This document shows positions 1-64,000 of a stretch of DNA of 64,000 nucleotides, piece after piece. Origin of the DNA: Hydrolagus colliei (Eukaryota). The notes under the pieces are model-generated. The model was not told the DNA's origin, searched no databases, and worked only from the letters and a program-made list of their open reading frames with translations. The stretch is from NCBI GenBank assembly GCA_035084275.1, contig CM068750.1:14012001-14076000 (forward strand), given 5' to 3'. A program made the translations under genes and the position numbers. Position 1 is the first letter of the stretch, and each line of letters starts with the position of its first letter.

Positions 1-2734
1 TCTCACCTTGATCAGCAATAATCCATTATTCAAATCATCGAAATACAAACAGTGTGTTCAGCACAGTTCTCTCCAAGTACAAATGAATATGTAACATTTG
101 AGGAACAATGCTCAGCTCTTAAGAAGTTGTTGATTACAGCCAAAGGAAAACAATAATCTCTCTTGTTTCTGTCAGAATGGAAAGCTGTACTGGATTTAAA
201 GTGCCAAGATACCAACAGATCAAATCTTACACAATCATTTAATTCTCCCTGGTCTTTTTCACTCAGACAATGCAAACCTTTTTTTTTAGATCTAGTATAA
301 TTTAACCCATTTGACTTCACGGCTGCCTGTGAGGCATTGTTGTGCTCAAATCAGCTACTGCGTTCACCTGCAGAATGCAGTTACTGCGCTTTATAGTGAA
401 CGCCAGAGATATCCTCCTGACGAGAAAGATGCTGCACATTGGAAAAAGATGAAGATTATAATTATTATTATTACATTTGATATCGTTTGTTATTATTACC
501 TTGATGTTTAACCTGATTTTGTTTCTATGTAAACGCAATCCCTTAAGTTTTCCTCATGAATTAGAATTGACTTCAACAAGGCTGTTTTTTCCCCATTGAT
601 ATCTCAAAAGACGAAAACTTCCGCTCAAATGCTGCTGAATTCATGAAATAAATTACTCTGATTGATTGCTCAGCTTGACCATGTGTGAAAGCTGGATTAA
701 TATGCAATCGTGAACTTCAAATGACAAAGTCATTGACGCACCCAATATTTCTCTCCTGACGTCAACTCAGCTGCTTGACACGGCTCGGATCAAGAATTCC
801 TTCGAAACAATTCCCAGATGAGGTTACAACTAAAAGAGCCAAAGAAAAGTGTTGCTTCTTTTAAAAGCAGATTAGATCGATTTATTTTAGGAAATAATAT
901 CTGGGGATACAGTATATAGTTCGAGACATGACATATGCTTGCAACTGCCAGGATGCTGGAAGGCAAACTACATGGATCTCGGTCTTCCTCCGCTTGGCAG
1001 TTGTTATGTTCTTAATGTTAAGAAATATGCCTGAACAGATATCAGCGTGGAAATGAAAATGAATGGCTATCGGCTCTGTTATGAAACGTTACAATTCTCA
1101 TCCCATGAAACTTGCACGGAAAGAAATCTGGGACTGTTTCCTTATACTCTCATAGCCTACAACTGCTTTTCTGTTTGCGTTGGACAAACACAACAAGAAT
1201 TGCTATAGACTTCACTATGATGTCCAGGCTAGTAGACTGGAGTCAGCAGATGTTTCTAAAGTAATTTGGTGCCCAAAGGTAAGATCAGCTCCTCAGTTGC
1301 AAGCAGAATGGTGCTCTGCAGCCTGCCTTTCAAACTGCCTGTAACCAACGAGATTCAGAGATACAACAACAAAAACAACAATAGAGCACGTTTGGGTTCC
1401 ATAAACAGAGAGGAAGGATCTAGGATAAAAGGGGAAGTTGGATGGCATACTTGAAACTTGAAGAAAAAGATTTGGTTGCTCATTCACTTTTAAATGCTTA
1501 ATGAAAGAGCTAAAGTGAACCCCCAGGCTCGTTTATTTCTATGATGTATTATTTAATTAAGCTCAAGAATGCATAATGGTGGAACGACCAATTCAGTTTT
1601 AACGCAGAGAAAAGCAACATGCGTCAGACGCAAGAATTACATTTAGGTATAACTTCTGGCAAAGAGTTCTCTGTTAGGTAACAAGCTGGCAAATTACAGT
1701 GCAGATGTGATCATTCAAGTTTAAATAATAAAACGTGACATTTGACGGAATTGAGGGGATAATTTTATCGGTATCAACTCTCTTGTTTTGGATTTCACAA
1801 TGCAGCATGTCATCAGTTCACAGTGTATCTCAGTGTGGGGAAGCAGGTGTACCTATCTGGTGCTCTGTACTGTTTTTGTGTGTCTGTCTGGCTCAGTTGC
1901 TGGGTTCAGAAGTTTCAAAGGGATCGATAATGTCCATCTGAATAGGCAAACGGGACTTTGAGTTTAATGTGTCATCCAAAGGGTGACACCTTCAATAATG
2001 CCGCACTTGCCCAGCCCTCACTGCACAGGAGTGATAGCCCAGATTCTGAGCTGAAGGCCCGAATGAAGGCTTGAACCCACTACCTTTGGAGCCCGGGGAT
2101 AAGAGCCAAGCGACACCTAAATTAGCAGCATGTCAGCTCCTAAAAGAGCCAGGCATAGTGGAAAACTTGTTCAACTCTTGAATAGTAAGTGTTACCATTC
2201 CTGGTTATTATCCAGTAACTATGGCTGGAAAGTATGTGTGTGTGTGTACACGATGGGTGAGAATGGACTTGGATGGGATGGTTTTCACACGTACACTGTC
2301 CAGCAGCACTCATCAGGAACTAGCGAAAGACTTATCATAAGTACCATTCAATAGGAAAAGACTCCAGTGAGACTGAGCAGAAGGTATGACAAGTGGAAAG
2401 TGCAGCAGTGGAAAGATTATCAGTGGCATGATATTTACCGTAACACAAAACGTACTGTCAGCTGCTTCTTGTAGGCGTTTTATTTATTATTAACAATGTG
2501 TACAGAGTGCCTTTCATGTTCTTAAAAAGATGACAAATATCTCAAAGCGCTAAAACAAAACAGAACCAATTAGAAATTAAAGCAAATCTTGTTGACAGAA
2601 GAAAACACAGCAACTAATCTAAGCCCATTTAGGCCGGGAAACAAGAATGCGATGAGCAGATATTTCATTTGACTCTCGGGTAAATTTGGAGCAGGAGGGG
2701 AACATAAAACAAGCTGAGTGGGAGAAAGACTCCA

Positions 2735-3105
2735 CACAGTTCTTTGAAATCCAGAACTCTGCTGCTTGTGTGTGTCATTTTCCTCCATGGCCTCACTCCT
2801 CCCTACCTCCTACAACCCAACTATCCCCAATCATTCCCTCAGCTAACATATCCTCTACCTGATCCACCCCACCAAATAGTGGACGAGCTTTCAGCCACTT
2901 GGGAACTCAATCCCAGAGTCTCTCTGTCTCGTCCACTCAGGTCTTATAGGTGTGGACTATCTTTTTGTTCACATTATCAGTCACTTTCACCCCCAACCCC
3001 ACCCTCTAGCCCTGCACTCGCCACCCTCCTCAGCTCCCTCTCACCCCCATTCAGCTATGTGAAAAGTCTTGGAGATGTCCTCCCAAAGTAAAAGATGCTC
3101 TATCC
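2735..3105 (+). mobile_element. Old L2 LINE 3' fragment
   Basis: C-rich L2-like sequence (CTCCATGGCCTCACTCCTCCCTACCTC, GAGCTTTCAGCC, GGAACTCAATCCC). Confidence 0.5.
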
Positions 3106-5365
3106 TGGCAGACAATATCACCCCTAAATAAAATTTGTCACTCACTCACTGCTGTTTGTGGACATTGCTGTAAACAAACCGGCTGCCGCCTTTGCTGACA
3201 AAGCACACAGTCACTGCACATCAAAGCAAAATCTGTGAAATGCTTTGAGACATCCCGCCCGACGTGAAGGGCAGTGTAACTAATGCACAAATTATTATTT
3301 CTTGATCATTCGTTAGATCCTCTCCTCCCTGGTAATATCCGAGTAAAAAGCAAATATTATTTTTACTCAGCCACGGTGAGTGCTTCCATCCATCCTGTAA
3401 ACCCAGAGTTTAAACACTGGTGTGTAATTACTGGTGTTATTAATACGCATGATATATTGAAATCTACAGCAGTTCATGCTCAGCAAGGTTCGAATATCAA
3501 GGTTATTAAAAGCGTCTTTGGGGGCCTGGTGGTCTATTAGAATTCCTGGGGAAAATGTAATGAAAAGAGAGCTGTACATCTGGGTAGCAATTAAGTAATG
3601 AGCCCTCAGGGACTTGGTCTCTTCAGGTTCAGTTTGACAGGGGAGAGCAGTTTCATGCATCATTGCAATATATGCAAAATATAAACTGGTTTGTGACCCA
3701 TGCTTTGAAAATTATTAATTCGGTACCAGAGGTTACATTGCAGTTGATTAATACACTCAGAAACGTCTCTCAGGCAAAAAAGAAAATATTGCAGAATTCT
3801 AGCACGTCGCCCAAGACCAGTCTACTCTAATTCCCCATAGCTCACTCTGTAACATAGTGGTTAGAGCACTCGCCTCGCAAGCGAGAGGACCTGGGTTCAA
3901 TTCCCAGGCAGGGCAAAACCTTAAGCGGTTTTCCTTGCTCCACACGCTTTGTTTACCTAGCAGGAAGTAGAAACCTGGTTGTTAATCGATGGCGTGACAC
4001 GTTAAAAACAATAATAATAATTTGGTAATGCAATCCATGACTGTTCGTGGAACACCGCTTTGCGCAGTTAGCTGCTGCATTTTGCCCACAAAATATTGAT
4101 TTAATTTTACAGTATAAGTGAAGCACTTTGAGATGTCTCAATGACGCGACGAGGCGCTGTATCAAATGCAAAAGTAATTATTCTCATTATTATTGGCAGT
4201 TGTTACAGAGCTGCTGTGAACGCATCACCGAACGTCTTCTTCACAGAAGGAATTGAAAACAGAGAGTGATTCAAAAACCTGACGTTGCCAGTTGTCGTCC
4301 TGCGTGTGGGTTCTCCATCCTCGGGAGAGAGAGAGAGAGAGAGGTCGGTCTTACATCATCAAACAATGAGCACAGCGAAGGACAAAATGGAGCGGCAGTA
4401 AAATAGATGCAAATTGTGTCCTGGGGGGGACAGAAATGTCAGTGTAATGATGTGATCGCAGCTGTGCTTCGCTGTTACAGTGTATTGATTCAAATCACCA
4501 GAAGTGACCAGAATGTGTTGGCTAATGAATGAGGCAGGGAGGAATGGGAGAAAGCGGTTTAACCTATGATAATAGTAAATCTTCCTATAGAGATGAATAT
4601 GGATTCAAATTCCTGCAATGTACAATATGTATATACTGTATTATAAATACAGTGTATAGATGTACATATGTATTCGCAAATACAGGTATGTATATATTTA
4701 TGCAGGGTGCCAAGTCAGAACTCTCAAATGCCTCAGCACAAACCTCCCAATGTGAACGACGCTATATACTGTAAATGTAAATTTGTTCCTTATTGTATAA
4801 TGTAATCCAAATACACAGCTTGGCAAATAGAAAAAATACCTTACAGCAAAATCTGTGCTTATTGGGCTTTTATATATTATTAATCATCATACACTAATAG
4901 GCACCTGAAACACAGCATGAAACACACCAAACATACACAAGCAGCCAACTTGGTGGCTGAACAGCATAGAATAGGACATTGTACATTCGACAGTGCTACA
5001 GTGGGTGCTGCATTGATGGCTGTGCTGTCCTCCCACTCTCTGTTCACCTGAACATTAATGTTCCCGTGGCACTATCGAAAAGAGAAGGGAGTTTCTCCTG
5101 AGGCCATAGCCAACAAATCCCAAAGATAAAATTGGTCTCTCACTTCAGGGCTGTTTATGGGACATTGCAGTGTGCAAATTGGCTGCCACATTCTCCTACA
5201 AACAGACAGTCACTGAGCTTTCCAGTAAATCCTGTGAAGCACTTTGAGACTGGTGTATTGAATCAAACAAGAGACGCTACATGCAAATGCGATTCTTGTC
5301 ATTATTATGATTTTCCAAAATTTCACGAGATCTAAATTCTTAAGGCAAAAAGCCTGAAAATGGAC

Positions 5366-5652
5366 TTAGTGATAAACTGAGCCGCGGCTGAGAGCAAGCG
5401 ATAAAGAGAAGACTTCTCCCATCAAACAGCTAAGTGCCGTGAGACCACTTGCAAAATTTGGCCCCATGAGCATCTCATAATGGGCAGCGGGGAGGGAGCG
5501 AGAAGCATTGCCGCTATATAAACACTCAAAGTGAACGCTCATAATCCAGAACACATTCTGGGAGATGTCCCTCTCTATGACCCACCGCTCCCAAGTGTTG
5601 GCTGAGCAGTCCTGGTCCATAAAAGGAAGAGACTCTCAACACAGAGGTAAGT
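5366..5652 (+). promoter_or_regulatory. Candidate promoter and non-coding first exon (TATA box, GATA sites, strong 5' splice donor)
   Basis: Non-repetitive, locally GC/CpG-richer stretch with GATAA at ~5371 and ~5400, TATATAAA at 5515-5522 and consensus donor GAG|GTAAGT at 5647. It lies 6.4 kb upstream of the KCNK ATG on the same strand. Confidence 0.4.
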
Positions 5653-7813
5653 GCTTCCATTCCGCTGACAAGTTCAACACTTGACTCGTCAGCCAAGAAT
5701 TCCGCTGAAGACTATTTATCATCATCTGCAACAGTCTTTTGAGAGCCGTTCACATCAGCTACTCTACGCACTCGCTGCCGAGCCGTTTATCTTAATTATC
5801 CTATATTCCCCATTATTAGGAGGCTTTTTACATTCCCCAAATTCCAGACAACCAACTCACAATTTCCGAGGGGTCGGTCAGGTAAGAATTAAGAGGGGGC
5901 TAGAGACCTCTGCTGGGAAAGAGGGAAAATAGGGAAATAATTCACTCTCTCCTTCCCCCCACCGGTTTTCCCCACCTAGAAAACTCTCACTCACTTCATA
6001 ATACCTAGTTATAGAGGGTTTCTTTTTTGGTCAACTAGGGGGTGGGGGAGCGTGTCTGATGCACGTGGAAACTAATCACTGAGTTTAAAAATATTCAAAC
6101 TAGACGGCGATCCATGCAAGCCGCTTACACGTGGAAATTCCAGTTCTGGAATGGAACATGCCCTCTCTCAGAGTGCCACACCCTGCTTTACCTATGGTGG
6201 TAATAGCACAGGTAATCTAGAAGATCAGGGCTAAAGGTGGAATCGGCGAATAATAATCATTGTTAATCATAATCCTTGCATTTGCGCCTTAGTACATCAA
6301 CATAACATCTCAAAGCTTAAAAGGATTACAGGCTAATCATAATCATCTTTATATTTGGTATAACTCCTTTTCACACGGGGAGGATGTCTCAAAGCTTTTC
6401 ACAGAATATTCAGTACTTTTAAGTATAGGGATTTACACAATCCCTTTACTTAACAGAAGTTGCATTTCGCAGACTGTGGCAGACTGTGCATTTTGTAGGC
6501 GAGAAAGATGAAGACTCACATTGGAAAAGAAGGGAGGAAAGGCGATGTTTTGTTACATTTGCTTACTTAGCATCAGACATTGTGCCCTATGTAAAACAAC
6601 AGTGGGAGTCTGAGAGGGGACAAGATGTCTATTGTGGATATCAAACCACTGTGAGTTCACTGCCACCTGGAGGTCATAATAGGCAGCACAACGTGGTCCG
6701 AGATCACATCGCATTGCAGTAGTGCAATTCATTCCTGATCACTGATCATTTCATCTGTACGTTTGCAATAATACTACTAACAATAATAATCCTTGTATTT
6801 GATGTAGCACTTTTCAGATCTTCGAGATGTCTCAAAACGCTTCAAAGAATATACTCCAAAGTGAATTGACTCTATTTGTGGGCGGAATGCGGCAGCCAGT
6901 TGCACACAGCAGTGTCCCACAACAGTCATGGGTATAATTGACCAATTTTTATTATTTTTTTTGCAGGTGAGGGATTTTTATCAGGCATGTGGAGTAAGGA
7001 AACTTCCCCAAGGTTTCACTCTGCCAGGAATCAAACCCAGGTGTCTCACTTGCAAGGTGAGTGCTCTAACCACTGAGATACTGTGTAGAGGACTTCACAG
7101 AAACTATTTCCAATTCACCTCAATCTCTTTCTCTCCAACCTCTCTCTCATGCCTATCCCCACACAGACAGCTCACCAGGAATATACTCAAGGAGACATTG
7201 TTCATGTGCAAATCTAGACCGAGTGTCAACAGGTTGTTCAAGGGTGAAAGGCTGTAATTTTTTTTAATGACTTGAGTCCAAACCACACTTTGCAATTAAA
7301 GATTGAGCAAATATTTCTGCTGCAAAATGCAAAGGATGTGCCTCTACTTTGATATAAATCCTGCAAAATAATCCTTGCATTTGATATATAAGGCACTATC
7401 CTTTCACATTATCCAGATATCCCAATGTGATTCACAGAATATAATAATTCTTACGTTTGATGTATCACCGTTTATGTTAATGTTATAAAGAGCTTCACTT
7501 GATCCACAGTAGAGGGCAGTATTTGTGGGCAAATGTGGCAATCAATTTGCACATAGCAATGCCCCACAAACAGAAGTGAAGGGCCAATCTTGTTTACGAA
7601 TGAATGAACAAATGTCTGGAGTATTAATTTCAAACTGACTATTAGAAAATAACCTTATCCATCCGCATAATATTAATGTTATGGTAGGGTTTAACCTATG
7701 GTAGGTAACCTATGACATGTAAATAAGAGCTTTGAGACATTTGGTCGTTATACACCCTATATCAAATGTAGGGATTGTTATTTATTAAACTGTACTGTTA
7801 TTTAACGACAGTA

Positions 7814-8614
7814 CAGGTAGACCCCACTTACCGAACGCCCGGTTAACGAAGGCTTTCTATTTGTACCAATTATCCACTTAACAAAGGCTGCTTTCGCTAT
7901 AATGAACGTTTACACGCAAGTTAAATCTCACGGTTTTTCGTGCGCAGCTTCTCATGGGTAGAGTCTCTCCCGGTTGGCCCCGCAACACACGCTCAGTCTT
8001 TAGCGTGCCTCAGTTAAGCAGTGCAGCCCCTCCCATATGGGAGGAGCTTAAGCGGCAGGATGCTTCGTGGCTTCAATAATAGTAAGTCGAGGACTCCCTG
8101 TGTTTTATTGTTTATTGTTGTATTTACTAACATTTTAATACTTTATTGTTGTATTTAAAGTTGTGTAGCCTTCAATAGCAGTTATCTCTACCTTAGGCCT
8201 TCGCTAGTACAGGTTGAGCGTTCTGAATTCTGCCCATAGTCGATTCCAGGTTCGGGTATTTCCGTACTTTGGAATGCCAGAAGCGCGTCACGCGTCCGGA
8301 AATGCCTGGGCCCAGGTTGTGATACTTCAGCGCAGTGACTGTGAAGACCTGGCCTGGAGCAGGTAGGATTGGCGTTTTTATTCTTGCAATGTTTGTCACA
8401 TTCTGGAATTCCGGATTTTGGCCGCTCAACCTGTACCCCGAAAATGTTAGCGCGAGGAATCGCTAGGAACTAAACTGATGTTAGCGGGGAGGCTCGGGTC
8501 GTCGTTTCGGATACAGCCAAATACAGTAATGTAGTTAAACTCTCGCTTAATGAAATTTTCACTTACTAAAGGGTTCTAAAGTCCCTAACTTCTTTGTTAA
8601 GCGGGGTCTACCTG
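7814..8614. mobile_element. Non-autonomous Tc1/mariner-superfamily (Tigger/pogo-like) MITE
   Basis: TIRs CAGGTAGACCCCACTTACCGAA and TTTGTTAAGCGGGGTCTACCTG (19/22 match) flanked by TA at 7812-7813 and 8615-8616. No transposase ORF. Confidence 0.85.
8210..8433. mobile_element. Second Tigger-like MITE (224 bp) nested in the 7814-8614 element
   Basis: Perfect 11-bp TIR CAGGTTGAGCG / CGCTCAACCTG with TA at 8208-8209 and 8434-8435. CAGGTTGAG termini resemble Tigger4/Zombi-type elements. Confidence 0.8.
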
Positions 8615-9761
8615 TACTGTATAGTTTAGCCAGCTGAACAAGCACAAATGGCGCCACCGTGTGGCAACAAACTGCAACTAGAAACATTTCCATTGAGAAC
8701 AAAGGATTAATAATTTTCCACCCGGCTCATATAGATAAGCCTTCTTTCAGTGATACCCTCAACAGTTGTATGCGCTGCTTATTTGGGGCATTTGTATAGC
8801 TTCCTTCAAAGAGTGGAACAAAAACTTATCACATTTCACAGTGCTAGCAAAAAGCAGAACCCCCCCAAAAATAATTTGTTCATGGGAACAAATTATTTTT
8901 GCGAAGCAACATGTATCCATACAAAGGCCGGAAAAAAGTAACACAGATGGCATTGAGATTGCAATGTGTGAGTGTGCCAGGATGCAAAGCGGAAAGGTCT
9001 CACATAACATCAGCCAACAGAAAAATACGCAGAAAACGCATGCAAATCTGATTCATTTTGACAATGTTAACTATTAACAACAACAAAATTACAGTGCAAG
9101 TCAAACATCAACAGCAGCAGCAAATAACATTGGTATTGCACCTTTACACCAAGATGATATTCCATGGCACTGAAAAACATATTATACAGGGGTTCAGCTC
9201 TGTGTACATGCCAAGGTTGTATGAAATAAAAATAAGGTTGATCTGTATATTAACAGTCACTGTTACAATAAGCCTACAAGAGCAGTTTGGTGTTGGAGGA
9301 CATTGGGAGGGTCAATGCACAATACCGACTGCACAGACATGGAAACTAACAATGAGGTCAAATTTGCGGGATTTTCTTAAAGGCATTTCGGAATGAGGCA
9401 AGCAGGCAGAACCCACGGGAACTCTACTTCAGGATAGACTGGAGTCATGCACTGCATTTCCAGTTACCGGAAGCGACTTCCAGTTACCGGAAGTCTTGGA
9501 GACCTTACAATCATGAACAACACGAAGTGTTTATACACCGCCCTTCACACGGGACAGTATCTCAGAGTATTGCACAGGGGCGAGTTGAGTGGCTGAGCAA
9601 GGGAGAAGTGGGAGGTGGCCCCAGGCACAGTTGAAGAGGCAGATTAGACTGTATCACGATCACAGTGTGTCTTTAGCAAATGCCGCTGAATAACCAAAAA
9701 GACAGGCGTTTCGTGAGCAGCCCTTTCAACAGTCTCTGGGTTTCACTTCGAAAGTAATTTG

Positions 9762-10052
9762 TGGAGTCCTGTAGCTCAGTAGTTAGAACACTCGTCTTAC
9801 AAGTGAGGGACCTGGGTTCAATTCCAGGCAGGGCAAAACCTTAGGCAAGTTTCCTTACTCCACACTCCTAAATATAGTCCCTCCAAAAGAAACAATAATA
9901 AAATTGGTAATTTCAATCCACGACTGTTTGTGGGACACTGCTGTGTGCAATTGGCTGCCATGTTTCGCCAACATATATATAAATTCTGTGAAGCGCCTTG
10001 AGAGGTCTAGAAGACATGAAAAACACTATATCACAGGCAAGGATAATTATTA
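9762..10052 (+). mobile_element. tRNA-headed SINE, subfamily B. Other copies at about 6776-7085(-), 11142-11312(+), 44151-44465(+), 63680-63941(+)
   Basis: GGAGTCCTGTAGCTCAGT(G/A)GTTAGA (A box) CACTCG..TTACAAG..GGGTTCAATTCC (B box), then CCTTAGGCAAGTTTCCTTACTCCAC, the shared DeuSINE 3' half and a tail CTAGAAGACATGAAAA..CACTATATC..GCAAGG(ATT)n. Confidence 0.8.
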
Positions 10053-10389
10053 CTGAAGACGGTCGCTTCATCAGTCAACTCATTTCTAAAGTGACAATAC
10101 TCAACTCTATGTCGAAACTGCAAACACAGACCACAATGTATAAAAATAGTAGCAGTTGTGAACGTGACTACAAGCAGAACAAATAAAGCCCAGCGGTCAG
10201 CGCAAAAGCTGCACAAATGCGCGCAGAGACGTTCAGATTTTAACTCTGAACAAAAGCACCGGTGCTACACGAGTCAACAGTGGTCAGCACACTCACATCG
10301 ATCGCACCGCCGTATCTTCCCAAACTCAGAGATCAATTGTAGCCCTGTCCTGGCGAAGATCAACAAACTCAGCAGTCCTACGTTTGAAC

Positions 10390-10454
10390 CTGCAATGTCT
10401 CAGGCTGCAATGTCTCAGGCTGCAATGTCTCAGGCTGCAATGTCTCAGGCTGCA
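10390..10454. repeat. Perfect 15-bp minisatellite (CTGCAATGTCTCAGG)x4.3
   Basis: Four exact units from 10390 plus CTGCA, read directly. Confidence 0.95.
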
Positions 10455-10675
10455 TGGATCAGTGCTGCACAAACGCAGACTTGGCTCACTATTCCGTGTA
10501 TAGCATTTTAGTCACGGCAGATCCCCACATCAGCTCATAACATCTGATATAATAATAATAATCCTTGCATTGCATTTCGCTCCCAAGTACAGTCAGTGTA
10601 TCTCATGAAACGTTTTGAGACATTCTCAACAATGCGATAAGGCACTGTATCAAATAATAAAGAGTATTATTATTA

Positions 10676-11012
10676 TTTGATATATCACTCCTTATCACAT
10701 TGAAACTTCTCAACGCTTTCCACAAAGTTTTCCGTAAGGCATAATGAATACGTCAGCCAATTTGCTCAAAGAACTGCCCCACAAACAGCTATGAATTGAA
10801 TCACTATTTTTGTTTAATCTGGGGGATTGCTGGCCGGGACATTGAGAGAAACTCCTTTCTCTTTTCAAATAGTGTCATGAAATCCTTAACATTCACCTAA
10901 ACAGGTAGATAGAGGCTCGGTTAAACATATGATCTGAATTCCGGTATCTCTTGACAGTGCAATGCTCCCCCAGAACTGCACTGGAAAATCAGCCTAGAGT
11001 GTGGGTTCAAGG
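10676..11012 (-). mobile_element. DeuSINE copy (antisense). Further copies at about 1920-2120(-), 4985-5310(+), 21620-21930(-), 25185-25318(-), 31590-31935(-), 40920-41170(+), 44465-44840(-), 52430-52630(+), 54335-54735(-)
   Basis: Shared core (rc: GAGAAACTCC..TTTAACATCCACCTGAACAGGCAGAC..GGTTTAA..TCATC) recurs at these positions. Confidence 0.65.
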
Positions 11013-12027
11013 TCAGAAATGAGTAGGTATGAGGAGATCAGATTGATAAGGGGATGGCAGGTGTAAACAGATCTGTAGATCAGGGTGATGACATTGAAAT
11101 CAATCCATTGGGCGATAGGGACCACTAAGCACTGTGATGATAGGAGCTCCTGTAGCTCAGTGGTTAGAGCACTCACCTTACAAGCATGAGACCTGTGTTC
11201 AAATCCAGGCAGATCAGGGTGAAACCTTGGGCAAGTTTCCTTACTCCACATGCTGAATAATAATCCCTCCCAAAAAAAACCAGCAATAATAAATTGGTCA
11301 TTTCAACTCCACTTACAACTGCAAGTCCCAACATGCAGCAATAAAAAGCCAAAAGCAACAAGATTTTTTTTTAGAAAGGGTCAGCAAATAGCAGGCACAT
11401 AAAGGAATGTAAATAGCCTCTCCCAGTGCAAACCTCCATTTGAAGTTAAATGACACACCAGTTTGTTTCCAAAGCAGTTGGTGTGTGGCTCTACTTATCA
11501 CACAGAACAGCAAATCAATCCAATCACTTCAACGTGTGGTTTGATTGAGATGATTCAATTCACTGGCACCAACCAGCAAAGCAGCTTTAAAAAGACAGGT
11601 TAGACTGCTTAAACTTTGCAATATATTCTGTGAAGAGCTTCGAGACATCTCAACAAAGTGATAAAGTGCTACATCGAATGCAGAGATTATTGTTTTGTTT
11701 TTTTAAACGAACTACTCTTGTTTTCCGAACAAAAGTCAGGGAAGTGAGTGGAACTTTTACTGATCTCCAGGCATTCAAACTCTGTAGGAAGAGGAAACAA
11801 ATTCAAAACGTTACCTTGCAGCTACCAAAGATCGAGTGCAGAAAAGGCACACAGACTCTTCTTGAACGCAGTGCTAGTTCAAGTGTAGGATGTTTGGCAG
11901 ATTGTATGAGCCACAATACCACAAACTGCAGGGCAGGATGTAATTTCTGCCACTACAAAAGGAGAGTCTGTTTCCTCTTTCTGCGACTTTGCCTGTGATG
12001 AGGTCTGGCTACTGACGCTCCGTCACC

Positions 12028-12228
12028 ATGTCCTTCTGTCAACGCCCCAGCACTACAGTGCTCCTCGTCCTCATCTACCTGGCTTACCTACTGATTGGAG
12101 CCGCTGTGTTCCAGGCCCTGGAGTTACAAGAAGAAGACAAAACCAAGACTGTGGTCTGGAAAGAGAAATTCCACTTCCTGGAAAATTATACTTGTCTCAC
12201 TGCAGAGGCGTTGGAAGAGTTTGTGAAG
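12028..12228 (+). CDS. KCNK16: KCNK16-like coding exon 1 (N-terminus, M1, cap helices)
   Basis: [32 protein letters not shown]...[16 protein letters not shown]. The 3' boundary is uncertain: the homology-predicted donor reads AAG|TTAAGT, and an alternative in-frame GT donor lies after 12222. Confidence 0.88.
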
Positions 12229-15200
12229 TTAAGTAATTCTGATCTCTGTATGTGTGTGTGTGTTTGTGTTGTTATTTGGAGAGTTATAATATGACCATTC
12301 ATATTTGTAAAGTTTAAGCAACAAGCAATCTTAAGTTCCCTGATTATAGGAAGTACTAGTAACAACTCTTCATGTTGGCTACAAAGAGAGAATCCCGCAG
12401 AGGAGGAACAGAAAAACAGAGAAGGAAGGGTCCCAATCCTGACTGTAAAATACCTTTGCAAAACAAAATTGGCCTTCACAATTCCATTATCTGTAAAGTT
12501 GCTAACTTTGCAGGAGGAAATCAAATCATCCACAATTCTTATAAAGCATCAGATTGTCCACAATTCGTCTAAGATACATTCGGAGTCCGGGAGCGTACTT
12601 CCTCTCCCCTCCCCAATCTTCTGTGTTTGTTCTGTGTGTTTCCTTTGATAACCAAGTCTGCACCTCATTCATATTGATCCTCTTCAATGCACCTTTGAAG
12701 CTAGAGAGCTTTCAAAACTAAGAGGGAAATGTGTTCACTATTGAATGTTTGTGATTGAACATTACTGAAGCTTAAGGGGAGGCTGTTTGAATGAAGATGG
12801 TCCTTCAATCCATTTGATCTAATTCTTTTAGAATTACAATAGCTCATACAATATCGAGCTATTTCTTAAATTGAGGCCAGCATCCTCAAACATCCTGCCT
12901 GGTAACCTTTTCTAATTCTGGGTACCAAGAATGGGACAACTAGTGATGAAAACGAACAATTGCTTGTGTAAAAACGTGTTGGTTTCAGTGAACAAAATGT
13001 TTTATTTTTCCACATTTACTTCAGATCAAAGATAATTGGAAAAAGAACCAGAGGGGAGATGAAGAGGATTTGTTTTAATGCAGCTTGTTGATACAATCAG
13101 GAATGCACTGTCTGAAAGAGTGGTGCAAGCAGATTCAATACTAACTTTTAAAAGGGAATTGGATAATTAATTGAAAAGAAAAAAATTGCTATGAAGAACA
13201 AGTGGAGTGGGGGGAGTGGGACTAATTGGATAGCTCTTTCAAAGTGCGGGCACGGACATGATGGACATGGACATGAATGGCATCTTTCTGTGCTCTCTGA
13301 ATCTATGTTTAATATTTGAACACAACTTTAATCCAGATTTGGGAAGAAGCAGTGCAAGTACAGAGCTCAAATAACATGAGTTATATTTGCTATCACTGTA
13401 GGTCATGATTGAAGCCTTGAAACATGGAGTCAACCCTATCGGCAATTCTTCCATGTCTGCTCACAGTAACTGGGATTTTGGCAGCTCTTTCTTTTTTGTG
13501 GCCACCGTTGTGACGACAATAGGTGAGATTTATCACAATATAAATATTCAGACAACGAAAAGTAGTGTAAAGTATGTGCTTGTCAAGGCCAACCCTTAAC
13601 CTAATCAAACAAGTATCAGAGAAGGGAGTTTCTTCCCATGCACTGGTCACCAATCCTCCAGCTGAAATTGCTTATTGGCTTATTGTTTTGTAAAACAATG
13701 CTAAGCACAAGTTAACTACCGCAAAATTCAACAATCAGACCACCTTCATCATACCCTGTAAAGTGCTTTGGGATGTCTTGATTACGTGATGAAGCACTGT
13801 ATCAAATGAAAGGATTTCTTATTATTTTGGAATGTGCTAGGCTGTAAAGCCAAACTGAAAGTCTATCATCATGGGACTTTTATTTTACAAACCTAGCACA
13901 CAAGATAAAATCAAGAATTGAATAACGAGCTGCATTCTGGTCAGTGTAAAAGTGTTTCATTGTTCAATTCCAGTTGGTATGTACACAAATGTTGAATGAG
14001 TAATAGCAATTTTATTTGCATGATTTTCCTTCTCAATCATCAATAAAGATCTGTAGTGTACAACATGATTGAGGCCACCCTGAAGAGATACGAAAGAGCA
14101 GCAATTTGGTATCAGCCTAGGTTTATTGGCAGCGTTTGTACCTCTGTGTTAGAAAGCTCTGGGTTCAAGTCTCAGGATAATAATAATAATCCTTGTATTT
14201 GATAAAGCGCATTATTCAGTCCAGAGTTGGAGGACCGCTGTACTATTGTAGGTGTTATGATTTCAATTAGGTATTAAAACGAGGTCCAGTTCACTCAGGT
14301 GGATGTTAAAAATCCCAGGACACAATTCGAAAAGAGAAGAGAGTTTCTCCGGGGTCCCAGGCAACAATATTCCAAATAAATTGATCCTTCACGTCCATAA
14401 TACTTTGTGGCTGTGTGCAGATCAGCAGCCGTTTTTGCCTAGAGTCACTTACTTAACAGGAATTAATGTAAAACATTTTGATATGTACAGGCACTGTGTT
14501 AAATGCTATTACTATTTGCTTCTCCTTTTTCTTCCAAAGGCTATGGAAACCTTTCCCCAAGCACAGCTGAAGGCCAGATCTTTTGTGTGTTCTATGCACT
14601 GTTTGGAATCCCGCTCAACTTGATCGCTCTGGGGCTAGTTGGGAAACACTTATCCTCCTACACGGATAAAATGCGCACATGCCTAACCAACAGATGTTTG
14701 ATGGAGGTACGCTTACATTTTTACAAATATTGCATCAAAAAGCCAATTCACATTTTGGGTTAGCAAAATGTATACAAATCTTGACCATTGTCATTTTATA
14801 TCGGAACCATTGCTATGTTCCATCATTGATTCAATGCAATGTCTGAATGCCATGGCCAACAATCCCCCAGATAAAATTGGTCATTGATTTCATAGCTGTT
14901 TGACTTTCATTGCTCTGTGCAAACCGTGGAGTCCTGCAGCATAGTGGTTAGTGAGCTCACCTAGTGGCCACCGTTGTGATGGCACTAGGGGACATTTATC
15001 ACCTTGTAAATATTCAGACACAATTCTCGATTCTAGATAAGGCAAATGTAAGGATTATCATTATGATTGTCAGACGCATTGACCTGCAAAATACGCAACC
15101 AAATACAGTATTTTTGCAGCAATTACTTGAAAAAAATCTTTTCAGGAGCTAGATCAAACGCAATGGGTTTTACTATTCAATTATATTTCTCGGTTTCAGA

Positions 15201-17895
15201 AAAGAGTGAACGTTTTAGCGTTCTCACTCTCACTGTTGGCTGGTGTGCTGGTCTTCCTGCTGATACCACCACTGGTCTTCAGTACAATGGAGGACTGGTC
15301 CTACAGAGAGGGCATTTACTACTCCTTCATCACTCTCAGCACCATTGGGTTTGGAGATTATGTAGTAGGTGAGTCGTACATTTTTTCTCAAAAAACAGCT
15401 TGCATTTACATAGCACCCCTCACGCAGGGTAGTGTCCCAGAGCGCTTGACAGTGGTGGACGACACAGAACAGGTGGGAAGGAATAGGTCAAAGAGGAAGG
15501 TCTACAAGCACAACTTGAAGATGGAGAAGGAAGGGGCAAGGAGGAGGGATGGAGGAAGAGTGTTCCAGAGTTTATGGTCATAGTGGCTGAAAGCGCAGCC
15601 ACTGATGGTGAAACGGAGGGCATGAGGGACAAGCAGAAGGTGTGAATTCACAATTCAAAAGACGTGAAAAGGGAGAATACTTTGTAACAGCATTGCATCC
15701 TCACATCAAGTCCTGGTGATAGGGTTTTGGTGGAAATTTAATGCAGGGCAAACCTTTTACTGTATTAAGAATCTCATTTGAGTGTGAGTTCACTTTTAAT
15801 ATGGTTAAATTCAATACAATAATGATTCAGAGGAACTCTGGGATAGAATTCCAAAGACTGGGGCAGAATAAATGCACAGATATCCCTTTTGTGGGATAGG
15901 CTGTTTATAGCTCCTGACCTCCTGAATAGCTTTCAGACCCAACCCAGTATTAGCAGGAACAACCCTCAGCGAGTTCCAGATCAATAATAGACAGAGGCGA
16001 AAGAATAATCAGGTGAAGTTACTTTACTCCAATTATTGCCACACTGAATGAAGGACAGAACTGCCAGTTATTTACTTTGTCCAGCAAGCGGCAATTACTG
16101 AGAGAAATAGCTCCACCTTGATAAATGCAATGCCAATTAAATCACTGATTTAAAAGCAGAATGAATGAATCAATCAAACAAAACTTACATTTAAATAGTG
16201 CCATTCACGTTGAGAGGACATCCCAAGCTGCACAGTTAATTAGGGACAAGAGCAGGGGAAGAGGGGTCTGGGCAGGACGAAGAAGAGTAGGAAAATTGAC
16301 TGTATATTTGTGGGCGAAACGCGGCAGCCAAATTGCGCACAGCAGTGTCCCACAAACAGTAATGGAAGTGGGATTAAGGGAAATGAAGATCAATAGTGTG
16401 AGTAGCTGTGAGGTATTTTCAGTTAAATGACATTGATTTCCCAGGAGATAAGACCCCACACATTGAACATTACTCATTGGTTTGTTGAATTAAACTGTTG
16501 ACATATGGACTGTACAGCAAACAGAGTATGTGGTAGTCAACCAAACTGAGGTGTACCCCACCTGCCTCACTTTGAGTTAAACATTCTTACGCCCTTGAAA
16601 AGCCAGCATTTCCTGTACATTGAGCTACAGATGGCCATCTTTGATAACCTCAAAGGGTAGGTTTGTAATACAAAGTCTCACTGAGCATTGCATTTGAAGA
16701 TTCCAACACCAAACATCATTTTAAAGTTTTTCCATGTGACACAACCATCACCCCAACCTTGCTGGGTTTCACTGCGTATCCCCACCCGCCCCAAATGATA
16801 GAATTCAAGATCCTTATTCTCACCTTCATATCCTTCCAAGGTCTTTCCCCACCCGACCATGCACCTCTGCAGCCTCCTTCGATCCTACTGACCTGGCCAC
16901 TCCCTTTGCTTATTGAGCAGCAGCCTGCTTTATCTGCCCCATCCTACCATTAACAGGTGAGCGTTCAGTTTTTCTGCCACCGCTCTCTGGAACTCAACTC
17001 CTCTGACTCATTACCTCTATCCCCTTGTTAAAGGCCAGTCCGAAGATTTACATCTTTGACCAAACCCTTGTCATCATCACTCCACCACCACCCACCTTGG
17101 CCCCCACCACTCCCAACTCAAACCTCCAGTTCCCTGGGAAATCCTTCCAATGTGCAAAGTGCTATATAAATACAATTTTTTGTTGTTGTTGTAAGATTTT
17201 GCAAGATTGTAAAGAATTCTCAAATTGAATCTTTATCTGGAAGTCAAGCTTCTTAAAATCTGCCAATCGACTAACAACCTGGTTCCTACTTACTGCTAGG
17301 TAAACAGAGGCATGTAAGGAAACTTGACTATGGTTTAGCTCGAGGTCCTCTCACTTTTAGAAACAAGTCAATAAAGAACAGAGTAGGCGGGAGAGAGTAG
17401 GAGAAAGCTTGTGAAATTAACTGTTACTAACTGCAATGAAAGTTTATTTTGGCTGCCTGAATAACTAACAGTATTTATCTGTATCGTAAAGGCGTCAATC
17501 CCAAGAAGATATACGGCAGCATTTACCGGGGGCTGGTGGCAATCTGGATTCTCTTCGGGATGGCCTGGCTGGCTCTCCTTTTCAACCTGTTGACCGACTT
17601 TATGGAAAACTCGAAAAAGAAAATTGTGGAAATGAAGAAGAAGAAGAAAAAAGCGTCAGCGAAGGAGGGTGGGACAAGCGAGGCAGGTGACGAGAGCCCA
17701 GACTCCATCACGTTACACTTGGAGACGTCACTGAACTCGAAAACGGAGCTCGAGAAAGAGGCCGTCAAAGTTTCGAAACCGGGTGAGGAACCACCAGAGG
17801 AGCTGAAGGTACTGGAGGCACATTCTAAACCGGAGGAGAAGGAAACAAAGTCTGGCTCCGAATCCGAAGTGGAGACTGTGGAGCCAGGCTACTAG
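12028..17895 (+). CDS. KCNK16: Two-pore-domain K+ channel, TALK subfamily (KCNK16/TALK-1-like); spliced CDS join(12028..12228,13402..13522,14540..14706,15200..15368,17492..17895), 1062 nt, about 353 aa
   Basis: Assembled exons give M1 ([22 protein letters not shown]), cap ENYTC, P1 [25 protein letters not shown]2 [17 protein letters not shown]3, P2 [18 protein letters not shown] and M4 [18 protein letters not shown]. These match human KCNK16 motifs as I recall them ([35 protein letters not shown]). Exon phases are 0/1/0/1 and consistent. Kozak context is GTCACCATG. Confidence 0.9.
13025..13310 (+). mobile_element. Older CR1 3' end in KCNK intron 1
   Basis: GAATGCACTGTCTGAAAGAGTGGTG..AAAAGGGAATTGGAT..GCTCTTTCAAAG..GAATGGC..GAATCTATG, homologous to the CR1 3' end at 39700-39960. 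Confidence 0.75.
13402..13522 (+). CDS. KCNK16: KCNK16-like coding exon 2 (pore helix 1)
   Basis: Acceptor ctgtag|GTC; [40 protein letters not shown](G); donor AG|gtgaga, phase 1. Confidence 0.93.
14110..14512 (+). mobile_element. DeuSINE copy in KCNK intron 2, ending just before the exon-3 acceptor
   Basis: Head GGGTTCAAGTC, core TTAAAACGAGGTCC..CAGGTGGATGTTAAAAATCCC, and tail. It contains an antisense SINE-tail fragment at ~14178-14212. Confidence 0.7.
14540..14706 (+). CDS. KCNK16: KCNK16-like coding exon 3 (GYG filter, M2)
   Basis: Polypyrimidine tract and aag|GC; (G)[37 protein letters not shown]...LME; donor GAG|gtacgc, phase 0. Confidence 0.93.
14964..15020 (+). repeat. 57-bp degenerate copy of the KCNK exon-2 3' end and intron-2 start (13498-13554)
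   Basis: Ungapped alignment with 49/57 identities; the donor GT has become GG. Confidence 0.9.
15200..15368 (+). CDS. KCNK16: KCNK16-like coding exon 4 (M3, pore 2 GFG filter)
   Basis: Acceptor tttcag|AAA; [56 protein letters not shown](G); donor G|gtgagt, phase 1. Confidence 0.93.
15392..15640 (-). mobile_element. L2 3' fragment (antisense) in KCNK intron 4
   Basis: Reverse complement of the L2 tail (CTTGCATTTACATAGCACCCCTCAC..GTCAAAGAGGAAGGTCT..GAGTGTTCCAGAG). Similar copies lie at ~29157-29400 and ~41768-41990. Confidence 0.6.
16665..17192 (+). mobile_element. Old L2 LINE 3' fragment in KCNK intron 4
   Basis: Similar to 23865-24425 and 35785-36038 (GAATTCAAGATCCTT, CTCTGGAACTC, CATCTTTGACC), ending GCTATATAAATACAA(TTG)n. 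Confidence 0.6.
17492..17895 (+). CDS. KCNK16: KCNK16-like coding exon 5 (M4 and C-terminal tail, stop TAG)
   Basis: Branch-point-like TAACTAAC at 17462-17469, acceptor aaag|GC; (G)[33 protein letters not shown]...EPGY*. Confidence 0.9.
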
Positions 17896-18397
17896 GGGCA
17901 TAAGGCCAGTCCAAAGATTTATACAGAGTATACAGTAGTTCCTGTGAAGTGCTTTGAGTCGTCTCAATGACCTGATAGGGAACTGTATCAAATGCAATCA
18001 TTGTAATTTTCATAGATAATAATGCCAAAGCAATGCAACCCTTCCAAAGGAACCGGGAAGAGGTCTGCCTTCCTTGAGAAGACATCACCAATACTTCAGT
18101 GCTTCTCATGCCTACAGGGTACATTTCGAGGGCACACCAAATGCCACAGAGAGCGGGGCTGCCATTAGTGATGCGCAAAACTAACCTACTGACCGACACT
18201 GCTTTATTTGTACTTAGCTTTCCATCACATATTGACGGCAAGACCAGAGGTGGGACAAATGGATTTTCATTCACATTTTAAATTGTAAAACCCTTTTTGT
18301 TTGAATCATTTATTGTATTTTGCAAAAATATACTCGAGGTTTCCCTGTGTCTGAATTGACAATGCTACGTAACATTTGTGGTTTAACAATGGTTGAT

Positions 18398-18403
18398 AAT
18401 AAA
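18398..18403 (+). promoter_or_regulatory. Candidate polyadenylation signal of the KCNK16-like gene
   Basis: AATAAA about 500 nt after the stop, preceded by U-rich sequence and followed by TGTTTG. Confidence 0.55.
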
Positions 18404-21400
18404 ACAAATGTTTGAACCTCTCCGAGACCCCATCCTATGTGAAAAGCGCAATATACATGCAAGTGGTTGAATTAAGACCACCTCACTCAAGAGTTAACCT
18501 TCACATCCAGCTCTTGCTCACTCTCCTTAAAGGACATTGTGTTACAGGAGTTCTCCCAGTCCTGTTCAAACCACGTTTAGCTTTACGGTGGTCGTGTGAA
18601 TGCACTGGGTTAATGAACAATATATGGTGTCGGTGTAATGTTATACACCTTTGCTACCACAGGAGGACGCCACATTCACGGGGTCCAATCACTCACTCCT
18701 TGGCCATTTGTGTTCTCACTCAAAAGATGGCACCTCCATCAATGCGGAGCTCTGCCTGGACAATGCGAGTTTCAAATTCCTCAGCACCAGTGCATAAAAC
18801 ACTTTGATAGAAGGCACTACATCCTGTGCAAGTGCAGCCGTATTTGGTCAAGTTGTGCACACACCACAGTGTAGAGCAGAAAACACAACATTGGGAAATA
18901 AATATAATGATGTCCGTACTAAATAACTAGTAACCCATGAAGACATCCAGAGGCTCTTGGGAGATGTAGAATAAATCTGAAGGGTGATATAATCTTGCAA
19001 TATACCCCGATGAATAATAATAATAATAATTGCATTTGAAATGCATGAAATACTTTGTGCACCTAGCTGCCTTTTCAATTGGGATGAAATATCTACCAGT
19101 ACTATCACTCCGTCTTCTTGCTTTACTGATCACGTGTGGTTGGAGACCCCTGGTCTAGACTGTATTTGCAGAAATAACATAACCAGCCACTTTGAGCAGA
19201 GCAGTTATATAAGGGATAGTCATTTGTGCTTTACTAAAAGTTCTACAGCAGCCCCAGCTGTTGAGTATGGTAGGGTGGGATGACTTATGTAATTCACTGG
19301 GAAGAACCATTGGTTGGGAGCAGATAAATTGACTTTGTGTAGTATAATGGTGATGTTCGGGGAGGGTGGGAGGGTGTTGTATATTGCTCAACATCCCAGA
19401 GGAGAAAGCAGTGGCTGGCAACATCTGTTTTTGCTGGATTAGAGTTGACGTCTTCATTCACGTGAAGTGATTTGAGAGAGCGAGAGAGAGTTACAGGAAG
19501 CAACTCAATGCCTTTGTAGACATTGTATGTGACGCTTGCACAAAAAGTGGCAGATAAAACAATCACATTAAGACCACACGCCTCTGTTCATCTAGCAGTA
19601 ATAATAATAATCCTTGCATTTGATATAGTGCTTTTCACATCTTCTAGATGTCTCAAAGCACTTCACAGAATATCTTGTAAAGTGAATTGACTGTATATTT
19701 GTGGGCGAAACGCAGCAGCCAGGAACCCAGTTATTAGTTGATCGGCGGATAATTTTCCAGGAGAAAAAATGGTCACAAATGGTCACTCAATCCTCGAGTG
19801 TTTGTGGTACCTTGCTGCACATTTGGCTGCCGCAAAATACACAGTCAATCTACTTCACAGAATATTTTTTGAAGCGCTTTGAGATATCACAATGACATGA
19901 TAAGGCACTATGTCAAATGCAAAGTTTTTTAACATTATTATAAACACAAATGTTATAAACAATGCGTGTTTGTGCATTTGTACAAGCGTTGTTTTTTTAT
20001 TGCTTTTGGGGAAAAAGGAAACTCTAACCTTAGTTTGATTTTCAAAAATCAATCTGTCTCTTGCAGAGACTAAATCCCCACCCCCCCATTCAAAGCACTG
20101 GTGCCAGGCATTAAACCAGTCAGCAATACTATCCTCTTTACAGAATAATCCATGTCTTGCAGATGGAATGCCTGATTGTTTCACTTAAGACTGACAGGAT
20201 GATTTATAAATAACACAGGAGGAATTCTGTGCTGTGTGGTCTGCACTATCTTTGGATTAATGTTACAATTCCGAGGAATGCTCAAACTGCGGCTCCCTTC
20301 ACACTCCCAAACACGCTGGTCGGCAGAAGCAAATCCCTTTGATGCTGTCACAGGCTGGATTGTCAATAATCCCACCAGTTATTGGCAAAAATACAGCATC
20401 CTAACGGCAGACCAAGGGGGTTTAGCATAAACAACGAGAAAATAGTTAATCCATTGCTTGAAGTGGTGCATTATTAATAATAGTTATCAATAGCACTGCT
20501 AATAAATTGTGTGTGTGAGACAGTACGTGCGTGTATTACACACTTGAGTGTAAGAGAGCATGTCTGTGCATGTAAGAGTGTTTTTGTATGTGTGTGTACG
20601 TGTAAAATAAAATACACGTTTGCATGCACACGCAAGAGGAAGAGAAGTGTGTGTGCGTTTTCGTGTACAAGAGAGAGTATGTGTTACAGTATTATTATCT
20701 GTCTAGCCTTGCTCCAATACTGAGCAGCTTGTGAGATATCTGCTGAATCAATCATAGCGCGCTGGAACAGTCCTTCAATAACGGACACCAGATTGACTCT
20801 ATCCACTGAGCGGATGAAAGTGCTACCGCTGCTCTGAGGAGCCCCATTTCACTGAAGAGTTACAACATCTGGTCTTATTTTTTAAAATAAGAAAACTGAA
20901 ACATGTCTCTCCAGAGTGTCCGGCCTCATTGAATAATAAAACAAGACCCTTTGTAGTGACTGGGCTGAAATTACAGCGGCTGTTGCTGCCTTTTTGATTT
21001 TTTTTTGAAAATCAGACAAAAACAAAAAAAGACTTTGAAGAGAATCAAGAATCCGTATTGCCAAAGGGAGTTTATGTGATAAAGGGCAGCATTTTAACAG
21101 TGAACAGGACGGACAAGACCACGCCATGATCCACGTTCCCGACCAAGGTGAGAACTTCTCTCAGTGTGCTAGCCAACAATTCTTGCAATAAACTGCTCAC
21201 TCACTCAGTCACTCACTCGGTGGCTGTCGATAGGACTCTGCGGCATGTAAAACTGTCTGCTGCTTTTGCCTAAAAATACACAGTTTCTTCACAGTTGACA
21301 GCAATTTCCTGTGAAGTACAGATGCTACACAAATCGAGGATCCCTATTGCTGTACTGAAACCTACATTGCAAAATGTAAAAGTTTAAAAGTGTGCATCAT

Positions 21401-22987
21401 CTCGCTTTTCCCACTGTACAAATGAAGTGCTCATTTTTCCAGGAATAATGCCCGGTTTCACCAGCAATTCAGACCTGCGCTGGAGTCTCAAAGTTTTGTA
21501 CCGCATGATTGCACATGATTACACTAACATGACAAGCTATGAGCTTTTAGTTGATTAAACTCCAGCAATCCACACTTGTGAGGTCCCCAAGCACTGGAGT
21601 CGAATACTCTCTGTAAATGATATTAATCCTTGCATTTGATTTTGCACCTCATCACGACAACAAGTAGTATAAAAGCACTTCAAAGGACACACTGTAAAGT
21701 GGAGTGGCCGTGTATTTTGTGGGTGAAATGCAGGTACCGAGTTGCGCCAAGCAATGTTCCACAACCAGCCATGGAGTGAGCGACCAATTTGACTTGAGGG
21801 ATTCATTGGCCAGGCATTCCGAGAACCTTCCTTCTCTTTTCAAATGGTGCTATGAGATCTTTAACAAGAACAGGCAGGTGGGACCTCAGTTTAACGTCTC
21901 ATTCAAAGGCCAGAACATTTGACAATACAATCCCATTCCCTCCCACCATTTGGTAAGGAGGGCAGATCTTTTAGCGAGAGAGAGAATGATGGTTAGCAGA
22001 GGATTCAGAGAGGAGCCAGGTGGATGAGTCTGGGCCACTGGGCTCCTGTTAACGAGGGGGAGACACACAATATTCAGCTCATTTTCATCAGAAGAAAGGA
22101 AACAGAGATGACATAATCCAGTTCTTTAACATGCAGAGAGGAAAACAGTTGAGATGTGGCTGCTTGCTTAACCTGAGCTATCTCCTGTGGCACAACTGCT
22201 GAATCAATAAGCCTCAATTCAGACAAGAAACCTCAAGGATATGAGCATACATTCTCTGTGTGTCACACACATGCACCTACATACACACGGAATGCAAAAG
22301 CCCGCACACAGAACACACCTGCACAACATACACACAGCACAACACACCCACACACATCATAGAGTTTGGATAAATACTTGGTTTACAAATGGGGTTTGAA
22401 GAAAAAGGAATATGTGTGGACAGATGTTCAAACACTCCATGATTCCTGAGCTGCTGGGACTGTGTAAATGTCATCAGCGGGAAGTCATCAGGCTGAACAG
22501 TGGAGGTGTAAGCAGATAGATGGCTTTTTACTCTGCTATCATTCGAAGAAATCAGGAAGAAATTTTCCAGAACTTTTTCCAGATGAGTAATGGAGGAGGG
22601 GTGGTGGGTGAGGAAATGTTTGGGGACATTATTGAAGAACTTTTAATACATTTTGAAGGGCGCAGCACAACTTCAATAATGATAAGAATAAGAACAAACA
22701 ATTAGAATAGTAATAATAACAATTAGAATAATATTTGCACTTGATGTGCACCTTATGGTGTTGAAACACATCAAAAGCTCTCCATGCAATGCAATACTTT
22801 GTCTGTATAACAAGGGTCAGTGCACTTCAAAAGCTGCAGCTAATATGTGCACCGCAAATAGCAACGAGATGAATGACCTAACAATTGAAGTCAATCCAAA
22901 GGTATTGCTATTCCAGTGCATCCTTTGTGGTGTTCAAATAAAGTTGGTGGTAATAATCAACAAATATCAGCAATCATATAAAACAAA

Positions 22988-23794
22988 GAGGTGATGCATT
23001 TTGGGAGAAGAAATGAAGGGAGGCAATATAGGCTAGATAGTAAAAATTTAAATGGTGTGAAGGAACAGAGAGACCTGGGGATTTGTGTTAGTGACTCGTT
23101 GAAGGTGGCAGGACAGGTAGACAAGGCTGTTAAGAAGGCATATGGGATACTAGGCTTTATAAATAGGGGTATAGAGTACAAAAGTCAGGAAGTGCTGACT
23201 AACCTCTATAAGACTTTGGTGAGGCCTCAGCTGGAATACTGTGTTCAATTCTGGTCACCACATTACAGAAAGGATGTGAAGACATTGGAAAGGGTACAAA
23301 GAAGATTTACTAGGATGGTGCCAGGATTGAGGGACTTCAGCTATGAGGAGAGGTTAGATAGGCTAGGGTTATGCTCTCTGGAGCAGAGAAGATTGAGGGG
23401 AGACCTAATAGAGGTTTATAAAATCATGAGGGGTTTCGACAGGGCAAATAGAGAAAAACTATTTCCACTCGTGGGCGAATCTGTGACTCGTGGTCACAGA
23501 TTTAAAATAGTTTCAAGGCGAAGTAGAGGGGAGCTGAGGAGAAATTTTTTCACTCAGCGAGTTGTTCGAATCTGGAATGCATTGCCTGAAAAGGTGGTGG
23601 AGGCTGATTCGATAACAACTTTTAAAAGGGAATTAGATCTTTATTTAGGGATTTAGGGAGAACAGGTCTATTAGGCTATGGGGAGCGGGCAGGGCAGTGG
23701 GATTAAATCGCTCTTTTCAAAGAGCCGGCACAGACTAGATGGGCCGAATGGCCTCCTTTTGTGCCGTAAAATTCTATGAATCTATGAATCTATG
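22988..23794 (+). mobile_element. 5'-truncated CR1 LINE 3' fragment, same young family as 36391-39990
   Basis: Aligns to 39178-~39968 with about 16 substitutions by eye plus an 8-bp ATTTAGGG duplication. Tail ATTCTATG-AATCTATG-AATCTATG. Confidence 0.95.
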
Positions 23795-23864
23795 AAAAAA
23801 AAGTCGACTGCAAAGCGAAAACCCATTCAATAATAATAATAATTATTATGAACCTCACCAAGCC

Positions 23865-24425
23865 AGACAGGAACCCAGGTGTCTTGTTCGATCCTCAACT
23901 GTCTTTCTTCCCCCACATCCAAGCTCTGCTTTGCCTTCACTCACCTCCGTAATGTTGCCCAACTCCGTCACCACCTCACACCTCAGGCCGCTGATAACCC
24001 TCATTCATGCCTTCATCACATCCCGGCTTGACTACACCAACGCTTGTCGGCCTTCGCAACAACTCCCTCCATAGGCTGCAGATCATCCAGAACTCTGCGG
24101 CCCATGTCCGCAACCTCCTAACCCCCACCAACCTGCCTGCCCCCTCTGCTCACCAGCCTCCAGGCTGCTCCATGGTCCCACCCCACCCGCCCCATGAGGG
24201 GTGGGCGAGCTTTCAGCCACTCTGTGCTAACCTCTGAAACTCCATCCCGCAGTCACTCTAGCTCGTCCCCTCCCTGGCCTCCTTCAAGTGCTACTTCAAG
24301 ACCCTCCTCTTCGATGGTCCCATCGCTCACCCTAAATTCCTCCGTTTCCCTCCATCCTCCCTTACCCTGACCCCAGCTCGGGTCTGAAACAATGACTGTC
24401 CAGTACCTTGGGACATCTTCCTCAT
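23865..24425 (+). mobile_element. Degraded L2-clade LINE 3' fragment
   Basis: Frameshifted translation gives RNPGVLFDPQLSF..HLRNVAQLRHHL..IHAFITSRLDY..LHRLQIIQNSAA, typical of the L2 ORF2 C-terminus, followed by a pyrimidine-rich 3'UTR. Confidence 0.8.
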
Positions 24426-27400
24426 CACGTCATTGAGACATCTCAAATGCTTCATGGAAATGACCATCCAATGTAGTAACTGCGTGTTTGAAGGCGAAGA
24501 AATGTCTTACAATGCATCACTGAAATTTTCTACAAAGTGCAGTAACTGTATTTGTAGAAGAATAGTGAGATTGTTGAAGTTATTGACTCCTATCCCATTT
24601 CAGGAAAACAAATCTTAACAGACTTACAGTCTGCTGGGAGTCTGGATATATGGGCCAGATTGCTATAAATAGCCTCCTGCAAATCTCTTGTGTTGTTCAG
24701 GGCAAATAAGCAAAACACATTGAAATGCTTGGCAATTTAATACTGAATTATTCTATTAGTTGCTGAACAGAGCGAGGGGTATGTTACAAACACTGGAGCT
24801 GGTGTACAGAACTGCATCAGATTCCTAAGATTCTGAAGTTTGCCTTTCTGTGCTTTGCTCATACTCTGCCGAGAATATCCACATAGACAAGAGGAGTCAG
24901 TCAGGAGACCTCGATAGCGCTCTGACCTCTGTTGATCACGCTTGCCACTGCGCCAGAAGGTTCAATAACAGCAACAAAATTAAATTTTTAAGAGCGTCTT
25001 TCACATCGGGAGAACGTCCCAAGGCGCTTTTATTCAGGCACCACGTTGGATTGGATTGCAGATTGGTTGCACTGTTCGCCTGCACATAAACAATCACTAC
25101 ATTTTATGGTAAATCATGCGAAACGTTTTGATGTTGTAGGCGACGAGAGCAGTACAGACTGAGCTGAGAGTGCGAAAGGCAATTGCATTGTAGCACCCTC
25201 AGCAGTGCATTGTAACACCAGCCTGGACCATAGAAGGTAAACGTCCTGATTTGGGGCTTGAACTCACCGCCTTCTGAATCAGAGACAAAAGTGCTTCCCA
25301 CTGAGCCAGGCTGACAATGTTACTTAAACACTACTCTAAAGGGAATAACAATATACACATATTTGGTCCAAATTATTAGCCTTCAGGAGCTTGCAAGCAG
25401 ATGAAAAGGATAAGGCAGTATTTTTAAGTCACTTAAATCAAATGAAACTTGCTGCTGGAAGACAGACTTTCAATAATAAAAAAGCCATCTAAGAAAACAT
25501 TGAGCAAAATTCCCCTGTGGAAAAGCTGGTGCCAAATTCCACATCAGATACAGAATGCTCTGAAGTGCTGGAGCTGACAGCAGTGATTGGCGTTTTTCTT
25601 AAAAGACTCACTCAGCTCTGGTAGGAATCCCCGGCTAACTAGGAATATCACGTAGATTATAGTTCAACAAAGCCCTGGTGAGAACCTTGTGTTACACTGA
25701 GAGCGAGACTGTCTGTGACAGGGAAAATAATTGCACAAGTCACCTAAATGCGCCCTGGGACATGTCTGAAGACATCTTTCATCCTTACTTCCTCACGGAG
25801 ACAATGACTTCGCTTCCCAATTGCAAAGAGAGATTACCAAGGACAGGAAATAGATTGGATTTGATGCCTCATCTCCTTCTCCCCTCCCCCCACCAACATT
25901 TGTACGCACTAGTTCAGCAATAAAAATGCCTATTGAGCTAAAGACACATCAATGCTTCGTGCATTTGGGAGAGAAGGGAAGCAACTCGTTTTGAAATGAG
26001 GAGTTAGCCTGGCTCAGTGGGTCACACCAGTGGGGGAGTTAGCACCAGCAGAGAAATAATTCTCAAAGAGCAGAGGAATGGGATTAAAGTAGAGAGCATT
26101 TGTAGGGGGGAGCAAACAATGTTGAAAGAGCAGGGAAATTAGATTCAATCAGAGAGCATCAGTGGGGGAGGTTCGCAACAGCACAGACATGTTGGCTCAA
26201 ATGACCTCCTGCACTCTAATAACATTAATAATAAACCTTGCGTTCGATATAGCACCTTATCACATCATAGGCTCAAAATGCTTCACTCCATTTTACAGGA
26301 AATCCTGTGAAGCATTTGGAGATGCCAGGCTTATGTGAAGAGCATTGTTCCAATTGTATGGATTTTTCATTCTTGTTACTGCTCCACTGTCTGTTGGAAT
26401 ACATCAGCAATCTCGGTTTCAACCTTCTCAAAATGCAGCACAAATACATTGTACATACGAACATGGAAGAAATTATACAAACCCTCTTGACTAAAGACCG
26501 CCTTTTTTTTTAACCAGAATGTTGTGATTTTATTTTAACTCTGGATACAAATTGACCACTCCCAAAATGGCTTTGTCTCTCAATCCGACCAAGCACTCTT
26601 GCCTCTGTACTTGTGAGAGTTTAATGCAATCACCCATTCCTCCAGTATAAACATCACGCCCAGCCTTGCTCACAGCAAGCTACAATCCTGTGAAGTGCTT
26701 CAAGACGAGGTCCTGACGTGAATGGTGCGAAACCAAATGCAAGGATTATTATTATTGGTGTTATCTTCCCCAAAATTCTGCTGGGTCTTGAATTTTAAAG
26801 TTAATGGTTTAAAGCCTAAAGGCATAGGAAATTTCACACCTCAGATAATATAATGATCCTTGCATTTGTCATATTGCCTTATATCAAAATGCTTTGCAGA
26901 ATATACTGTAAAGTGAACTGACTATGTATTTTATAGGATTATTACCCACCCCACTACACCACCTTCCACCCCCCAGAAAGTGATCCACCAATCTATTAAC
27001 ATTGGGTTCCTACTTTCTGTAGGTGAACAGAGTTGTATGGAGTAAGGAAACTTGCCTAACATTTCACCCCTCCCAGGTCCATTTGTTTGTGAGGCGAGCG
27101 TTCAATCAATAAATTATGGGATTCCACAGGTCCCCTCCATTGGCCCCTATAGGAAAGTGCTAGTGTGTGTGTGTTGTGAACAGAACCAGGCTTGGCTGGG
27201 ATCTCCCTCAGTAACCCGGCTGATATATGAAAGGATGATTTGGATATGGCACCAGAGGTTGTGCAGCCAGAGTCCATGAAGCCTGACCCAGCATGTGTCA
27301 GTGTCCTTCAGAAATGGGGTGAGGGGGGTTGGGGGATGGAGAGGTGCAGAGAAAACATTAGCTGAACAACAGTCCAAATCGTATACAACTTTCAATGTTA

Positions 27401-27687
27401 TTTGGAACTAGTTTTGGGGCCAGCTTGTCTTTCCACAGAATTGCAAAGGTTTGTTTTGCCTCACAGATTGCCCGAGGGCAAGTTCCTGACCTCAGCCCAG
27501 CCCATCAGGAGTGATGCTGAACAGAGAACTGGGAATGTCCCAAAAGGGAACTGAGGAAGAGAGGAACAGGGCTTGAATTACACACAAAAAATAACACTCT
27601 CCCTCTCCCTCCAGGCTGGTTGTACAATGGCACAATGAGGACCCCACGAGCAGGTCATTGGCTGCCTAACTTCTTGAACAGTCATTT

Positions 27688-27708
27688 GGGGGGGGGGGGG
27701 GGGGGGGG
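27688..27708 (+). repeat. Poly-G run (about 21 G) followed by a purine-rich tract
   Basis: Read directly. Confidence 0.9.
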
Positions 27709-30700
27709 AAAGAGGGGTGAGAAGGAGAAGGGAGGAGGGAGAGAAAAAAAATCTGATAGTACAACAACAACAACAACTTTGATTTATATAGCGCCCTTCA
27801 CGCCGGACGGTGTCTCAGAGCGCTTAAATAGTAGGGGAGGAAGAGGAGACTAAAAATTGTTGCACACTTATATATAACAATGATAATGAACCTTACATTT
27901 AATACAGCGCCTTCCACGTTGGGAGGATGTCCCTGTGTGCTTCACAGAATATACTTTACGCACAAAGTGCTATGCAGTGAGCAAACTGCCAACTGATTTC
28001 TTATTTCAGTTTACAAGAGAGATAGGATGGAACACACAACTGTTAAACACACACATTTTCTTTCCTGCATACTTATAATAATTTGCCTAGATGCTCGTAT
28101 GCTTGAAGACTGACTTAGACACTGATCTGCAGAGAAAAGATACACCAGGGGGCAGCTTTGCTAGTGACAGGGTGGGAGGGGAAGGTTGCTCGCATCTCCT
28201 ACAGGTAAAAGAGATAATCTTCAGAAGCAAATGCAAGCAGATTGCAAAGACTCCCTTGGGATCCCAGGAGAGAGGAAACAGAAAGGAAGGAAATCCCTAT
28301 TTTCATAATGAAGGAAACAGAGGTGCCTTGAGAATAACATCCAAGAGTTGGCAAAACCTGATACATGTGAAATCCAACCCTATGCCTAATGTTCTTTGTA
28401 TGTGGAAAATCACAATTTATACCACCTGTGGGGATAATATAGGCAAGCTGAGGCAGAAGGCAGCACAGGCCAGAAACCTTAAGACTACAGAGGCAGTTTG
28501 AGCTTACGCTTTCCTATTACACCTTAGAGAATCTGAATTTCATTCCAGGGTATCTGAAGTGCATTTGAAAAACTTTCCACTCTCTCACTCCATATGTGTT
28601 GAGCAGAGCCAGCAGAGCTTGCGTGTGTCCTGGCATTTAGTTAGAGCCACAGCTGCAGTTTGGACTTGCACGAGTTAAGAGCCACATTACGCCAAGAAAA
28701 ATCAGCCTTTTAAAAATAAGAATGATCCACCTTATTTTTATAACAATCCTTGCATTTGATATAGCGCTTTTGAGTTATCTCAAAGCGCTTCACAGGATAT
28801 ACTGCAAAGTGGATTTACAGTGTATTTTGCGGGCGAAATACAGCAGCTAATTGTGCCCAACAGTGTCCCACAATCAGTCATGGAATGAGTAAACAATTTT
28901 GTTCAGGGAATTGTTGGCCAGGACATTGAGAGAATTATTGCAGATTAGACCTGAGTATGGGTGAGGCACTGCACAGAAAGTCCACAGGTCACAGAGTCAT
29001 GGTATAAACGTTTCTGTGCTGAGCTCCTGACCAGCGGCAATCTGAGGGTATCAAACAGAGGTGAGACACTGTCCCCGGAAATGGTGGGGGGGGGAGTTGG
29101 AGATGGTTAGGAAACCAGAGAGCAATTTATCTCATGGCCTATTAGTGTCTAGCACACAACAACAACTTGCGTTTATATAGTGCCCTTCACACGGGGTAGC
29201 ATCCCGTGTCTGACCACGACCATCAGTACGATTAAAAAGGAAAGTTTTCAGACATGTTTTGAACTTGGGGATAGAGGGAGCAAGACGGTGGGATTGAGGA
29301 AGAGAGCTCCAGAGTTTTGAGGCATAGTGGGTGGAAACACAGTCATCGATGGTGAAGCAGAGGAGACGAGGGATGAACAGGAGGCCTGAGGCAGTGGCAG
29401 ACCTAAAGAAACAGCTGCGAAGCTGAGTAGAGAGGCTAAAAATACAGATTTAAGTCCCCACAATCGACCTAAATCCACACTTGGATGAAACATTAAGACT
29501 GGGTCTTACACAGTGTCTGTAAGCTTCATTTCAGTGTGCACAACGCTCTCTTGGTTTTACTTTTTCCCAATAACATTTTGCCACCGGCAGTAATTCGGTG
29601 AATCAAACAGATGTGGTTGAGCGGAGGTAGGGGAGAGGGAGACGGCTGATGAGCACATCCAGGTTCACTGCTGTTCTGAGACAAGGGCACAATCGGGGCT
29701 GGTCAGGAAAATCTTAACCCTCTCTCAGTTTCAGTAGACAGACCACCTATCTGTTCAGAACTATATTGAGCTCTCTTAATGTATCTAAATAAAGCAACGG
29801 GGCCGGGAGGTGGGCACTGCATTTGAATTCAGATTCGGGTTCTGGTTCCCAGTGTTTGCATATTCACATTTATCTCTCGGAATAATCTGCTATAAACTCC
29901 CGCCAGGAACGTTGCGTGTGGGAATTCGGAAATGAAATTAATCCAGGAAAAAGAGGAATGGATTTCACTTGGATTCATTCAATCAGTGCCCCAGCTGACA
30001 ATACCCCATCCCACCACCCACCACTGAGTAAATATAATTGCTCATTGACTTCATAGTCATTTGCGGGACACTGTTGCATGCCAACTGATAATTCCTGTGA
30101 AGCACATTGAGATGTCTCAACAGTAAGCTCTCAGTTTCTACACCTGGAACCTCTAGAACTGCATCTGTCTACTCCTCTCTTTCAGTCATTAAGACATGCT
30201 TCAACTTCTACCTCATTAATCGAGTCTATGACCATTTCCCTTTCACCCCATCTCACATTCTGCAACCAACCCCATCCTTGTAAAGTACTGTACTATGTAA
30301 CGGTGCCTTGCATTGAAGGGCCTGTATAAATGCAAGTGGTTGTTGTTGTTTTGATAAGGTTCTGTATCAAATACGAGGATTACTGTTGTTATCATCGCAT
30401 GTCCAGCCCTGACTCCACATGAAGGCTTTGGTTTGTGGATCAATGCAGGGCTGACGGTTCCCCCATTGCTGTCTCTCCAGAGAGGCCAGTGAGACTGTGG
30501 TTTGGTACGGAATTAGACGTCTGCCACTGGCAAAAACCTCACTTATGTTGCATAACATTGCGCCGCCGTACATCCCTGATCTCAGCAGCAAGAAATCTGC
30601 CTGAAATTTGAAGAGTAAAATCATCCTCTGCCTTTTCATGGCAAACCTGTCCTTGCTTCAAGGTCAATAGACACAGGAAGCAGCACCTATAACGCTACTG

Positions 30701-33700
30701 ATGTTACTAACCGCTAAGCTGCGTGTGACTAAACAGTAATTGATAATCCTTACATTCAGTGGATGTGAGTCCTCTCACATCGAGAGGACTGCAAAGTACC
30801 GAGCTGTGTATTTTGTTGCAAATGCTGTGAGCAAATTGGCCACGTTCTGCCTACAAAATACTGGGAAGCACTTTGAGCTGTCCTCCTGATGTAAGAGGCG
30901 CTATATCAAACGTAAGGCGGGTTATTATTATTATTTTACTGTTATTATCCTGCAGGGAAGCAGTGGATCTTTAGAAGAAAATTAACTTGAAAATGTGGCA
31001 ATTGCCTCTTTCACTTCCTGTAGATGCTTTGCTCAGTAATAACCAGCAGAAATCCAGTACCGATGATCAATAGAGGATCGTTTCAAAAACCAGGCTGTGA
31101 AACCATGAAAAATGGAGCTGAAAACAGCCACACTCAAAAAAAAATGCCTGGCTTTTTCTGGGAGACATTTCTTCAGGCTCGGTCTGGAAATGAGCTGTGA
31201 GGAACGTACCCCCCAGTGTTTATTCACCAGATAATTACCTCCAGAAATTTCTGAGTCCTTCCCTTGCCATTGACTGCTATCCCAGGCAGACCGACTGTGA
31301 GATGTCTCAAACACATCCTCAGCCCAGGACCAGAATGCAGTGGATGTGAGCCTCAGTTATGTATGAGTGGGGAGGGCCTCGTTACAGTACCATATTACTC
31401 ATTACATTCCTATGCTCCCAGCACACAGGGGTTAAAGGGAGATTTGCTGTTTAATAGCAAAAAAAAGTAGATATGTTCTCAGCTTCACAAACCACAGCCC
31501 CAAGCAGCAGGTTACATGTTTTCAGTCTGCGTGCGTTTGATATAGTGCCTTTCACATCACGAGGACACCTCATATAATAGTAACCATAATAATACTTCAA
31601 TTTGATATAGCGCCAAGTGTAGCGACTGTGTTTTGCAGACAAACCCAGCAGCAATTTGCATACAGCAATCTCCTACAAACAGCTATTAAGTGCAGGACCC
31701 AATTTTTGTGTTGTGTGGGTGGGGGTCGAATCATTGGCTAGGACACCAGGATAATCTCTCCTCCATCTTCAATCAGATCTTTAACATCCACCTGAACAGG
31801 CAGACAGGATCTGGTTTTAATTTCTCATCTCAATGCAATACTTTGCCTGTACTGTTCTGGAGTGCCAGCCTATACAATACGCTAGAAGTCTTTACGTGGA
31901 GTTTGAACCCACAGACCTTCCGATTTAGAGGCACATTGCAACCTACAGCTTCAAAATATCAGTAGTGTTTACAGGCATAAAGGATTCGATGTAATGAATT
32001 TGATGTAATGAATTGGATATGAAATGTCACAAGTTGCACCCCAATTGGCTGCCTCATTTCGCCCACAAGTATACAGTCAATTCACTTTACAGTATATTCT
32101 GTGAAGCACTTTGAGACGTCTAGAAGACATGAAAAGCGCTACATCGATTGCAAGGATTATTATTACAGCACTGTACAGTATTATGATATAGAGTAGAGGC
32201 TTTGTTGGTGAAATGAATCACTAGAGGGCGCTACGTGGGATTTGTCAGTGTCATTGTCATTACCCTCCACATCAAAGTGCCAAGTTTTGTGCTCTGCATT
32301 TTGAGGCTATCACCACCAGGTTCCCCCAGCACTTAATTTATTATTTATTTCCTTCATTTATGGTTTCATTATTTATGAATGTAACACTCAGCCAAACATT
32401 TCTTCTTGTAATTCAGTACACATCGAAGACTCGCTGCAGTGGGCTAAGCACACATCAGTATGAGAGCAATTAAAGTCGCCATCATTTGTTATATTCTGCG
32501 CGTGTGTATACATATATAATATACTATAGAATAGTATATATATATATCTATAAGATAATGTCAATAAGAGCAACTAAGGCAGTTACATTAATAACCCTTG
32601 CATTTGATATAGCACCTTATGCTTCTAAATGTCTCAAAATGATTTACAGAGTTTTCTTTAATGTGTAGTGACAGTGTATTTGCTTGCGAAATGGGAGTTA
32701 ATTTGCTCACAATAGTATTCCACATACAACCATGCTGTAAATGACAAATTTTGTTTGGGGGAAGTGTTAGCCAGGACATCGGGAGAAACTCCCTTCTGTT
32801 TTTAAGTAGTTCCCCCGGGATCTTTACCATTCAGGAAGACATGCAGTTAAATTTGGACAATAAGTAAATCCAATACATTTTCACACCGTTAAATAACTGC
32901 ATACTAACTTAGGCATTTATACATGGAAGATACTATACACACTGGGACATTGTGCGACTTGGATTGTCTATACACGTCACACTATGGACCAGTGCCCCAG
33001 AAATGCAAATTGCAACTCAGGGAATCAGACATGACTTCAATATCCATATAAATATCTCTACAACCAGACCACTTGGGAATTCAGCTGAAACCCATCCCTG
33101 AGCTCCCAAAAGTGAGAAAAAAAATCAATAAACTGCACGATTAGGTCAAGTCAAACTGAATCTAAAACTGACCATTTGTGGTACTTGATCCTGACCTTAG
33201 TCTGGACTGAATTAAGGTGGAAATGCCTGTCTGTGTTCATCGAAGGATTGGATTGATGCAACATATTGGGTAGGTTAGCATTGCTCCACTCGATGACAGC
33301 ACAAATACATAAGAAATTCATTCCCACTCCTGCAAGCTGATTTACAGGGCTTTATACAGAATCATTTTTTAAAAAATTCACAAGATCACAAGTATTCCTT
33401 CAAATAATGGTGGTTGGTTGGGGGCAGGGGGGGCGTCAGTCTTACAACATCCCAACATGGATCAGTCTCTCCTCTAAAACAGGGGTCCACGTCATTTGTC
33501 AGCACAGCTCATCGATCACCTTCAGAGTCACCCAAAGCTGCTGATGATTTATTGGCTTCTTGAAGTAGCACATAAAGATGTGGGTACTCTCCAAGGATCT
33601 CGCAGGATTTATTTGAAAGATAGAGATAAAAAAAAAGGAACAAAGCCTCACTGGGGTATCTGGCTTTAATATGCCCTTCACATATATCACAACAGTTGTC

Positions 33701-35784
33701 GCGTGACTATGTGCGGCACAGAATGAAAGAGAGAGCTGTATAAATAAATTATTACCATTTATAAGAATAATCTTTGCATTTGATAAAAAGCGCCTTATTC
33801 TATTGAGACGTCTCAAAAATGCTTCATGGAATATACTGTAAAATGTGCATTTGGTGGGTGAAATATAAGGTATTGGTTGCAGTTTTATTTGCATAGATTA
33901 GTAGGGCACTGGAGCCATTTTATGGAACATATACAGGTAATCTTTACATTGGGTATAGTGCCTTTCACACGGGAAGATGTCTCAGACAGCGTCGCAGGAC
34001 ACACATTAAGTGCAGTGTCTGTGTTTTATGGGCAAACAAACTTTATACATTGAATTTTTAAAGAGTGTTCACAGAGCGTGAACAACAGATTCAATATTTT
34101 GGAAGAGACATAGAATGTCACGAGTGGAAAAACTGATATATTCAGAGCATAAGGAGGCCATTTGGCTCATTGAATCTGTATGTCTGGCTGCCTATAGCAC
34201 TAAATACTTTCTAGCTCTTCCCCCCCCCACCCCCCCACCAACATACCTTAATGTTTTTACTGCCTAAGCATTTGGCACCTTTCAATTGATTCACACCCTG
34301 ACACCTCCCATCTTTTTGATCTTCTCCAATGCCACTCATCTGCTCGGCAGGCTTCTGCTCCGCTACCCTGGATTAGGGAAGGCCATGTCCTTTCCTCAAG
34401 TGATCCAGCATTGAGGGCACTAAATAAATGCAGGTTGTTGTCCAGTTTCCTTTGGATTTATTAATTTGATTCAGTCTTAACAGTCACTTGCAGCAATGCA
34501 TTAAAACTGAAGCAAATCCCAGAGCGGAGTGTAACTAACTGCTGTATTAATATTAATAATCTTTGCAATGATATACCCTCTGTTTTGCCCTCCACCCTCC
34601 CCAATCTCCCAACTAGGGTCCAGAATACTGATTGTCCAGCTCTTTGGGACGTCCTCTTGACGTGAAAGGCGCTATAAAAACTGAATCTTGCTGTTGTCGT
34701 CTCAAAGCACTTCACAGGATTCACTGTAAAGTGAATTGACTGGGTATTTTCTGGGCAATATGCAGCAGCCAATTGCGAACAGAAACTGGCCCTTGCTCAA
34801 CCTGCGAGGAACTGACAGCTGAAGGCTGACTTATCAGTATCCACAGCAATTGGGAGAGACATTCTGAACAGACTGAGCAAATGGCCTTCAAAACAGATTG
34901 CGAATGAAGTGTGCTTGGCAAAAGACCACTTGGTTTTGGGGGGTTGGAGGGGGTGGGGGTGGGGGGGGAGGGGAGGAGGAGGTTATGAATGAAATAGTGC
35001 AGAAAAAACATACAACACAAGTGATGCAAGAGTTATCGTGAATATCAGAGTGTATGGTAGAAAATCACCACCGGCATCATAGACACTTTTGCGTGTTTCT
35101 GAATTTATAAGATTAAAGGATTAATACAAATTCCTCTTCGTCTCCTTCATCGGCTACTTAATTTGCAGATAGGATTAGCTAGGCATGATCCACAGTTAGG
35201 CGCTGTCTAAATAGTTCAGTTAGATGGTAATGGACACTGGAATGAAGTCACCGCAAGTGATGCATTATTAAAAATACTGTGCGGGATGTTTAATGACAAC
35301 TCCTTTCATCTTCACATAGTTTTGCAGATATAAAATACAGACTCTGCCCACGCCCCCTTCCTTCCCTCTCCCTGCCATTCCTTCCCCCACCTCCCAAGTT
35401 AAACTAGAAAGAGCAGAAACAGTTTGCAAGTCAAGATTAAAGTGAAACAAACATAATGGGTTTAAGGCTGGGCTCATGAGGAATCACAGGCCTCCAAGCC
35501 ATTCCAGGAAAGTGCAACCATGGGTTGGATACAAGATAAGTGCCAGACCTTTCTCCGACTCCTCTCAGTCCTCTGTGGCCAAACCACTGACCAACTTGTG
35601 GATAAGAATGGTCTCCTTAAATCCGCTTGAAAATTTTCTTTTAGCTTGTAAACTTATGATCAACGTTCCTCTGGTGCCCTGGCCAACAATCTCCCAGATA
35701 CAATCAGTCACTCATATTACAGCTGTTTATTATTCCCCCATCACTCATATTATTTCTCAATAATATTTATCACTCATATTATTT

Positions 35785-36038
35785 CTCCGCTCCCACCCTA
35801 TGGAATGCCATCCCTTAATCCCTCCGTCTCGTTTCTTCCCTTTCCTCTTTCAAGGCCGGTTTGAAGACTTTCCTCTTCGACCGTGGCTTTTGTTCCACCC
35901 CGAATTTTTCAACCTCCCCTTCGTGTCTCACCCCTTCCCAAACACTCCCCTCTCAGCTCGGGTCACACGCCTCCTGTGCAACGCCTCGGGACGTCCTCCC
36001 GACGTGAAAGGCGCTCTATAAATATAATTTGTTGTTTG
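35785..36038 (+). mobile_element. L2 LINE 3' end
   Basis: TGGAATGCCATCCC..TTCAAGGCCGGTTTGAAGACTTTCCTCTTCGACC (WNAIP..FK..LKTFLFD), pyrimidine-rich UTR, GGGACGTCC..GTGAAAGGCGCTCTATAAAT and a TTG tail. Confidence 0.75.
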
Positions 36039-36390
36039 CGAGACATCACTGTGTGCAAATTGGCTGCCACGTTTGCCTGCAAGTTCACAGTCACTACAAC
36101 GTACAGTAATTTCCCACAAGACGCTTGAAGACTTCTCAACGATGTGATAAGGCACTGTATCAAAACGGGTTTGGGTGGAAAATTCTGCTGAACTTTACTA
36201 ATGTGTGAATACAACAACAACCTGAATTTATGTAGCACCTTTCATGCAAGATTTCCTAAACGGAAAATTCCATTCGTGAGGTCAACATTGCCAAAGGTAC
36301 TACAGGTGATATATAACAGAGTTTTTGTCCATGTACAGGTTAAACGTGTCGTGTTTCTTAACCCAATCCTTATGCTAATTAACATGAACC

Positions 36391-36978
36391 ATTTCCAACA
36401 GGTATGAAGTACTTTCAACCTGTTTGGATAAGGAGGTCTGTGAGGAGGTTGGACAAACCAACTCCCTCAAGACCATTTTAATAGGAGATACAACTGTCCG
36501 AGGTATAGATAGGCGTTTTTGTGAACGGAAACGCGAATCTCGGAAGGTGTGTTGCCTACCAGGTGCCAGGGTTGAAGACTTGGCTGAGCGGGTGCATGAA
36601 ATTCTGCTAGGGGAAGGGGAAAATCCACTTGTGGTGGTCCATGTTGGGACCCATGAAGTTGAGAGGAAAAGACCTGAGATGCTCCAGGGAAAGTACCAGA
36701 GACTAGGGAGTAAACTAAAAAGTGGAACTTCGAGAGTGGTGATCTCTGGGTTGCTTCCAGTGCCTCGAGCAAGCCAGTTCCAGAATGCTAGAATAAGGCA
36801 CATCAATGCATGGCTGGAGAAGTGGTGTAGGAAGGAGGGTTTCTGGTTCCTAGACCATTGGGACCAATTCTGGGGTAGGTGGAACCTGTACAAAATGGAT
36901 GGGTTACACCTGAACAGGGCTGGAACCAATCTCCTTGCAGGGAGGTTGTCGAGTTTTGTGGGGGGGGCTTTAAACTAA
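36391..36978 (+). CDS. CR1 ORF1 C-terminal part: SGNH/GDSL-type esterase domain
   Basis: SNRYEVL motif, then ILIGDTTVRGID, CCLPGARVED, VVVHVGTHE, VVISGLLP and DGLHLNRAG. The frame is closed by TGA at 36385, marking the truncation junction. Confidence 0.85.
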   Translation: MSNRYEVLSTCLDKEVCEEVGQTNSLKTILIGDTTVRGIDRRFCERKRESRKVCCLPGARVEDLAERVHEILLGEGENPLVVVHVGTHEVERKRPEMLQGKYQRLGSKLKSGTSRVVISGLLPVPRASQFQNARIRHINAWLEKWCRKEGFWFLDHWDQFWGRWNLYKMDGLHLNRAGTNLLAGRLSSFVGGALN

Positions 36979-37101
36979 TCCCGGGGGGTGAGGGTGGGAA
37001 ACTGATCAGTAGTTCAAATACGGGAGGGGTAATAAAGAGGACAGGGGGTAAAGCTAAGACGGGAGAAAAATGCAGAGGAAGTAATTTGTGCCTTAGAGTG
37101 C

Positions 37102-39888
37102 ATGTATGTAAATGCACGAAGTTTGAGAAATAAAATTGGTGAGCTGCAGGCTCAGGTTGCTGCGAGGCGATATAATGTTATAGCAGTAACAGAGACTTGG
37201 CTCCAGCATGGGCAGGAATGGGAGTTGAACATTCCTGGTTATAATGTATTCAGGAGGGATAGAGAGGGGAGAAAAGGGGGCAGGGTGGCAATTTTAGTTA
37301 AGGACTCAGTGACTGCCTTAGAAAGGAACGAGGTGGAAGAAGGACTAAAAAATGAATCTATCTGGTTAGAATTGAGGAATAAAAAAGGTGCAGTTACACT
37401 GTTAGGGGTATACTATAGACCACCAAATAGTGGGGAGGAGATAGACAAGCAGATCTGCAAGCGTATCATGGAGAAATGCAGAACTAATAGAGTAGTGATA
37501 ATGGGTGACTTCAACTATCCCAACATAGACTGGCAGAATAGTAGAGTAAAGGGCAAGAAGGGAGAAGAATTCCTGAAGTGTGTGCAGGACAACTTTCTTG
37601 ATCAGTATGTTTCCAGTCCAACGAGGAAAGAAGCATTGCTGGATCTAGTTTGGGGAAATGAGGTAGGGCAAGTTCAACAGGTTTCTGTAGGTGAGCATCT
37701 AGGGAATAGTGACCACAATATCGTTAGATTCAGAATAATTATGGAAAGGGATAAGGAACGATCACAGGTGAGGACACTCAACTGGAAAAGGGCTAATTTC
37801 AATGAGTTGAGGTGGGACCTAGCCAAGGTGGATTGGAAAGAAAAATTGGCAGGTAAGACAACTAACGAGCAGTGGGCAGCGTTCAAAGAGGAGATAGTTC
37901 AGGCACAGGTCAAAAGCATCCCCACAAAGGTGAAATGTAAGGCATCCAAACCTCCCTGGATGACTAAGGAAATCGGGGCCAAAATAAAACAAAAAAAAGA
38001 GACTTATGATAAGTGTCAGGCTCAAAATTCAGAAGGGAACAAAGCAGAATATAGGAAGTGTAGGATAGAACTAAAAAAGGAAGTTAGAGGGGCAAAGAGA
38101 CTGCATGAAAAACAATTTGCGAGTAAGATTAAGGGGAACCCTAAGGTTTTTTACCAACATATTAAGAGTAAAAGGTTGGTCAAGGAGAGGGTGGGGCCAA
38201 TTAGGGACCTAGGAGGAAATCTCATTGTGGAGGCAGAGGGCATGGCTGATGTACTGAATGAGTACTTCGCCTCTGTCTTCACAAAAGAAAAGGATACAGC
38301 CAATGCCATGGTATTAGAGGAGAGGGTAGGAGAAATGGATAGAATAATTATAACCAGAGAGGAAGTGCTAAAAAGGTTGACGTCGCTCAAGGTGGATAAG
38401 TCACCTGGTCCGGATAGGATGCACCCTAGGTTACTAAGTGAGGCACGGGAGCAAATAGCAGGGACTCTGGCCACGATCTTTCAATCTTCCTTGGACACAG
38501 GGGTCGTGCCAGAGGACTGGAGGATAGCTAATGTTACTCCCTTGTATAAAAAGGGGCAGAAGGACAAGCCTGGTAACTACAGACCAGTCAGTCTAACGTC
38601 GGTAGTGGGCAAACTTCTAGAGTCCATAATCAGGGACAAGGTAGATCTTCACTTAGAAAGATATAGGCTAATAAAGGACAGTCAACATGGATTTGTTAAA
38701 GGCAAATCTTGCCTTACAAATCTGATAGAATTTTTTGATGAGGTAACGGAATGGGTGGATAATCGTAGCGCAGTTGATGTAGTTTACATGGACTTTCAAA
38801 AGGCATTTGACAAAGTGCCACATGAGAGACGTATTATGAAATTAAAGGCCCATGGCGTAAAAGGGACAGTGGCAGCGTGGATCCACAACTGGCTGTGAGA
38901 CAGAAAGCAGAGAGTTGTAGTGAGCGGCTGTTTTTCAGATTGGAGGGAAGTGAGCAGTGGTGTGCCACAGGGATCAGTTTTGGGACCATTGCTGTTTGTA
39001 ATCTACATCAATGATCTGGACTTGGGTGTACGGAGTACAGTTTCCAAGTTTGCAGATGACACTAAGTTAGGGAGAATAGTAAACAGTGAGGAGGATAGTA
39101 GCCATCTGCAAGAGGATATAGACAAATTGGTAAAGTGGGCAGACACATGGCAGATGAAGTTTAATGCAGAGAAGTGTGAGGTGATGCATTTTGGGAGAAG
39201 AAATGAAGGGAGGCAATATAGGCTAGATAGTACAATTTTAAATGGTGTAAAGGAACAGAGAGACCTGGGGATTTGTGTTAGTGACTCGTTGAAGGTGGCA
39301 GGACAGGTAGACAAGGCTGTTGAGAAGGCATATGGGATACTAGGCTTTATAAATAGGGGTATAGAGTACAAAAGTCAGGAAGTGCTGACTAACCTCTATA
39401 GGACTTTGGTGAGGCCTCAGCTGGAATACTGTGTTCAATTCTGGTCACCACACTACAGAAAGGATGTGAAGGCATTGGAAAGGGTACAACGAAGATTTAC
39501 TAGGATGGTGCCAGGATTGAGGGACTTCAGCTATGAGGAGAGGATAGATAGGCTAGGGTTATTCTCTCTGGAGCAGAGAAGATTGAGGGGAGACCTAATA
39601 GAGGTTTATAAGATCATGAGGGGTTTCGACAGGGCAAATAGAGAAAAACTATTTCCACTCGTGGGTGAATCTGTGACTCGTGGTCACAGATTTAAAATAG
39701 TTTCAAGGCGCAGTAGAGGGGAGCTGAGGAGAATTTTTTTCACTCAGCGAGTTGTTCGAATCTGGAATGCATTGCCTGAAAAGGTGGTGGAGGCTGATTC
39801 GATAACAACTTTTAAAAGGGAATTAGATCTTTATTTAGGGAGAACGGGTCTATTAGGCTATGGGGAGCGGGCAGGGCAGTGGGATTGA
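37102..39888 (+). pseudogene. CR1 ORF2 (APE endonuclease + reverse transcriptase) interrupted by a single in-frame stop at 38896-38898
   Basis: APE motifs YVNARS, VTETW, GVYYRPP, MGDFN, LDLV and SDHN. RT motifs NYRPVSLTS, QHGF, YMDFQKAFD, GVPQGSVLGP and FADD. ORFs 37102-38898 and 38920-39888 are in the same frame (HNWL*DRKQRV). Confidence 0.93.
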
Positions 39889-42800
39889 ATCGCTCTTTTC
39901 AAAGAGCCGGCACAGACTAGATGGGCCGAATGGCCTCCTTTTGTGCCGTAAAATTCTATGATTCTATGATTCTATGATTCTATGATTCTACAACACTGCA
40001 CATTACACCCATGAATTTCAAATACGATGCCTCAGAGGGAATGTTGGTTTCAGCTGATAAGTTATAAAGCTTTTAGTTTTTGTAGTATATAATGTCATCC
40101 AAACCATTAATTTGATTATGGCTTCATAATCCCTTCCAGACGCCCATTATTTAGTGTAAAACAACAGCATTGCACTGGATTTAAGTATTGAATGTCCCAT
40201 TGTCTAAAGCGTACAAATAGCTTTCTGTTGCAATGGGAATTTGTGAGGCCGTTAGTAAAATGACAAAAAATAGAACAAACAAAGCAAAAAAAAGGTATTT
40301 CTTATCAAAGAGCCTTAGAGCTACAGCCGCAACACAATCATTTGATGCACAGAGATAATTAACATCCTGGGAAGAATAAATTACAACAGTCTGCTTTCAT
40401 TATTCATACCATGTCCCTGCATTAATTTGTTCATCTGAGATTTAGTTTAGTAGTGGAGACACACATGGCTGTTACAACCAACAATAATCACTCAAGTTTC
40501 ACAAAAGGCACCCAGAGGAAAGCGCAATTACCTGATTCCATGCTACCCATCAGAGACCACAGGATAAATGGGTTAAAATAGGCGGTATTCCTTAATTTCA
40601 GTACCTCCCGTAATAAATATCTCTGGAGTCTAAGGAGCACGCTAAGGAATACAACAAAATGTACTCCACGCATACCTTTAATAAAAATAATAATCCTTGC
40701 ATTTTATATTGTGCTTTTCACGTCTTCTACATGCCTCAAAGCACTTCACAGAATATATTGTAAAGTGAATTGATTGTATTTATGTGGGTGAAACACGGCA
40801 GCCAATTTGCACAGCAGTGTCCCACAAACAGCCATGAATTGAAAATGACTTATTTGTTATTATGTTGGGTAGAGTGTGCATGCATATAGGCAAACGGATA
40901 ACATGTTATAACCGAGGCCCTGTTGGGCCGTTCAAGCGAACGTTGAAGATCATGACACGACTTGAAAAGAGAAGGGAGTTTCTCCTGATGTTCTGGCTAG
41001 CAATCCCCCAGATACAAATTGGTCACTCACATCATGACCGTTTGTGGGACACATACTGCTGTTACAACCTGGAATTGGCTGTTTTCCTACAATTACAGTT
41101 TCTATACTCGACAGTAACATCCTACTGAAAGTGCTTTGAGTGATAAGGTACTATATCAAAATGCAGCTGTTTTAAACTCTCAGTAGCTAGTTTTGCCTGA
41201 CCAAACAAAAAGATACTCCATTTCAGCCCGATCTGCTGTCGGAGATATTTTCTATGGAACTGCTTCTGGTTATAAATGGTTTATTTGGATTTCTAACCAA
41301 CGGATATTTCATTCTTATTTGGCTAATTTCTTCCCACAACACACATACTCTCTCCTAAATACACTGAATGGTATTGAGGGGTTGTAGGAGTCAGCACCCG
41401 AAGCAAGAGAAAGGTAGAACGCATTTCTCCAATGGACCTTGTCCCTATAGCTAAGACCTGTTCACTGTCAATTCTGAGCCAGACAGTGGCACCTCGTAAA
41501 GCAATTTAGAAGCTATCAGGCCACTGGATAAATCGTGACAGTTCCCATCATAATCTAACCACTTTGCTCCTCTTAAATCCCCAAGAATTGCCTTCCTCGT
41601 CATTCGAAGGTGTCTCTGAGCCACAGTACAACATCATCCAGCACTTCCTAAAGGGTGAAAAAGATACTGGCAACTTCAGATTGTGTGCAGTAAACCTGCC
41701 AAGTCGGACAGACACCAGCGTACATCAACGGGACTTCACAGAATACATTTCATTTCTAAGTTGTGATACTACAACAACAATTTATATAGTGTTTTTTATG
41801 TAGGGTAACATCTCAGAGATGGGGTTAGATCCTGAGTAGGGGGCAGGGGGGAAAAAAAAGAATCGCCATAGGAACACTCCAAAAGGGAGGGTTTGTGGTG
41901 GGACTTGGACAGAAAGTGAAGGGACAAGACGGTGTGATGGAGGAAAGGAGTTCCAGAGGTCAGGGGCATAGCAACTGAAGGCTCAAGTACAACTCAATAA
42001 AATCTATTATTTTAATTACAGACGTTGCTAGGATTTCTTACAAAAAAACTCTTTTAGATCACATTTATTTTCTCTGTGTCGTGATTAGGGCGAGACCTTA
42101 GGCAATTTTCCTTACTCGACTTGCCTGTTTATCTAGCAGTAAGTAGAAACTCAGCTGTTAGTCGATCGGCAGATCGCTTTGCAGGAGTAACAATCACTAT
42201 ATTAAAAAAAATTATAATTTTATTCCTCAATCCACAACTGTTTGTGGAACACTTCTCTGTGCAATTGACTGCCATGTTTTGACCACAAAATATAGTCAAT
42301 TCAATTTACGAGTCTATTATGTGAAGCTCTTTGAGATGTTTCAATGATGCAATAAGGCAAGGATTATTATTATTATTTACTACATTTTATCCTTAAAAAT
42401 CATTTTCACTCATCTGCTGAATATGCATAAGACTCTCGCTGCTCCATTAATTCAAACCCTTCACAAGCAGCTTTAGCTAAATCGGGGTCTGCCAACGCTG
42501 CACTTTTCGTTCAGGTTTACCACCCCTCGTAATCGATCCAAATCCCCCGCGCTTACCACTGATCATAGGTTTCATTCATAAAAAGCTGGAGAAAGTAACC
42601 TCTGGACATTGGCACACTCCCTCAGTTACTCAAAGGATCAGAATGGCTCCGGTCTCCCAAGCCTCCTGCTGATGAACCAGCGTAGTGAAGGTCAGCCCAA
42701 CCTGCTTTACCACAGTATTTTAAATCCTGCGTCATACCAGGACACACTATGAAACAATGTAATTAGACCCAGATGTCCCCTGATTTTTTTTAAGAGCTAC

Positions 42801-45800
42801 ATATGAAGTCAATACTTAGATTATTAATATGCATTTATCTGAATTGCAGTAAAGTAAACTCTTAGGAGACCTTCCTATTGTTCTCTCTCAACCCCAAGGG
42901 TCTAATTTAGTTGAGAGTAATGTCCACTTCAATTTATTTTGAACTACGCAACCATGAAAATCCCATGTTGCTGCTATCTATGATCTTATAGTTTCAATGG
43001 ATTAAGCCAAATGTCTATATTTTAAAGGGTTGATAACAGTAAAGGATTGGCATGATTGAGGACTCACAGTAGGCAGTAAATTAATCTCAACTCCAGCCAT
43101 ATAACAAACAGTCTTTGTATTTTGCCTGCAAAATGTACAGTTACTACACGAGAATGTAAATCCCGTGAAGCACTTCAGATCATCCTGCTGACATAAATCA
43201 AATGCAACGATTTAAACATTTTTATTTGATTAATAGCATCTATTGCGTCAAAGGCATAATACGCCGTTAAATGCATGGTTATCATTACTATTGATTCTAA
43301 TTATCAATGAGATGGATTATTATTATAAGTATGCATCAACGTTGGCAAACTTCACCATTTGGGATTGTATTTATATTGAAATGGGGGGAAAAAAACGTAC
43401 ATTTGTAGCACTGGAACACAAACAAAGACAGGATCGCATTTTCCACCCATGGTGCAAGTGCCTTAGGAGTCTCGTTACTATAGCAACACTTTCCCTTTAA
43501 TACTGGTTTTAATTGCATTGGTTTGTGAGTTTTTGTCTTATCCATGGAGGAGACGTCCGGACCGGCCATCTTGGAGTTGAGATTGACTAGATAAGTCAAG
43601 TCCTGTTATTGACCAGAGAGAATTAATTCTCTGTCATAGGACATTTGATTTGTAAGGGAGAATAAATATTATCAGCCAACCAGTCATTTTCCAACTGAAA
43701 ATTATTTTAAAAAAATTATTGGGATTATTTGGAAGGTTATTACTTTAGTCCAAGAAAAAGAAACCCAGGAGGATTCCTCCCATCATTACAGGCGGTGCCA
43801 GGCAAATGTTTTTAAAAATTTGATTTTTATTTCGCTTGATATTTTGCATCACAGAGTTTAAAATTAAAATACAGTCATCCTCTTCATGAGGCTCTCTACT
43901 ACAACATGCCCTTTGTGTGATTCCTGAAAAGCAGCTTTATATCGGAAAAAAAAAGCACTTTTACTCACTTTTTCAGTCTAACATTTTCAGAGAATTGTAG
44001 GACACCACCACAGCTTGCATTTATATAGGCTTCCACATATTTTAACGTTTCAGAGCGCTATCTACGACAAGGTCTGATGTTGAGCAAAATCATCCAGGGT
44101 GAGAGGAGATAATAATAATAACGATCCTTCCAGTTTTCCTAGGAATCCTAGGAGTCCAGCAGCTCACTGGTAAAGCACTCGCCTCTCAAGCGAGAGACCT
44201 GGGTTCAATTTCTGGCAGAGCAAAAACTTAGGCAAGTTTCCTCACACCACACACCTGATAATAATTCCTCAAGAAAAAACCCAATAATAAACTTGGTCAC
44301 TTTGATCCATAACTGTTTGTGGGACACTGCTATGTGCCACTGGCTACCCCATTTCACCCACAAATTTACAGGCAATTCACTTTCCAGTGTATTCCGTGAA
44401 GCTCTTTCAGACATCTAGAAGACGTGCAAAGCACTATACCAAATGCAAGGATTATTAGTATTATTTGATATTAAGCCTTTCACATCGGGAGGGTGCTTCA
44501 AAGTGCTTCACAGGATGCACTGTAAAGCACAGCAACTGTTTTAGGGATTGAACGCCCCAGCCAGTTTGCGCACAGCAGTATCCTGCAAGCAAGCATGAAG
44601 TGAATGACTGATCTTATTTGGGGGATTGTTGGCCAGAATACCAGGAGAAATTCTTTACTCTGTTCAAGTCGTGTCATAGGATAATTAACGTCCACCTGAC
44701 CAAAGGATTCAATCTCACATTAATGTCTCATCTCAGAGATGCGACTCCAGCAATACAGAACACTCCCAGCAGTGGGTTGCAGCGTCAGCCTAGACTATAA
44801 GAGTTCCAAGTCCTGACTTGGGCTTTGAATCCACAACAAGAGAACCTCTCATCCTTTTTTGCCTGGTGCTCAATGTTCAATAGACTCCCAATTCCAGTAC
44901 AGTGAACAAGGAAGCAGAATTGAATCTATCGGTATGAACAGCATTTGTACAATTGCAACTGAGAAACCATTTAACTATTGGAGTTACAAACAAGCTACAC
45001 TGCCAGTCCCTGATGGAGGGAGGAGGGAGGGGAAACTATCCATGCACTGTAGAGAGAACCAGCTGCAGTCCCAAATCCATTCTTCCTCACGGTGAACTTT
45101 TATTACACTACAGATGTGCATCTGGAAAATAGATTGTATTACAGGGAGGATGTGCGTTTGGTCAGAGTCTGGCTGATTACTGTACATCAAGGGAAACCAC
45201 AGGCCTGCAATGGAGTAGGTTTGAGGCATAGAATGAGCTGTATAGTTAAAGAGGATATAACTGTGGATGAGAAACTAAATGCCCAGCGTGCAATTTATAA
45301 GCCTGCAAACTGACTTGGCTTTCAAAGTAGCTAAACTCAGTACTAAACTCCAGACTCCAAGTGTCACACAAAACAAAACAGCCTCTCAGAGAGCACTTCA
45401 TTCAGTTTGTTGTGTTGGTGGTGGGCATACAGGAGTACGAGGGAGAAAGGGCAGGTAGATGGTACTTTAAGGATTGTTCTTAAAGGAGCTGGCATAGACA
45501 CAATGGGCAAATTGGTTTTTTTCCGGTGCTGTAAATGTCTGTGATGTTATGAGCTGAGCTACGAAGTTAGAGAGAAAAAACAAAAAGTTTATTTTTCTCT
45601 CTATCCTTGGCTTACTCGCATTCCCTTCCAGCTGAGTACACAGTCTATTCTGGTCTCCAACCTGATCTTGACACCAGCACTGAACCGGCTCGCATTTTAA
45701 AATAAATAAGGCCAGTTTCCATCACTCTCCAGGGTTCAGTTGCACAGGCACCTGGTGCCCTGCAGTGCCTCTCCCATATGGCCATTATTCATGTGCAAAC

Positions 45801-46909
45801 CCCGACAAGGAGGGTCAACAGATTGTTCGACCTCACCCGAGGGAGGGGAAGTCACTTAGAAGGCCAATCGCATCCTCCAACATCCACACGTATATTGCTC
45901 CCCCACCATCCACCCTTTTAAAATTGTGGAAAATCTTAGATGTTAAGGCATTATGGATTGTAAGGCTAAAAGGGCAGGAGAACTGGCTGATTTTCCCCCT
46001 CTCCAACCCAATTACATTGAAGCCAAATTATATACTGCAGCACCCAAATAGCTGCCCCAGCTAACTCAATGACAGTAGTTTGTATTTAGGTAGCATCCTT
46101 CACACGAGGCAACGCGTGAGCAGTTCACAACAGACTAGAATTTAAATTGCAGCTTTTGGGTCTGCCTGTCTTTGTCCTACATGGAGGAGGTTATGCCCTC
46201 TTTTTACCCATCGGGTAACAACAACAATTTGTATTTATATAGCACCCTTCACGCAGGTTGGCGTCTCAGAGGGCTTAAAGACCTGGAAGTTTACTTAAAG
46301 CTAACCTTACCCCAGAAACTTTTAAGGCTTAATCAGTTAACCACCCATTTTGGAGGAAACAAGACTAAAATAAAAATCAAAGCCACTGGACATGACTGAG
46401 ATAAAATAAAGTCAAATGAAGCACAGAATAAGGAAAAGAGCTGTAAGATCATCAGCGATGTTTGAATGACGCAAAAGCCTATTTGATCTTCTTCTCCAAC
46501 CCGGAACCTGTGACCTCTTGTCTTTCTGTCTTGGTTTATCTGAAATTAATCTTTTGGGTTTGCTCAATCCCATTGAGCATCTTACATAGATAGCTCTATA
46601 AGGTCCCAACTGAGATGCTGTCTCAACACAAGGCTGAGGAGCCCCAGCTGATCTAATCATGCCTTTTACAATTAATTTCACAAACCATTGGGGATTATAC
46701 TCACTGTTTTCCTCTACACTGAAGCCAAGGCCTGGGCAGTCACCCAATGTCGCAGTGACCAGCATTATGTACGCAGCACTCCAGTTAGAGGAAGGAAGGC
46801 AGACCATTGCCAATACCCTCCCTTATGCTGATATGCCAAACAAACAACCTAGGTGATAAGAAGTGGCAAAATGCATCACCAGGCAGCAGCCCTGGGACTC
46901 AAACTCCCA

Positions 46910-47330
46910 TGAAGTCTCGTAGCGTAAGTAGTTAACACTCTCACCTCACAAGCTAGAGGACCTGGGTTTGATTCCAGGTTGGGTTGAAACCTTAGGCAAG
47001 TTTCCTTACTCCACACATTTGTGTTTACCTAGCAGTAAGTAATAACCTGGTTGTTAGTTGCTCAGCAGATTGTTTAGCAGTTTTAATAAACCATCAACAA
47101 AAAAAATTGGTCATTCAATCCACAACTGTTTGTGAGAGACTTCTGAGCATTTTGCCCACGAAATACATCGTCAATCCACTTTACAGTATATTGTGTGCAT
47201 CACTTTGAGATGTCTCAATGACGTGATAAGGTGCTATATCAAATGCAACAACAACACCACCAACAACAAAATTACATTTATAGAGCGCCTTTCACGTTGG
47301 GAGAAAACGCAAGGATTATTATTATTACGC
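46910..47330 (+). mobile_element. tRNA-headed SINE, subfamily A. Other copies at about 3836-4195(+), 17255-17355(-), 19720-19930(+), 42085-42380(+), 51105-51415(-), 63402-63662(-)
   Basis: Same head as subfamily B, but internal GTTTACCTAGCAGTAAGTA..AACCTGGTTGTTAGT and tail TCTCAATGACGTGATAAGG..TATCAAATGCAA. Confidence 0.78.
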
Positions 47331-47769
47331 TCATAATTTCACTGTCATATGGTCACCGCCAAAAGCTACCAGACTGAAACATTGTAGTGTATCACTGAGG
47401 CACAAGTAAAGAAATTCACCTTATGAGTTAAATCAGAATCTTCACTGTAAGTCATTTATGTATGTAGTGTAATAGCTTTGGATATCAACTCTTATGGAAG
47501 GAGACACATTCCCTTTTATAATTGGTGCTCAAGGGCCTCCAGACCAGCAGGGGATTCAGTCACTGCTCTATGGAATGATTGTTTGAATGGACCTAAATAC
47601 ACCATTAAACTTATCTTCAAAGCTGGTACAATAGAAAAATGGAAGATTGCCAATAGACTTGGGAGGCACCAGTAACAGACTCTGGCCTCTTCTCATTAGT
47701 CATGGATCTTTAATAGAGAAAGTATCCAAGGGAATCCTTCACCCCACAGAATGGGTTTTTTAATTAAAT

Positions 47770-48125
47770 TGGCTTGGAACTCATATAGTCTAAGCTAACA
47801 CACCAATATAGTGCTGGGGATATGTTGCATTGCTGGAGGTACGGTTCTTTGGATGAAATGTTAAACTGAGGCCTTGTCTGCCTGTTCAGGTGGATGTTAA
47901 AGATCCCGTGGCACTGTTCAAAAAAGAAAGCAGTTCCTTCTGGTGTCTGGAACAACAAATCCCCAAGTAAAAATTGATATTTCACTTTCTGGCTGTTTGT
48001 GGGACACTGCTGTGCACAAATTGGCTGTAGTGTTTGCCTACAAATGCAGTCTCTATAATTCCCAGTAAAATCCTATGAAGTGCTTTGAGATGGTTTGATA
48101 AGGTGTCATTAAAGATGACAGATTA
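47770..48125 (+). mobile_element. DeuSINE copy (core and tail)
   Basis: GGATGAAATGTTAAACTGAGGCCTTGTCTGCCTGTTCAGGTGGATGTTAAAGATCCCGTGGCACT..CTGTTTGTGGGACACTGCTGTGCACAAATTGGCTG. Confidence 0.8.
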
Positions 48126-51100
48126 TTAATGGCAAATGTTAGCCATCTCTCCTTATTTAATGTATGTCCCAATCTCTTTTACCCATAATTCCATCAAAAA
48201 AACATCAATGTGAGTCAGTGATACTTACTTCTGAATACCTGGATTCCTTAATTAAGAAATCTCCTTTGAAATTGGGCATTTTAAGCCTCAGTATGTTAAC
48301 CACCGAGGCACCAACTCTGCCAAGGAAATGAATTGTTTTACATTACAGCTCAGTATAAAGCAAACACTAACTTTGAGAGATAACCAGCAGTGACACTCTC
48401 AAGCTAATCCTTCCATTACATAGAGGCCGGTCATCAAGGATCTTTATCAAGAGCGAAGTGAAGGGAAAACTTATATCGCCTTGAGCAGAAGAAGTGGGAA
48501 TTTGACAACCTGCTTAAGACAGGGCCAGAGTCAGGGTTCTGTCATTAACTTTGCAGCTGATAACAATGCTGATTTACATTACATTTGAATCTGAACATGC
48601 ATAAGATGCTTTTGTGCATGATGTTGGTTGAATTTGAATCAAGTTGGAGCTCAGGAGTTTTTTTTAAGAGTAAAAACACACATATCCATTCGGGTTAGTG
48701 GGGTATAATTGATGGTATTTCTGAATGGTGGTCCTTTAGGGAACCTCTTCTGGAGTTGGATCAGGTCGGAGAAGAGTTCCATGAGGTGTGGAAAACGTGG
48801 GGTATGAGGGGGTTTGTGATAGAGAAAAGAGATGCAACGTTCAGAATTCATGACTCATCGCATGTTAAAGAATTGAGTTGAGAAATAGCACAAGTTATCC
48901 CTCACCTCCACCCCCTCCCCACATACTATGAATGCCCAGCACATGCGAGCGAGAAAGATCTGTACATTTGCAGGCATCAAAGGGAATCTGGTATTCCGAA
49001 GGTCAAAACCCTGCACGTTTTGCATCCTGCAGCATTATCAATGAGAGAGCCATTAAACGTGGCTGTTTGTTACATTTGTCATTTTTACTGCCGTTTGATT
49101 CATTTTATGTCGTTTTACAAAAAAAATCAAACAGACCCAGGATCTCCATCAATACTCCTCATGTTTCCACCCTGTTTTGTTTGGATTTCAGCCAAAGGGT
49201 CATATGACCTCCCCGGTGTATCCTAGCCTGAGCGTTCGATCCACAAACCTGTACAAAAAGGCACTTTTCTTTCTCGTTTGCACAAAAAATCCTCAGCTTT
49301 TGAGAGCTCAAACTGACTTTCAGCAACCTCAGAGTCTGTGCGAACATTTTGTCGGCAGAAAATCTCTGCAGTTCGCAAGATTTGTCAGTTGGTCAGATTG
49401 GTGCCAAATATACAATCAATCCACTTCACGAAATATCAGGTTCCGCCACTGTCAAGCCCTCCGAGTTGCTACCCTGCGTGAGGTGCGCTATATACAGTAA
49501 ATGCAAGTTGTTGTTGTGTCCTTTGAAGCGATTTGAGACATCTCAACAATGTGATAAGGAGTTCTATTAAAGTATTATTATTATATAGTTATAAAACAAA
49601 TCAGGATCCCTGCCAGGCTGAGAGCTAGACTATAACTATCAGCACACACACAAGCAATTCTTCATGTGAAGTGCTCTGGTTTGCCAGGCAGCAAAAAAAA
49701 TTTCAGTCAGTCCCACTTTCTATTATTTAAAAAAAAACTTTAAAACTCTTGGCAACAGAGCTTGGAACAGTTTGAGAAAGTGTTTTGTCTTTCATTTTCC
49801 CTTCTCCTCTCTTTCTCCTGCCCCTGGCTTCTCAGTTGACAGGGAAGAAGCACCTTAGTTACTCCTGTTCCTGGGATTCCTCAGTCCCCGTCACATTATC
49901 CTGCACCATTTCAGACATCTGCGAGCGCCTTAATCTGCAGTGATTTATTGCTGGGATTACATCAACCATATTGCACGCACAGCTCAAAGCCATCAACATT
50001 CTGAAACACATGAACCGAGACCCGGGCAGAATGGGAAAAGACACAGGAAATGAGGGGGAAGGGACGGAGGAAAATCGTTTTTGAAAAAAGCAGAGCAAAG
50101 ATTAAACTGAAAATAATTCACTTTTTTCTCAAGGAATACACAGTGCCTCCCCCCCACCCTCCACCCACTCATCCCTCACTAACACCATTTACCCCTCAAG
50201 GCATCTATGGTCTAAATTAGTCATCATAAATAAAAACAGCAGGAATTCTAAATTAAATTGGAGGCTGAATGTTGCGGATCCAATACTTATGGGAAAATTG
50301 TTTATACAACATATGTTCCAGTAAGTTTGCATCTACACTGATGCAACGCAGTGGGCAGTTTGTAACGCATTCCCTGGACACAACTTTGCACTGTTTCACA
50401 ACATGTTCCTTGTGCAAATTAACCCAAACTTGCATAATTTTATACTGCATTCCATGCTCAAATTAACAAGAGTTTGCAGCATTTCACAATGCGTTCTGGG
50501 TGTAAACTAGCACGGGCATGTGACCTTTTTAAACGTGTTCAAACCGCGCATGGTTGCCTTTTTTAAAAAAACATGTTAATTAACACAGTGAAAGCTTTAT
50601 GGAATGTAGCAAGCATGAACCATTTACATCACCTCAATTGGTGATGTAAATCTCTTTGGAAAAGCATGGCTTATTAATTTAACATTAACGGGGCTTGGTC
50701 GCCCTTTGGTTCTAAAATTGAAGAATAAATAATACAATAATAAAGGGATAATAATCCCTTCAAGAAAGAAAGAATCCACTGTGGTTGTGGAACATGGTTG
50801 TGCGCAATCGGCTGCCATATTTTCACCCACAAAATATGCAATCAACTCACTTTAAAGTATATTCTTAGAAGTGCTTTGAGACGTCTGAATGATGAGCTAT
50901 TCTCAGTTATAGCTGTGCTCAGCCAGTGAGTCAACAAAGCCGGGTTGGAGAAGGAGTTCGTTCAGACATTATTGCTGTAAACCACATGTATGCATACTAG
51001 GCGAGCATATCAAGCATTATTTTTTTAGCTAAGTTCTTGGAGACACACAGAAACCCATCACCATGCTTAAACTCATATGTGGAAATTTCTGTGTCGGGAA

Positions 51101-53714
51101 TAACAAGGCATCTCAGGTGCTTCACAGAATATACTATACAGTGAATTGATGGAGATTTTTGGGGTGAAACATGGCAGCCAATTGCCCACAGCAGTGTCTT
51201 GCAAATTCGTGAATTGAGTGACCAAATTATTTAGTATTTATTTTGAAGGAATTATTACCCTTGGAAAAGTGATCCACCAATTGACTAGCTACTTATTGCT
51301 CGGTAAACAGAGACATGTGAAGTATGGAAATGTGCCCAACGCTTCACCCTGCCGGGAATCAAACCTAGGTGCTCTCACTTGTGAGGCGAATGCTCTAACC
51401 ACTAAACTACAGGACTGCAAATGGAATGGAGTGCCACCTCTTTCCGCACAGGACGTATCTTGCCCACCTAACCTAAGCATAGATTGACGAAAACCAAGGC
51501 TCCGGAGCTGCCTCATCTAATGTCCAGACTCCATTCCAGAGGAGTTAGCAGGCAGTGTTCATGATCAGGAACATTGGTGAATTAGCCCTGGTCTTAGCCC
51601 AAAGCCAATTGCAGTGCTCAGCTCTAACCAACCCACCAACCCAGTGTAGACCTGGGATGGAATTGAGTACATCTGGCTCTAGGTTTCCTTGTTCTGCATC
51701 ATGGTTGCCCAGCGCAGAATTATCCCTGTTTGTTTGAATGGTTTACAAGGGACGCGGGGTGGGGTAATACAGTGGCCTGCCTTGTCGCTGCACTTTTGTT
51801 TGCTGAATAAATACATTTATGCATTCAATATGGAACAACTGGCCAGAAAAGTGAGCCATTTTCCTCAAATAACTTATTGACTGAATTAACTGGGATACAA
51901 GCAACAGCAAAAAAGCATTAGGCAAATGTCATTCAATAATCAATGGAGACCTGCAAACATTGGCAAACAGGAACCAGCTGTTGCTTGTCTCCCAGTTATA
52001 GCTGCTCTAAACAGCAAGAGTAACAATGGTTGTGGATTATGTTTTTCACAACATGGATTTTCTGTCCTCAATAATCACAAGAATGCGTTTGGACACATTG
52101 TCAACTCCCCAGTGTGTGGTCTCATCGCTGGTGATCTGTACATCATCACTACTCCTCTTGTACCCAGTTACTGGGACTGATCACACTGTATCTCACTCTC
52201 TCTCCCCATCCTCTCTGATCATGATGACTCTCATGAAGACACTCGTGCTGTGACTCAAGCTATGGTCACATTACAACTCTCTCCCTTTTTCTCTTAACCC
52301 TCTGCTCTTCCCCAGTTACACTGCCAGTGTCTTTCACTCTCTCTCTCTCTTTTGCATAACACTTTCAGGCCTCCTACATTCATTCTCAATCCTTCCCTTC
52401 CTTCCCCCGCCCATTCCCCTTACAGTTCTGTTCAGGCCAACGTAAATGATGTAAAACATGCCATCAATCCAAAAGAACAGTTTCTTCCAGTGTCCCGGCC
52501 AACAATCCCCCAAATAAAATTGCTCACGGCTCTTGTAGTTCGTCGTAGACATGCACAAACATGCTGCTGGGTTCACCCACAGATACACAGTCACTACACT
52601 TTACAGTAAATCTTGTGATGAAGTGCTTTGAGCTATATTCCCAAACAAGGAATATTATTAAGTGTGAGCCCAGAGGGAGAGAGACAGTGAATGACAGTAG
52701 GGGAGACATCAAGGCAGCACAGTCAAATCTGTGACCTGTGTAATGTGTCAGCAACACCTTTACTCACTACACCATCAGGGGAGATCAGTTATTGGATTTT
52801 TAAAGCCTGGAATTGCACCAGTACAATACAGTGCGTGTTCCTTAATGGACTGAGCACCACAGATGTTTCTCAGCATATGCAACAAAAAAATCAATGCACT
52901 TGCTCTACAACTCATTTTTCATGAGGTGAGAGAGGGAGAGAGAGAGAGAAAGAGAGAAACACAGAGAGAGGGGCATCAGATTAAGGATATCAAGTTAAAA
53001 CCGCTGACAGTCCCCAGATATTCCAGTACTTACACAATAAGGGGATAATAGCCCAATAAATCTAAAAAGGTAAACTTGCACAAAGTGGATTACCGTCAAT
53101 ATTAATAGGAAAGATGCTACATCTTGGAAGGGAAATTATAGACACATTATCCTGGGCCTCGGAGGGTTAAATATCTCAATATTTACAGGCAGAGCTTGGT
53201 TTGAATTAGGGCTTTTAGCCCAATTGCTTTACAAAAGAGCTGCAATTACATTATCTTCCCAGATCCCGCGTTTAACTCGAGCAGCTTCCTGCAGCTATCT
53301 GTGCAAACACTCGGGGGGTGGGGGTGGGTAGGGGGCCGGGGGGGTCGAAAGGCTTCGCCGTGACCCGGTGACTTGGTTAAGAGGCCGAACGCATTGTGTC
53401 TGAACGTGGAAATGAAGCAGCTGTGCATGCAGCTCGAAACGTCAACACAGTCCATCACCGTCGCAGTTACTTGTCAACATTCATTTGTTAAAGGCCTCCC
53501 GGCATCTTAGAACTTTGACTTCATTGACAAACATCCAGATACAGCACCGCGCCAGGTTTATTATTTCCATGCAGCCAGATCTCTTCATTGCCATTCCATT
53601 CGGCAGGAGACGTCCGGCAGTTATTTCATTAATCCGATTGACAAAAGAAAAACCCTGGATTTTTTTTGGGGGGGAACTCGTCTCTTAAGATCAGCTCACA
53701 GCCTCAGCTGCAGA

Positions 53715-54326
53715 ACACTTTATTGGATTTATATCCAGAGGAAAAGAGTGTAAAATAGGGAATTTATGTAATATTTATCTAAAAGCTTGGACAGACCACA
53801 TTTCGAGTACTTTGTGCAGTTCTGGTTGCCAAGGATGGATATTGTAGTAATTGAGAGTGCTGCTAGATTTATTAGGAAGTTACAAGGAATGAATGGATGC
53901 AACTACAGTATCACAAAAGATTGGATAGGTTAGAGTTACTCTCTCTGGAGAGGAGACCCAAAAGAGATGTTTAAGATTACGAAAGGATTCTATAACATAA
54001 GGTACATATTACTCGGCTGTTTCCACTTGTTGGCAAGTCCAAAATGAGAGGATTTAAATATAAGACAGCCAGCGGCAGATATAAAAGGGAGTTCAGGAGG
54101 AACATTTAATGCAGAGTGGTGGAGAGAAAATGGAATTCACTGCTGTGGTTGAAGCAAAAAGCTTCACCGTATTTAAAAGGAAACTTGATACATACATGAA
54201 GGAGAAGGGAATAGATGGGGTTTAGGAGAGGGAAATAACGGGGATGGAGGTTAGCATGGAACGCCAATATGGCACAAACTAGTTCAGCCAAACAACCTTT
54301 TTGCTTGTCGTATTGTTATATCTATG
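53715..54326 (+). mobile_element. Old degraded CR1 3' fragment
   Basis: Homology to CR1 ORF2 C-terminus (GGATTTATATCCAGAGG, GTGCAGTTCTGG, TTTCCACTTGT, TTTAAAAGGAAACTTGAT), ending TCTATG. Confidence 0.7.
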
Positions 54327-57300
54327 TAACAATGTATTTTGTACACAATTTGCACACAGCAACATACCACAAGAGCCATGAAGTGAAAAATTAATTTAAT
54401 TGAAGGATTGATGGATAAGCCCCCATGACAAATTAGCTTTCTCTTTTTGAACAGTGTCATGGCATCATCAGCATTTACGTGAACATGCAGACAGGATTTG
54501 GTTTTGCCCCAAAACGTAGTTAGTACACTTCACAGTAAAATCCTGTGAAGCGCTTTGAGACGAAGGTGCAATGTTAAATGCAAGAATTGTTATAAATTAC
54601 TTCATTAATGTTTCATCTGAAGGATACAATCTCTGAAAATGCAGTGGAACCCCAGCACTGTATTAAAGTCCTGTCATGGTACTTGAACCCACAAGCGTTT
54701 GATTCAGATACGAGATTGCCAGGCTGACACATATTAAGGTTCATCTTGTGACAAGAGTGAGTTGGACTTCTGAGGACTAAAGACAACACATGTTATGCCT
54801 GCCCACTGCCCAGTTCTATCTGTGCCACCAATTCAACAGCTGCTCATCTTTTAGACAGGACTTGAATCATGAGAGGAGCTTGCTGCTATCAGCAAAGAGA
54901 ATGTCACCTTCTAAATGAAATCTTCTGGGTCACAGATGGTGAGATGCCCGGTTCCATGAGGGGACCTGGGAAGGTGCTGTGATAAGTAGGCGAGTGCCTT
55001 ATTTTTAATGATCCAATAGCAACTTTGTTACAGTGGATCCAGCCTTTCAGTGATGGAAGAATGTCATTGCCCGCTTACAGCTCCAGAAAGGTTCAGGGTT
55101 CAAATTTACCCACTCAGCAATGGAAAAAATCATTCCGCGCAAAGGCACAGGACAGACAGCTTCACCAGGCAATACGTTGAAGCTGGATCGGAGACTGGCC
55201 TGCAGATTGTTGTAATTGAAATGTTGGCGCAACAAATGAACGAACAAACGGAATTGAAGTCCAATTTGTTGTCAAATGTGAAAGGGATTCCTCAATCAGG
55301 AATCACACCAAGATTGCCACCAAACCACGGGAACTCACTCCACTCTGTTTTAGATCATGTCTGAGTAGTTTGGCGTGATACACTTCCAGCTGCCATCCAT
55401 GTCCCAAATTCCTGTCCTACAAATTTCAAGCCATTAAGAAATATCGCAGATTAGACTGCATGGTATTACATGACCTTTAACACAACTACAGCTCCCACTT
55501 TGATATAATACAACCTGAATGAACAAAAAAAGTCAGATCGTTTTATCGAATATTATGCTCCACTGTAAAGAGTAAACATTTTTGATGTTTCACCCACAGT
55601 CGATTCATTTTACTGTATATTCTGTGAACTGCTAGATCAAATGCAAGGATTATTATAAGATTTAAAATTTTAAAATTCATCAGCATTTGTAACCAAAGTT
55701 ACAATTGTAACCCAATCAATAATCCCACGTTTCCAAACAAAGCAAATAAATTTAATTATTAAATAGAGTTTCAGGGTTTATCTCTAAAGCACGATCAGAG
55801 CATTTCACCAATGTCAGTGGTTTCATTATCTAAAATAAATACACATTCTGATTATCCCACTTTCTTAACTCAATTCCAATGCAACAAGGTGACTACGTGC
55901 AATGGAATGCAAAAACCTCCAGCTAAGCAGAGGCCTTGGGAGACAAACAGAAAGAGAGAGAGAGAGAACACACAAATCAAAATAGAAAGGGAAAGAGAGA
56001 GACATCCAGTATTGTCAGCAAATTCCTTTCCTACCAAATTGAAGCCACAAAGAATTGGAGAAAATGACGTCGAAAAAATACACACAAGCAGAACTTGACC
56101 GCTGCGTTAAGCCGCAGGCATGAACCGTTCTCCTGGCTACAAACATTATCCTACTTGGTTAAGCAATAAGATACTAGAGTTAATATTGTTAAATCTACAG
56201 ACAACCTCACAGGGACTTTTGGCCCAATTCCAGGACTGAGTTCTTCCATGCAAAGTTTACTTGGAAATGCTGCCTTATTGCGCTATAGAAAGTGATACCT
56301 TTGACTCTGGAGGCACAGGGTGTACAAACTAATAATAATAATGATAATAATAATAATATTATAGAAATGGAGCATCCAATTGAGCACAGCAATGTTCTTC
56401 AAGCAGTGGTGGATTGAGTGACCAAATTATTATTTACTTATTTATTTATGATATGATGCATCTATGTAATTTATCCCTCAGATAAAATTTGGTCACTCAC
56501 TTAACAGACATTGCTCTGCGCAAAATAGCTGCTGCCTTTGCCCACAATTTCAGTCACCGCCACTCTGCATTAAATCCTGTGATGCACTTTGCGACATCCT
56601 TTATGGTATAACCTTCGAAGATATTTTGTAAAAAAAAATAACATGACAACAATTGGACAGATCAAATGTGGCACTTTTGTAAACAGTGAAGAGCAACACA
56701 ATTTTTCAACTCGATCTGCGATCTTGTAACACCTGAAATATTCAGCAAAGTACCACTCAGTGGCGGAGCCATGAGCAGCAAGAAGCTGGACTTAAGCTGG
56801 AAGAGGAGAACACTATACAGTATAGTGTAACACTCACTCATAGCTCTGGCAACTAAACACGGCCACCCACCCCATCTGGATCTATATTTCCACTATTTTG
56901 ATTTATTATTAGTTATTTGCTTTGCAGTTGTTTGTGGGATATGGTTGTGCACAAATTGGCTGCCGCTTACACCTACAAATTACATAGTCACACCACTGTA
57001 GCAAATTCTGTGAAGCGCTTTGAGACATCCTAAAGGCAAAGTCAAGTGCTATACCAAATTATTATTATTTTAATTTTGTGACGTTAAAGAGAATCTAGAA
57101 TTTGGAAAATTCTTAAATATGTCATTAATTTTGTAGCCTGTTTTCTGCAAGTTGTTTTAAGAGCCACACAAAAACAGAAGTTTCAAGGTTAAGACTGAAT
57201 TCATCAAATGATCCAATTCTGGACACACTGAAATGCTACTCAGAAAATGAGTAGAGGGAACTCCATGAAGTAATTAGAGTTAGAATGGAGGCTGTGTATG

Positions 57301-59224
57301 CTGGCGAGGTGGGCGGTTGGATGGGAGGGAGGAGAAGGTGGAAAATTAAGACTGCAGGGAAGACAGAGATAAGGTGATGCAAGGACAGGGAAGGCATTTA
57401 AAAGTTAGAATGAAGATATTAAAGTGAATCTGCTGTGAAATAGAAAACCAAATGGAGCCTGACGAGGATTGGGGGATGATGGACTCAAAGTGTCTGATAC
57501 TGGAACCAATGAGGAGTGCACAGCCCAGTCATAAATGAGCATCAATCTCACAGTAATACCCAACGCTAAAAAAAACAGCCAGGCGTATATATTTTCACAG
57601 TTCGCAACTTTAAAAAATTTAAATTGGAACGCAACGCTGGATTACTTTCAAGTTGTTAGTTGATTAAAAAAAAGCTCTATTATGCAGTTGCTCTCTCATG
57701 CTTAAAGCTTTTTTTTTCCCCCCTCCTGAAATAAAAACCAAGACTTCATTCCATCCTTTGATCAACAGTCTTGCCGTTTAATTTTTCCTCACCAAAACAT
57801 CCTTCTGAAAAGTCCACTATGATTATTTTATACACATGTCTATATTATATAGATGTAATATAAATAAAAAAGGACAATTGGGTCAAATAGGTTCTTTGGT
57901 TTCTTGCAGTCTGAAGAATATTGATGGCAATGTTGCGTGAAGGTTTATTTTTTCAATTAAAAAAAAAAATATGGCCTGTAGAAGCACACATAAAGCAGAT
58001 ACTGTTTGTGCAAAGGGGTTGGAGAATGTGACTGGAATTTGGTATTGGCCTGGAGCTGGGGCTGGTTAATATTACACAGGGCTGGAGTCACAGGTCCCTG
58101 GAGAGGTTGGGTGGCTGTGGTGCAATCAGGGGGCATCTATTTTCCTACCAGCGCAGGGGGTTCGTTCTCTTCGAGTCGTGAACAAGGTCATTGTTCGGTA
58201 ACTGAAGTGCATGAATGCACAACACACGTCCTTTGTGTTCAGTGCATTTTGTTTGCTCATTGTACTGAACCATTGGAGGTCTTATGAAAGAACTTGGCTT
58301 CACATATTGATTTTCCATATAATATATACATATATATATGCACACACATATGTAAAAAACAGAAAATACATCAACATCAAACTACATCAGTGTTAAGCAC
58401 TCACATGCTACCCATATGAAGGCTACTATATAAATGCAAGTTGTTGTTGTTGTCATGTATAGATATATCAATTATATCTACTGTATATATGAAATACAAA
58501 AAACTGTTAAAATTCAGAAACAGTTTTCCCTGCCACAAACAGACCTGAACCTGTGGCACGTTTAACTGTGAATGAATGAGTGCTTCGGCAAGACAGCATT
58601 TGTCTTTACAATGTCAGGGCCAATTTCAATTTGTAGTTTCTTTAAAAATTCCCTTCTTCCTTGAGGTGCTGGTCTCTGCCAGAGCCCTTCTTCATGCATG
58701 AGTTTAGGAACAGAATGTTGGCTATTCAACCATGCAGCCCTCCACAGCTAACGCTTAGTCAACATCTGGATACATGCACTCTCCAGGAAGAGGGTCACTG
58801 GATAATGACTGGGGCTGGAAATGGTGATAGGGGTGGGGGGGAAGGGGGGAGAAAAAATTCCATTTGGGTCTAAACAAAAACATATTTTACGAATTTTAGA
58901 GTGGGCACCAAATTTTCTCTACAATTCTTAAAGACAATCATTTGGAAGTTGTTGTGTTTGTTTGTTTTTGGTACTTTCGCAAAGCAACAGGAAAAACAGA
59001 GGCTTTGAAACAGACTGAATTTAAGAATCACCTGGAAACACAAGTCCACAACCAGTTGAATTTGTTCCCTCCCACAGGAGTAAAAACAAGGCTGATTAAG
59101 ACCCGCTCAATGCTTCTCACCTCCCTAAACCAGGGGCTGGAGTCAGGTAGTGTTTTTGCAATTTCTTGGTGAAAAGCGCTATATTATTAAATGCAAGCAT
59201 TATTATTATAATCTCAAGGACTTA

Positions 59225-59580
59225 AATGCAAGATGTTTGGAAATACAAGCTAAATAGTAGTAGATCTAATTGGGAGTTTAGGAGGAATTTGTTCACGCAG
59301 AGGGTGGTGAGAACATGGAGCTCACTTCCAGATTCTGTGGTTGAAGCAGGGAACACCAATGTACTTAAGAATGTTTTTTTTTTTAAAAAGTTAAAAAGCA
59401 TTAAAAGTTGAAAACTTAAAACCTCAAGAGAGAACTCATGGCATACATGAGAAAGAAATAAATAGAGGGGTAGAGGAGAAAGGATTAGGAGGATAGTTGA
59501 ATCAAAGGAATAGGTGTGGGATGCAAACACCAGGAATAGTTGGGCTGTTTCAGTGTTGTATCAGACTACGTAACTCTATG
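59225..59580 (+). mobile_element. Old CR1 3' fragment
   Basis: ORF 59226 reads FRRNLFTQRVVRTWSSLP, the CR1 ORF2 C-terminal motif; ends CTCTATG. Confidence 0.75.
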
Positions 59581-61139
59581 CAACCATTATCCCAGCTGAG
59601 ACTCGCTCTCAGCTCAGACCAAGTATGAAAGCAACAACCTCTGGACTGTGAGACTTCATACCTTTACCCACTAGGCCATTGGGAGCCCCGACATCTGGTC
59701 AATTCTCAACATAAAAAGATAAAAGTAAATCTCGACAGACTCTCCAACTCCCCCATTGTTTAAAGTCCATTAACCTCTGCACCTTTCCTCTCGAGCAAGT
59801 TAGTGCCACAAAATGATTCAATATGTGAGGATTTCACGAAGAGGAGACTGACAGTAATTATTCTGCGAGGGTTGGAGGGCAGGGAGTTGGAGGGGAAGAG
59901 AAGCTTTCTGGCCTGACAACTTTCTGCTTTGGGAGACCACAACTTTGGTGACTGGTGAGCACATGTGCAATGCACAGACCGAAAGGGGCGAGCCCTCCAA
60001 GCAGACGAAAAAATAAAAATATTTTCCTTTTTAAAAAAAATTCTACTGATAACAAATTGGTTATTTCAATCCACAACTGTTTGTGGGACACACTTCTGTG
60101 CACAATTGGCTGCCAGGTTTCACCTAAACTATACAGTCAATTCACTTTACAGTATATTCTGTGAAGCACTTTGAGACATCCAGAAAACATGAAAAGCACT
60201 ATATCAAATGCAAGGATTATTACTATTATTGTATTACAGTATATTCTGTGAAGCTCTTTGAGATGTTTCAACGAAATTATAAGGCGGTATATCTAATGCA
60301 AGGATTTTCATCATTATTATTGAAGCCCAAGAAGCATTTGATATTTCTACTTTATCCTAAACCCAACAATGTTGAGCATTTGATTTGCAGTGTTCCTTGA
60401 ACCAAGAACCCACGTGCCAGCCCAGCCAGCCATCCACCTACAATTAGCAATTAACAAGTACTCCCTGTGTCAGACACAATTATATCAAGAACTTCAGACT
60501 GCGCAGTTTTCAGAGCAGCACTGAGATGCAGAGCAAGCAATTTCCCCAATGATCAATAAACCTGCCACAGCAACAAGGTACTGGAGGGGAACCCATTGTG
60601 CAGCATAATCTTATTACACGGTCACTCTAATATTCAAGCCTCCTGAAATAAAGAGGAATTGTTCTGCAGCTCCTGGGCTCGATGCATATTAAAGACCTCG
60701 AATAGTCACTAACCTAAGCAATTTTTAATATATTTAAATAAAAAAAGACTTTTATTGACTCTCACATTGCCGACTTCGTTTGGAAGATGGAATTTAAAAT
60801 TTTCTTTATTATGCTCCAGGGAGTGACGACAATGAGATTATAGTTACAGTTCAGTGTTGCAAAACTATCCCCACAGGTCAAGAGATTGGGCAAAGCCACC
60901 TCTATTTGCATTATGAATGACTGGAATACAAAATACGCTACACTTCAGAACTTGTGTTTTCAAATTGGGATAATAATAACACAGTTGATAGAGCATCTTA
61001 TGTCAAAACATCTCAAAGTGCTTCACAAAGCCCCACGTAGTGACTATATTTGTAGGCAAATGTGGCAGCCATTTTGCACATAGCGGTTTCTTTAATGTCC
61101 CCACAAACAGATAGATAAGACCTTGGCTTAATGTTTCAT

Positions 61140-61488
61140 CCTTGCACTTGGTATAGTGTCTTTCACATGGACGTCCCAAAGTGTTTCACATTAAACAAAT
61201 GACACATTGTTTTATTTGGGGGGAATTGTTGGTTGAGATGTTCGAAGAAACTCCCTTCTGTTTTTGAATAGTGTCACGGCAGCATCGTTAATGTCCACCT
61301 AAACAGTCAGACGGGACCTTGGTTTAAAATCTCATCCGAAGGACGACACCTCCAACAATGCAATGCACCCCCAGCACTGCAATAGAGATGTCAGTTTAGA
61401 CTATGTAAACTCAAGTCCCAATGTGAGACTTGAACCTACAACCTTCTGACTCAGAGGCGAGAGTCCTACACCTGAGCTAGGCTGGCAC
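61140..61488 (-). mobile_element. Near full-length DeuSINE (SacSINE1/AmnSINE-like): tRNA head, Deu core, L2-like tail
   Basis: Reverse strand: GCTCAGG..CTCTCGCCTCTGAGTCAGAAGGTTGTAGGTTCAAG head; core GGATGAGA..AAACCAAGGTCCCGTCTG..AGGTGGAC; tail GGGACGTCC..GAAAGACACTATACCAAGTGCAAG. Confidence 0.75.
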
Positions 61489-62304
61489 ACACATTCGTCT
61501 GAAGGATGGTACCACCTTCAGATGAGTGTGTAAGGAATATGAAATAATGTAAATTAACCCCAGCCCATCGTTGTGCATCCCCAACTCTGTCTTGAAGATG
61601 CTTTCTCTTAAAATCTAAATCCATCTACAAAAAGCCTGTTCACCTCCTGCAGATCCCGAGGGAATGTTTTGTTTTCACTGCACCGCTGATTAAGCACCAT
61701 TTCACAAGCAGCAGCCCCGCTGATCAAACAGCCTCTGACGGAAATGCATTGTTCTTACTCCTCACTGCTGCTAGCTCAGTGGACAGCTTGGGAGATTGCT
61801 TACTTGGAAGCTGTACATGAATTCATAGAATAGCAAGTTCCTTACAAACACACACATACATCGTACTGCACCAATGTGACTTGTCTGTATCCTTGCATAA
61901 CTCTCCAACGTCACAAAAATGCACACTGCCACAGAGACACACTCACACAGGTAATGACAATAGTATAAATGACATCCCATGGCACGCACATGCACATATG
62001 CAGATATAAAGGTATAACCCCTAGACCAAGCAACTTCTGGGACATCGTCCAATGCGAAAGGTGCTCCAAAAATGTAAATATATCCAATATCGCAAAGCTA
62101 ACGCTGTTTCTCCTGGGGGAGAAAGGGCTAAAAAATGGAATGTTCCATGATTATAAGACAAATTCTTTTTGAAGCGGTGCATGGATTCAATCTCTCTCTG
62201 AAATTGAGTGAAAAACAGCCGGCTTCTGAATTGGCAGGTCATCTGTGTGCACACAGCCCAGAGGATCTCACGATGGTGGTAGTGTGGGGGCGGGGGTGGG
62301 GGGC

Positions 62305-62588
62305 ATAGGAGAAAAGTTTGTGAGAAAGAAAGGAGTAGATGGGGATTGGGTAGGTGATGCATTCTTGGAAGCAAATTCGATACAGGCTTTCAAAAGGAAA
62401 TTTGTTGTGTACTTGCAAAGGAAATATGTGTAGTGTATGGGGTAAGAGCGAGGGAGTGGGAATAGTTGGATAAATTAGTACAGATCTAACAGGCTCAAAG
62501 GGCTGAATGGCCTACTTCCTATAGATTTTTCAGAGCCGGCACAGGCACGATGGACTCCATCTGTGTTGTAAGATTCTTTGATTCTATG
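62305..62588 (+). mobile_element. Old CR1 3' UTR fragment(s)
   Basis: TTCAAAAGGAAATT..GGGAGTGGG..GGGCTGAATGGCCT..GAGCCGGCACAGGCACGATGG..GATTCTATG. Confidence 0.65.
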
Positions 62589-63942
62589 TGATGCGCAAGC
62601 ATCACATAGAATGTGATGTAGTCAGTGCTATCCTCTTAAGGCATTCAAGGTGCATGGAACAATCATGTGGGCAAAGACCAAAGGGGAATACTCAGGAGGA
62701 GGAAGCAGACCTTGTAAACAATGCGTTTGGGCCACACTGAGGAGGCCGGGGAGGTGACTGGCATAGACTCCGAAGCAGGCGTTTTAACATTACCACAAAC
62801 AGAACAGATAGCTGGCATGAGGGGAGCTCAGTAATCATTCCCAGCCGGCAGTCTAACGCTGCACGAGGTCACATTTGAAGTGTGTAGCATCTGCCAAAAT
62901 TTGTTCTTTAAGAGAAAAAGGGAGAGAGAAAGAGAAAATATATCCAATCCTCGTCACCACAGCACATCAATAGCCTCAGCTCGGCTTCCTCCACAGCAGC
63001 AGAATTCCCCACTCGTCCTTCCAGGCATCAAATGAAGGTCACTAACCTTACATTACCCCCCCAACCTCTCCTCCCCTCCCCACACCAATCCCCCTCTCCA
63101 GCTCTGGCCAGAGTCCCAATCGCTCCCAGGCAGCATGCTGGCTCCACGCAGTCCAGGCTCCAGCACGATGGAACAGCAGCAGCATTTGAAAGAGTGTTTA
63201 GCATATCCATGGGAATTGCTGTGGATTGAAACAAAACTACCACTGCTCTAGATGAGTAATCAGGCAGAGCGCTTACCAAGTGATCAATTTGACCTCTGCG
63301 GAAAAAATGCTGTCTCCCTGGCCGGGGCTTGTCTCTGCAGATGAATGTACTCAGACATTCCACTCGCAAGCACAAGCAACTGCTGGCTCACCAGCAGGTA
63401 AATAATAATACTGTAATCATCATCCTTGCATTTGATATGGCGCCTTATTATGTTGTTGAGATGTCGTAAAGCGCTTCACAGTATCTACTGTAAAGTGAAT
63501 TGACCGGATATTTTGTGGGCTAAATCAGCAGGCAGTTGTGCACAGCAGTGTCCCATAAATGTTGTGGATTGAGAGACCACTTTTTTTTAAGTGAAGAGAT
63601 TATTACCCCTAGCAATCAACCAACAACCAACTTGCTGCTAGGTAAACAGGCATGTGGAGTGATAAAACTGTTAGTGGAGTGGAGTCCTTTAGCTCAGTGA
63701 TTAGAGCACTCGCCTTACAAGCGAGGGATCTCGGTTCGATTCCAGGAAGGGCGAAACCTTGAACAAGTTTCCTTACTCCACGCACCTGATAATAATCCTT
63801 AAAGAAAAAAACACAAAAATAAATTGGTCACGTCAATCTATGAATGTTTGTGGGGCAATGCTGTGTGCAATTGGCTGCCGTGTTTCACCCACAAATATAT
63901 ACTTTGAGACATCTGCAAGGATTATTATTACTATTATTATTA

Positions 63943-64000
63943 AAGTTAAATTCCCTAGTTATTTAACTTCAATAATAGTAATACCTAGGGAATTTAACTT
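63943..64000. repeat. Inverted repeat (21-bp arms, 1 mismatch), running to the window edge
   Basis: AAGTTAAATTCCCTAGTTATT (63943-63963) vs AATACCTAGGGAATTTAACTT (63980-64000). Confidence 0.9.

What the first reader, a model, noticed from the sequence alone, without database searches (positions are those of the whole stretch)
12220..12240. KCNK16-like exon 1 has no canonical donor at the homologous position: AAG|TTAAGT
Seen: exon 2 must start in phase 0 (tag|GTC ATG ATT; the TAG at 13399-13401 is an in-frame stop). Homology to KCNK16 (..EQFVQ|VIMEA..) puts the junction after EEFVK at 12228, where the intron begins TTAAGT, a perfect consensus except G+1->T. Cutting at the overlapping AA|GTTAAGT site, which resembles the atypical donors read by +1-shifted U1 pairing (Roca and Krainer), gives AAG TCA TGA, an immediate stop. 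The GT at 12233 is also out of frame. The only in-frame GT is the weak TTT|GTGAAG, which deletes 2 aa of the cap helix. Inference: this is a true TT-AG intron, a regulated productive/NMD switch between adjacent registers, a loss-of-function allele, or an assembly error. All other exons are intact.
Basis: partly seen in the sequence, partly recalled or inferred. Interest (0 to 1): 0.7.

Follow-up and report, generated by a model that had tools for sequence, protein, structure and literature searches.

The report
TT-start intron in chimaera potassium channel
The first intron of an otherwise intact potassium-channel gene in a chimaera-type fish begins with TT instead of the near-universal GT; the T is real, is likely shared by a second species, and the intron is likely spliced anyway, as a handful of known human TT introns are.

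Summary
Intron 1 of this KCNK16-like (KCNK16L) gene reads AAG|TTAAGTAA at 12228/12229, and splicing there gives an intact 353-aa channel. The T is not an assembly error: contigs of two runs match with no difference, and a run of another species most likely has it too. Exon 1 is as conserved as the other exons, and 199 of 209 homologues have exactly the cap-helix length that only the TT junction gives. Both Callorhinchus milii gene models fail at this junction, a hint that the odd donor is old in chimaeras. The site matches a known class, U2-type TT-AG introns (human ETV1, FBXO9, DDX46), and a published reporter with the same -3..+7 sequence spliced at the TT. Best reading: a functional TT-AG intron, probably with some leakage to the overlapping -1 GT, which gives an early stop (0.65). 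Rivals: the in-frame GT 6 nt upstream, a regulated register switch, or a weak allele. No RNA run held the junction, so use of the site is not shown. New member of a known kind; modest interest.

The parts
12028..12228 (+). Exon 1 coding part (67 codons: M1 helix, cap C1 helix, cap Cys56, first half of cap C2 helix)
   Evidence: 45 of 57 residues identical to the C. milii model P0004
12223..12224 (+). Weak in-frame GT donor 6 nt upstream (TTT|GTGAAGTT); use would remove Val-Lys
   Evidence: 4 Watson-Crick pairs with U1, duplex -1.7 kcal/mol
12226..12236 (+). Non-canonical donor AAG|TTAAGTAA (proposed cleavage 12228/12229)
   Evidence: 8 Watson-Crick pairs, duplex -5.5 kcal/mol, the best of 20 candidates scored near the exon end
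12228..12229 (+). Overlapping -1 GT (AA|GTTAAGT), out of frame; stop 450 nt upstream of the last junction
12233..12234 (+). Second GT at +5/+6, out of frame if used; part of the U1/U6 pairing consensus
   Evidence: its role in accurate TT splicing from PMC6280755
12237..12286 (+). U- and UG-rich tract downstream of the donor; possible intronic enhancer (inferred)
   Evidence: 52% T against 28-34% behind the three other donors; a TG repeat also follows a canonical paralogue donor
12229..13401 (+). Intron 1, 1173 nt, TT-AG; weak branch-point-like ATAAC at 13371; acceptor TAG 13399-13401
13402..13522 (+). Exon 2 (rest of C2 helix, pore helix 1); ATG at 13405 opens a 285-aa frame without M1
14540..14706 (+). 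Exon 3 (GYG filter, M2)
15200..15368 (+). Exon 4 (M3, pore 2, GFG filter)
17492..17895 (+). Exon 5 (M4, tail, stop TAG)

Best explanation
Intron 1 of this chimaera KCNK16L channel gene starts with TT, and it is likely removed by the ordinary major spliceosome cutting at 12228/12229, which would give the full-length 353-aa channel. Shown: the T, the intact frame, the conservation of exon 1, a normal U1 5' end in this genome. Inferred: an ancestral AAG|GTAAGT donor took a G-to-T change at +1 in the chimaera lineage; U1 still pairs at -2, -1 and +2 to +7, and the second GT at +5/+6 and perhaps the purine-rich exon end and U/UG-rich intron start keep the site in use. A share of transcripts is likely cut one base earlier at the -1 GT and would be lost to nonsense-mediated decay, so output is probably lower than from a GT donor.
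For: (1) Contigs of runs X1 and X4 cover 11950-12400 in one piece with 0 differences. (2) The contig of run X6 (organism B, about 2-3% different) runs unclipped to a stretch cut at 12231, whereas a mismatch 3 nt from a stretch end was clipped, so B most likely has T too (inference from the tool's behaviour). (3) The TT model is open for 353 aa and has 19 residues between cap Cys+1 and the Gly of GVNP, like 199 of 209 homologues that have exon 1; the junction lies inside predicted helix 61-76 of a shark orthologue. (4) Exon 1 is not decaying: 79% identical to C. milii against 77-92% for exons 2-4; 30-34 of 57 identical to six bony-vertebrate outgroups, against 22-32 for four sharks; end branch 0.15 against 0.21 for C. 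milii. (5) No other KCNK16 or KCNK17 gene was found in G000. (6) The TT register pairs best with this genome's U1. (7) PMC6280755: of four FANCC-type reporters with the +5/+6 GT, the three with reduced -3/-2 pairing spliced only at +1, and the oligo table lists AAG TTAAGTAg among the four; natural ETV1 spliced at +1, FBXO9 at +1 and -1. (8) Both C. milii models fail at this junction: one starts at exon 2, one is 2 aa short.
Against: No junction read was seen. The reporters were in human cells with added SRSF7 enhancers, and without enhancers non-canonical sites were almost unused; Roca et al. 2012, as cited there, found the FANCC TT site spliced only at the -1 GT. 0 of 3 human TT donors checked (ETV1, FBXO9, DDX46) are TT in this genome, so there is no in-genome positive control. 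Odd models are common among the homologues: 45 of 254 lack exon 1 and 10 of 209 have another junction length, so the C. milii models are only a hint. The tool marks both X1 and X4 as possible sources of this DNA, so they may be one animal.
Confidence: 0.65

Rival explanations
1. The productive mRNA uses the in-frame GT 6 nt upstream (TTT|GTGAAG), helped by U1 bound at the TT site, and chimaeras make a channel whose cap C2 helix is 2 residues short.
For: It is canonical and in frame. The C. milii UniRef model P0004 has exactly this form. Tandem donors of this kind are known: FGFR GA with a GT 6 nt upstream (PMC4176328), DDX46 TT with a GT at -3.
Against: Very weak U1 pairing (4 Watson-Crick pairs, -1.7 against -5.5 kcal/mol). 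It deletes 2 residues mid-helix in a span that is invariant in 199 of 209 homologues. P0004 has no start Met and runs into intron 4, so it looks like a homology model. In DDX46 the TT site outcompetes the upstream GT, 50% against 16%.
Confidence: 0.14
2. The site is a selected register switch: cells tune +1 (full channel) against -1 (stop after 68 codons, overlapping the exon-2 ATG as ATGA), giving decay or a 285-aa subunit without M1.
For: The FBXO9 site, which differs only at +8, used both registers, and register choice shifted with enhancers. The -1 stop overlaps the ATG at 13405, whose frame is 285 aa, like the 286-aa C. milii RefSeq model. Shark and sturgeon RefSeq isoforms without exon 1 exist (P0235, P0009, P0239).
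Against: No tissue or register data. The ATG is an ordinary codon of the conserved helix, so the overlap needs no selection. Leakage to -1 is expected from the sequence alone.
Confidence: 0.11
3. The T is a loss-of-function or strongly weakening change and the gene is an early pseudogene.
For: Most human GT>TT changes disrupt splicing (PMC6280755). KCNK16L was lost in rodents and primates (PMC3711925).
Against: No stop or frameshift in five exons, no acceleration of exon 1 or of the whole protein; T likely shared with a second species; no substitute TALK gene found.
Confidence: 0.08
4. The T is a sequencing or assembly error.
For: X1 and X4 may come from the assembled animal.
Against: Their contigs were assembled apart from this genome and show 0 differences at word depth 31 and 50; organism B agrees by inference.
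Confidence: 0.02

Closest known systems
Human U2-type TT-AG introns: FBXO9 (AAG|ttaagtat), ETV1 (AAG|ttaagttg), DDX46, LMOD1 (Parada 2014, PMC4176328; Erkelenz 2018, PMC6280755)
   Same: Same AAG|TTAAGT core, G at -1, second GT at +5/+6, AG acceptor; FBXO9 differs only at +8; DDX46 has the same +1..+8 and a competing in-frame upstream GT.
   Different: Different gene and lineage; these are RNA-validated and this one is not; three of them are not TT in this genome, so this is an independent origin.
FANCC c.165+1G>T TT donor and its reporter variants (PMC6280755)
   Same: One variant has the same -3..+7 sequence and belongs to the set that spliced at +1.
   Different: A disease allele tested in human cells with added enhancers; here the site is a natural wild-type state.
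FGFR GA-AG donor with a GT 6 nt upstream (Brackenridge 2003, seen only as cited in PMC4176328 and PMC6280755)
   Same: Non-canonical donor 6 nt downstream of an in-frame GT.
   Different: GA, not TT; there the non-canonical site depends on the GT, while TT sites did not need a highly used GT neighbour; the GT here is very weak.
Atypical 5' splice sites read by shifted U1 pairing (Roca and Krainer 2009, seen only as cited; the paper was not held)
   Same: The -1 register reads GTTAAGTA and pairs with U1 by a bulge (-5.0 kcal/mol).
   Different: Here that register is out of frame, so it cannot be the productive site.
KCNK16L (Lovell et al. 2013, PMC3711925)
   Same: The protein falls in the clade with bird, crocodile, marsupial, platypus, amphibian, bony-fish and shark KCNK16-like proteins (100/98).
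   Different: That paper found no fish orthologue; the tree here holds fish and shark members. No odd donor was mentioned in the passages read.

Membership tests
U2-type TT-AG intron | Genomic TT at +1/+2 with AG acceptor at the homologous junction | tested here: met
   three paralogues have GT at the same place
U2-type TT-AG intron | U2-like consensus around the TT (AG|TTAAGT, high U1 pairing, second GT) | tested here: met
   8 Watson-Crick pairs; same core as FBXO9 and ETV1
U2-type TT-AG intron | Not a genomic variant or sequencing error | tested here: met
   two runs, 0 differences; second species, inferred
U2-type TT-AG intron | Spliced reads that cut exactly at the TT | not testable with these tools
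   no RNA holder listed; no chimaera transcript-derived protein among the hits
Suppression by a variant U1 snRNA | U1 copy with a compensating change opposite +1 | tested here: not met
   11 of 12 U1 matches have the standard 5' end and the twelfth is degenerate; only 42 of 15948 candidates were scored
Shifted-register atypical GT donor as productive site | Cleavage before the G gives the coding frame | tested here: not met
   stop after 68 codons; no rescuing micro-exon found
KCNK16L (K2P, TALK group) | Four membrane helices, two pore loops, cap with Cys | tested here: met
   predicted helices of orthologue P0126
KCNK16L (K2P, TALK group) | Groups with KCNK16L, apart from KCNK16 and KCNK17 | tested here: met
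   19-row clade 100/98; KCNK16 clade 100/99 and KCNK17 clade 100/100 separate; 35 rows picked by hand from 256 proteins held
KCNK16L (K2P, TALK group) | Synteny with the bird chr5 locus | tested here: inconclusive
   40 kb of flanks gave no recognisable neighbour gene in a plain ORF listing
KCNK16L (K2P, TALK group) | Alkali-activated background K+ current | not testable with these tools
   needs expression and recording

The most novel reading that the evidence does not exclude
The TT donor is fixed across all chimaeras, Callorhinchus included, in their only TALK-type channel gene, and has been kept as a one-base register switch: +1 gives the full channel, -1 gives a stop that overlaps the exon-2 ATG and either decay or an M1-less regulatory subunit, with the ratio set by tissue.
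Probability: 0.11. Interest if true: 0.65.

Novelty: new member of a known kind. Interest (0 to 1): 0.36.

Why it matters
[quoted passage not shown] A case in a cartilaginous fish, arisen independently on the same AAG|TTAAGT background, supports the view that this one context lets the spliceosome tolerate +1 G-to-T, which bears on reading human +1G>T variants. It also explains why gene models of this channel are broken in C. milii, if the donor is shared. It does not open a new mechanism unless the register switch is shown.

Tried and rejected
RNA evidence: no RNA holder listed; run X13 (kind unknown) stops at 12119 and does not reach the junction; X7 and X12 laid nothing and X8 only 11960-12005. 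Protein search with exon 1 alone found nothing. Scan of metagenome contigs with P0004: 291 pattern matches, 0 confirmed. Micro-exon rescue of four out-of-frame GT donors: 0 candidates at the thresholds set (YAG, 10 of 15 pyrimidines, 7 U1 pairs). Upstream acceptors: excluded by the in-frame TAG. The +5 GT joined to the AG inside GAAGCC of exon 2 would be in frame (3 aa short) but must bypass the first AG; considered unlikely, not tested. Compensating U1: none seen. In-genome TT controls: ETV1, FBXO9 and DDX46 homologues are not TT. A pattern for a kinesin neighbour of KCNK5 found nothing, so the KCNK5 region was checked without a far boundary. Literature: no paper held three of the terms chimaera, Callorhinchus milii, non-canonical splice, TT-AG; searches listed nothing on this intron; PMC7072748 does not mention Callorhinchus in its main text. 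The library lacks most subscription papers, so this does not prove that the site is unreported.

Full report
Observation. The window reads GAG TTT GTG AAG (12217-12228) followed by TTAAGTAATTC; exon 2 begins at 13402 behind TAG. Joining 12228 to 13402 and the three GT-AG introns downstream gives 353 codons without a stop. Of 20 candidate donors scored between 12180 and 12300, the -1 GT and the +5 GT are out of frame; the GT after 12222 is in frame, as are weak GTs in the TG tract (after 12255, 12261, 12267, 12270, 12282) and two GCs upstream. The motif is not rare by itself; its position is what counts. Three paralogues in this genome (TREK-2-like, TREK-1-like, TASK-2-like; names by similarity and recall) have a phase-0 GT at the same place.

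Is the T real? Thirteen runs hold part of the region, none on record as RNA; seven were laid. X1 and X4, different samples and studies of organism A, each cover 11950-12400 in one contig with 0 differences. The tool marks both as possible sources of this DNA, so they may be one animal, but they rule out a consensus error of the assembly. X6 (organism B) differs at 10 of about 410 laid bases. Its contig over the junction had 2 differences, one unlisted. With the stretch cut at 12231 it ran to the end unclipped and left no loose end, whereas a mismatch three bases from the stretch start was clipped. I infer T in organism B; the base was not printed.

What gene? Exon 4 is 82% identical to Callorhinchus milii and 64% to basking shark. 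In a tree of 35 hand-picked rows the model is sister to C. milii (100/99), inside a 19-row clade (100/98) apart from KCNK16 and KCNK17. This is the paralogue named KCNK16L in PMC3711925 (passages and section 29 read). No KCNK16 or KCNK17 was found in G000; these searches score only the best candidates, so absence is not proven.

Is exon 1 alive? It is 79% identical to C. milii (45 of 57), against 92, 84 and 82% for exons 2-4 of the same model. Against six bony-vertebrate outgroups it scores 30-34 of 57; four sharks score 22-32. The end branch is 0.15. So exon 1 is under selection and must be joined in frame. Of 256 proteins held, 2 lacked the pore motif and were dropped, 45 lack exon 1, and 199 of the remaining 209 have 19 residues from cap Cys+1 to the Gly of GVNP, as the TT model does; the 10 others are automated models. 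These rows are related and include KCNK16 and KCNK17, so they are not independent. In an AlphaFold model of the Heterodontus orthologue the junction (69/70) lies inside helix 61-76. Two sturgeon proteins from 1.1-1.3 kb Logan contigs, probably transcripts, have the full-length junction.

Callorhinchus. The RefSeq model XP_007891507.1 starts at the exon-2 Met; the UniRef model A0A4W3GIB7 is 2 aa short, the form that the upstream GT gives. Both failures are what a non-GT donor would cause. But 18% of homologous models lack exon 1 and 5% have an odd junction, and C. milii DNA could not be read, so this is a hint only.

Mechanism. 11 of 12 U1 matches in G000 have the standard 5' end. Against it the TT register makes 8 Watson-Crick pairs (-5.5 kcal/mol), the bulged -1 register -5.0, the +5 GT -4.0, the upstream GT -1.7; the gene's intron-3 donor scores -5.7. 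PMC6280755 (parts 1-6 of 9 read, and supplement passages; figures not seen; supplement file 1 not searched) ranks donors GC > TT > AT > GA > GG > CT, finds that TT sites can be primary sites, and that they need enhancers. Four reporters had the +5/+6 GT: CAG spliced at -1 and +1, the three with less -3/-2 pairing only at +1. The oligo table gives these as atG, CAG, AAG and CtG, so AAG TTAAGTAg, equal to this site from -3 to +7, is by inference one of the accurate three. FBXO9 (T at +8) used both registers, ETV1 only +1. Against this, the same paper reports that Roca et al. 2012 saw only -1 use for FANCC in another reporter. The intron start here is U/UG-rich and the exon end has 4 GAR triplets against 0-1 at the other donors; with four donors compared this is weak, and a TG repeat also follows a canonical paralogue donor. 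PMC4176328 (abstract, passages, first part of Results and supplement rows read; file 1 not searched) lists 10 TT-AG rows in its U2/U12-like sheet and validated ETV1 by RT-PCR. The homologues of ETV1, FBXO9 and DDX46 in G000 are not TT, so there is no internal control and this site arose independently.

Rivals. The upstream GT is canonical and mirrors FGFR and DDX46 tandem donors, but pairs poorly and shortens an invariant helix (0.14). The -1 product stops after 68 codons, 450 nt before the last junction, and its TGA overlaps the ATG that opens a 285-aa frame without M1; a regulated switch is possible but unsupported (0.11). Loss of function (0.08) and error (0.02) fit badly.

Verdict. A real, probably fixed TT donor of the known AAG|TTAAGT class in a chimaera KCNK16L gene. 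Shown: sequence, frame, conservation, standard U1. Inferred: T in a second species, use of the TT, leakage to -1, age. Searches showed no report of this intron; the library is incomplete. Earlier scan notes on LMOD1, a nicotinamidase and a shark defensin describe similar TT donors; they are leads, not support. New member of a known kind; interest 0.36.

Noticed in passing
G000:C2:56973210 (L035), minus strand: In the ETV1-like gene, the exon whose human counterpart ends in a TT donor has neither TT nor a consensus GT at the equivalent position; the only in-phase GT seen is a weak one 27 nt upstream, which would drop 9 codons.
   Followed up: partly
G000:C3:32916214 (L056) and C19:1552499 (L060): FBXO9-like and DDX46-like exons have plain GT donors where human has TT, so those TT sites are lineage-specific.
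   Followed up: yes
G000 whole; C3:88805001-89016900: No KCNK16 or KCNK17 gene was found with ray and alligator queries (24 of 44 and 17 of 37 candidates matched, all at loci of other K2P genes or this one) nor in about 170 kb upstream of KCNK5; chimaeras may have lost both. Absence is not proven.
   Followed up: partly
proteins P0235, P0009, P0232, P0239: Shark and sturgeon RefSeq isoforms of this gene lack exon 1; two shark models end their leader in Gln before exon 2, as if they start inside intron 1.
   Followed up: no
proteins P0110, P0090, P0138: Lizard KCNK17 and a gar KCNK16L automated model are also short at this junction; cause unknown.
   Followed up: no
window 36388-39885 (+) and 22982-23653 (+): Near-complete LINE (CR1-like by recalled motifs): an esterase-like frame, then endonuclease and reverse transcriptase frames of 620 and 329 aa split by one stop; a second 3' fragment upstream.
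   Followed up: no
window 14537-14539 and 17489-17491: Introns 2 and 4 of this gene end in AAG, a less common acceptor.
   Followed up: no
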